Positions 1 through 41,900 of a DNA stretch of 41,900 nt are shown here, one piece after another. The notes beneath the pieces are model-generated. The model was not told where the DNA came from. It ran no database searches and saw only the letters and a list, made by a program, of their open reading frames with translations. Numbering within the stretch: position 1 is the first letter of the stretch; each line of letters opens with the position of its first letter. Made by a program: the position numbers and the translations under genes. Where the stretch lies: positions 1 through 41,900 of the forward strand of contig JAUSOZ010000031.1 of the NCBI GenBank assembly GCA_030655955.1. Reading direction: 5' to 3'. Origin of the DNA: Deltaproteobacteria bacterium (lineage in GTDB: Bacteria; Desulfobacterota; Desulfobaccia; Desulfobaccales; 0-14-0-80-60-11).

Positions 1-86
1 GCATAAAAATTTAGGGGCACGGCTCGTCGTGCCCCTTTTTAGTACTGCCTAAGGTAGAAAAGCTGGTCCACATACAGCCTTTTTGC

Positions 87-145
87 GTAGGGGCGGACCT
101 ATGTGTCCGCCCTTCTTGAGGGTGCATACGCAGGTGCGCTCCTAC
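87..145. repeat. GTAG-type REP-like double hairpin (family A)
   Basis: GTAGGGGCGGAC..GTCCGCCC..GGGTGCA..TGCGCTCCTAC; related copies at 5040-5092, 6076-6131, 32898-32956, 38959-39017. Confidence 0.8.
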
Positions 146-185
146 AATGGTTGATATTTGCTATAATATTTTTAATGAGGACAAG

Positions 186-494
186 ATGATGACGAGCCAG
201 AAATTACCCCCGGTGCACCCCGGCGAAATTCTCTTAGAGGAATATCTTAAACCCCTGGAAATCAGCCAGAACAAACTGGGGCGCGATTTAAACGTCCCGG
301 CGCAAAGAATCAATGACATTGTCCGGGGCCAGAGGGCCATCACGGTGGATACCGCCTTGCGCCTGGCCAGGTATTTTCACACGAGCCCCCAGTTTTGGCT
401 CAACCTGCAAGCCCGTTATGATCTGGAGATAGCGCAGGAAACCCGCTTGGTGGAGCGGGTTATCAAGGAAGTGCGGGAACGGGAAGTGCTTTAA
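186..494 (+). CDS. higA: HigA-family antitoxin (HTH addiction-module antidote)
   Basis: Motifs PVHPGEIL.EE, SQ..L...L.VP..RIN.IV.G.R.IT.DTALRLARYF.TSPQFWLNLQ..YD; GAGG RBS before ATG 186 (in frame with ORF 147). Confidence 0.9.
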   Translation: MMTSQKLPPVHPGEILLEEYLKPLEISQNKLGRDLNVPAQRINDIVRGQRAITVDTALRLARYFHTSPQFWLNLQARYDLEIAQETRLVERVIKEVREREVL

Positions 495-600
495 AGAATA
501 ATAAGCTGTAGTAACGAAGTCCCTCAGTCATAGAAGCCAGCCGGGGAAGGCGGACCTGATAGTTCGTCTTTACCCGGCCTTATTATTTCAACATCTAGGG

Positions 601-648
601 TTTGGGGAAGGGGGCGGGGGAAATAATTCCCCCGCCCCCTTCCCCAAA
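601..648. terminator. Perfect 22-bp G/C-rich inverted repeat between convergent genes; possible bidirectional terminator or REP-like element
   Basis: TTTGGGGAAGGGGGCGGGGGAA-ATAA-TTCCCCCGCCCCCTTCCCCAAA. Confidence 0.6.
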
Positions 649-768
649 CACCGCATCTGAATCCCCTCTTCTGGGACTCTTTATCCACCACCTACCCACC
701 CGCGGCAAAGCTGGACGCAACTCTTACTACTTTAACAGAGAATTGAATAGATCTCAGAAAGATCGTGG

Positions 769-1923
769 TTACCGCACATCCTCTTGCATTTGCCTGAGTT
801 TACCGGTGGGAAATTGCATATTATCCAATAATGGGTAAAGATCTTGATAGATAATCTCAGCAACCTTCTGGCATCCGGTATTGCTAAAATGATAAGTATC
901 GTAATAATATTCCGTTATTTTTGGCATCTCTCTTGCCAAATCAATAAGCTCTACTTGATGTTGAGCTGCAATATTTCTCACAACATCATTGTAAAGCTCT
1001 AAAATCTGCCATAAAACTTTGCCATTCCAATTATGTGTGTTTGCTCTGGCAAGGTTTATTCCGGTAGTCTGGTCAACGAGATCACCGAAGACCGTTGGTT
1101 GAGTAATTAGTACTGGTTTTATTGAATTAAGCCGGCAAATATCCATAAGTCTGTTTAACCGCTCTGCGTATGGGGCAAGGTATTTTTGTTTATGCTCAAG
1201 TATTATCGGGATAACTTTCTCTGTAGGTATATCAGATTGATTTACTTCGTTAAAATTCCACAACGTATGAATCAACCCCCTCCTTTTGGCCTTAAAGAAT
1301 CGGCAGAAGTTGATGCTATAGTTCAACACCTCACTTTTGTCGACTAAGTAATTAAACAACGGTTCAACTAAACCGGTAAATGGTTTTTTAAGCTGTTCTT
1401 TGTCATAAATACGTGAGGTCTCCAAGCCAATGTCATTGGCACCCACAAGAAATAGCACAACCTTTGGTCGTATTCTTATTATATAATCTTCCATTAAAAC
1501 TATATGCCCATAAGTTGAGTGGCCATCCAGACCGGCATTATTCAGCCATAATGACTTAAATTTGCTTTTTAATTTGACAGCTAAAATATCACACCAGGTT
1601 TTGTGGTCAGAAATTAACTCACATGCCGTCGTGCTGCCACCAACAGCAATGATAGTTAAATATTCAGCAAAGTTTTTCGGAGGGGGCTCACCCCTGAACC
1701 CCATATGGTTCCGGGTGGTATAGACAATCTTGTCCAGCTTGTCGGTTTTATCATTGGTGATCTGATATTTTCTATCTTGCGGTAACCAGATTTTATTCCC
1801 TCTAACCCGGTACTCGATGGGTTGAAAGATCCTGAGCAGGCCCTCCAATAAGATAAATGATAGTACAAGGCCAATAACTACGGCCAAAATGTGTTTTAAT
1901 AGTACCTTACTCACGATTCGCAC
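769..1923 (-). CDS. SGNH/GDSL hydrolase family protein with N-terminal membrane anchor
   Basis: Blocks VGGSTT, NAGLDG, LVGANDI, DTYH; N-terminal hydrophobic helix; AT-rich relative to flanks. Confidence 0.8.
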   Translation of the reverse strand: MRIVSKVLLKHILAVVIGLVLSFILLEGLLRIFQPIEYRVRGNKIWLPQDRKYQITNDKTDKLDKIVYTTRNHMGFRGEPPPKNFAEYLTIIAVGGSTTACELISDHKTWCDILAVKLKSKFKSLWLNNAGLDGHSTYGHIVLMEDYIIRIRPKVVLFLVGANDIGLETSRIYDKEQLKKPFTGLVEPLFNYLVDKSEVLNYSINFCRFFKAKRRGLIHTLWNFNEVNQSDIPTEKVIPIILEHKQKYLAPYAERLNRLMDICRLNSIKPVLITQPTVFGDLVDQTTGINLARANTHNWNGKVLWQILELYNDVVRNIAAQHQVELIDLAREMPKITEYYYDTYHFSNTGCQKVAEIIYQDLYPLLDNMQFPTGKLRQMQEDVR

Positions 1924-1998
1924 CGGTGCAGGGGGTTTAACTTAATGAAATAATAGGTAATCTACGAAAAAGCCCCTGCCCCTTCCCTCAAAATATCC

Positions 1999-3018
1999 TT
2001 ATCTCTCGCCAAACCGCCGCTTCGCCATTTCCGCGGCCATCACGATCGCGGCCTTGAGGGAATCCGGCGACGCCTTGCCGGTGCCTGCCAGGTTGTAGGC
2101 GGTGCCGTGGTCGACGCTGGTGCGGATGATGGGCAGCCCCAGGGTGACGTTCACCCCGTCCATGAAGTGCAGGAGTTTGAGCGGTATGAGCCCCTGGTCG
2201 TGGTACATGCAGATGATGGCCGCGAACTCCCCTTGGCTATGGCGCCAGAACAGGGTGTCGGCCGGGAAGGGGCCCTCCACGGCCAGGCCCGCAGCCTGGG
2301 CCTCCTTGACCGCCGGGATGATGATGCTCTCTTCTTCGCGGCCGAACATGCCGTCTTCGCTGGCGTGGGGGTTGAGGGCCGCCACCCCCAAAGGCACGCC
2401 GGCCAGCCCAAAGTCCCGGTCCAGGGCCCGGGCGGCGAGGTGGAAAAGCCGCACCAGGCCTTCCTGGGTGATCTTCTTGGGCACCTCGGACAGGGCGCAG
2501 TGAATGGTGACCAGGATTACCCGGAACTCCCCCCCGGCCAGCATCATGGCAAACTCGGCCGTCTTGGTCTTCTCCGCCAAAAGCTCGGTGTGCCCCGGAT
2601 AATCGTAGCCCGATAGCTTCATGGAGATCTTGCTGATGGGCGCGGTGACCAGGCCCGCCACCCGGTGCGCCAGGGCCAGATCAATGGCGGTGAGGATGTA
2701 GCCCACCATGGCCGCACCGGATGCCGGGGTGGGGCGGCCGTACTTAAGGTCGGCGGGCGCCAGTTGGGAGCCGGGCATGAGGTCTATGGTGCCCAACTGA
2801 TAGCGCCCCGCCGCCGGGCGGTCGGCCAGATGGATTTTTAGGGCCGGGTCCAGGGCCAGGCGGGCCCGTTCCAGGGCGCTTAGATCGCCCAGAACCAGCG
2901 GCCGGCACACCTGGTAAATCCGGGCGTCAACCAGGGCCTTGACGATGATCTCGGGCCCCACCCCCACCGGGTCGCCCATGGTCAGGGCCAGAATGGGTTT
3001 AACGGTCGATCCGGTCAT
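1999..3018 (-). CDS. pdxA: 4-hydroxythreonine-4-phosphate dehydrogenase
   Basis: TMGDPVGVGPEI, PGHTE, LNPHA, YHDQGLIP, TSVDHGTA; start placed at MTGSTVKP (3018) because the longer ORF overlaps the upstream gene. Confidence 0.93.
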   Translation of the reverse strand: MTGSTVKPILALTMGDPVGVGPEIIVKALVDARIYQVCRPLVLGDLSALERARLALDPALKIHLADRPAAGRYQLGTIDLMPGSQLAPADLKYGRPTPASGAAMVGYILTAIDLALAHRVAGLVTAPISKISMKLSGYDYPGHTELLAEKTKTAEFAMMLAGGEFRVILVTIHCALSEVPKKITQEGLVRLFHLAARALDRDFGLAGVPLGVAALNPHASEDGMFGREEESIIIPAVKEAQAAGLAVEGPFPADTLFWRHSQGEFAAIICMYHDQGLIPLKLLHFMDGVNVTLGLPIIRTSVDHGTAYNLAGTGKASPDSLKAAIVMAAEMAKRRFGER

Positions 3019-3022
3019 AAGG

Positions 3023-3898
3023 CTAGTGCTCCCCTTCCGTTTTGATCCGCTGCACCTCGACGTGAACCTCACCCGCTTGGAGGGTGACCTTGAGGTAGTG
3101 ATAAAAAAAATGTTTGGGATCGGTCCCATAGAGGGGCGCCCCGGCCCCGGCGGCGATGGTATAGGGGACGCCGTCCCATTCGCCGGAAAAGTAGCTGTGG
3201 ATATGACCGGCAAAGATATGGGTCACGTGATATTGACGTAAGAGGGCGGCCAGTCGGCGGCCGGTGGCCTCCGGCAGGCAGTGGTGCTTGTCACCCCCCC
3301 GGGGGTCAAAAAGGGGAGTATGGAGAAACACCAGGCGGGTTTTATAAGACTGGGATTGCTTTAATTCCTTCTCCAGCCAGCGCCACTGGACCTCGCCGAC
3401 CCCGTTAGGCTCCACATCATTGACGACGATAAAATAGTGGTCCTTAAGCTGAAAGGCGTAGTAATCCGGGCCGAAAATCTCCCGGTAAAGGGTCAGGTCC
3501 TGATTCTTTCCCAGGTCGTGATTGCCCGCCGCCGTCAGAAACGGTATCCGGCTGTAAGGCCGGATTTGTTTGAAGAACTCGTCGAATTGCTCCAAGGTGC
3601 CCCGCTCCACCATATCCCCGACATCAATGGCGAAGGTCAGGCCGGGATCGCGGTCCAGTTGCTGGAGCACCCGGCCAAAGACCTCCGGGTTGCTGCGGTT
3701 GTCTCCCAGGACCGCGAAGGTCAGCTTACCCCCGGCGGGAGCCTGGAGGCGCTCCACCTGGCGGGGATTCCAATCCTTCGCCGGCAAGGCGGCGGAGTCG
3801 GCGGCCAGACCCGCTCCGGTCCAGGCCAGGAGCAACAGGATGATGAGACCGAGTTTGCATGTGTGAAGTCTGTTTAACCGGTTTTTAACCATCAGCAT
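3023..3898 (-). CDS. Secreted calcineurin-like metallophosphoesterase
   Basis: Signal peptide; GD, GD, GNHD, H and GHIH metal-binding motifs. Confidence 0.85.
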   Translation of the reverse strand: MLMVKNRLNRLHTCKLGLIILLLLAWTGAGLAADSAALPAKDWNPRQVERLQAPAGGKLTFAVLGDNRSNPEVFGRVLQQLDRDPGLTFAIDVGDMVERGTLEQFDEFFKQIRPYSRIPFLTAAGNHDLGKNQDLTLYREIFGPDYYAFQLKDHYFIVVNDVEPNGVGEVQWRWLEKELKQSQSYKTRLVFLHTPLFDPRGGDKHHCLPEATGRRLAALLRQYHVTHIFAGHIHSYFSGEWDGVPYTIAAGAGAPLYGTDPKHFFYHYLKVTLQAGEVHVEVQRIKTEGEH

Positions 3899-4030
3899 CA
3901 GTTCTCTCCTAGCGCCCGGCGACCCACAAAGCCATGGGCTTGTGCGTTACACCCCACTTTTTCCATGCAATCAGGCTGGCAGGTGTGGCACAATAGCTCT
4001 TATCTGAAACTATGACGGGAGATAAGGTCC

Positions 4031-4867
4031 ATGTCAATGACAGAACCGGGGAAAGAGCGGTTGGCGGCAATAAAGCTGGGTTTCATCGGCGTCGGCAGCA
4101 TGGGCGGGGCCATCATAAAGCGGTTGCTGGCGGGGGGCGAGGTTCCCCGGGAAAACCTGATCTACTATGACCCGGATCCGGCCCGGCAGGCCCAGATGGA
4201 TGAGTTGGGGGTTGCGGCCGCCCTGGACAACCCCGAGGTGATGCACGCGCCCGTGGTGGTGCTGGGGGTCAAGCCTCAGGTGCTGCCCGCGGTCCTGGCC
4301 AGTGTCAAGGAATTCGCCCGGCCCTGGCATCTCATCATTTCCATCGCCGCCGGAGTTCCCCTGGCGGTGCTGGAAGGGGCCTTGCCCGACTCCCGGGTGA
4401 TCCGGGTCATGCCCAACACCCCCACCCTGGTGGGGGCCGGGATGGCAGCCCTGGCCCCGGGCCGCGGCGTCACCCCGGAAGACCTGGCCCTGGCCCTGGA
4501 CCTGTTTGGCGCCGTGGGGCAGGCCGTGGTGGTGGAGGAACGGCTCATGGACGCGGTTACCGGCCTGAGCGGCAGCGGCCCGGCCTTTGTGGCTGTGTTC
4601 ATCGAGGCCCTGGCCGACGGCGGGGTGAAAATGGGGCTGCCCCGTCCCCTGGCCCTCACCCTGGCCACCCAGACGGTCCTGGGCACCGCCCGCCTCTGCT
4701 ATGAAGAACAGATGCACCCGGCGGTCCTGAAGGACCTGGTGACCTCCCCGGGAGGCACCACCATCGCCGGTCTCCATGCCCTGGAGTCCAGAGGCTTTCG
4801 GGGCGCAGTCATGGACGCGGTGACCGCGGCGGCGGGGCGCTCAAAGGAATTGGGGAAGAAGAGTTGA
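4031..4867 (+). CDS. proC: Pyrroline-5-carboxylate reductase
   Basis: GFIGVGSMG, VKPQ, RVMPNTP, TGLSGSGPA, VTSPGGTT. Confidence 0.95.
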   Translation: MSMTEPGKERLAAIKLGFIGVGSMGGAIIKRLLAGGEVPRENLIYYDPDPARQAQMDELGVAAALDNPEVMHAPVVVLGVKPQVLPAVLASVKEFARPWHLIISIAAGVPLAVLEGALPDSRVIRVMPNTPTLVGAGMAALAPGRGVTPEDLALALDLFGAVGQAVVVEERLMDAVTGLSGSGPAFVAVFIEALADGGVKMGLPRPLALTLATQTVLGTARLCYEEQMHPAVLKDLVTSPGGTTIAGLHALESRGFRGAVMDAVTAAAGRSKELGKKS

Positions 4868-4884
4868 GGGGAGGCTGGGAGTAC

Positions 4885-5006
4885 TTGGGAGAGGGGGCGA
4901 GGGACAAAAGCCCCTCCCCCAAACCCTTACCTAACCTTTACCCACAAGAATATCTGCGTGCAGGGTTGCAATTTTTCTCCCTCTCCCCCCCCGCAGGGGA
5001 GAGGGA
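4885..5006. repeat. G/C-rich hairpins between convergent proC and nadC
   Basis: TTGGGAGAGGGGGC..GCCCCTCCCCCAAA and CCCTCTCCCC..GGGGAGAGGG. Confidence 0.55.
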
Positions 5007-5088
5007 ATTTTATCATGCCTACAGTCATGGGAGGGCCGTGTAGGGCCGGACCTGCGTGTCCGCCCAGGGCGCATACATAGGTGCGTCC

Positions 5089-5943
5089 CTACATCCACGT
5101 CCTGATCAGCCGCAGGTGGATATCCACCGCCGGGGCGCTGTGGGTCAGGGCGCCCATGGAGATGAAGTTGACCCCGGTGGCCGCCACCTGCGGCAGACGT
5201 TCTTTGGTCATGCCGCCGGAGGCTTCCAACCAGGCCCGGCCCCCGGTGAGTTCCACCGCCTGGCGCAGGGTGCCGTCGTCCATGTTGTCCAGCAGGATGC
5301 GGTCGGCGCCGGCGTTCAGGGCTTCTTCCAGCCCCTCTAAGTCCGCCACTTCCACTTCGATATTGAGCTGGGGGTGGGCCCTGGCTTTGGCCTGGCGCAC
5401 CGCCTCGCCGATTGAGCCCACCGCAGTCAGGTGGTTGTTCTTGATCAGCACCGCGTCATAAAGCCCCAGGCGGTGATTGCGGCCGCCGCCCAGGCGCACG
5501 GCGTATTTCTCCAGGGCGCGCCAGCCCGGGGTGGTTTTGCGGGTGTCCACCAAAACCGCGTTGGAGCCGGCCACCTGGGCTGCCATGGCGCGGGTGAAGG
5601 TGGCGATCCCCGAGAGGCGCTGGAGAAAATTGAGGGCCACCCGTTCGCCGGTGAGGATCGAGGCCACGGGGCCGGTGAGGCGGGCCAGGACCGTGCCTGG
5701 CGCTACTTCCTGGCCGTCGTCCACTGCCGCCGCGAAGACTAGTTTGGCATCCAGCTTATGAAAAACCCGGGCCGCCACGGGCAGGCCCGCCACCACCAGG
5801 GTGGCCTTGGCCCGGATATGGGCCTCCCCCTGCAACTCCGGGTCCACCACGGCCTTGGTAGTAACATCCCCCGAGCCGATATCCTCTTCCAGGGCCAGGT
5901 CGATGAGGCGGTCAAGATGGGGCGAATTGAGCAGCTTATCCAT
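5089..5943 (-). CDS. nadC: Nicotinate-nucleotide pyrophosphorylase (carboxylating)
   Basis: EDIG.GDVTT, ERVALNFLQRLSGIAT, DTRKTTPG, NHR.GL.D, EVEV, LLDNM, EASGG. Confidence 0.95.
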   Translation of the reverse strand: MDKLLNSPHLDRLIDLALEEDIGSGDVTTKAVVDPELQGEAHIRAKATLVVAGLPVAARVFHKLDAKLVFAAAVDDGQEVAPGTVLARLTGPVASILTGERVALNFLQRLSGIATFTRAMAAQVAGSNAVLVDTRKTTPGWRALEKYAVRLGGGRNHRLGLYDAVLIKNNHLTAVGSIGEAVRQAKARAHPQLNIEVEVADLEGLEEALNAGADRILLDNMDDGTLRQAVELTGGRAWLEASGGMTKERLPQVAATGVNFISMGALTHSAPAVDIHLRLIRTWM

Positions 5944-5955
5944 GAAAAAATCCCG

Positions 5956-6165
5956 GTGGGGCGGGCCTCAGTGCCCGCCGGCTTAACCAGCAAGGAGTGT
6001 GGCAATTATGGGCAGGCACGGAGGCCTGCCCCACCGATGCTTCTCATACCATTTGGCGGTCAAAGAACAATTTTCGTAGGGGGGGACCTGTGTGGCCCCC
6101 CGAGAGGGCGCACACACAGGTGCGCCCCTACATTCCCACTCGTTCCCAAGTTGCACTTGGGAACG
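5956..6165. repeat. Cluster of REP-like hairpins upstream of nadC
   Basis: GGCGGGC..GCCCGCC, GGGCAGGC..GCCTGCCC, family A copy 6076-6131, GTTCCCAAG..CTTGGGAAC. Confidence 0.7.
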
Positions 6166-6185
6166 TGGCGACAAAACGTCCAAGC

Positions 6186-6380
6186 CTAATCATAATCTTC
6201 ATAGAACGAAATAACGCACGGCCAGTCAGGGTTCCCGGACGAACCGGCCTCACCCGGGCCGCCGGTGTCGAAGCAGTCGCAGGTGCATTCCTCTTGGTCC
6301 TTATCCCAGAAATTGCAGCGCTCCCGGACGCAATGGCCCATACCGGGGAGGGGGCAGATGATGGTGGTATCAGGGATCAT
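6186..6380 (-). CDS. Possible independent 64-aa Cys-rich small protein
   Basis: Own RBS AAAGGGGAGACAA before ATG; MIPDTTIICPLPGMGHCVRERCNFW..CTCDC..C; host-like base composition. Confidence 0.5.
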   Translation of the reverse strand: MIPDTTIICPLPGMGHCVRERCNFWDKDQEECTCDCFDTGGPGEAGSSGNPDWPCVISFYEDYD

Positions 6381-6977
6381 TTGTCTCCCCTTTGATTCAG
6401 TGGCAAAATCGGATTTGCCGATATGATGGCTACCACTTGCAAGATTGATAGCACTCATGGAAAAGAAAAATAAATACATTATAGCCATAAGAATAGGTAC
6501 CATTCTTGCTCTACTGGCCCACCATTTTTTATGATGCTTTACTGACCAGTTTACATAAAACTGATTTTTATTATCCAGAGGGTCTATAAGATATTTTCCA
6601 TTTTTTATATTTGCCCAATCGGTGAATAGAGTTGGTCCATTTAATATTTGCGTCTCCATTCGCTGAAGATGCCATTCGAATAAAGAGACACGCGCAACAA
6701 ATCTTCCCCAAGCTAGTGCCATTTGTAATGATAACATTCCCCCGACTACAGAGACGAGCATTACACTAATACCAACAATAGTGGAATAATGTTGATTTAA
6801 TGAAGAAAATAGAAGAGCTGCGGCAGCTATCAAGAATGAATGGGCCATAATGTAACCAGCCAACAGTGCATGCTGAGCTCCAACCGCGTCACCCCACAAT
6901 GAAGTAATTGTGGAGTATAAATCAAGGTTGTTTATAGGTGGCCCAGTTGAGTCCTGCTTATTATTAATCTGATTCAT
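6186..6977 (-). CDS. Hypothetical membrane protein (about 3 TM segments, AT-rich) running in frame into a Cys-rich C-terminal module
   Basis: 263-aa ORF with hydrophobic stretches; abrupt AT-to-GC shift near 6380. Confidence 0.6.
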   Translation of the reverse strand: MNQINNKQDSTGPPINNLDLYSTITSLWGDAVGAQHALLAGYIMAHSFLIAAAALLFSSLNQHYSTIVGISVMLVSVVGGMLSLQMALAWGRFVARVSLFEWHLQRMETQILNGPTLFTDWANIKNGKYLIDPLDNKNQFYVNWSVKHHKKWWASRARMVPILMAIMYLFFFSMSAINLASGSHHIGKSDFATESKGRQMIPDTTIICPLPGMGHCVRERCNFWDKDQEECTCDCFDTGGPGEAGSSGNPDWPCVISFYEDYD

Positions 6978-7058
6978 AATTGATTACATCGGAGGAATAA
7001 TGTGAAGTTATGTTTGTGCCAATATTCCTGGCCCTCCCCCACAGTCCCCATGCCACCC

Positions 7059-9731
7059 TCACCCCATCAGTTCCTTAATCCGTTCCCGGTGGGTTTTGAG
7101 TTTGTTCAGTTTATCGGTCTGGGCCTGGAGTTTGGCCTGTTCTTTGGCGACCACTTCGGGCGGGGCCTTGGCCAGGAAGTCTTCGTTGCTCATCTTGCGT
7201 TGGGCCTGGCTGACTTCTTTGCCCAGTTTCTCCAGTTCCCGGTCCAGGCGCTTGGCCTCTTCCGTGAAGTCGATGATCCCCGCCAGGGGCATGAAGATGT
7301 CCACCTTGTCGACCACGGCCTTGGCTGCGGCCGCGGGCGGGCCGGTGGTCGCGTTAAAGTGGAGATCCCGGACCCGGCCCAGGATCTGGATGGATTGCCG
7401 GTGGCGGTTCAGGGTTTGAATGGGTGCATTCTCCAGGCAGTGGAGAAAGACCTCCACCTGGGTGCCCGGGGGCACGTTCATCTCGCCCCGGATATTGCGG
7501 ATGGCGTTGATGGTGGCCATGACCAGGTTCATCTCGGCTTCGGCCTCGGGGTGGTCGAATTGAGGCTCCGGTTGGGGATAGGGCGCCACCATGATGCTGC
7601 CCTGGGCCCCGGGCAGCTGCTGCCAGATCTCCTCGGTCATAAAGGGCGTGAAGGGGTGCAGGAGGCGGAGAACGGCGCTGAGCACCTTGAGGAGGACTGA
7701 CTGGCACTGGCGCCGGGTGGCCGCGGCCTCTTTGTCATAGAGCTGAGGCTTGATGAACTCCAGATACCAGTCGCAGAACTCGTGCCAGACGAACTGGTAC
7801 AGTGTGTTGGCCGCCTGATCGAAGGCGTAGGTGTCCAGGCTCTTGCGGGTCTCCCGGATGACCTGTTGGAGGCGGCTCATGATCCAGGCCTCCACCGTGG
7901 TCAGTTTTTCGTCAGGGTCGAGGTCAGCCCCACCAGCCGGCGGCTCGGGGTCAAAGCCCTCCAGGTTCATGAAGGTGAAGCGGCAGGCGTTCCAGACCTT
8001 GTTGGCGAAATTGCGGTAGCCGGCGATGCGCTCCTCGGAAAGGCGCACGTCCCGGCCCATGGCGGCGAAGGCGGCCAGGGAAAAACGGAAGGCGTCGGTG
8101 CCGTATTTATCCATGAGTTCCAGGGGATCGATGACGTTGCCCTTGGACTTGCTCATTTTCTGGCCTTCCGGGTCTCGTACGAGGGCGTGGATATAGACCT
8201 CCCGGAACGGGACTTCCCCCATGAAGTGAATCCCCATCATCATCATCCGGGCCACCCAGAAAAACAGGATGTCGAAGGCGGTGATCAGGACCGACGTGGG
8301 GTAAAAGAGCTTGAGTTCCGGGGTCTCGGTGGGCCAGCCCAGGGTGGAGAAGGGCCACAGGGCCGAAGAGAACCAGGTGTCCAGGACGTCGGTTTCCTGG
8401 ACAAGGTCGACGCCGCCGCAGTCGGGGCAGGCAGCCGGGTCTTCCCGGCTGACGATTGCCCGGCCGCACTTGGCGCAGGTCCAGGCCGGGATGCGGTGGC
8501 CCCACCATATCTGCCGGGATATGCACCAGTCCCTGATATTGCTCATCCAGTCGTAATAGCTCTTGTCCCAGTTGGCGGGGATCAGCCGGGTGCGGCCGTC
8601 TTCCACCGCGGCCACGGCCTCCGCCGCCAGGGTCTTGACGGCCACGAACCACTGCTTGGAGATCAGGGGTTCCACCACGGTCTTGCAGCGGTAGCAGTGC
8701 CCCACCGGCACGGTGTACGGCTCCATTTTGACCAGAAGGCCGTCGGCTTTGAGATCCTTGAGGATCTGCGCCCGGCAGGCGAACCGGTCCATACCCTGGT
8801 ATTTCCCGGCCGCGGCGGTCATGAGGCCGGCTTCGTCGATGACCTTGATCGCGGGCAGATCGTGGCGCCGGGCCACCTCAAAGTCGTTGAGATCGTGGGC
8901 CGGGGTGATCTTCAGGGCGCCGGTGCCGAATTCCAGGGCCACGTAGGCATCGGTGATGACCGGAATGGGGCGCCCCAACACCGGCAGACTCAGGGTGGCG
9001 CCGTGGTATTTCTTATAGCGCTTGTCTGTGGGGTTCACGGCCACCGCGGTGTCACCCAACAGCGTCTCGGGGCGGGTGGTGGCCACGGTGACACTGCCTT
9101 CGCCCTCGGCCAGGGGGTACTTGATGTGGTAGAGGTGGCCGTCGGTGGGTTCGTGCTCCACCTCCAGGTCGGCCAGGGCCGTCTGGCAGCGGGGACACCA
9201 GTTGATGATGTAGTCCCCCTTGTAGATCAGGCCCTCTTCATAGAGACGCACGAAGACCTCTCGCACCGCCCGGGACAGGCCTTCGTCCAGGGTAAAGCGC
9301 TCCCGGCTCCAATCGCAGGAACAGCCCAGGCGTTTCAGCTGGGTGATGATGTGCCCGCCGGAGCTGGCCTTCCACTCCCAGACCCGCTTAATAAAGGCCT
9401 CCCGGCCCAGGGCGTGGCGGTCTTTGCCCTCGGCGGCCAGTTGGCGCTCCACCACGTTCTGGGTGGCGATGCCGGCGTGGTCGGTGCCCGGCATCCACAG
9501 GGCGTCGAAGCCGTCCATGCGCTTGAACCGGACCAGGATGTCTTGTAGCGTGTTGTTGAGGGCGTGGCCCATGTGCAGGACGCCGGTGACGTTGGGGGGC
9601 GGGATGACTATGCAGTAACCGGGTTTGGCGCCATCGGCCTTGGCATGGAAAAATCCCTGCCCTTCCCAATATTCATACCACTTGGCCTCGATCCGCTGGG
9701 GATCGTAAACTTTGTCCAAAATTTCCGTCAT
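7059..9731 (-). CDS. valS: Valine--tRNA ligase
   Basis: PPPNVTG.LHMGH (HIGH), DWCISRQIWWGH, KMSKS, C-terminal coiled coil; start at MTEILDK. Confidence 0.97.
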   Translation of the reverse strand: MTEILDKVYDPQRIEAKWYEYWEGQGFFHAKADGAKPGYCIVIPPPNVTGVLHMGHALNNTLQDILVRFKRMDGFDALWMPGTDHAGIATQNVVERQLAAEGKDRHALGREAFIKRVWEWKASSGGHIITQLKRLGCSCDWSRERFTLDEGLSRAVREVFVRLYEEGLIYKGDYIINWCPRCQTALADLEVEHEPTDGHLYHIKYPLAEGEGSVTVATTRPETLLGDTAVAVNPTDKRYKKYHGATLSLPVLGRPIPVITDAYVALEFGTGALKITPAHDLNDFEVARRHDLPAIKVIDEAGLMTAAAGKYQGMDRFACRAQILKDLKADGLLVKMEPYTVPVGHCYRCKTVVEPLISKQWFVAVKTLAAEAVAAVEDGRTRLIPANWDKSYYDWMSNIRDWCISRQIWWGHRIPAWTCAKCGRAIVSREDPAACPDCGGVDLVQETDVLDTWFSSALWPFSTLGWPTETPELKLFYPTSVLITAFDILFFWVARMMMMGIHFMGEVPFREVYIHALVRDPEGQKMSKSKGNVIDPLELMDKYGTDAFRFSLAAFAAMGRDVRLSEERIAGYRNFANKVWNACRFTFMNLEGFDPEPPAGGADLDPDEKLTTVEAWIMSRLQQVIRETRKSLDTYAFDQAANTLYQFVWHEFCDWYLEFIKPQLYDKEAAATRRQCQSVLLKVLSAVLRLLHPFTPFMTEEIWQQLPGAQGSIMVAPYPQPEPQFDHPEAEAEMNLVMATINAIRNIRGEMNVPPGTQVEVFLHCLENAPIQTLNRHRQSIQILGRVRDLHFNATTGPPAAAAKAVVDKVDIFMPLAGIIDFTEEAKRLDRELEKLGKEVSQAQRKMSNEDFLAKAPPEVVAKEQAKLQAQTDKLNKLKTHRERIKELMG

Positions 9732-10005
9732 ATCGGTCCTTGTGGTGAATCGGCTGAGGAGACCAGCAGCCCGGCACCCATGCCCCTGCCTCAACCCCGG
9801 AAACCTGTGGAGAGATGAGTCCCGGGATGATATCCCCGAAGCCATCCGCATACTTGGCAGGATTATGGAAGGGTGGTGGTGAATCGAGGTCTAAGGGTCT
9901 GGGGCTCTCCCTAACCAATATTGAGACTAACTATTGAATATCATTGCTAAGTAACATGTAGGGGGGGAGATGTCAAGGGAATTGGGGCCCAGACTTGGGA
10001 AAGGC

Positions 10006-10045
10006 TTGACAGTTCACCGGCATATCTGTTATGACCAACTGGTCA
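10006..10045 (+). promoter_or_regulatory. Putative tetR promoter with overlapping palindromic operator
   Basis: TTGACA at 10006, TGTTATGAC at 10027, TGACCAACTGGTCA at 10032-10045 touching the ATG. Confidence 0.65.
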
Positions 10046-10695
10046 TGGATGAAGAAGCGGCCCTCTCGACTTTTCGGCACCTGCCCCCGGACAAGCAGGA
10101 ACGCGTGCTGGATGCGGCGTTAGCGGAGTTCGCCGACCAGGGCTATCATCAGGCCTCGCTCAACCGCATGGTGGCCCAGGCCGGGATCGCCAAGGGGTCG
10201 CTGTATCAGTATTTCCCCAACAAAGAGGGGATCTTTGCCTATATCTTCCGCTATGCCCTCAAGCTGGTGCGGCGCACCCTGACCACGGTCAAGGAAGAGA
10301 CCCTGGAAGAGAATTTTTTTGTCCGGCTGGAAAAATCCCTGTTGGCCGGGGTGGCCTTCTCCCGGGAGCACCCGCGGATTTTCAGCCTCTATCTGAAGAT
10401 TCAGTTCGATAAGAATGTGCCGTTCCGGGATGAATTCCTGGCTGCGGTGCGGCGCCACGCCACGGAATATTTCGCCTCCCTGGTGCGCCGGGCCCAAAGC
10501 CGGGGGGAACTGCGGCCCGGCGTCCCCCGGGCCGCCACCCTGTTCCTGCTGGACGCGGTGTTCGACCGGTTTCTCCAGGCCGTGGCGGTCCCGGCCCTGG
10601 ACGTCACCCTGGGCCTGCACCAGGCTACTGATGCAGCCATCCATAAACACATCCGGGAACTCATCAGCCTCCTGCAGGAGGGCCTGGCGGCGTAG
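10045..10695 (+). CDS. TetR/AcrR family transcriptional regulator
   Basis: AAL.EFADQGY...S...V.QAGIAKGSLYQYF..KE HTH; likely ATG 10045. Confidence 0.9.
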   Translation: MDEEAALSTFRHLPPDKQERVLDAALAEFADQGYHQASLNRMVAQAGIAKGSLYQYFPNKEGIFAYIFRYALKLVRRTLTTVKEETLEENFFVRLEKSLLAGVAFSREHPRIFSLYLKIQFDKNVPFRDEFLAAVRRHATEYFASLVRRAQSRGELRPGVPRAATLFLLDAVFDRFLQAVAVPALDVTLGLHQATDAAIHKHIRELISLLQEGLAA

Positions 10696-10724
10696 GTAGT
10701 GGTCAGTAGTCAGTAGTCAGTGGT
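10696..10724 (+). repeat. Heptamer tandem array (AGTAGTC)n after tetR stop
   Basis: GTAGTGGTCAGTAGTCAGTAGTCAGTGGT; same unit at 12024-12050. Confidence 0.75.
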
Positions 10725-10900
10725 TTCTCTCGTTCCCAAGCTCCAGCTTGGGAACGCAACTTGGCGGTGAAGCTCTGCTTTGCCAAAATGTAGGGTGCGC
10801 ATCGCGCACCGACTTGGTGGGCAAGACGCCCGCCCTACTGGACTTTTCATGCTTTACGGGTGAGCCAAAGGCCCAGGAGCAACTGTTCCGAAAATTTTTT

Positions 10901-10925
10901 TGTTATCATGGTGACCAACCGGTCA
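10901..10925 (+). promoter_or_regulatory. Extended -10 and second TGACC-N4-GGTCA operator upstream of mqnE
   Basis: TGTTATCAT followed by TGACCAACCGGTCA, then AAGGAGG RBS. Confidence 0.65.
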
Positions 10926-10941
10926 TAAAGGAGGCAGGTTC

Positions 10942-12042
10942 ATGGTCTGGGGAGGCATCCAAGACCCGGCGCTTCAGCCAATTTATGAGAAAGTGGCGGC
11001 GGGGGCGCGTCTGAGCCGGGAAGACGGCGTCACCCTGTTCGACAGCCCCGATCTGTTGGGGGTGGGGCGCCTGGCCCAGATGGTCAAGGAACGTCTCCAC
11101 GGCCGCAAGGCCTACTATATCTATAATCAGCATATCAACTACTCCAACATCTGCGTCAATGGCTGCAAGTTTTGCGCTTTCGGGCGCAAGGCCGGGGAAC
11201 CCGGGGCCTACGAGATGAGCCTCCCGGAGATCTTTGCCAAGGTGGAGGCCAGAGCGCAGGAGCCCATTACGGAGATTCACATCGTGGGCGGCTGCCACCC
11301 GGACCTGCCTTTTACCTATTATCTGGACATGCTCCGGGGCATCAAGGCCCGGCGGCCGGAGGTTCACCTCCAGGCCTTCACCGCCGTGGAGGTGGCCCAC
11401 CTGGCCCAAAAGGCCGAAATGAGCCTGCCCGACACCCTGGCGGCCCTGAAAGAGGCGGGCCTGGGGTCGCTCCCCGGCGGCGGCGCCGAAGTCTTCAGTT
11501 CCCGGGTGCGCCAAAGCCTCTGCCCGGAAAAGCTCTCCCCCGAGGGCTGGATAGAGGTGGCCCAGATGGCCCACCGGCTCGACCTCAACACCAATGCCAC
11601 CATGCTCTATGGGCACCTGGAGAGCGCGGCGGAGCGGGTGGATCATCTTGTGAGGCTGAGGGAAGCTCAGGATGAGACCGGCGGCTTTTTGGCCTTCATT
11701 CCCCTGGCCTTCCATCCCGCCAACACCGGCTTGAGCGAGCTGGCCGGCCCCAGCGCCATCGACGACCTCAAGACCCTGGCCATCTCCCGGTTGATGCTGG
11801 ACAATTTTCCCCACATCAAGGCGTTTTGGGTGATGCTGGGCCCGAAACTCTCCCAGATTTCCCTGTGTTTCGGGGTGGACGACGTGGACGGCACGGTGAT
11901 GGAGGAGCGCATCACCCACATGGCCGGGGCCCAGACCCCCCAAGGCCTGACCCGGGCGCAACTGCAAGGGCTGATCCGGGAGGCGGGCTGCGAGCCGGTG
12001 GAACGGGATACCCTGTATAAGATAGTAGTCAGTAGTCAGTAG
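10942..12042 (+). CDS. mqnE: Aminofutalosine synthase (radical SAM, CofH/MqnE family)
   Basis: NYSNICVNGCKFCAF, EIHIVGG.HP, PGGGAE, NATMLYGH, FIPLAFHP.NT, HIKAFW, D.DGTV.EE.I.H.AGA. Confidence 0.88.
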   Translation: MVWGGIQDPALQPIYEKVAAGARLSREDGVTLFDSPDLLGVGRLAQMVKERLHGRKAYYIYNQHINYSNICVNGCKFCAFGRKAGEPGAYEMSLPEIFAKVEARAQEPITEIHIVGGCHPDLPFTYYLDMLRGIKARRPEVHLQAFTAVEVAHLAQKAEMSLPDTLAALKEAGLGSLPGGGAEVFSSRVRQSLCPEKLSPEGWIEVAQMAHRLDLNTNATMLYGHLESAAERVDHLVRLREAQDETGGFLAFIPLAFHPANTGLSELAGPSAIDDLKTLAISRLMLDNFPHIKAFWVMLGPKLSQISLCFGVDDVDGTVMEERITHMAGAQTPQGLTRAQLQGLIREAGCEPVERDTLYKIVVSSQ

Positions 12043-12089
12043 TCAGAGGTCAGTTGGTTTAGTGAGACAAAACATTTATAGAGGTTAAG

Positions 12090-13112
12090 ATGATTTTCGG
12101 CCAGCGTCTGGATTGTGATGCAGCCCGGCAACTGTGGGACCTGGACCTCCTGACCTTGGGGGCCGCGGCCGATCAGGTGCGCCGGCGCCTCAATCCCGGC
12201 AACCGGGTCACCTTCGTCATCGACCGGAATATCAACTACACCAACATCTGCACCTCTGGCTGCCGCTTCTGCGCCTTTTACCGGCCTCCCGGGGCCGACG
12301 ACGGCTACGTCCTCACTTGGGAGGCGCTGGCGGCCAAACTGGTGGAACTCAAGGACCACGGCGGCAGCGGCGTCCTGCTCCAGGGCGGCCTCAATCCTGA
12401 TTTGCCACTGGCCTATTACCTGAAACTCGTGAGCTTCATCCGGGACTTCGGCCTGGCGGTCCACGGCTTCTCCCCGCCGGAGATTTTTTATGTGGCCGCA
12501 AACAACGCTCTCAGCCTGGAAGAACTGATTCGCCGCCTGATGGACGCGGGGCTGAGTTCCATCCCCGGGGGCGGGGCCGAGATCCTGGTGGACCGGGTGC
12601 GGCAGCAGATTTCGCCGCAAAAATGCTCGGCCTCCCAGTGGCTCGAGGTCATGGCCGCGGCTCACCGCGCCGGTTTAAAGACCAGCGCCACCATGATGTT
12701 CGGCCACCTGGAGACCCGGGCGGAACGGGTCGAACACCTGGTCAAGATTCGGCAACTCCAGGACGACACCGGCGGCTTCACCGCCTTCATCCCCTGGACC
12801 TACCAGCCCGGGGGCACGCACCTGGCGGGCCAGGCCCTGGGCGCGGTGGAGTACTTGAAAACCCTGGCCATCTCCCGCCTGGTGCTGGATAACGTGCCCC
12901 ACCTCCAGGTCTCCTGGGTGACCCAGGGACCCAAGGTGGCCCAGGTGGCCCTGAAATTCGGGGCCGACGACTTCGGCTCCACCATGCTGGAAGAAAACGT
13001 GGTGGCCGCCACCGGGGTGGGCTTCCACCTGACGCGGGCCGAAATCGACACCCTGATCCGGCAGTGCGGCTATGAGCCGCAGGTAAGGGATCATCGGTAT
13101 GACTTGGAGTGA
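12090..13112 (+). CDS. mqnC: Cyclic dehypoxanthinyl futalosine synthase (radical SAM)
   Basis: DRNINYTNIC..GC.FCAFYR, LLQGG, SPPE, TMMFGH, FIPWTYQ, SWVTQG, DFGSTMLEENVV. Confidence 0.9.
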   Translation: MIFGQRLDCDAARQLWDLDLLTLGAAADQVRRRLNPGNRVTFVIDRNINYTNICTSGCRFCAFYRPPGADDGYVLTWEALAAKLVELKDHGGSGVLLQGGLNPDLPLAYYLKLVSFIRDFGLAVHGFSPPEIFYVAANNALSLEELIRRLMDAGLSSIPGGGAEILVDRVRQQISPQKCSASQWLEVMAAAHRAGLKTSATMMFGHLETRAERVEHLVKIRQLQDDTGGFTAFIPWTYQPGGTHLAGQALGAVEYLKTLAISRLVLDNVPHLQVSWVTQGPKVAQVALKFGADDFGSTMLEENVVAATGVGFHLTRAEIDTLIRQCGYEPQVRDHRYDLE

Positions 13113-13130
13113 GCAGTGAGCAGTAGATGT

Positions 13131-13445
13131 GTAGGGCGGGCACTGCCCGCCATGCGGTCCGCACAGGCTGGAAAGCCTGTGCCACCGGAAAAACTTTTCA
13201 GGACAGTTGGTTATGGGACTATCTATTTCTGGTTCCCAAGCTCCAGCTTGGGAACCCCATTGCAGGCAAAGCTCCTGCTTTGCGAGAGAATCATCTATTT
13301 ATGGCGCCATGCGCCCCAAGCAGGAGCTTGGGGGAAATTTACGTTCCCAAGCAGGAGCTTGGGAACGAGGGAAAGGCGGGATGCGCTGCCTTTTCCCGCC
13401 CTACGGGCTACGGGCTGGCATGATGGTGCGTAGAACGCACCCTAC
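13131..13445. repeat. Mosaic of about eight REP-like hairpins
   Basis: Hairpins at 13131, 13161, 13231, 13266, 13314, 13342, about 13375 and 13425; several recur elsewhere in the window. Confidence 0.8.
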
Positions 13446-13478
13446 GAAAGACTTTTCGGAACTGAAATAAGGATAGTT

Positions 13479-14345
13479 ATGAACCCAAAAATCGCCATCA
13501 TAGCCCGGGTGGGGGCGCACAAGGCCCTGGCGGCGGCGGGTTTGCAGCCGCACCACACCGAGGTTTACTCCACGCCCTATGGCGACAGCCGCCCGGTGCA
13601 TTGGTTCCGGCAGGGCGAGATTGATTTCGTGGTCCTGTCCCGGCACGGTGAGGCGGGCTACGAGATTTCGGCGCCGTTTATCAATGCCCGGGCCAATCTC
13701 TATGCCTTGAAGGCGCTGGGGGTGTCCAAGATCCTGGCCTGGGTGGCGCCGGGGTCGCTCAGGCAGGAGATGGCGCCGGGGGACCTGGTGGCGCCCCACG
13801 ACGTGCTGGACGAAGGCAAAGGCGGGCCCCACACCTTCTATGCCGGGGTGGGGTGGGGTTTTATAAGGCACCACCCCCTGTTCTGCCCGGAGCTGAGGGC
13901 GGCCATGCTGGGGGCGCTGGTAGATGTTCCCTTTACGGTGCACGACCGGGCGGTCTACGTGGCCACGACGGGCCCGCGCCTTGAGACCGCGGCGGAAATC
14001 CGCAAGTTCGGCCTCCTGGGGGGCGACCTGGTGGGCCAGACCCTGGCGCCCGAGGTCTTCCTGGCCCGGGAACTGGAGCTGTGTTATACGGCCCTGACCT
14101 ACGTGGTGAATTACGCCGAAGGCTTGCTGGACCGGCCGTATGCGCCCGGAGTGCTTTTTGAAGGGCTGGCCACCCCGGCGGAAATCGAGCGGGTGCGGGC
14201 GGTGGAAGCGGCCTGGCCGGAATTAATCATCCGGTTGCTGCCGGCCCTGGCGGGAACCTCCCGCCGCTGCCCCTGCCCCCGACTCATGGAACGCTACCGT
14301 CTCAGGGGCGATATCAATGACGATTGGCGGACTTGGGTAAGGTGA
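13479..14345 (+). CDS. MTAP/MTIP-like purine nucleoside phosphorylase family protein
   Basis: TPYG, LSRHG, RANLYALK.LGV, PGSL, FCPELR, GPRLET.AE, PEV.LAREL, VVNYA. Confidence 0.8.
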   Translation: MNPKIAIIARVGAHKALAAAGLQPHHTEVYSTPYGDSRPVHWFRQGEIDFVVLSRHGEAGYEISAPFINARANLYALKALGVSKILAWVAPGSLRQEMAPGDLVAPHDVLDEGKGGPHTFYAGVGWGFIRHHPLFCPELRAAMLGALVDVPFTVHDRAVYVATTGPRLETAAEIRKFGLLGGDLVGQTLAPEVFLARELELCYTALTYVVNYAEGLLDRPYAPGVLFEGLATPAEIERVRAVEAAWPELIIRLLPALAGTSRRCPCPRLMERYRLRGDINDDWRTWVR

Positions 14346-14451
14346 TGGGGGAAAAGGGAAAAAGGCGAAAAGGGGAAAGGGTGGAAAGAGGTAAATTCGC
14401 CATGATTGATAACTACTGCTCACTGCTCACTGCTTACGGCGCACTTTATAA

Positions 14452-15651
14452 ATGATTGCGCATGTAAGCAAATGGGTCTTGCCGGTAAGCGGGCCTCCCA
14501 TCCGGGACGGGGCGGTGGTGGTGGCCGGCGACCGGATTGCCGCGGTGGGTCCGGCGGCGGAAGTTTTGACCGGCTTTACCGGTTTGATCTGCGACCACGG
14601 CGACGGCGCTATCCTGCCCGGGTTGGTGAATTGCCATGTGCACCTGGAGTTTTCGGCCCTGTCCGGAAAGGTGCTGCCCCAGGCGCGCTGGGAGGACTGG
14701 CTGGAGGCGACCCTGGCGGCGTATGGGGCGCTGTCTCCGGCAGAGGTGGAGGCGGGCATCGGCTGCGGCGTTGAAGCCTTGCGGCAAAGCGGCACCATCC
14801 TGGTGGGGGAGATCACCAACACCGGGGCCTCGTGGCCGTTTCTCACAACCGGCCCGCTGGCGTACCACCTGTTCTATGAGTGCCTGGGGTTCGATTTAGT
14901 TTCGACCTTCGACCTGCCGGAGAAATTTCCCTGGTTCGGGCGGCCTGAGGTCGCGGCCGCAGCCTGGGTTTCAGCTGCGGCCCATGCCCCCTATTCCGTG
15001 TCCCCCGCCTTGTTCCGGGCTGTGGCGGCGTGGAACACTGCCCGGTCGGGGCTGCAGACGGTGCACCTGGCCGAATCCCAGGCGGAAATTGACTTTCTGG
15101 CGAGAGGCAACGGCTTCTTTGAGGGCTTGCTGAAACGCCGGGGCCGCTGGGTTCAGGATTTTCAGCCCCCGGGGCCGGGTGCCGCGGCTTATCTCGAAGG
15201 TCTGGGATTTCTGGGGCCCCGGACCCTTACGGTCCACGGGACCCAGCTGAGCCCGGCGGATTGCGGCTGCCTGGCCGGAACCAAGACCTGGCTGGTGCTG
15301 TGCCCCCGGGCCAACCGCTACACCGGCGCCGGGGTGCCGCCGGTGCCGGAGTTGCTTAAGGCCGGGGTGAACCTGGCCCTGGGCACCGACTCCCTGGCGG
15401 GCAACTGGGACCTGAATCTCTTTGGAGAGATGCTCTGGCTCTACAAAAACTTTTCCGCCTATCCCGGTGATTTGTGGCTTCGCCTGGGAACTCTGAACGG
15501 CGCCCAAGCCCTTGGCCGGGACCGGGAACTCGGCAGTCTGGAACCCGGCAAGCAGGCTGCCCTGGGGTTCATTCCCCTTAAAGGCGGCCGGGATTTCTGG
15601 GGTGAACTCTTTACCAATGGGGCGGCCGGGAAGTGGCGCTGGCTGGGATGA
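14452..15651 (+). CDS. Metal-dependent amidohydrolase; candidate aminodeoxyfutalosine deaminase
   Basis: PGLVNCHVHLE, HAPYSVS, HLAES..E, VHG, LCPR.N, LGTDS; operon context. Confidence 0.75.
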   Translation: MIAHVSKWVLPVSGPPIRDGAVVVAGDRIAAVGPAAEVLTGFTGLICDHGDGAILPGLVNCHVHLEFSALSGKVLPQARWEDWLEATLAAYGALSPAEVEAGIGCGVEALRQSGTILVGEITNTGASWPFLTTGPLAYHLFYECLGFDLVSTFDLPEKFPWFGRPEVAAAAWVSAAAHAPYSVSPALFRAVAAWNTARSGLQTVHLAESQAEIDFLARGNGFFEGLLKRRGRWVQDFQPPGPGAAAYLEGLGFLGPRTLTVHGTQLSPADCGCLAGTKTWLVLCPRANRYTGAGVPPVPELLKAGVNLALGTDSLAGNWDLNLFGEMLWLYKNFSAYPGDLWLRLGTLNGAQALGRDRELGSLEPGKQAALGFIPLKGGRDFWGELFTNGAAGKWRWLG

Positions 15652-15655
15652 CAAG

Positions 15656-15910
15656 AGCTGTCAGCTATCAGCGATCAGCTGTCAGCCAAGATAAAGCACT
15701 ATGGCCGTTTGGGGTCACCCCCAATCATGAAATTCCTTGTAGGGGCGGTTCGCGAACCGCCCCTACGGGTGGACTTTCACGATAAAGCAAGGAATGTTAG
15801 ATTGCGCCATGATTACTTTATTCGGCGGGCAGTGCCCGCCCTAGAGGTTCAGGTCGAGTTTCAATAATTTTTGGCTTTTGCTGAAAGCTGACCGCTGATA
15901 GCTGACAGCT
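15656..15910. repeat. Inverted heptamer arrays (15656-15686 and 15880-15910) bracketing the spacer
   Basis: 29 of 31 positions complementary; encloses a 28-bp perfect palindrome at 15739-15766. Confidence 0.85.
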
Positions 15911-15928
15911 ATTCAAAGGGAGACACCC

Positions 15929-16771
15929 ATGATGGCCAAGGCCCGGCTGGGGCGCATTGCCTATCTCAACGTGCTGCCCATCTATTTTGCCATGGAAAAC
16001 ATTTTTGGCGAAAACGGTTTCCACCTGGTACGGGGTACCCCGGCGGAACTCAACGCCTTGATGCGCCGGGGCGAGATGGACCTGGGCTCTATTTCCGCCC
16101 TGGAGTATGGGCGGGCTTTTCGAGATTATCTGCTCCTGCCCGACCTGTCCATCAGCGCCACGGGGGCGGTGGGCAGCGTGCTCCTGTTCAGCCGGGTGCC
16201 GTTTTCCCGGCTGGACGGGCGCCTCATCCGGGTCAGCGCCGCCTCGGCCAGCGGCGCCGCCCTGGTCAAAGTCCTGATGGCCGAACTCTTTGAGGTGGCC
16301 CCCCGTTACCAGCCGGGTCAACTGGCGGGCGTGCCCCTGGGGGACGTAGCCGCGGTCATGGCTATCGGCGACGAGGCCCTGCGCCTCTCCGCCGCGGGAA
16401 CCATGCCCTTCGAACTGGACCTGGGGCAGGCCTGGCAGGAACTCACCGGGCTGCCCTTTGTGTTCGGGGTTTGGGCGGTGCGCCGGGACTTTGCCGCCGC
16501 CGCGCCCGAGATCACCGACTCTCTGCACCGGCTGCTGCTGCGGTCCCGGGATTGGGGCCTGGGGTCTTTACCGGAGTTGAGCCGCATCGCCGCGGCCCAC
16601 TTCGGCATGACCCCGGCCCGGATTCTGGCGTATTTTCGTCAGCTCAACTACTCCCTGGACCCGGAACACGAGGAAGGTCTGGCTACTTTTTTCAATTATT
16701 TGTATAACCTGGGAGAAATGCCGGAAGAACCGCAACTTAATTATTTTGGGCCAAGACAAGTAGGCAGTTAG
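15929..16771 (+). CDS. mqnA: Chorismate dehydratase
   Basis: GRIAYLN.LP, PAELN, SI...GAV.SV.L.S, IGD.AL, DLG..W..LTGLPFVF..W. Confidence 0.88.
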   Translation: MMAKARLGRIAYLNVLPIYFAMENIFGENGFHLVRGTPAELNALMRRGEMDLGSISALEYGRAFRDYLLLPDLSISATGAVGSVLLFSRVPFSRLDGRLIRVSAASASGAALVKVLMAELFEVAPRYQPGQLAGVPLGDVAAVMAIGDEALRLSAAGTMPFELDLGQAWQELTGLPFVFGVWAVRRDFAAAAPEITDSLHRLLLRSRDWGLGSLPELSRIAAAHFGMTPARILAYFRQLNYSLDPEHEEGLATFFNYLYNLGEMPEEPQLNYFGPRQVGS

Positions 16772-16906
16772 CTTTTGTTATCGGGATTTTGGGTTATGGT
16801 GCGTGGGACGCACCCTACGGAGACAGCCGCTACCTGACTTTTGGCCTTTAAACCAAAAGTTGACCGCTGATAGCTGAAAGCTGACCGCTTCTCCGAAGGA
16901 GAATAC

Positions 16907-18352
16907 ATGGGTTATCGGAATTTGCAGGAATTCATTACCCGCCTGGAGCAGGCTGGGGAGTTGGTGCGCATCAAGGAGCCGGTGAGCCCGTATCTGACGA
17001 TTACCGAAATCACCGACCGGGTCTCCAAGGCCGGCGGCCCGGCCCTGTTGTTCGAAGCGGTGCCGGGCTATGACATGCCGGTGCTGATGAACGCCTTCGG
17101 GTCCATGCGGCGTATGTGCCTGGCGTTGGAGGTTGCGTCCCTGGATGACATCGCCACCGACCTCCTGAGCTTCATGGAGGCGGAAGCCAACACCCTGATG
17201 AAAAAGCTCAAGCTCATTCCCAAGCTGGCCCGCCTGGGCCGGATGTTCCCCAAAGAGGTGTCCAAGGCGCCGTGCCAGGAGGTTATCCTCAGAGGCGAGG
17301 ACGCGGACCTGACCAAGATCCCGGTCCTGACCTGCTGGCCCGGGGACGGCGGCCCCTTCATCACCCTGCCGGTGGTGTTTACCCATCACCCGGAGACCGG
17401 GAAGCGCAACGTGGGCATGTACCGCCTCCAGGTTTATGACGCCCGGACCACCGGCATGCACTGGCACGCCCACAAGGGCGGGGCCCAGCATTACCGGATC
17501 GCGGAGTCCCGGGGCGAGGCGCTGCCGGTGGCGGTGGCCATCGGGCCCGACCCCGCTGTGACCTATGCGGCCACCGCCCCGCTGCCGGAAGATATTGACG
17601 AGATTCTCTTTGCCGGGTTCCTTAGGGGAGAACCGGTGGAAATGGTGCCGTGCGTCACCCAGCCTTTGAGTGTGCCGGCGGCATCCCAGATCGTCCTGGA
17701 AGGTTACGTGGCGCCGGGGGAGAAGCGGGTGGAAGGCCCGTTCGGCGACCACACCGGCTATTACTCCCTGGCGGATGACTACCCGGTGTTCCATCTCACC
17801 GCCATCACCCGGAGGCGGGACGCCGTTTATCCGGCCACCATCGTGGGGCGCCCCCCCATGGAAGACTGTTTCATGGCCAAGGCTACGGAGCGCATCTTCT
17901 TCCCCCTGATGCAAAAAACCCTGCCGGAGATGGTGGACATGAACCTGCCGGTGGAGGGGGTCTTCCACAACCTGGCCTTTATCTCCATCGACAAACGCTA
18001 TCCCGGCCACGCCCGCAAGGTGATGCACGCCATCTGGGGCATGGGGCAGATGATGTTCACCAAGATCATTATTATTTTCGACAAGGAAATTGACGTGCAG
18101 GACCTGTCCCAGGTGCTGTGGCGCTTAGGGAACAACGTCGACCCGCGCCGGGACGTGGTGTTCGCCGATGGGCCGGTGGATGCCCTGGACCATGCCTCGC
18201 CCCTGCCCCGCTACGGCTCCAAGATGGGGATCGACGCCACCCGGAAATGGCCCGAGGAAGGGTTCACCCGGCCCTGGCCCGAAGTGATCCACATGGACCC
18301 GGAAATCAAGCGCCAGGTGGATGAGCTCTGGCCGCGCCTGGGGCTGGCATGA
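16907..18352 (+). CDS. ubiD: UbiD-family menaquinone biosynthesis decarboxylase (MqnL-type)
   Basis: GGPALLFE, WP.DGGPFIT, N.GMYR.Q, EGPFGDHTGYY, VGRPPMED, GSKMGIDAT. Confidence 0.9.
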   Translation: MGYRNLQEFITRLEQAGELVRIKEPVSPYLTITEITDRVSKAGGPALLFEAVPGYDMPVLMNAFGSMRRMCLALEVASLDDIATDLLSFMEAEANTLMKKLKLIPKLARLGRMFPKEVSKAPCQEVILRGEDADLTKIPVLTCWPGDGGPFITLPVVFTHHPETGKRNVGMYRLQVYDARTTGMHWHAHKGGAQHYRIAESRGEALPVAVAIGPDPAVTYAATAPLPEDIDEILFAGFLRGEPVEMVPCVTQPLSVPAASQIVLEGYVAPGEKRVEGPFGDHTGYYSLADDYPVFHLTAITRRRDAVYPATIVGRPPMEDCFMAKATERIFFPLMQKTLPEMVDMNLPVEGVFHNLAFISIDKRYPGHARKVMHAIWGMGQMMFTKIIIIFDKEIDVQDLSQVLWRLGNNVDPRRDVVFADGPVDALDHASPLPRYGSKMGIDATRKWPEEGFTRPWPEVIHMDPEIKRQVDELWPRLGLA

Positions 18353-18909
18353 ATCGCTACGTGGTGGCCATCACCGGGGCCTCGGGCATGATCTACGCCC
18401 GGGAACTGCTGGCCTATTTCGCCGGCCGCCCGGACCTGGAATTGCACGCCGTGATCTCCGGGGCCGGGGAGCAGGTGTTGGGCCTGGAGTTGGGGACCAC
18501 CCCGGCGGCTCTGGCTCCCGGGGCCATCTGGCACCGGGTGGACGACTTCACTTCGGGCCTGGCCAGCGGCTCGTTTCGGGCCCGGGCCATGGTGGTGATC
18601 CCCTGCTCCATGGGATCGCTGGGGGCCATCGCCACCGGGGTGGGCCGCAACCTGATCCACCGGGCTGGGGAGGTCTTTCTGAAAGAGCGGCGGCCCTTGA
18701 TCCTGGTGGTGCGGGAGACGCCTTTGAGCCTCATCCACTTGCGGAACCTGGCCCGGGCGGCGGAGGCGGGGGCCACCATTTTTCCGGCCTGCCCCGGGTT
18801 CTATCACCGGCCCCAGAATCTGGATGAACTGGCCCGCCAGTTTGCCGGGCGCGTCCTGGATCACCTGAGGCTTTCGCATCACCTGACCCGGCGCTGGGGC
18901 GAGGGTTGA
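18349..18909 (+). CDS. ubiX: Flavin prenyltransferase
   Basis: AITGASG, ASGS, PCSM, RA..V.LKE.R.L....RETP, P.FY; ATGA overlap with ubiD. Confidence 0.92.
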   Translation: MNRYVVAITGASGMIYARELLAYFAGRPDLELHAVISGAGEQVLGLELGTTPAALAPGAIWHRVDDFTSGLASGSFRARAMVVIPCSMGSLGAIATGVGRNLIHRAGEVFLKERRPLILVVRETPLSLIHLRNLARAAEAGATIFPACPGFYHRPQNLDELARQFAGRVLDHLRLSHHLTRRWGEG

Positions 18910-18945
18910 CCCGGGGAAAACTCGCACCTACCGGAGGGAGCTTCT

Positions 18946-19452
18946 ATGCTCTGGTATCTTTACCTGGCGGCCGTGGTGGTGGCGACCTGCCTCCATCTGT
19001 GGCTGGGAAAGCGGCCGGTCTCGGCCAGCCGGTGCGTCGAAGCGCTGCTGCTCAACCTGCTGGTATTTTTTGTGGGGCTGGGGGGACTGGTGGGCTTCTT
19101 GGGGCACACCTTCAAGGCCCGGGAAATCGCCCTGAAGATCGGCTGGCAACCGAGCCCCTTCCAGTTTGAAGTAGCCGTGGCCAACCTGGCCTTCGGCGTC
19201 CTGGGAATTATGTGCATCTGGCAGCGGCGGGGCTTCCGAACGGCCACCGGCATCGGGTTTGCCATCTTCCTGCTGGGGTGCGCCTACGGGCACGTCCGGG
19301 ATATGACCCTGCACGGCAATTTTTCGCCGTATAACGTCGGCCCGGTGCTCTGGGTCAATGACCTGGCTGTTCCCGTGGTTATTCTGCTCTTGCTCCTGGT
19401 GCGGCGTCATCTGGCTTTAACCCAGGCTGCAACCCCGGAGTCCAACCACTAA
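18946..19452 (+). CDS. Uncharacterised multi-TM membrane protein (resembles DUF6790)
   Basis: Several hydrophobic helices; IGW..SPFQ.EVA.ANL..G motif; GGAGGGAG RBS. Confidence 0.65.
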   Translation: MLWYLYLAAVVVATCLHLWLGKRPVSASRCVEALLLNLLVFFVGLGGLVGFLGHTFKAREIALKIGWQPSPFQFEVAVANLAFGVLGIMCIWQRRGFRTATGIGFAIFLLGCAYGHVRDMTLHGNFSPYNVGPVLWVNDLAVPVVILLLLLVRRHLALTQAATPESNH

Positions 19453-19455
19453 GTA

Positions 19456-20361
19456 ATGTTTCGGGTGAGGCTTTTCGTGAGCGGCAATCTGAGTTTAACC
19501 GTAAGACGCTTTTGGCATGACCTGGCCGAACTGTTGGAGATGATCAAGATCGGCCACAGCGTCCTGGCCCTGCCCTTCGCCTTCATGGGGGCCGTGCTGG
19601 CGGCTCGGGGTTTGCCGGACGGCCGGACCCTTTTCTTTATCCTGATAGCCATGGTGGGGGCCCGGAGTGCCGCCATGGCCTTCAATCGTCTGGCGGATGC
19701 CCGCATCGACGCCGCCAATCCGCGCACCGCCGACCGGGCCCTGCCCGCCGGCAAGATCAGTCGGCGAGCCACCATCTGGTTTATCGGGATGAGTGCGGTC
19801 CTCTTTATGGGGGCGGCGTCGCAACTCAACCGGGTCTGCTTTGCCCTGTCACCCGTGGCCCTCTTGGTGATCCTGGGATACTCCCTCACCAAGCGGTTTA
19901 CCGTGGGGTCCCACCTGGTTCTGGGGCTGAGCCTGGGTTTGGCGCCGCTGGGGGGCTGGCTGGCGGTCCGGGGCGATCTGGGCCTGCCAGTCCTGGTCCT
20001 GGCCGGGGCAGTGCTCTTCTGGGTGGCGGGTTTCGATATCCTCTATTCTCTCCAGGACGAGGAGTTTGACCGGCGGGTGGGGCTTTTTTCCCTGCCGGCC
20101 CGGGTCGGGCCGGTCTGGGCCCGCCGCCTGGCGGCTCTCTGCCACCTGGCGGCAGCCCTGGGGTTTGCCGTCACCGGCCGGTTGGCCGGTTTAGGTCCCA
20201 TCTATGCCGGGGCCGTGGCGGTAAGTGCCCTCATACTCCTGGTGCAGCACCTGCTGCTGTCCGTCCGGGAGCCGATCCGCCTGCCTCCCGCCTTCTTTAC
20301 CCTCAACGGTTTGGTGGGTTTCGCCCTGGGATTGGCTACCTGGATCAGCCTGGCGCTTTGA
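19456..20361 (+). CDS. ubiA: UbiA-family polyprenyltransferase (MqnP-type)
   Basis: IK..HS..ALPFA, ARSAAMAFNRL.D..ID..NPRT..R, YS..KRFT, WVAGFDILY..QD..FD; exact start uncertain. Confidence 0.9.
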   Translation: MFRVRLFVSGNLSLTVRRFWHDLAELLEMIKIGHSVLALPFAFMGAVLAARGLPDGRTLFFILIAMVGARSAAMAFNRLADARIDAANPRTADRALPAGKISRRATIWFIGMSAVLFMGAASQLNRVCFALSPVALLVILGYSLTKRFTVGSHLVLGLSLGLAPLGGWLAVRGDLGLPVLVLAGAVLFWVAGFDILYSLQDEEFDRRVGLFSLPARVGPVWARRLAALCHLAAALGFAVTGRLAGLGPIYAGAVAVSALILLVQHLLLSVREPIRLPPAFFTLNGLVGFALGLATWISLAL

Positions 20362-20398
20362 AGCAGAGATTTTTTTTATCATATTAAAGATTTTCTCC

Positions 20399-20428
20399 TT
20401 GACAATGATTTTTCGTGCAACTTATAAT
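20399..20428 (+). promoter_or_regulatory. Consensus sigma70 promoter
   Basis: TTGACA-N18-TATAAT. Confidence 0.75.
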
Positions 20429-20554
20429 GAAGTCGCCCTCAATGGGGGGATGAGTCCGGGTCTTGGATAGCGAGGAAGGAGGGGACTTGGGAAAAAGTTC
20501 TTCGTTCGATTCAAGATCGCTAACCGTGGTTAAAAAATTTAGGGGGAACCAATC

Positions 20555-21313
20555 ATGAAGAAAAAGATGTACGTTTTGGGTGTGGCAGCGCTGGTGGCAG
20601 CAATGCTGGCTCTGTCAGGGGTGGCCCAGTCAGCCATGTGGGTCGGCGCCGAACTCGGGGGCAATTTCCCGTTGAATACGGACATTAATGCCAATTTAGG
20701 TCCGGTTGATGCAACCTTGAGCGGTGTCGGCATCCAGCCAGGGGTGATCGGCGGGGCGATCATCGGCTACGATTTCGTCAATACCGGCTTTGGGGCTTAT
20801 GCCTGGCCCGACTGGATGAAATATTTCAGCTTTGCCATGGATATCACCTATAACAAGTTAAATATCCGAGGCGGCCAAACGGTTGATGCTACCTTCCAGA
20901 ATTTAAGCGGTACTATTGACCTTGCAGACCTCGGTTTGTCTAGGAACATGTCCCTGAAAGGCTACGAAGTGGCCTGGACTTTCCTGTTCATGGCCCACTA
21001 CGGCTTCCTGAAGGATTCCGAGGTGCCGTCGGGCCGGATTAATCCTTACATCGGGGTGGGGCCGGCCTTATTGTGGAGCGGGTTTGAGAACCCGTGGGGT
21101 AATGGCGGGGCCAGTGCTATGAACGTCGCCCTGGTGGTCGAACCCGGCATCCGGTGGGTGTGCTTACCGAACGTCTCCATCGATACCGCCATGCGGTACC
21201 GCTATGCCGTACCTTCTTATGACATCGCTACTATCCCCGGAGTCGGCAACTTCAGCCTGTCGCCGACGCTGCACCAGCTTTCCTTCTTAGTGCGGGCCAA
21301 CTACCACTTCTAA
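20555..21313 (+). CDS. Outer-membrane beta-barrel protein
   Basis: Signal peptide ending AQS-A, amphipathic strands, PYIGVG, C-terminal YHF. Confidence 0.8.
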   Translation: MKKKMYVLGVAALVAAMLALSGVAQSAMWVGAELGGNFPLNTDINANLGPVDATLSGVGIQPGVIGGAIIGYDFVNTGFGAYAWPDWMKYFSFAMDITYNKLNIRGGQTVDATFQNLSGTIDLADLGLSRNMSLKGYEVAWTFLFMAHYGFLKDSEVPSGRINPYIGVGPALLWSGFENPWGNGGASAMNVALVVEPGIRWVCLPNVSIDTAMRYRYAVPSYDIATIPGVGNFSLSPTLHQLSFLVRANYHF

Positions 21314-21336
21314 GTCTGATAAACTTTGACTGCTTC

Positions 21337-21367
21337 AACGGCGGCCTCCGGGCCGCCGTTTTTTTTG
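21337..21367 (+). terminator. Rho-independent terminator
   Basis: AACGGCGGCC-TCCG-GGCCGCCGTT followed by a T run. Confidence 0.85.
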
Positions 21368-21513
21368 ACTGCCCTTCCCGCCCAGTTTTCCCCGACTTAT
21401 ACCGCTAAGCTCACAACAGTCTTGTGGAGCACAGTCTAAAGATGATATGGTGATTCGGATTGCCTTGCGGCGCAATGACAGATCGCATCTAAGGGAAAAT
21501 TTCCTGCATCCTG

Positions 21514-22377
21514 ATGTTTTTCCAGCAACTAATCAACGGCCTGACCACCGGCAGTGTTTATGCCCTTATTGCCCTGGGGTACACCATGATCTATGGCATT
21601 TTGGGCCTGATCAATTTTGCCCAGGGGGAAATCTACATGTGCGGCGCCTTTGTGGCGGTGCTGCTCCTGGCTACCGGGAAAGTCAATTTCTTCCTGGCCT
21701 TTGCCCTGGGGATGGCGGCGGCCGCCCTTCTGGGCGTGATCCTGGAGCGGGTGGCTTTCCGGCCCTTGCGGGGGTTCCATCCCCTGGTGCCCCTCATCAG
21801 CGCCATCGGCGCCTCCATCTTTCTCCAGAGTCTGGCCCTGCTCCTGTTCGGTCCCAATGACCGGCCCTTCCCCATTCAATTTACCTTCAGCACCATCAAC
21901 ATCGCCGGCCTGCCGGTGTCCACCCTGCAGATAGCCATCCTGGGCGCGGCTTTGGGATTCATGGGTTTGCTCATAGTCTTTGTGCGTTACACTACCTACG
22001 GCAAGGCCATCATGGCCTGCGCCTTGGACCGGGATACGGCTCGGCTCATGGGCATCAACGTGGATCGCATGGTCTCCCTGACTTTTCTGGTGGGCTCGGC
22101 CTTAAGCGGCGCCGCGGGCATCATGATGGCCATCTACTACAATGCCACCTACCCCCGCATGGGATTGCTGCCGGGCCTCAAGGCCTTCAGCGCCGCCATC
22201 CTGGGGGGGGTGGGCAACATCCCCGGGGCCATCCTGGGGGGCTTGCTCCTGGGGGTGGCGGAATCTCTGGGCGCGGCCTATATCTCCTCGGGTTTCAAGG
22301 ACGCCATCGCCTTTGCCATCCTCATCCTGGTGCTCTTACTCCGGCCCCAGGGCATTTTAAGAGGCCGGGGGGACTGA
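21514..22377 (+). CDS. livH: Branched-chain amino acid-type ABC permease
   Basis: QQLINGL..GS.YALIALGYTM.YG....INFA.GE, KAF.AA.LGG.G. Confidence 0.9.
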   Translation: MFFQQLINGLTTGSVYALIALGYTMIYGILGLINFAQGEIYMCGAFVAVLLLATGKVNFFLAFALGMAAAALLGVILERVAFRPLRGFHPLVPLISAIGASIFLQSLALLLFGPNDRPFPIQFTFSTINIAGLPVSTLQIAILGAALGFMGLLIVFVRYTTYGKAIMACALDRDTARLMGINVDRMVSLTFLVGSALSGAAGIMMAIYYNATYPRMGLLPGLKAFSAAILGGVGNIPGAILGGLLLGVAESLGAAYISSGFKDAIAFAILILVLLLRPQGILRGRGD

Positions 22378-22378
22378 G

Positions 22379-23251
22379 ATGACTGCCTACGTGCTGCATC
22401 TGGCTATCCTGGCTGGCATCTATATCATCCTGACCGTCAGCATTAACCTGATCATCGGCTATGCCGGCCAGGTCTCCCTGGGCCATGCCGCCTTCTACGG
22501 CATCGGGGCGTATGCCTCGGCCCTGGTGTCGTTACATTGGCACTTTCCGTTCCCCGCCGCGGCCCTGACGGCTATGCTGGTGGCCGGCTTATGCGGGTTG
22601 GCCCTGGGGTTGCCGACCCTGAGGCTCAAAGAAGATTACCTGGCCATCGTTACCCTGGGCTTCGGGGTGATCGTGGACCTGGTCTTCCTCAACCTGGAGT
22701 TCACCGGGGGACCAGACGGCCTGCCGGGAATCCCGCCGCCCAGTTTTTGGGGGATAGACTTCCGGCCGCCCTGGCTCTACCTGATCCTGGTCGTCGTTAC
22801 CGTTATCCTGGTCCTGATCTTCACCTACCGCCTGGTCGATTCCTACCACGGCCGAGCCCTCCGGGCCATCCGGGACCACGAAATCACCGCCCAGGTCATG
22901 GGGATCAACACCCCGGCGTATAAGGTCGTCGTTTTCACTCTGGCCGCGGCCCTGGCCGGCCTGGCCGGTTCCCTCTACGCCCACTACATCACCTTCATCA
23001 ACCCCGAGACCTTTGGCCTGCACACCTCCATCCTCATTCTGGCCATGGTGGTGCTGGGAGGCATGGGGTCTATCGCCGGTTCGGTGCTGGGGGCGGTGAT
23101 CCTGACGATTCTGCCCGAGATGTTGCGGCAGGCCCATGCCTACCAGGAACTGATCTACGGCGGGCTCCTGATGCTCCTGCTCATCTGGCGGCCCGAGGGC
23201 CTCCTGGGCCGGGGCAAATTGAGCCTGAAGTTTTTAAAGCGGGAGAGTTGA
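22379..23251 (+). CDS. livM: Branched-chain amino acid-type ABC permease
   Basis: GYAGQVSLGHAAF.GIGAY, LRL..DYLAIVTLGF, GRAL.AIRD, MVVLGG.GS. Confidence 0.9.
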   Translation: MTAYVLHLAILAGIYIILTVSINLIIGYAGQVSLGHAAFYGIGAYASALVSLHWHFPFPAAALTAMLVAGLCGLALGLPTLRLKEDYLAIVTLGFGVIVDLVFLNLEFTGGPDGLPGIPPPSFWGIDFRPPWLYLILVVVTVILVLIFTYRLVDSYHGRALRAIRDHEITAQVMGINTPAYKVVVFTLAAALAGLAGSLYAHYITFINPETFGLHTSILILAMVVLGGMGSIAGSVLGAVILTILPEMLRQAHAYQELIYGGLLMLLLIWRPEGLLGRGKLSLKFLKRES

Positions 23252-23256
23252 AGAGC

Positions 23257-23381
23257 GGGTTCTGGGTTTTAGGTTTTGGGTTTTGGGTCCGAAAAACAAT
23301 GGGAAGTTAAGGCTAACCAGCTGAAAGAACTAGAAAGAAGATATGAGAAACCCAGAACCTAAAACCCAGAACCCAGAACCT
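23257..23381. repeat. Inverted (GGGTTYT)n / (ARAACCC)n heptamer arrays bracketing the livM-livF spacer
   Basis: 27-nt stretch complementary except for one G-U pair. Confidence 0.85.
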
Positions 23382-23389
23382 GTCTTATC

Positions 23390-24115
23390 ATGTTGACCTT
23401 AAAAAGCGTCCAGGCCGGGTATGGCCCTCTGCCGGTGCTCAAGGGCATTTCCCTCCACGTGCGCGCCGGCGAGGTGGTGACTTTGATCGGCGGCAACGGC
23501 GCCGGCAAGACTACCACCCTGCGGGCTATTTCCGGGCTGCTGCCGCCCCGCAAGGGGGTCATCGAGTTCGCCGGCCATGACCTCACCCATATGCCCGCAG
23601 AGCGCATGGTCACCCTGGGCCTATCCCTGGTTCCGGAAGGCCGCCGGGTTTTCCGCACCTTGAGCGTCACCGCCAACCTGGAACTGGGGGCCTTCCATCG
23701 CCGTGACAAGGGGGCGGTGCGACAGGACCTGGAGGATATCCGGGAGCGCTTCCCCATCCTCAAGGAACGGGCCCACCAGGCCGCGGGCACGCTTTCCGGC
23801 GGCGAGCAGCAGATCCTGGCCATCGGCCGGGCCCTCATGGCCCGCCCCCGCCTGTTGATGCTGGACGAGCCTTCCATGGGGCTGGCTCCCCAGATGGTCA
23901 CCCGGGTCTATGCTATCCTGGCGGAACTGAAGGCTGCGGGCACCACCATCCTGCTGGTGGAACAGAACGCCCGGGCGGCTCTCAAGGTGGCCGACCGGGG
24001 CTACGTGCTGGAGACTGGACGCATTATCCTGGATGGCAGCGCCGCGGATTTGCGCGACGACCCGGAAGTGCAGCGGGCCTATTTGGGCAAGGGATATCAG
24101 GAAGTGTGGGAATGA
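23390..24115 (+). CDS. livF: ABC ATP-binding subunit
   Basis: GGNGAGKTT, VPEGRRVF, LSGGEQQ, LDEPSMGLAP, VEQN. Confidence 0.9.
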   Translation: MLTLKSVQAGYGPLPVLKGISLHVRAGEVVTLIGGNGAGKTTTLRAISGLLPPRKGVIEFAGHDLTHMPAERMVTLGLSLVPEGRRVFRTLSVTANLELGAFHRRDKGAVRQDLEDIRERFPILKERAHQAAGTLSGGEQQILAIGRALMARPRLLMLDEPSMGLAPQMVTRVYAILAELKAAGTTILLVEQNARAALKVADRGYVLETGRIILDGSAADLRDDPEVQRAYLGKGYQEVWE

Positions 24116-24119
24116 AACA

Positions 24120-24383
24120 GGGGGCAAAAGGGGAAAAGGCGAAAAGGGCAAAAGGGGGAAAAACACCAAGACCTTTTCTAACTCGTTCCCAAGTTGCACT
24201 TGGGAATGACAATGACAAATGGCAGGCTAAGCTTGGCTGATTAAGCCGTTTTCCAGCCTATCTTGGGAATGAGGCAAAAGAAAAAATGACCGAAAAGCCG
24301 AAGACCGAGACGCGATACGGGGATAGCAGAGCTTTTTATTGCTTTTCTCTTTTCGCCTCTTCCCCTTTTCGCCTTTTTCCCCC
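24120..24383. repeat. Inverted octamer arrays (AAGGGGAA/AAGGCGAA-like) bracketing the livF-livG spacer
   Basis: Purine array 24120-24163, complementary pyrimidine array 24343-24383; same octamer at 14347-14380. Confidence 0.75.
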
Positions 24384-24394
24384 AGGTTTTTACC

Positions 24395-25159
24395 ATGCTT
24401 GAAGTCAACGGGTTAAGCAAATCTTTCGGGGGCGTCCAGGCCCTGACCGACGTCTCCTTTGCGGTGGCCGCGGGAGAGATCGTCGGGTTGATCGGCCCCA
24501 ACGGCGCCGGCAAGACCACCTGCTTCAACCTGATTAACGGCTTGCTGCCCCCCAGCGCCGGCGAAATCCGGCTGGGAAGCACGGAGATGGTGGGCCTGCC
24601 CCCCTATCGCCGGGCCCGCCTGGGGCTCGCCCGCACCTTCCAAAATATCCAGCTCTTCGGGGGCATGACCGTGCTGGAAAACGTCCTCACCGGCTATCAC
24701 CTCCACCAGCAAGTGGGAGTGTTTGCCGCCCTCCTGCCGCTGCCGATGGTGAGCCGGGCCCGGGCTGAAAATCGCCGGTTGGCCTTAGAATTCCTGGAAC
24801 TGGTGGGCCTGGGGGGCAAGGAGGACGAGCCTGCCGAGGCCCTGGCCTACGGCGACCAGCGGCGTTTGGAAATCGCCCGGGCCCTGGCTCAGCAACCGCA
24901 GTTTCTGCTCATGGACGAGCCCGCCGCCGGCCTCAACCCCCGGGAGACCGAGGACCTCATGGCCTTGATGGAGAAACTCCTGCCCCTGGGCATTACCCTG
25001 CTGGTCATCGAACACGACATGACCCTGGTCATGGGCCTGTGCCACCGGATCGTCGTCCTGGACCACGGCGAGGTCATCGCCGCCGGCGCCCCCCGGGACA
25101 TCCGCCGGGACCCCCGGGTCATCGAGGCCTACCTGGGCCGGGAAGAGGATGAGCCGTAA
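24395..25159 (+). CDS. livG: ABC ATP-binding subunit
   Basis: FGG..AL, GPNGAGKTT, RTFQN..LF, YGDQRRLEIARAL, DEPAAGLN, IEHDM, V.EAYLG. Confidence 0.9.
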   Translation: MLEVNGLSKSFGGVQALTDVSFAVAAGEIVGLIGPNGAGKTTCFNLINGLLPPSAGEIRLGSTEMVGLPPYRRARLGLARTFQNIQLFGGMTVLENVLTGYHLHQQVGVFAALLPLPMVSRARAENRRLALEFLELVGLGGKEDEPAEALAYGDQRRLEIARALAQQPQFLLMDEPAAGLNPRETEDLMALMEKLLPLGITLLVIEHDMTLVMGLCHRIVVLDHGEVIAAGAPRDIRRDPRVIEAYLGREEDEP

Positions 25160-25319
25160 GCAGTAAGCAGTAGGGGCGGGCGTCCCGCCCGCCGCCTTTG
25201 GTGGCACAGGCTTCCAGCCTGTGCGCGGTGCCGAGAACTTTTCGGAACAGCGAGCCGCGCGCCGTAAGGGGTCAGGGGGTAAGACAGAGAATAGCCTAAG
25301 ATCGGAGGTCGGCTTCACA

Positions 25320-25348
25320 CCGAAAACCGAAAACCGAAAACCGAAAAC
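25320..25348 (+). repeat. (CCGAAAA)4 heptamer array before paaK-like start
   Basis: Four exact tandem copies. Confidence 0.85.
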
Positions 25349-25359
25349 AGGATTTTAAA

Positions 25360-26673
25360 ATGGCAATCTTCGACCAAGATGCAGAGCAGATGGATCGGGA
25401 GGAGTTGGCTCAGATGCAGTTGGAGCGGCTCCAGGCCACTCTCACCCGGGTCTACAAGAACGTCACGTTCTACAAGAAGAAGTTCGACGAACTGGGCTTT
25501 CTCCCGGAAGATTGCCAGTCCCTGGATGACCTGGCCAGGCTGCCCTTCACCACCCGCCACGATCTGGCCCGGGCCTACCCCTACGAGATGTTTGCGGTGC
25601 CCTTGCGGGAGGTGGTGCGCATCCACTCCTCCACCGGCAGCCCCGGCAACCCCATCGTCATGGGCTACACCAGCCGGGACCTGCGCCACTGGGCCAAACT
25701 GGCGGCCCGCATCCTCACCGCCGCCGGGGTGGACCGGGACGACGTGGTCCAGGTGACCTTGAGCTACAGCCTCTTGACCAGCGCCTTCGGCCTCCACTAC
25801 GGCGTGGAGCTCCTGGGGGCCTCGGTGATCCCCAGCGGCCCCGGCTTTACCAATCGCCAGATCCAGGTGATGCGGGACTACCGCACCACCGTCCTGGTTT
25901 CCACCCCGTCCTACGCCCTGGTGCTGGCCGACGAGATGGAGGCCCTGGGGGTGGACCCCAAGAGCCTCCACCTCAAGCTGGCACTGTTGGCCGGGGAGCC
26001 CTGGACCGAGGCCATGCGGGCCGAAATCGAAGCCCGGCTGTTCTGCGCCGCCCTGGACCACTACGCCCTGTCCGAGGCTATGGGGCCGGGGGTGGCCGGG
26101 GAGTGCGCCGCCTACCCCCTGGCCGGCATGCATATCAGCGAGGACCATTTCCTGCCCCAGGTCATCGACCCGGCGACCGGCGAACTCCTGCCCGCCGGCG
26201 AACTGGGGGAACTGGTCATCACCACCCTCACCCGGGAGGCCACCCCCCTGGTGCGCTTCCGTACCGGCGATTTGGTGCGCCTGTCCTATGAACCCTGCAC
26301 CTGCGGCCGGACCCTGGCCCGCATAAGCCGCATCCAGGGCCGCTGCGACGAGGTGGTCATCGTCAAGGGCACCAACATCTTTCCCAACCGGGTGGGCCAG
26401 GTCCTGGCCGCCATCCGGGGGGAAGAGCCGGCCTATCAGCTGGTGGTGGGCCGGGAGGGGCATATGGACTACCTGGAGGTCAGGATCGAGGTCCGGGAGG
26501 AATTGTTCTTCGACAAGATGACCAAACAGCGGGAACTCCTACAGGAAATCGCCCACAAACTGGCCCAGGGCATCGGCGTCCAACCGCGGGTAAAACTGGT
26601 GGAACCGGGGTCGCTCAACCGGGAGGCCGAAACCTCGCCCTTGGTGATTGATTTGCGTCAGGGAGTTTGTTAG
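25360..26673 (+). CDS. paaK: Phenylacetate--CoA ligase family protein
   Basis: LPFT.R.DL...YP..MFAVP, TPSYAL, LSE.MGPGVA.EC, EDHF, TTL.RE..P..R.RTGD. Confidence 0.8.
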   Translation: MAIFDQDAEQMDREELAQMQLERLQATLTRVYKNVTFYKKKFDELGFLPEDCQSLDDLARLPFTTRHDLARAYPYEMFAVPLREVVRIHSSTGSPGNPIVMGYTSRDLRHWAKLAARILTAAGVDRDDVVQVTLSYSLLTSAFGLHYGVELLGASVIPSGPGFTNRQIQVMRDYRTTVLVSTPSYALVLADEMEALGVDPKSLHLKLALLAGEPWTEAMRAEIEARLFCAALDHYALSEAMGPGVAGECAAYPLAGMHISEDHFLPQVIDPATGELLPAGELGELVITTLTREATPLVRFRTGDLVRLSYEPCTCGRTLARISRIQGRCDEVVIVKGTNIFPNRVGQVLAAIRGEEPAYQLVVGREGHMDYLEVRIEVREELFFDKMTKQRELLQEIAHKLAQGIGVQPRVKLVEPGSLNREAETSPLVIDLRQGVC

Positions 26674-26705
26674 CATGTGATGGGTGGGGCCATGAGACAG
26701 AACTA

Positions 26706-27632
26706 ATGCGGCAAATTAAGATATTCATCCTTAGTTGTGTACTCCTCCTGGCGGTGGGCTGCGCCGGGGTGCCGGTGCCGTCCGCGAACCTGGAAACTGC
26801 CTGGGGTGAGCCGAAAATCTTTGACTATCACGGCATCAAGATCAACTATTACGAGGCCGGGCAGGGACCGCCGGTAATCCTGCTGCATGGGTTCGGGGCC
26901 AGCGCCTATTCCTGGCGGTTTCTGGGCCCGGCCCTGGCCAAAGATCACCGGGTGTTCACCCTTGATCTCAAAGGTTATGGCCTGTCGGACAAGCCCGAGG
27001 ATGGCAAATACGCCATCAGCGACCAGGCCGACATGGTGGCGGAGTTCATCCGCACCCGGGACCTGCATGACCTGGTAGTGATCGGCCATTCCATGGGCGG
27101 CGGCGTGACCCTCATGACTTATTTTAAGGTGCGGGAGGTCGAACCGGCCCGGATCAAGAAACTGGTCCTCATCGACAGCGCCGGTTACCCTCAGAAGATG
27201 CCCTGGTTCATCGCCTTGGCCCAGGTCCCCGTGATCAATACCGTAGGCCCCCGGGTGCTGTCGCCCCGGCTCACCACCGCCATGGCCCTGCGAAAATGTT
27301 ATTATCATAAAGACAAAATCACCGACGAACAGATCGACACCTATGCTTATTACGGCAGTCTGCCCGGGGCCCGGGAGGCGGTGGTGGCCACAGCGCAGCA
27401 GATCGTGCCGGAGGCCATCGAGACCGTCATCGCCCGTTACAAGACCATCAAGGTCCCGGTCCTGATTGTCTGGGGGGCGGAGGACGAGGTGGTGCCGGTG
27501 GACGTCGGCCGGAATTTCAAGCGGGATATCCCGGACTCGAAATTGGTCATCCTCCCCCAATGCGGCCATATCCCCCAGGAAGAGGAGCCAGGGGTGACCA
27601 CCCGTACCGTCGAGGCTTTTTTAAGAAATTGA
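26706..27632 (+). CDS. Alpha/beta hydrolase lipoprotein
   Basis: Lipobox LAVGC, HGFG, GHSMGG nucleophile elbow, ED, GH. Confidence 0.85.
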   Translation: MRQIKIFILSCVLLLAVGCAGVPVPSANLETAWGEPKIFDYHGIKINYYEAGQGPPVILLHGFGASAYSWRFLGPALAKDHRVFTLDLKGYGLSDKPEDGKYAISDQADMVAEFIRTRDLHDLVVIGHSMGGGVTLMTYFKVREVEPARIKKLVLIDSAGYPQKMPWFIALAQVPVINTVGPRVLSPRLTTAMALRKCYYHKDKITDEQIDTYAYYGSLPGAREAVVATAQQIVPEAIETVIARYKTIKVPVLIVWGAEDEVVPVDVGRNFKRDIPDSKLVILPQCGHIPQEEEPGVTTRTVEAFLRN

Positions 27633-27656
27633 TATTTAAGGACAAAGTGACTATCT

Positions 27657-28259
27657 ATGCGACCATCATGGGATGAATACTTCATGCTTATCGCCAAGCT
27701 GGTGAGCACGCGCAGCACCTGCAACAGTCGCCCCACCGGGGCGGTGCTGGTGAAGGACCGGCAGATTTTGGCCACGGGCTACAACGGCTCCATGCCCGGG
27801 GCGCCCCACTGCTCGGATGAGGTTATGGCCGACGGCAGCCCCTACTGCCACCGCCGGGCCTTGAACATCGCCGACGTGGACAAGTACAATTACTGCCGGG
27901 CCTCCCACGCCGAGGCCAACGCCATCGCCCAGGCGGCCCGCTACGGCGTGGCCATCAAGGGGGCGACCCTCTACGTCACCTTGCAGCCCTGTTTCGTGTG
28001 CCTCAAGCTCTTGGCCACGGCTCAGATCAAGGGGATTTACTTCGAGTTGGCCTATGGGTCCAACGATGCGGCCCGGGACGAGTTCTGGAAGCAGGCGGTG
28101 GCCGAGGGGGGCTTCGAGGTCTTTAAACAATTACCCATCACCCCGGAGGCCCTGGAATTCATCCTGCCGAGCCTCACCGGGTTCACCTCGAAACGGCGCC
28201 TGACGGCTACCGCCGCGGCCCAGGAGCCTCACTTCGTCGGCGTGATGGAGTCGGAGTAG
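27657..28259 (+). CDS. dCMP deaminase family protein
   Basis: RPSWDEYFM, RSTC, TGYNG, HAEANA, PC..C. Confidence 0.88.
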   Translation: MRPSWDEYFMLIAKLVSTRSTCNSRPTGAVLVKDRQILATGYNGSMPGAPHCSDEVMADGSPYCHRRALNIADVDKYNYCRASHAEANAIAQAARYGVAIKGATLYVTLQPCFVCLKLLATAQIKGIYFELAYGSNDAARDEFWKQAVAEGGFEVFKQLPITPEALEFILPSLTGFTSKRRLTATAAAQEPHFVGVMESE

Positions 28260-28278
28260 GGGAAATGGTGCTGGACTG

Positions 28279-28306
28279 GTGGGGGCGGTTCGCGAACCGC
28301 CCCTAC
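28279..28306. repeat. Copy of 28-bp palindrome GTAGGGGCGGTTCGCGAACCGCCCCTAC
   Basis: One mismatch to exact copies at 15739-15766 and 37439-37466. Confidence 0.85.
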
Positions 28307-28508
28307 AGCGAGATACATTTCATTGCCGGAGTGTGGCATAGCCGGTTAAGAAACTTATTGCAATTTATGGAAAATTCGGGCATTAATGAGTAAACTGCCG
28401 AAATAACACGGATTCCCAACCGCTTTCTGGGTTTGGGAAAGAGATTTACAGTGGGCCTGGTACGAACAAGCTCCTGGCCCCCTTTTACAAGCATAATTCT
28501 TTATTACC

Positions 28509-30758
28509 ATGGCGAAAACCGAGACCCCGAAAAAAAAGCCCGCCACCCGGAAGCCCAAGGCCGCCCCGGCGCCTAAGCCCGAGCCCGCGCCCGAGGGTAC
28601 CTGGCAAGGGCGGTTGGGCCAGGAGATGGCGGCCCTGCTGTTATTGGGGCTGGCCGGGTTTTTCCTGCTGGCCCTCTGGACCTACACCCGCGTTGATTTT
28701 CCGGGGCTCAAGGCCCTGTGGGACGCCGCGGCGGTCCACAACAGTGCGGGCAAGGCCGGAGTCCTGGTAGCGTATTGCCTCCTCGGGCTGCTGGGTCTGG
28801 CCGCTTATTGGGCGCCCCTGATGCTCCTGGTTCTGGCTTGGCAGTCCCACCATGAAGGACTGGATGACCTGGGCTGGCTCCAAACCCTCTCGGGCCTGGG
28901 GGTCTTGCTGGCCTCAGCGGGGTTGTTGTCTCTGGGGTGGGGTGACAGTCCACATTACAGCGGCGGCTCCCTCGGGGGTTTCCTGGCGGCCGTCTTGCTT
29001 CCGAGCCTCAATACGGTCGGGGCCGCTCTGGCCCTGGCTCTGCTCCTGCTGGTCAGTATCATGGGGGCCACCCGCCTGTCTTACGTGGGACTCATGGCCC
29101 TCCTGGGCCAGGCGCTGAGGTCCGCCTGGGGCCGGGGGCGGGAGCCCGAAGAAGAGTTGCCGGAGGCGCCCCCCTACCACCCCCGGCGGCCAACCATCGG
29201 GCGCCAGACCGTCACCCCGACCGGGGGGGAGGCGGAAGTCCCGGTGCTGACGCCCTCGGTGGCGACGGCAGCCACCCCGGCGCCGGAGGCCCCCGGCTCC
29301 AAATCCCGGAAAGCCGCGCCCACCCCCGGGGTCTATACCCTGCCGGGCCTGGACCTGTTGGACCCGTTGCCGCCCTGGAACCACCAGGTGCAGGAAAACG
29401 CCATGCTGGCCCAGGCCGAGAAACTGGTGAACACCCTGCGTCATTTCGGGGTGGAGGGCCGGGTCACCGCCATTATGACCGGACCGGTGGTTAGCCGCTT
29501 CGAATACGAGCCGGCCCTGGGAGTGAAGATCAGCAAGATCACCGGGTTGGCCGACGACCTGGCCCTGGCCCTGAAGGCCCTGTCCATCCGCATCGTGGCC
29601 CCGGTGCCGGGTAAGGGGGTGCTGGGCATCGAGGTGCCCAACCCCAAGCGCCAGGTGGTGGGCCTCCGGGAGATTTTGGCCGACGCGGCCTACCAGAAGT
29701 CCGCCTCCCGCCTGACGCTGGCCCTGGGCAAAGACATCATGGGCCTCTCGGTGGTTACCGACCTGGCCAAGATGCCCCACCTGCTCATCGCCGGGGCCAC
29801 CGGCAGCGGCAAGAGCGTGGGCCTCAACGCCATGATCCTGAGCATCCTCTTCAAGGCCACCCCGGAGGAGGTGCGCTTCCTGATGGTGGACCCCAAGCGC
29901 ATCGAACTGTCGATGTACGAAGACATTCCCCACCTGCTGCACCCGGTGGTGTTCAACCCCAAGGAGGCCACCATGGCGCTGCACTGGGCCGTGGGGGAGA
30001 TGGAACGCCGCTATGCCTTCCTGAGCGATATGAGCGTGCGCAACATCGAAGGCTACAACCAAAAGGCCGGGGCCAAGAAGGCGGACCCCCGGATCGACGA
30101 GGGCATCCTGCCGCGCTCCCTGCCCTACCTGGTCATCGTTATTGACGAGTTGGCCGACCTGATGCTGGTGGCCTCCCGGGACACGGAAGAGTACCTGATC
30201 CGCCTGGCCCAGAAGGCCCGGGCCTCGGGCATCCACCTGATCGTTGCCACCCAGCGGCCCTCGGTGGACGTCATCACCGGCCTCATCAAGGCCAATTTTC
30301 CCACCCGGATCTCCTACCAGGTTTCGTCCCGGATGGACTCCCGGGTTATCCTGGACGCCATGGGGGCCGAGCGCCTCCTGGGCATGGGGGACCTCCTGTT
30401 CATGCCGCCCGGCACCTCCCGCTTGAGGCGCATCCACGGGCCTTTTGTCACGGAAGAGGAGGTCACCCGGGTCACGGAGTTCCTGAAGGCCCAGGCGGCG
30501 CCGGCGTATGAGCCCGGGATTACCGAGATGCGGGAGGCCGAAGAGGAGATCGCCGAAAACGGCGACCGGGACGAGAAGTATGCCGACGCGGTGGAACTGG
30601 TGGCCGAGACCCGGAACGCCTCCATTTCCATGCTGCAGCGCCGGCTCCGGGTGGGCTACAACCGGGCGGCCCGCATCATCGAGACCATGGAAAAAGAGGG
30701 CCTCATCGGCCCCTCCGACGGTGTCAAAGCCCGGGAGGTCTACGTCCCGAGGCGGTGA
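28509..30758 (+). CDS. ftsK: DNA translocase FtsK
   Basis: N-terminal TM domain; MPHLLIAGATGSGKS, IDELADLM, ATQRPSVD, gamma domain LQRRLRVGYNRAAR. Confidence 0.95.
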   Translation: MAKTETPKKKPATRKPKAAPAPKPEPAPEGTWQGRLGQEMAALLLLGLAGFFLLALWTYTRVDFPGLKALWDAAAVHNSAGKAGVLVAYCLLGLLGLAAYWAPLMLLVLAWQSHHEGLDDLGWLQTLSGLGVLLASAGLLSLGWGDSPHYSGGSLGGFLAAVLLPSLNTVGAALALALLLLVSIMGATRLSYVGLMALLGQALRSAWGRGREPEEELPEAPPYHPRRPTIGRQTVTPTGGEAEVPVLTPSVATAATPAPEAPGSKSRKAAPTPGVYTLPGLDLLDPLPPWNHQVQENAMLAQAEKLVNTLRHFGVEGRVTAIMTGPVVSRFEYEPALGVKISKITGLADDLALALKALSIRIVAPVPGKGVLGIEVPNPKRQVVGLREILADAAYQKSASRLTLALGKDIMGLSVVTDLAKMPHLLIAGATGSGKSVGLNAMILSILFKATPEEVRFLMVDPKRIELSMYEDIPHLLHPVVFNPKEATMALHWAVGEMERRYAFLSDMSVRNIEGYNQKAGAKKADPRIDEGILPRSLPYLVIVIDELADLMLVASRDTEEYLIRLAQKARASGIHLIVATQRPSVDVITGLIKANFPTRISYQVSSRMDSRVILDAMGAERLLGMGDLLFMPPGTSRLRRIHGPFVTEEEVTRVTEFLKAQAAPAYEPGITEMREAEEEIAENGDRDEKYADAVELVAETRNASISMLQRRLRVGYNRAARIIETMEKEGLIGPSDGVKAREVYVPRR

Positions 30759-30856
30759 TTTTCGTCAGGCCCTGACTTGATCACCGGTTATAAGCAACCT
30801 GCCCTGACCCAGCTTGAACATGCATAAACCACAAGTGTTTCACCCTGGAGGCTGAA

Positions 30857-30930
30857 AATCTCCCTACCCCCCCTTTTTCAAAGGGGGGTTTTTAAGTCCC
30901 CCTTTATTAAAGGGGGATTTAGGGGGATTT
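30857..30930. repeat. Branched CCCCCTTT/AAAGGGGG hairpin element
   Basis: Two inner hairpins within an outer stem AAATCTCCCTA / TAGGGGGATTT. Confidence 0.65.
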
Positions 30931-31002
30931 GAAGTTTTCACGGTAAAAGCCCCAGACTTTTTGGTCTTCACACTTCCGCCGATTTAATCCCCAGGATCTG
31001 CT

Positions 31003-31036
31003 ATTGTAAACCGATATTTTATTTATGGTTGACAAT
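31003..31036. promoter_or_regulatory. BirA operator overlapping the bio promoter
   Basis: ATTGTAAACC-N14-GGTTGACAAT matches the BirA box; contains TTGACA. Confidence 0.85.
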
Positions 31037-31064
31037 CGGTTCGCCCTGGGCGATATTTTTCAAG

Positions 31065-32051
31065 ATGAATTATTCGGATTGGCAAGAGCTGTTTAGCCTG
31101 TCGGCGGCGGCGCTGTGGTCCCGGCTGGGTGAGGCCAGTGCCCTTAGAGAGCGGCATTTCGGGCCGCGGGTCAGTTTCTGCGTCATCATCAACGCCAAGT
31201 CCGGCCTCTGTTCCGAGGACTGCGCCTTTTGCTCCCAGTCGGCGAAGGCGGCCAGCCAGGCGCCCCACTATCCCCTGCTGCCCCAGGCCGAGTTGGTGGC
31301 CGCGGCCCGGCAGGCGGCGGCGGCGGGGGCCTCGCGTTTCTCCCTGGTGACCGCGGGCCGGGGGGTCAGCTCGCCAAAAGATCAGAGCGCCATTCTGGCG
31401 GCGGTGGCCGCCATCAAAGAGGCCGTGCCTATCCGTATCTGCGCCTCCTTGGGGATTGTGGACCGGGGTTTCCTTATGGAGTTGAAGGCCGCGGGGCTGT
31501 ACCGGTTTCACCACAACCTGGAGACCGCGGCGTCCTTTTTCCCCCGGATTTGCACCACCCACAGCTTTGCCGAGCGGGTGGCCACCATCGAGGCGGCGCA
31601 GGAAGCCGGGTTGTCGGTGTGCGCCGGGGGGATCTTCGGGTTGGGGGAGACCCTGGCCCAGCGCTGGGAGATGGCCCAGGCGCTCAAAACTCTGGCCGTG
31701 GACGCCATTCCCCTCAACTTTCTCCACCCCCTGGCCGGCACCCTCCTTTCGCACCGCCCGTTGCTGGACCCCCTCACGGCCCTGAAGATCGTCTGCGCCT
31801 TTCGCCTGACGTTCCCGGAGCGCTCGGTCATCATCTGCGGCGGCCGCCAGGTCACCCTGCGCTCCCTGGCCCCCCTGCTGTTTGCCGCCGGGGCTGACTC
31901 CCTGATGACCGGGGATTATCTCACCACCCGGGGCCGCCTGCCCGATGACGACCGGCAGATGCTGGCGGATTTGGGCCTGGAATTGGTGCAGGAGGGCTCG
32001 GCGCCTGCAGCCGGCCAGGGCGCCCTGGCCCAAACAGGGGAAGATGCGTGA
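31065..32051 (+). CDS. bioB: Biotin synthase
   Basis: NAKSG.CSEDCAFC.QS, CASLG, HHNLET, P.N.L, GGR, GDYLTT. Confidence 0.95.
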   Translation: MNYSDWQELFSLSAAALWSRLGEASALRERHFGPRVSFCVIINAKSGLCSEDCAFCSQSAKAASQAPHYPLLPQAELVAAARQAAAAGASRFSLVTAGRGVSSPKDQSAILAAVAAIKEAVPIRICASLGIVDRGFLMELKAAGLYRFHHNLETAASFFPRICTTHSFAERVATIEAAQEAGLSVCAGGIFGLGETLAQRWEMAQALKTLAVDAIPLNFLHPLAGTLLSHRPLLDPLTALKIVCAFRLTFPERSVIICGGRQVTLRSLAPLLFAAGADSLMTGDYLTTRGRLPDDDRQMLADLGLELVQEGSAPAAGQGALAQTGEDA

Positions 32052-32785
32052 ACCGGTCACTGCCACTGCTGCCCGCCATTCGAGGAATTTTTATCACCGG
32101 CACTGATACCGACGTGGGCAAGACCTGGGTGGCCGCGGGGTTGACCGCGGCGCTGCGGCAGCGGGGGGTGAAGGCGGTTTATTTCAAACCGGTCCAGAGC
32201 GGTTGCCCCGAGGCAGAGGGGCGCCTTGTCCCTACGGATGCCAAGTTTGCCCGGACCCTGGCCGGTTTGACCGAGCCCCTGGAAGTCCTCAGCCCCATCG
32301 CCCTGCGGCTGCCCCTGGCCCCCGGGGTGGCTGCGGCCCAGGCCGGGGTGGTGGTGGACCTGGAGTTGATTGCCGCCAGTCTCCGGGAACTGGCGGGGCG
32401 CTATGATTTTTTTGTGGTGGAAGGCGCCGGGGGGCTGTATGTCCCCCTCGTGGGCATGGACTTTCTGGTCCTGGACCTGATCCGCTGGCTGGGCTTACCC
32501 CTGGCGGTGGTGGCCCACTCCGGCCTGGGGACCATCAACCACACGGTTCTCACCGTCAAGGCGGCGCTGGCGGCCGACATCGAGGTGGCCGGGGTTATCC
32601 TCAACCGCTACCCCGAAAACCCGGGACTGGCGGCGGCCACCAATCCCGGGGTGATCGAGGCGCTCACCGGGGTGCCTATCCTGGGGCGACTGCCGGAAGT
32701 GCCTGACCTTACTTCCCCGGCGGGCCGGGAGGTTTTTCTGGCCGCGATTAAGCCTATTGCCGAGCAGCTCATGGGGTCATTTTGA
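32048..32785 (+). CDS. bioD: Dethiobiotin synthase
   Basis: ITGTDTDVGKT, KPVQSG, VEGAGG, LGTINHT. Confidence 0.95.
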   Translation: MNRSLPLLPAIRGIFITGTDTDVGKTWVAAGLTAALRQRGVKAVYFKPVQSGCPEAEGRLVPTDAKFARTLAGLTEPLEVLSPIALRLPLAPGVAAAQAGVVVDLELIAASLRELAGRYDFFVVEGAGGLYVPLVGMDFLVLDLIRWLGLPLAVVAHSGLGTINHTVLTVKAALAADIEVAGVILNRYPENPGLAAATNPGVIEALTGVPILGRLPEVPDLTSPAGREVFLAAIKPIAEQLMGSF

Positions 32786-32974
32786 TGAGGTACAGGTGTC
32801 GCATTCTCCATGGCAGGCTCATGGTGCGTGAGACGCACCCTACTTTTTGTGACTTCGCTCGGATAATAATTCGCATTCAAAAGGGAACTATCTACATGTA
32901 GGGGTGCACCTGTGTGTGCGCCCTGGTTGAGGGCGGACACGCAGGTCCGCCCCTACGTAACCTGTCGTATCAAT

Positions 32975-34147
32975 ATGGACGAGTTAACCAAAGAACTGGA
33001 CGCCTTGGATACCCGGTCGCTGCGGCGGCGCCTGCGGGTGGTGGACGAGGTGCTGCCCGGCGGCAAGGTCAGAGTGGCCGGGCAGGTTCGTCTCAATTTA
33101 TCCTCCAACGATTACCTGGGTCTGTCCCTGGACCCCCGGATTATCGCCGCGGCTTGCGCCGCGGCGTCCCGGTGGGGCGCCGGGGCCGGGGCCTCCCGCC
33201 TGGTGGTGGGGCACCTGGCCCTGCACGAGGCGGTGGAAGCCAGGCTGGCCGATTTTAAGGGCACCGAGGCCGCAGTGATTTTCCCCACCGGCTACATGGC
33301 TAACGTGGGGACCATCTCTGCCCTCATGGGACCCGGGGATGTGATTTTCAGCGACCGCCTCAACCACGCCAGCATCTATGACGGCATCAAGCTGTCCGGG
33401 GCGGCGCTCAAGCGCTTTCCCCACCGGGATCTGAACCGCCTGGAGCAACTGCTGCGTGAGGCCGGGGCCGCGCGGCGGCGCTTGATCGTCACCGACTCGG
33501 TGTTCTCGGTGGACGGCGACCTGGCGCCGCTCACGGAAATGGCGGCCTTAAAGGCGCGGTACGGGGCCTGGCTGATGGTAGATGAGGCCCACGCCACCGG
33601 CGTGTTGGGGGCCAAAGGCGGCGGACTGGCCGAAGCCTTGGGCCTGACCCGGGAGGTGGACATTCATCTGGGCACGTTTTCCAAGGCCTTGGGTTCCCAA
33701 GGGGGCTTCGTGGCCGGGGACCGGCGCCTGGTGGACTACCTCCACAACCGGGCCCGGTCCTTCATCTACTCCACCGCCCTGGCCCCACCGGTGCTGGGGG
33801 CCATCGACCAGGCGTTGCAGATTGTGGTGCAGGAGCCGGAGCGGCGGCTTTTTCTGCAGCGGCAATCCGAGAATTTTCGTCAGGACCTCCTGGCGGCCGG
33901 GCTGGATATCCTGGGGAGCGAAACCCAGATTATCCCGGTGCTGGTGGGAGAAAACGACCGCACCCTGAAGTTCGCCGCCCGTCTCATGGACCAGGGGCTC
34001 ATGGCGGTGGCCTTGCGCCCGCCGACGGTGCCGCCGGGCCGCGCCCGGGTGCGGTTTTCCCTGTGCGCGGCCCATGCCGAAGATGATTTAACCCGCGCCC
34101 GGGAGGTCATCGTAGCCACGGCCCGGGCCATGGGCCTGGGGTCATGA
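32975..34147 (+). CDS. bioF: 8-amino-7-oxononanoate synthase
   Basis: SNDYLGL, GASRL..G, NHAS..DG, VDEAHA.G, GTFSKA, RPPTVP. Confidence 0.95.
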   Translation: MDELTKELDALDTRSLRRRLRVVDEVLPGGKVRVAGQVRLNLSSNDYLGLSLDPRIIAAACAAASRWGAGAGASRLVVGHLALHEAVEARLADFKGTEAAVIFPTGYMANVGTISALMGPGDVIFSDRLNHASIYDGIKLSGAALKRFPHRDLNRLEQLLREAGAARRRLIVTDSVFSVDGDLAPLTEMAALKARYGAWLMVDEAHATGVLGAKGGGLAEALGLTREVDIHLGTFSKALGSQGGFVAGDRRLVDYLHNRARSFIYSTALAPPVLGAIDQALQIVVQEPERRLFLQRQSENFRQDLLAAGLDILGSETQIIPVLVGENDRTLKFAARLMDQGLMAVALRPPTVPPGRARVRFSLCAAHAEDDLTRAREVIVATARAMGLGS

Positions 34148-34857
34148 CCACCCTGGTTTTGTTCCACGGCTGGGGCGCCTCCGGCCGGGTTTGGGAACGA
34201 CAGGCCGCGGCCTTCGGCGACCGGATGCCGGTCTTGACGCCCACGGTGCCGGTCTGGGAGGTGGACTGGTTGGCTGAGTATTTACGGGGATTGGACCTGC
34301 AAGAATGCCTGCTGGTGGGGTGGTCCCTGGGAGGCATGCTCCTCCTGGAGGCCCTCAGCCAGCTGACGGACCCGCCGCCTAACGGGCTGGTCCTGGTGGG
34401 GGTGGCCCCGGTCTTTACTCAACGTCCCGATTACCCCTGGGGACAACCCCCGGCCGTGGTCCGGGCCATGCGCCGGGCTCTTATGAAAAATATGAAAAAT
34501 CCGCCGCAGGTGCTGGCTGAGTTTGCCGAACAGTGCCTGGCCCCGGGGGAGGCGGCATTTGCTTCCCAGGCCCGGGAGGCGTTTGCGGTTCCGGCAGGCG
34601 CCGGGACCCTGGCGGCAGGCCTCGATTATTTGTTGCGGCGTGACCTGAGGCCCCTGCTTGCCAGCCTGCCCGCCGGGGCAGTGGTCATCCAGGGGCAGGC
34701 GGACCGGATCGTGGACCCGGCCCAGGGACGGTTCCTGCAGGAACAGCTTCCCGGGGCCCGGCTCCATCTTCTGCCGGCAGCCGGGCATCTCCCCTTTCTG
34801 ACCCAGGCGGCGGCTTTTAACGGGATATTAGAGCAATGCTTGAGCACGGCGAGCTAA
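34144..34857 (+). CDS. bioH: Pimeloyl-ACP methyl ester carboxylesterase
   Basis: HGWG, GWSLGG, D, GH.PF; between bioF and bioC. Confidence 0.8.
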   Translation: MTTLVLFHGWGASGRVWERQAAAFGDRMPVLTPTVPVWEVDWLAEYLRGLDLQECLLVGWSLGGMLLLEALSQLTDPPPNGLVLVGVAPVFTQRPDYPWGQPPAVVRAMRRALMKNMKNPPQVLAEFAEQCLAPGEAAFASQAREAFAVPAGAGTLAAGLDYLLRRDLRPLLASLPAGAVVIQGQADRIVDPAQGRFLQEQLPGARLHLLPAAGHLPFLTQAAAFNGILEQCLSTAS

Positions 34858-34859
34858 AG

Positions 34860-35696
34860 ATGCAGTTCGAGTTGGGACCTCTATCCTTCCTGGAGGATGA
34901 TCGGGAAGTCAAACAGGGCATCAGACGCAATTTTGCCCGGCGAGCCCGGTCCTATGACCGGCATGCCGAGATGCAGCGCCGCATGGCCCACGGACTGGTG
35001 GCGGCGGTGGGAGACGTGCTGGCCCGGGCCGGGCGTATCCTCGAGATCGGCTGCGGCACCGGTTATCTCACCGGCCTCCTCCGGCAGGCCAACCGGGAGG
35101 CCCGGCTGGTGGCTCTCGACCTGGACGCCGCCCTGGTGGATGCGGCCCGGCGGCGCCTGGGACCGGAGGCGGGGGTGGCGTGGCTGGTGGCGGACGGGGA
35201 GACCCCGCTCCGGGGCGAGTATGACCTGATTATCGCCAACGCCACCTTCCAGTGGTTCACCCGCCCCGAAGAGACCCTGGCGGCCTTATACCGGAATTTG
35301 GCTCCCGGAGGCGTCCTGGCCTTCTCCACCCTGGGACCCCAAACCTTTCAGGAACTGGCCGAGTCCTTGAACCGGGCCGCCCGAAACCTGAACCTCCCGG
35401 CGCTCCCCCCGATTCCGGCCCAAGGATTTGGCGATCGGGAGAGCTGGTCCGAGCGCTTATATCGGGCCGGATTCCCTCAGGTCCGGCTGGCCCGGGAAAT
35501 GGCCACCGCCACCTTCCCCTCGGTTAAGGAGTTTCTCCAGGCCCTCCAGGCCACGGGAGCCACCAACCCCCGGCCCGGCCAATTTTCTCCCCGCCTGCTG
35601 CACGCCCTCATCGCGGCGTATCAGACCAACTACGGCAGCGACGGCGCCATCCCGGTAAGCTACGAAATGATCTGGGCGGTGGCCGAAAAATATTGA
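34860..35696 (+). CDS. bioC: Malonyl-ACP O-methyltransferase
   Basis: F.R.A..YD.HA..Q, LEIGCGTG, N..FQW, ST.GP.T..EL, L.ATGA. Confidence 0.88.
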   Translation: MQFELGPLSFLEDDREVKQGIRRNFARRARSYDRHAEMQRRMAHGLVAAVGDVLARAGRILEIGCGTGYLTGLLRQANREARLVALDLDAALVDAARRRLGPEAGVAWLVADGETPLRGEYDLIIANATFQWFTRPEETLAALYRNLAPGGVLAFSTLGPQTFQELAESLNRAARNLNLPALPPIPAQGFGDRESWSERLYRAGFPQVRLAREMATATFPSVKEFLQALQATGATNPRPGQFSPRLLHALIAAYQTNYGSDGAIPVSYEMIWAVAEKY

Positions 35697-35702
35697 AGGC
35701 AG

Positions 35703-35880
35703 TTTTTGAGGGGAGGCCGGGGGAAGCCCTTACGAAAACTTCCCCCGGACCTCCCCTCCCATCCCCCTGTATGGGGGTGGGGGAGAGGCCAAGAGCCTTG
35801 GGTTCATGGCCCATCATGTGTAAATAGGTTGTAAGCGCATTCGGTCAGGAGCGGGCGCTCCTGACCTCCTCCCTCAAAAA
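35703..35880. repeat. G/C-rich hairpins between convergent bioC and HPF gene
   Basis: GAGGGGAGGCCGGGGGAAG / CTTCCCCCGGACCTCCCCTC; outer TTTTTGAGGGGAGG matches CCTCCTCCCTCAAAAA at the far end. Confidence 0.6.
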
Positions 35881-35883
35881 TTC

Positions 35884-36414
35884 TTACAGCGGCTGGACCC
35901 AGATGGCCTGGGGGCCCTGGTCCCCGGCCTCCTGGGTGAATTTCACTGGCGTGCCCGGCGTCAGGTGGCTGAACTTGCCTTTCTTTACCGCGTGGGCGTG
36001 GAAGTAGACCTCCAGGCCCTCGTCGCTTTCGATAAAGCCGTAGTCGTCATCCAGGAAAAGACGCACCACCCTCCCCCGTTGGGCAACTTCTTCGTGGGTT
36101 TTGATTTGCTGTTGGACAACCTGTGAGTGCTCGGCCAAGCGGCGGTCCAGGACGTCAAAAGCCTCCGAGGTCAGAGGAATGACCATTTCGCCCTGCCGCA
36201 TTATGGTGATGGTGTCTCCGGGGATGGAGACCACCAGGTGGACCTCGAAGGCCCCGAGCCGGTGGTGGGCCGTGCCGATGATTTCCACCCGGGCGTGGAG
36301 GATGGGGTCGTGATAGTGTTTCTGCAGGCGGGCCAGTTCTTCCTCAATCTTTTCCCGCCACTCGGGCAGGATTTCCAGATTACGGCCTTCAATATGAACA
36401 TCCTGGGGCAGCAT
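35884..36414 (-). CDS. HPF/RaiA ribosome-associated domain fused to a cold-shock domain
   Basis: N-terminal S30EA-like region, C-terminal YGFI...G.EVYFH....GP.A; AGGAGG RBS. Confidence 0.8.
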   Translation of the reverse strand: MLPQDVHIEGRNLEILPEWREKIEEELARLQKHYHDPILHARVEIIGTAHHRLGAFEVHLVVSIPGDTITIMRQGEMVIPLTSEAFDVLDRRLAEHSQVVQQQIKTHEEVAQRGRVVRLFLDDDYGFIESDEGLEVYFHAHAVKKGKFSHLTPGTPVKFTQEAGDQGPQAIWVQPL

Positions 36415-36545
36415 CGAGCACCTCCTGTGGAATACGCAACTCATTAATTATTAAGAGTTGAAACCGTGCTTGTCAATCGGCGTCCGCTTATCAGGACGGG
36501 TGGCGGGGTCAGGGTGTCGAGGGGGAGAAGGGGAGATGTCTGGGG

Positions 36546-37421
36546 TTACTGCGTGCCGATGAAGAACGGGCGGAAGGTGGACTCGTCCTGGCACAGGGCC
36601 CGGCGCAGGGCCTCGAGCATGGCGTCCCGGTCCTCGGGCAGCCGGCCATTGATGTCGAGATAGTTGGTGTAGTGGTCGCTGGTAACCTGCGTGGGCGTCG
36701 TGATCTGCGACAGAAGAGTCATGGTTTCTGTGAGCGCCTGATGCGGGCTAAGCATCTGAAACCGCCCAGCCTGGACGTCGGCCAGCAAGGGGGTGTTGAC
36801 CTTGGGGACGAAGGTCCTGAGGCGCACCACCGCCGGATGCATATCGCTAATGACCCGGGCGGTTTCCCGGGCGTGGGTCTCGGAACGGTCCTGGCCGCCG
36901 ATTCCCACCATGACGTAGGCGTTGATCTTCAGGTCCGCGGCCCGGGCCATGTGGCCCGCCCGGATGTGGTCCTGGGCGGTAGCGCCTTTTTTGATTCGGG
37001 TCAGGATGACGTCGTCGCCGGATTCCACCCCGACGTGAATCCGCCCCAACCCGGCCTGGGCCAGGGTCTGAAGCTGATCCGGACCTTTGCGGTGGATGTA
37101 CTGGGACGAACCGTAGACCGTGATCCGCTCCAACCGGGGAAAGAAGGTGTAGCTGTAACGGCAGATTGCTGCCAGGGCCGCGGTCGGCATGGCGATGGTG
37201 TTGCCGGCGGGGAAAAACAGGGTGCGCACCCGGGCGCCATAAGTTGCCGCGGCATCAATCAGGTCGGCCTTGATCTCAGAGACCGGCCTCACCTTGAACT
37301 TCACGCCGTCTTTATAAACCATGCAAAAGGTGCAGAGGTTGTGGGGGCAACCCACGGTGGCCTGGACGAGCAGGCTGTCGGCTTCACTGGGGGGCCGGTA
37401 AATGGGGCCGTCGTAGCGCAT
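36546..37421 (-). CDS. Uncharacterised radical SAM protein
   Basis: YDGP.YRPPSEA.S, GCPHNLCTFC.., G.ESG.D.IL..IKKG, SDH..NY. Confidence 0.85.
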   Translation of the reverse strand: MRYDGPIYRPPSEADSLLVQATVGCPHNLCTFCMVYKDGVKFKVRPVSEIKADLIDAAATYGARVRTLFFPAGNTIAMPTAALAAICRYSYTFFPRLERITVYGSSQYIHRKGPDQLQTLAQAGLGRIHVGVESGDDVILTRIKKGATAQDHIRAGHMARAADLKINAYVMVGIGGQDRSETHARETARVISDMHPAVVRLRTFVPKVNTPLLADVQAGRFQMLSPHQALTETMTLLSQITTPTQVTSDHYTNYLDINGRLPEDRDAMLEALRRALCQDESTFRPFFIGTQ

Positions 37422-37636
37422 GGAGAGGTGCCGGGGGCGTAGGGGCGGTTCGCGAACCGCCCCTACGGTCGAAGTCATAGTTATGTATATTATAACACAT
37501 CCTGGGAGAGACCACCGCAGTGACCGGCAACGACGCCGATTCCCGCAGGCCGGCCCGGCCCTGATTATGTACTGGGCAGGGCTGGGGATTAATGGTAGTA
37601 TGTCTGTGTCTAAACCAAGTTAGGTGCAAGCAATAC

Positions 37637-38911
37637 GTGGGAGCCAGGCACGAATCCATCATCTGTCCCGGTTGCGGCTGCCTCTGTGACGACCTGGATG
37701 TCACCGTCGACGGGGACCGGATTGTCGAGGTCAGCAATGTCTGCCTCTGGGGCGTGAGCCGCTTTTTCCACGCCAAAAAATTTCATCCCAAGAAAGAGCG
37801 TCACCGCCTGCGTGAGCCCGTGGTCCGTCATCGAGGGCGCCGGGAGACGGTGCCGTATGAGGCAGCCCTGGCGGAGGCGGCCCAGGTGCTGAGCCGGGCC
37901 CGCCGGCCGATCATCTAGGGGCTGACCAATTCCGGTTCCTGGGCCCAGGAAGCGGCCCTGAAACTGGCCTGCAGTTTACGAGCCCGGCTGGAACCGGCGG
38001 ATCTGGCCTTCAAGGCCCCCTACTACCAGAGCATCCAAGAGCACGGCCTGGCCTGGGCCCCCCTGGAGGTCATCCGGGATGAGGCCGACACGGTGCTGTT
38101 CTGGGGCGCCAATCCCATCCACTCCGCCCCCCGGCACGTGGTGCGCTACGCCGTCTTTGCCCGGGGCCGCTTCACCGAACGGGGTATTGAAGACCGGCAG
38201 ATGGCGGCGGTGGACATCTACCCCACCGAGCTGGCCCGGTTCTGCCCTCTGTTTATCAAGATCAACCCCGGGCAGGAAGTGGATCTGGTTGCCGGAGTCG
38301 CGGCCATCCTGGCCGGGGAGCCGCCGCCCGACCCCGTGGTCCGGGGCACCCGGCGGCTGGCCAAATTTCTGGCCGCTGCCTCCTGTGGAGTCATTTTTTG
38401 CGGCCGGGGGGTCAGTTATGGCCCGGGCCTGGAACTGTTTGACCGGCTGGCCCGCCTGGTGGCACTGCTCAATCAGCAGGCGAGGTTTTTCCTGTTTCCC
38501 CTGTCCGGCGACTTCAACTCCAACGGGCTGTACCATCTGCTGCTCAATGAGACGGGCCAGGCCGGGGCGCCGGATTTCGGGACGGGGGAGGTGGTGACCC
38601 ACTACACCCCGATGGATTTCCGGGAGGTGGACGCGGTCTTGGTCGCCGGGGCGGATTTATTGTGGTTTTTGCCGGACGAACAGGTGGAGGATCTGAAGCG
38701 CCGCCGGGTGCCGATCGTGGCCTTGAGCCCGTTTGCCAACCGGACCACCGGCCAGGCCGCGGTTATCTTGCCCACGGCCCTGGCCGGCATTGAGACGGCC
38801 GAGGTGGCCTATCGGATGGATGGGTTGCCCCTGGTCCTGAAGCAGCTGGTGGACTCGGCGCTGCCTCCGGACCACCAGGTGCTCACGGACCTGCAGCGGT
38901 TGATCGGGTGA
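37637..38911 (+). pseudogene. Formylmethanofuran dehydrogenase subunit B-like gene interrupted by in-frame TAG at 37916-37918 (pseudogene, sequence error or recoding)
   Basis: ORFs 37592 and 38093 share a frame; CPGCGCLCDD..C, RPII*G, D..LFWG.NP.H..PRH..RY, G.E.....YRMDG.P; GTG start with AGGTG RBS. Confidence 0.75.
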
Positions 38912-39104
38912 TTCAGGTTTGGGACTGGTGGCGACTGGCGATCAACCAAATGATTCCCGTAGGGGCGGACCTGTGTGTCCGCCCTCTTTGAGGCTGCACG
39001 CGCCAATACGCTCCTACGGCGTATCTTGATAGATTGATATGTTGCAAATAGATACCCTAAAGCTGATCGTGGGTTGCTGATCAGAGACCCGGGAGCACCG
39101 CACC

Positions 39105-40478
39105 ATGCGCCTTAAAATTGCCGGGGGACGCCTGTATGATCCAACCTGCGGCTTAGACGGTGAGGCCGGCGACCTCTACGTCGAAGACGGGCGGCTGGTG
39201 GCCCCGCTCCCCGAGGTGGACCGGGAGATCGAGGCCCGGGGTCAGATAGTGACGCCGGCGGGAATTGAGCTCCGGGGTCAGGTGGCCACCTACGGCCTCA
39301 ACTTTTTGCGTTTAACCGACGGGGCGCCTTCTCTCCGGGAATTGGGGGAGAGCTATGCCCTCCTGGGATATACCCATGTGCACGAGCCCTTTTTGACGGG
39401 CTTAACCGCGGGCTACGTCCAGCGCCAGCTGGCGGGCCTGCCCGTGGTGGACACCTCCGCCTCCCTGGTCCTCAACCTGCGGGAACTCGACCAGTGGCTG
39501 CGGTTTCCGGAGCTTCTTCCCGAAGTGGGGCAAACCCTCTTATATCTGCTGGACGAGACCCGGGCCCTCAATTTCCGGGTGGTGGAGCCCTTTGTCCGGT
39601 ACCGGCAGGGTTTTTACGCCCATCGCACCATCGAACCGGAGCCAACCCTGGAGATATTGGCCCACCTGTCCCGGATCACCGGGGCGCCCCTGTCCGTGGA
39701 GGCCTCCCCTGAGGTGCTGCGGGCCCGCCTGCCGGAGCCTGGGGCCTTTCATCTGGCCGCCCTGGGCCCGGCGCTGACGGCCGATGACCTGGTGGAGGCC
39801 GCCCTGGCCCATCTGGAGGCGGGGGCCACGGGGGACCTGGGGCTCATGCTCCCCGGACGAAAGAATGGGCCGACCCGGCTGCCGGTCCGGATAGACCTGG
39901 GGTGGTTCCGCTCCCTGGACCTCAACCCGGCGTTGGATGAGGCCGCAGGCCGGCGGGCCCTGGCCCTGGCCCTGTGCTGCCAGGGTTCCCAGGCAGCCTT
40001 TTCCGGGGCCGGGATGGCCCAGGCGCCGGTGAGCGAATACCCCCGGATGTTCTCCTGGCTGTGGGACCACGCCGCCCGCCGGCAGGATTGGCATGATGAC
40101 CTGGGGGCGCGGCGCTATTCGCTGTCGGACTGGGTCTGGGCCACCCGGGCCCTGCCCGCCCGGCTGCTGGGCCTTGAGGACCGGGGCCGTCTGAGCTTGG
40201 GCGCCCGGGCCGACGTGGCTATCTATGACGTGCCGGCGTACGCCCCCCCCGGCCAGTGGCACCATTACCTGGGCCGCTGCCGCACCCTGCTCAAGGCCGG
40301 GGAAGTCGTGGTGGACAACTTTAGCCTGGTAAATCCCGAGGCGCCCCGGGCCACGTATTACCGGCAAACCGGGGCCGAGGCCACCCCTATGCTGGCGGAA
40401 ATTTGCCAGTTCCAGAGTTTGCGCCGGGAAAACCTCTGGGTTAAGGAAGGTCTGGGCGGACCCTGGGTGGGAGTTTAG
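39105..40478 (+). CDS. Formylmethanofuran dehydrogenase subunit A-like amidohydrolase fold, metal ligands degenerate
   Basis: GG.LYDP..G.DG...D..V.DG, P.GI, GYT, TRA.PAR.LGL.DRG.L..GA.ADVAIYD, LK.GEVV. Confidence 0.75.
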   Translation: MRLKIAGGRLYDPTCGLDGEAGDLYVEDGRLVAPLPEVDREIEARGQIVTPAGIELRGQVATYGLNFLRLTDGAPSLRELGESYALLGYTHVHEPFLTGLTAGYVQRQLAGLPVVDTSASLVLNLRELDQWLRFPELLPEVGQTLLYLLDETRALNFRVVEPFVRYRQGFYAHRTIEPEPTLEILAHLSRITGAPLSVEASPEVLRARLPEPGAFHLAALGPALTADDLVEAALAHLEAGATGDLGLMLPGRKNGPTRLPVRIDLGWFRSLDLNPALDEAAGRRALALALCCQGSQAAFSGAGMAQAPVSEYPRMFSWLWDHAARRQDWHDDLGARRYSLSDWVWATRALPARLLGLEDRGRLSLGARADVAIYDVPAYAPPGQWHHYLGRCRTLLKAGEVVVDNFSLVNPEAPRATYYRQTGAEATPMLAEICQFQSLRRENLWVKEGLGGPWVGV

Positions 40479-40482
40479 AAAC

Positions 40483-40520
40483 AGGTTTTAGGTTTTAGGT
40501 TCTGGGTTCTGGGTTTTGGG
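40483..40520 (+). repeat. (RGGTTYT)n heptamer array after fwdA-like stop
   Basis: AGGTTTT AGGTTTT AGGTTCT GGGTTCT GGGTTTT GGG; same unit as 23257. Confidence 0.8.
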
Positions 40521-40603
40521 TTATTTGAGAGTGGGATTATGAAGTAATTATTCCCCGGAGGGTTCGATTGGTGGCACTAACAATAGGGCAAATGGCGTAA
40601 GGT

Positions 40604-41053
40604 ATGGCCACGGCAGAAGAACTCCTGGAATTTTTGCCCGGCACCGATTGCCGGCAGTGCGGCTTCATCTGCGCCGAGTTTGCCGGGTTGCTTCTGGCCC
40701 GGGAACGGCCGCCGGAGGACTGCCCGGTCCTCCATGAGCCCGACTATGCCGGGTTTATCGAGGCCTTGCACGAACTCCTGGGACCTTCGGCTTCGGCGGC
40801 GGGGATGCGCATCGACCCGGAAAAATGCAACGGCTGCGGCATCTGCGTGGCCATGTGCGAATTCCACCTGGGAAACTGTGATGCGGCCCGGCTGGGCAAG
40901 GGGCCCCGGCCCCAGGACCAGATGGTCTTCCACGTGGTCAACGGCACGGTGGTGGTGGTCCGCCAGGAACTGTGCACCCGGTTGGTCCAGGCGGCGGAGA
41001 AGTGCAGCAAGTGCGCCCAGTACTGCCCCACCGAGGCCATTGAGTTGTTTTGA
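40604..41053 (+). CDS. Fe-S protein: N-terminal RnfB/AcsC-type Fe-S domain plus ferredoxin domain
   Basis: LPGTDCRQCG..C..FA...CP; CNGCGICVAMC; CSKCAQYCP. Confidence 0.8.
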   Translation: MATAEELLEFLPGTDCRQCGFICAEFAGLLLARERPPEDCPVLHEPDYAGFIEALHELLGPSASAAGMRIDPEKCNGCGICVAMCEFHLGNCDAARLGKGPRPQDQMVFHVVNGTVVVVRQELCTRLVQAAEKCSKCAQYCPTEAIELF

Positions 41054-41164
41054 TCAGCAGTTAGCGGTTAGCAGTTAGTAACCCTATTGAACTGATAAAT
41101 TTATTGCGCCTGGATAGTGCTCATGATTTTTTTTTATGGCTAATAGCTAACTGCTAACAGCTGA
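41054..41164. repeat. Inverted (GCRGTTA)n heptamer arrays bracketing the spacer before hdrC
   Basis: 41054-41078 vs 41140-41164: 21 of 25 Watson-Crick plus 2 G-U. Confidence 0.8.
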
Positions 41165-41173
41165 AGGCTAAAT

Positions 41174-41641
41174 ATGACCGAAACCGTAAACCTTCAGGAT
41201 TTGGATCCCCATTTCAAAGATGAGGTGGCCACCGAGCCCGGTTGTCAGCACCTTTGGCGCTGCTTTGCCTGCGGGGTCTGTACCGCCACCTGCCCGGTAA
41301 GCGAAATCACGCCCGGCTTCAGCCCCAGCCAGATCATCCGCCAGGTGCTTTACGGCCAGCGAGCGGCCCTGCTGGGTTCTTCGGCCCTTTGGCATTGCGC
41401 CCGCTGCGCCCGGTGCTCCTTTCAGTGCCCCCAGGACGTGCGTTTTCTGGATATCATCCAGGGTCTGAGAAATCTGGCCCTGCGGGACGGCTGCATCAGC
41501 CCGGCCCGGGTGGCCCGGTTGGAGCAGGGGGAGCGGCTGATCCAGGAACTGAGGCGGCGCCTCATCGGCGAACTCCTGTCCGGGGAGGAAGAGTCGGAGG
41601 TGAAAGACGCCCTGGCCCGGCTAGCCGGTGAGGTAGAATAG
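41174..41641 (+). CDS. hdrC: Heterodisulfide reductase subunit C-like protein
   Basis: CFACGVCTATCP, P.QIIR....G, LW.C..C..C...CPQDV. Confidence 0.85.
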   Translation: MTETVNLQDLDPHFKDEVATEPGCQHLWRCFACGVCTATCPVSEITPGFSPSQIIRQVLYGQRAALLGSSALWHCARCARCSFQCPQDVRFLDIIQGLRNLALRDGCISPARVARLEQGERLIQELRRRLIGELLSGEEESEVKDALARLAGEVE

Positions 41642-41665
41642 CCTGGGTGTTGTTCATGGCAGTCA

Positions 41666-41839
41666 TTCATGGGCCGTCGGTCCACCCATAAATGATGAAA
41701 AGTTCGTAGGGCGGGCGTCTCGCCCGCCGCTTTAGTCCGCACAGGCGAGACGCCTGTGCCACCAAATTCTTATTAATTTTTCAAGACAGCCTGAAATCTG
41801 TTTGAGCCTCGTAAGGGCGACCCGCCGGGTCGCCCCTAC
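41666..41839. repeat. REP-like hairpin cluster after hdrC
   Basis: GTAGGGCGGGCG..CGCCCGCC, GCACAGGC..GCCTGTGCCACC, GTAAGGGCGACCC..GGGTCGCCCCTAC. Confidence 0.75.
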
Positions 41840-41900
41840 CAGAACACCTCACTATGGAGTCGATTTCTTCCATCCATGAATAGCCCGGCAACAGTATTTT

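Follow-up and report, generated by a model that had tools for sequence, protein, structure and literature searches.

What can a pair of proteins resembling subunits B and A of formylmethanofuran dehydrogenase contribute to a bacterium once the catalytic metal ligands of both have been lost? The question is raised by positions 37637 to 41641 of the window (the whole 41,900-nucleotide stretch of DNA analyzed here), where genes for such a pair are followed by genes for an iron-sulfur protein and an HdrC-like protein. In many strict anaerobes, electrons of very low potential are generated or consumed by HdrA-based flavoprotein complexes, and to our knowledge the partners of most bacterial complexes of this kind are unknown. 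No published description of a disarmed Fwd pair in an Hdr operon was found.

Operon layout and an in-frame TAG

All four genes listed in the first-pass annotation (fwdB-like, fwdA-like, RnfB-type Fe-S/ferredoxin, and hdrC) were found, in a single orientation on the forward strand. They comprise a FwdB-like gene with a GTG start (37637..38911), a gene for a FwdA-like amidohydrolase-fold protein of 457 amino acids (aa) (39105..40478), a gene for a 149-aa iron-sulfur protein with an RnfB/CFeSP-type cluster domain and a 2x[4Fe-4S] ferredoxin domain (40604..41053), and a gene for a 155-aa HdrC-like protein (41174..41641). They open a conserved operon of seven genes in Desulfobaccales, an order of sulfate-reducer-type bacteria, arranged as FwdB-like, FwdA-like, RnfB-type FeS/ferredoxin, HdrC-like, 1017-aa double HdrA, DUF3795, and FwdF-like polyferredoxin. 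The contig ends inside the operon, after an intergenic tail (41642..41900, forward strand), and the operon continues on other contigs of the assembly. Among the Hdr and Fwd genes sought beyond position 41900, HdrA was located on contig C102, starting at base 3 of that contig, and the DUF3795 and polyferredoxin genes lie at the end of contig C278; HdrB, FwdC, and FwdD were absent from the operon.

The FwdB-like gene had been treated as a plain gene in the first-pass annotation, which overlooked a TAG at codon 94 (37916..37918, forward strand) that cuts it into 93 and 330 codons, and hence it is not one open frame. At this codon 19/19 relatives have TAT or TAC for Tyr, the residue also present in solved FwdB, and the TAG is private to the one low-coverage assembly from which the window was taken. 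A real knockout, with the FwdB-like gene a recent strain-level pseudogene in an otherwise intact operon, is conceivable but doubtful. The assembly itself contains the TAG, no PylS scored above the cutoff in a profile search of the genome, no CUA anticodon occurs among the 42 tRNAs found, and TAG terminates 316 of 1497 long open frames; a second private difference close by (A at 37910, C elsewhere) suggests a distinct variant over a single random error. However, all three of the other runs with sequence at this site have T at base 37918, and in the best-holding run, which is 100% identical elsewhere, contigs end at 37909 and restart at 37919, breaking on both sides of the skipped bases 37910 to 37918 at a depth of 3 to 6, which has the look of a low-coverage bubble or error. 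The frame past the TAG also stays open, with 95% identity to the closest relative and a dN/dS of 0.25. The TAG most probably reflects an error in low-coverage assembly or a rare variant of this strain, and it does not characterize the family.

Ligand loss in the FwdB-like and FwdA-like proteins

Translated through the TAG, the FwdB-like protein scored 291.2 bits against TIGR03129, below the curated equivalog cutoff of 327.8, and its two TAG-split pieces scored 73.3 and 202.8 bits. It matched 5t5i_B with an E value of 1.8e-61 and was about 40% identical to solved FwdB, whereas pterin-free FhcB was barely detectable (E = 0.0043). When aligned to 5t5i_B, F125 and K126 stood in place of Cys118, the W/Mo ligand, and its neighbor His119, and S290 and D292 stood in place of Arg288 and His290; His119 and Arg288 of FwdB have a catalytic role. 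Cysteine occupied the ligand column in 0/31 bacterial B-like proteins (0/21 in a smaller set) versus 11/11 archaeal FwdB proteins, and the residue now found there varied by clade (F/L versus L/V). The N-terminal [4Fe-4S] motif CxxCxxxC...C (C10, C13, C17, and C36) was intact, and its four cysteines were present in all 31 bacterial B-like proteins (21/21 in the smaller set) as well as in all 11 archaeal sequences. The combination read by eye in the first pass, a B subunit without its cysteine ligand yet with the cluster motif, therefore agrees with the alignment to solved structures. The majority residue was retained at 66 of the 94 columns (70%) conserved among the 11 archaeal FwdB proteins, with departures concentrated on active-site motifs.

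The FwdA-like protein scored 102.9 bits against TIGR03121 (curated cutoff, 392.75) and, as had been remarked from the sequence, is shorter than typical FwdA (457 aa versus 548 to 571 aa in solved FwdA/FhcA). Its predicted structure was moderately confident (pLDDT, 73.8), with the old active-site loops 58 to 72 and 162 to 174 below 50. Foldseek placed FhcA/FwdA/FmdA at ranks 1 to 8 (TMq, 0.77 to 0.81; E values down to 6.9e-27), with FhcA as the best single match; the next matches were at an E value of 1.5e-14, CRMPs being next best after FwdA/FhcA. The binuclear metal site of FwdA is made up of four His, one Asp, and one carboxylysine, according to excerpts of PMC11656701. In alignments to solved structures, R57 and Q59 replaced His57 and His59 (HxH), R158 replaced the carboxylysine Lys178, and A302 replaced Asp385, in support of the earlier claim that the A subunit lacks the HxH and carboxylated-Lys residues. 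H216 was the sole His ligand retained, the two middle His ligands having been placed by a MAFFT alignment over a poorly aligned stretch. Across 21 aligned Desulfobaccales A-like proteins, His57, His59, and Lys158 were each found in 0/21 and Asp302 in 1/21, and the old metal positions varied across the order (57, R/G/C; 59, Q/R/S/P; 302, A/C/G/D/M/L).

These ligand tests contradict the idea that the pair works as a formylmethanofuran dehydrogenase or as an Fhc-type formyltransferase/hydrolase, and this idea can practically be set aside. Automatic naming in public sources does label the A-like protein as "formylmethanofuran dehydrogenase subunit A," a name that would wrongly imply methanofuran-dependent C1 metabolism in sulfate reducers, but both proteins fall below curated cutoffs, the defining ligands are gone, and FwdC, FwdD, and Ftr were not found in the 97.7%-complete genome. 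A profile search of that genome returned no FwdC/FhcC above the cutoff and no Ftr (PF01913) match. FwdD corresponds to domain IV, which caps the pterin; no stand-alone FwdD-like domain was found in the genome, where seven of eight PF01568 matches lie in open frames of 541 to 971 aa and the other one is in a 141-aa frame at the start of a contig. The first-pass remark that no fwdC or fwdD is visible thus holds for the window and, at the cutoffs used, for the genome. No CCG-domain (HdrB) gene was present among the annotated operon genes of four relatives (L021, L029, L030, and L031); HdrB is encoded elsewhere in the genome, beside another HdrA paralog.

Conservation, iron-sulfur partners, and candidate functions

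A FwdA-like gene was present in 43 of 61 related genomes (30/36 in family f1, 12/14 in family f2, and 0/10 in other families) and in 40 of 401 genomes sampled across the phylum. One intact full-length A-like frame was found in 37 of the 43 matching genomes, and split or stop-containing matches were found in 6 (G002, G005, G014, G027, G031, and G049); the FwdB-like gene was intact in 19/19 relatives. Homologs with the same neighborhood and the strength of selection on them had been put forward in the first pass as informative. The order B-A-FeS-HdrC was kept in 20/20 fetched loci, followed by HdrAA and DUF3795 in 19/20 (the remaining locus is cut by a contig end) and by polyferredoxin in 15/20. 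Median pairwise dN/dS values (NG86) were 0.22 for the A-like, 0.21 for the B-like, and 0.17 for both the FeS and the HdrC-like genes, similar to the bioF control (0.17). Judged from these sequence comparisons, the operon family is under purifying selection and is not decaying.

A decaying operon had been offered in the first pass as an alternative. In that case, remnants of an archaeal Fwd/Hdr cluster gained by horizontal transfer would be drifting without function, which would be in keeping with the loss of every catalytic ligand in both subunits, the stop codon in the window copy, and the six split A-like matches. For the family, this alternative is contradicted by frames that are intact across two families at 47 to 94% identity, by the fixed gene order, by dN/dS values of about 0.2 that equal the housekeeping control, and by the many invariant residues. 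It is highly improbable, and only the TAG copy in the window is a place where it might still apply.

The A-like ligands were intact in a sister clade, whose locus then has CdhA/CdhB-like genes, and in one locus (L093) with the same gene order as the window; because such relatives exist, the ancestral module was probably an enzyme. Living relatives therefore display a stepwise loss, with B disarmed everywhere and A intact in the sister clade and L093 and disarmed in Desulfobaccales. As a natural series, they could be used to ask what role is left for a subunit with a molybdopterin or amidohydrolase fold when it no longer has its chemistry.

Iron-sulfur and flavin partners are encoded beside the pair. 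The FeS protein matched PF04060 and Fer4, with N-terminal RnfB/CFeSP-type cluster cysteines at C16, C19, C23, and C40. The HdrC-like protein scored 69 bits against TIGR03290 (cutoff, 160) and has two CxxCxxCxxxCP motifs in its translation. The operon HdrA consists of two fused FAD/pyridine-nucleotide-disulfide domains (HdrA2-type, about 1017 aa), and the frame on C102 scored 853.5 bits against HdrA2 (NF040770; cutoff, 1100). The best NCBIfam match of the polyferredoxin was FwdF (80.7 bits; cutoff, 375). Other giant HdrA paralogs in the genome adjoin MetF/MetV/MvhD, HdrB/C, or NuoF-like genes; it is thus normal in this genome for an HdrA module to have exchangeable partners.

Multimer prediction, another approach named in the first pass, docked the FeS protein at the cluster of the B-like protein with an ipSAE of 0.87 for the pair from the closest relative (L037), against 0.03 for the best control; of 80 solved complexes, 58 reach the ipSAE mark of this test, compared with 2 of 110 mismatched pairs. 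Contact agreement between runs was at least 88%, and partner pLDDT was at least 81. The predicted interface joins B-like residues 31 to 40, around cluster Cys36, to FeS residues 76 to 84, at the first ferredoxin cluster motif. Solved ferredoxin-to-FwdB/Fdh contacts exist, and the docking pass may consequently reflect likeness to known complexes.

The explanation toward which we lean, with somewhat better than even confidence, is that the operon encodes a bacterial version of the Hdr-Fmd/Fwd supercomplex, derived from the same plan, whose disarmed B/A pair would serve an HdrA-type flavoprotein as an iron-sulfur relay or as a scaffold for docking. The gene set probably moves electrons instead of fixing CO2. 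Its products would form a soluble iron-sulfur flavoprotein complex. In it, the [4Fe-4S] cluster retained by the B-like protein would exchange electrons via the ferredoxin domain of the docked FeS protein, and the path would continue via the HdrC-like protein and the polyferredoxin as far as the HdrA flavins. In such a complex the B/A pair would be a relay and structural platform, not a CO2 reductase or a formyl-methanofuran condensing enzyme. The first pass had likewise offered, as one of two alternatives, a scaffold or electron-transfer module repurposed to feed an Hdr complex; the HdrC-like/double-HdrA synteny, the purifying selection, and the predicted FeS docking fit that reading, and the electron path and scaffold role are what we infer from them. 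A relay without a known end-site is an incomplete mechanism, and this counts against the relay reading. As this operon demonstrates, bacteria took over the entire parts list of a methanogen CO2-fixing supercomplex, and selection has maintained it since both catalytic metal centers were lost.

At least 12 polar residues of the A-like protein outside the old ligand set were invariant, each in 21/21 (H91, H93, D116, S118, S120, N124, R126, R167, Q168, R174, H216, and D244). Together with the 70% retention of FwdB columns, they exceed what a bare scaffold might need and could be the sign of a site that is new or of a cofactor that was kept. A neofunctionalized enzyme would use the B/A pair for catalysis in a remodeled A-like pocket or in the former B-like pterin pocket, which might accommodate either a different cofactor or a pterin that lacks a protein ligand, with low-potential electrons from HdrA-type bifurcation as the drive. 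The invariant residues, the closeness of the B-like protein to FwdB rather than to pterin-free FhcB, dN/dS values as low as that of bioF, and ligand-intact relatives in the same operon type are all consistent with such an enzyme, but the residues at A-like positions 57, 59, and 302 are variable and the former Cys position differs between clades. Furthermore, H91, D116, and S118 are also present in ligand-intact short A-like forms, which makes them hallmarks of the family rather than a substitute site, and there is no FwdD-like capping domain, an absence that in Fhc accompanies pterin loss (excerpts of PMC11656701). We consider this enzyme unlikely, although it retains a sizable share of our confidence. 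Unlikely too, in our estimate, is the specific form in which the archaeal Hdr-Fwd CO2-fixing supercomplex has a bacterial descendant that performs a new, undescribed reaction: electrons bifurcated by the double HdrA would pass via the HdrC-like, RnfB-type, and FwdF-like proteins to the B/A pair, where a Cys-ligand-free cofactor or the conserved polar A-like pocket would act on an acetyl-CoA-pathway substrate of acetate-oxidizing sulfate reducers. If this were true, the CdhA/CdhB-like CO dehydrogenase genes of the sister clade would point to CO/CO2 chemistry.

Comparison with known systems

FwdABCDFG/FmdABCDF-HdrABC supercomplexes (PDB 5t5i, 8rja, 7bkb, 9sfi, and 9sw6) share with this operon the B and A folds, the N-terminal [4Fe-4S] cluster of B, a FwdF-like polyferredoxin with HdrA- and HdrC-type partners (here in one operon), and ferredoxin docking at the B cluster, which is predicted here. 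In contrast to those complexes, the B-like protein has no Cys/Sec ligand, His, or Arg; the A-like protein has no HxH, carboxylysine, or Asp (no Zn2 site) and is about 110 aa shorter; FwdC, FwdD, and HdrB are missing; HdrA is a fused double; and the host is bacterial and has no Ftr. The parts list of the operon mirrors that of the methanogen Hdr-Fmd/Fwd supercomplex, minus every known end-site.

FhcB of methylotrophs is not known to have the N-terminal Fe-S domain. FhcABCD (PDB 6s6y) is likewise a bacterial Fwd derivative, in which, according to excerpts of PMC11656701, FhcB has lost the metallopterin and the D subunit of Fwd is absent. FhcA retains both its metal ligands and its activity, whereas the A-like protein here is disarmed too; FhcB is far diverged, whereas the B-like protein is close to FwdB and keeps the cluster motif; and FhcC and FhcD (Ftr) are absent here, whereas Hdr-type partners are present. 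The contrast drawn in the first pass, that Fhc loses the Mo site in B and keeps an active A, was correct, and the intact A-like ligands of the sister clade and L093 give it more weight.

Silent relatives of both folds are known. The C-terminal molybdopterin-fold domain of NuoG/Nqo3 in complex I is catalytically silent and structural, a cofactor-free Mo-bisPGD fold still with an Fe-S cluster, and the inactive DHOase-like subunit of Pseudomonas aspartate transcarbamoylase and CRMP/DPYSL are amidohydrolase folds without metal ligands that are kept for assembly. These offer a functional analogy only, with no sequence kinship past the superfamily. The MetFV-HdrABC-MvhD and FlxABCD-HdrABC modules, like this operon, combine giant HdrA-type flavoproteins with Fe-S partners; those modules have a recognizable catalytic partner, whereas the operon described here has just the disarmed Fwd pair.

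Gene content and an in-frame stop codon

The assembly consisted of 323 contigs and was 97.7% complete, with the window representing one entire contig (C232). Names attached to the closest proteins assigned it to Desulfobaccales, Thermodesulfobacteriota. Gene reading bore out the first-pass annotation of four co-oriented genes at positions 37637 to 41641. The first (37637 to 38911, forward strand) was predicted to encode a FwdB-like (B-like) protein, which scored 291.2 bits to TIGR03129 when read through a TAG codon (cutoff, 327.8) and matched the solved FwdB of M. wolfeii with an E value of 1.8e-61. The second (39105 to 40478, forward strand) was predicted to encode a FwdA-like (A-like) protein of 457 amino acids (TIGR03121, 102.9 bits; cutoff, 392.75). 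The others were annotated as encoding an FeS protein of 149 amino acids, which combined an RnfB-type Fe-S domain with a two-cluster ferredoxin domain, and an HdrC-like protein of 155 amino acids (TIGR03290, 69 bits; cutoff, 160). An Rfam scan of the window returned zero matches at gathering scores.

A radical SAM gene (36546 to 37478, reverse strand) was divergent from the B-like gene. This arrangement was found in 9 of 20 fetched loci, all from close relatives (75 to 93% identical), and distant radical SAM homologs (~29% identity) were located a few kilobases from the A-like gene in two sister-clade loci, L068 and L069. An ORF at 35884 to 36444 (reverse strand) coded for a 186-amino-acid fusion of S30AE/HPF ribosome-hibernation and cold-shock domains, which was conserved beside the operon within the genus. 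At the contig start, a GDSL-type lipase/acylhydrolase gene (769 to 1923, reverse strand) lay in a stretch of 44% G+C, compared to ~62 to 66% in the remainder of the window, and this stretch may be acquired DNA.

An in-frame TAG at 37916 to 37918, absent from the first-pass annotation, splits the B-like gene. All 19 relatives had TAT or TAC at this codon, which rules out recoding conserved across them, and the solved FwdB has Tyr at this position. Pyrrolysine was rejected: no PylS was found above the cutoff, all 42 tRNAs lacked a CUA anticodon, TAG commonly serves as a stop here (closing 316 of 1,497 long frames), and the codon reads Tyr in all relatives. The organism uses selenocysteine, as indicated by an encoded tRNA-Sec and by three formate dehydrogenase-like genes (contigs C94, C100, and C273) with one in-frame TGA each; because the stop in the B-like gene is TAG, selenocysteine is irrelevant to it. 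In the public sequencing run that best represented the stretch (X1; 100% identical pieces at depths of 3 to 6), contigs stopped at 37909 and resumed at 37919, leaving the TAG site uncovered. All three other runs spanning the site (X2, X5, and X15) had T at 37918. Based on this gap and the T in three runs, the stop was rated an assembly error or rare variant; a true strain-level knockout of the B-like gene, which the codon as assembled would produce, was considered rather improbable. Contigs from an RNA library (X15) spanned parts of the B-like gene with 92 to 100% likeness, although such contigs cannot show transcription.

Metal ligands of the B-like and A-like proteins

HMMER alignment of the B-like protein to the solved structure 5t5i_B placed F125 and K126 at Cys118 and His119, in agreement with the earlier observation that the Cys position is lost, and paired S290 with Arg288 and D292 with His290. 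The N-terminal cluster motif was retained in the same alignment (C10, C13, C17, and C36), also as first read. Cys occupied the ligand column in all 11 archaeal FwdB proteins (drawn from five genomes) versus none of 31 bacterial B-like proteins, and at 66 of the 94 columns conserved in FwdB the B-like proteins retained the majority residue.

Losses of the HxH and Lys sites noted by eye in the A-like protein were confirmed by alignments to 5t5i_A and 6s6y_A, in which R57 and Q59 replaced the HxH pair, R158 aligned with the carboxylysine Lys178, and A302 aligned with Asp385. Aligning the protein by MAFFT with 52 long proteins of the FwdA/FhcA type gave a concordant result, with H216 as the sole His ligand retained. 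According to a review (PMC11656701), perfect conservation of four His, one Asp, and one carboxylysine is seen in the FMDs studied, and in Fhc the lack of a D subunit accompanies pterin loss. The top eight fold matches of the AlphaFold model of the A-like protein (pLDDT, 73.8; pTM, 0.76) were FhcA and FwdA/FmdA (TMq, 0.77 to 0.81), followed by metal-free CRMPs.

All 21 A-like sequences shared 12 invariant polar residues, and the B-like protein was close to FwdB, whereas pterin-free FhcB has drifted almost beyond reach. These two points favor a reading in which the B/A pair has a new site or still carries a cofactor. However, residues at the old metal positions of the A-like protein varied within the order, and H91, D116, and S118 were also present in ligand-intact forms; this reading is considered unlikely.

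The full-text literature, with supplements and subscription journals outside coverage, yielded no description of the operon and no account of bacterial FwdA/FwdB pairs that lack the ligands and occur with Hdr. The operon was unmentioned in the accessible parts of PMC9012536 and PMC7082340.

Conservation, selection, and related short A-like proteins

Of 61 related genomes, 43 carried the A-like gene, at identities of 47% to 94%, including 30 of 36 genomes in one family (f1), 12 of 14 in a second (f2), and 0 of 10 from ten other families. One full-length open frame was present in 37 of the 43 matching genomes, and matches were split or contained stops in 6 (G002, G005, G014, G027, G031, and G049). 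In a phylum sample, 40 of 401 genomes had a match. Homologs shared the neighborhood seen in the window, with the B-like, A-like, FeS, and HdrC-like genes in this order in all 20 fetched loci. The operon was also present in a single-contig genome (G039). Median pairwise dN/dS values were well below 1 (A-like, 0.22; B-like, 0.21; FeS, 0.17; HdrC-like, 0.17), and the control gene bioF of the same loci had a value of 0.17. The wide occurrence of intact frames, the fixed order, and dN/dS values near that of bioF contradict, for the family, a decaying operon, which had been offered as one interpretation in the first-pass annotation. Some Desulfobaccales had a gene for a cyclophilin-type peptidyl-prolyl isomerase between the B-like and A-like genes (L030:7879-8406 and L031:9999-10574), and in another locus the two were separated by a 1.7-kb stretch (L025:6332-8007).

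A profile search over 1.8 billion representatives identified short A-like proteins (~450 to 500 amino acids) as a family distinct from FwdA/FhcA of 500 to 590 amino acids; the 457-amino-acid protein of the window, already noted as shorter than typical FwdA, falls within the short family. Some short forms retained HxH, Lys, and Asp, and the loci of short forms comprised three groups. Other deltaproteobacterial MAGs, forming the sister clade, carried genes for polyferredoxin, HdrA, HdrA, FeS, a B-like protein without the Cys, and a ligand-intact A-like protein. A Syntrophobacteria MAG (L093) had the exact gene order of the window, but its A-like protein retained H, H, K, and D. In ANME-1 (Methanophagales), Alkanophaga, and Methanoxibalbensis (L071-L104; e.g., L083:9001-10386), a lone short FwdA-like gene with intact HxH, Lys, and Asp was additional to the usual Fwd genes; it had neither a B-like nor an Hdr gene beside it, and its neighbors varied (chemotaxis genes, PheRS, and AglB). 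The ANME-1 and Alkanophaga forms offered no lead to function. As judged from sequence, the three locus groups indicate that the B subunit appears to be disarmed throughout the bacterial family and that loss of the A-subunit site appears to be confined to the Desulfobaccales branch and to postdate the present form of the operon.

In four sister-clade loci (L061, L062, L068, and L069), CdhA-like and CdhB-like CO-dehydrogenase genes directly followed the ligand-intact A-like gene (e.g., L069:10927-13940 and 15776-18948); L068 and L069 each had them as tandem duplicates. The CdhA-like protein was of the archaeal type (~540 bits to TIGR00314; cutoff, 781.3) and had zero matches in the window's genome at an E value of 1e-8.

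Operon genes beyond the contig and a proposed Fe-S relay

Further Hdr and Fwd genes had been thought possible past position 41900; a double HdrA was found, and HdrB, FwdC, and FwdD were not among the operon genes. In 19 of 20 loci, HdrC was followed by a ~1,017-amino-acid protein, which combined several Fe-S motifs with two flavin domains of the HdrA type, and by a DUF3795 protein; the 20th locus ended at a contig edge. A 280-amino-acid polyferredoxin came next in 15 of 20 loci (best NCBIfam match, FwdF, 80.7 bits; cutoff, 375). In the genome of the window, this double HdrA started at base 3 of contig C102 (853.5 bits to HdrA2), and the DUF3795 and polyferredoxin genes lay at the end of contig C278. 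The reported lack of fwdC and fwdD in the window held, with neither among the operon genes of relatives, and in the 97.7% complete genome FwdC had no match above the cutoff, Ftr had none, and no clear stand-alone FwdD was found.

At least eight giant HdrA paralogs were present in this genome, and other members of this set were paired with MetF/MetV/MvhD, HdrB/C, or NuoF-like genes, so modular HdrA complexes are usual in the organism. Among these, a cluster on contig C251 (L056:2808-10235; MetF, 1,484-amino-acid HdrA-like, MvhD, MetV, and MetF) is an HdrA-linked methylene-tetrahydrofolate reductase module.

In a complex prediction, the closest relative's B-like protein was paired with its FeS protein at a score of 0.87 (best control, 0.03); 58 of 80 solved complexes attained that level, as did 2 of 110 mismatched pairs. 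Runs shared at least 88% of contacts, with partner pLDDT of at least 81, and the first ferredoxin cluster motif of the FeS protein was predicted to lie against the B-like loop bearing the cluster residue Cys36. Since similar contacts are already solved, this prediction is a likeness and not proof. An Fe-S wire would link the HdrA flavins, by way of the HdrC-like protein, polyferredoxin, and FeS protein, to the B-like cluster, with the B/A pair probably serving as relay and platform. Methanogen Hdr-Fmd/Fwd supercomplexes contain HdrA, HdrC, polyferredoxin, FwdB, and FwdA, as described in the available part of PMC13580544 and the PDB titles 7bkb, 9sfi, and 9sw6. All known end-sites of these supercomplexes are missing from the Desulfobaccales operon; the two share this parts list.
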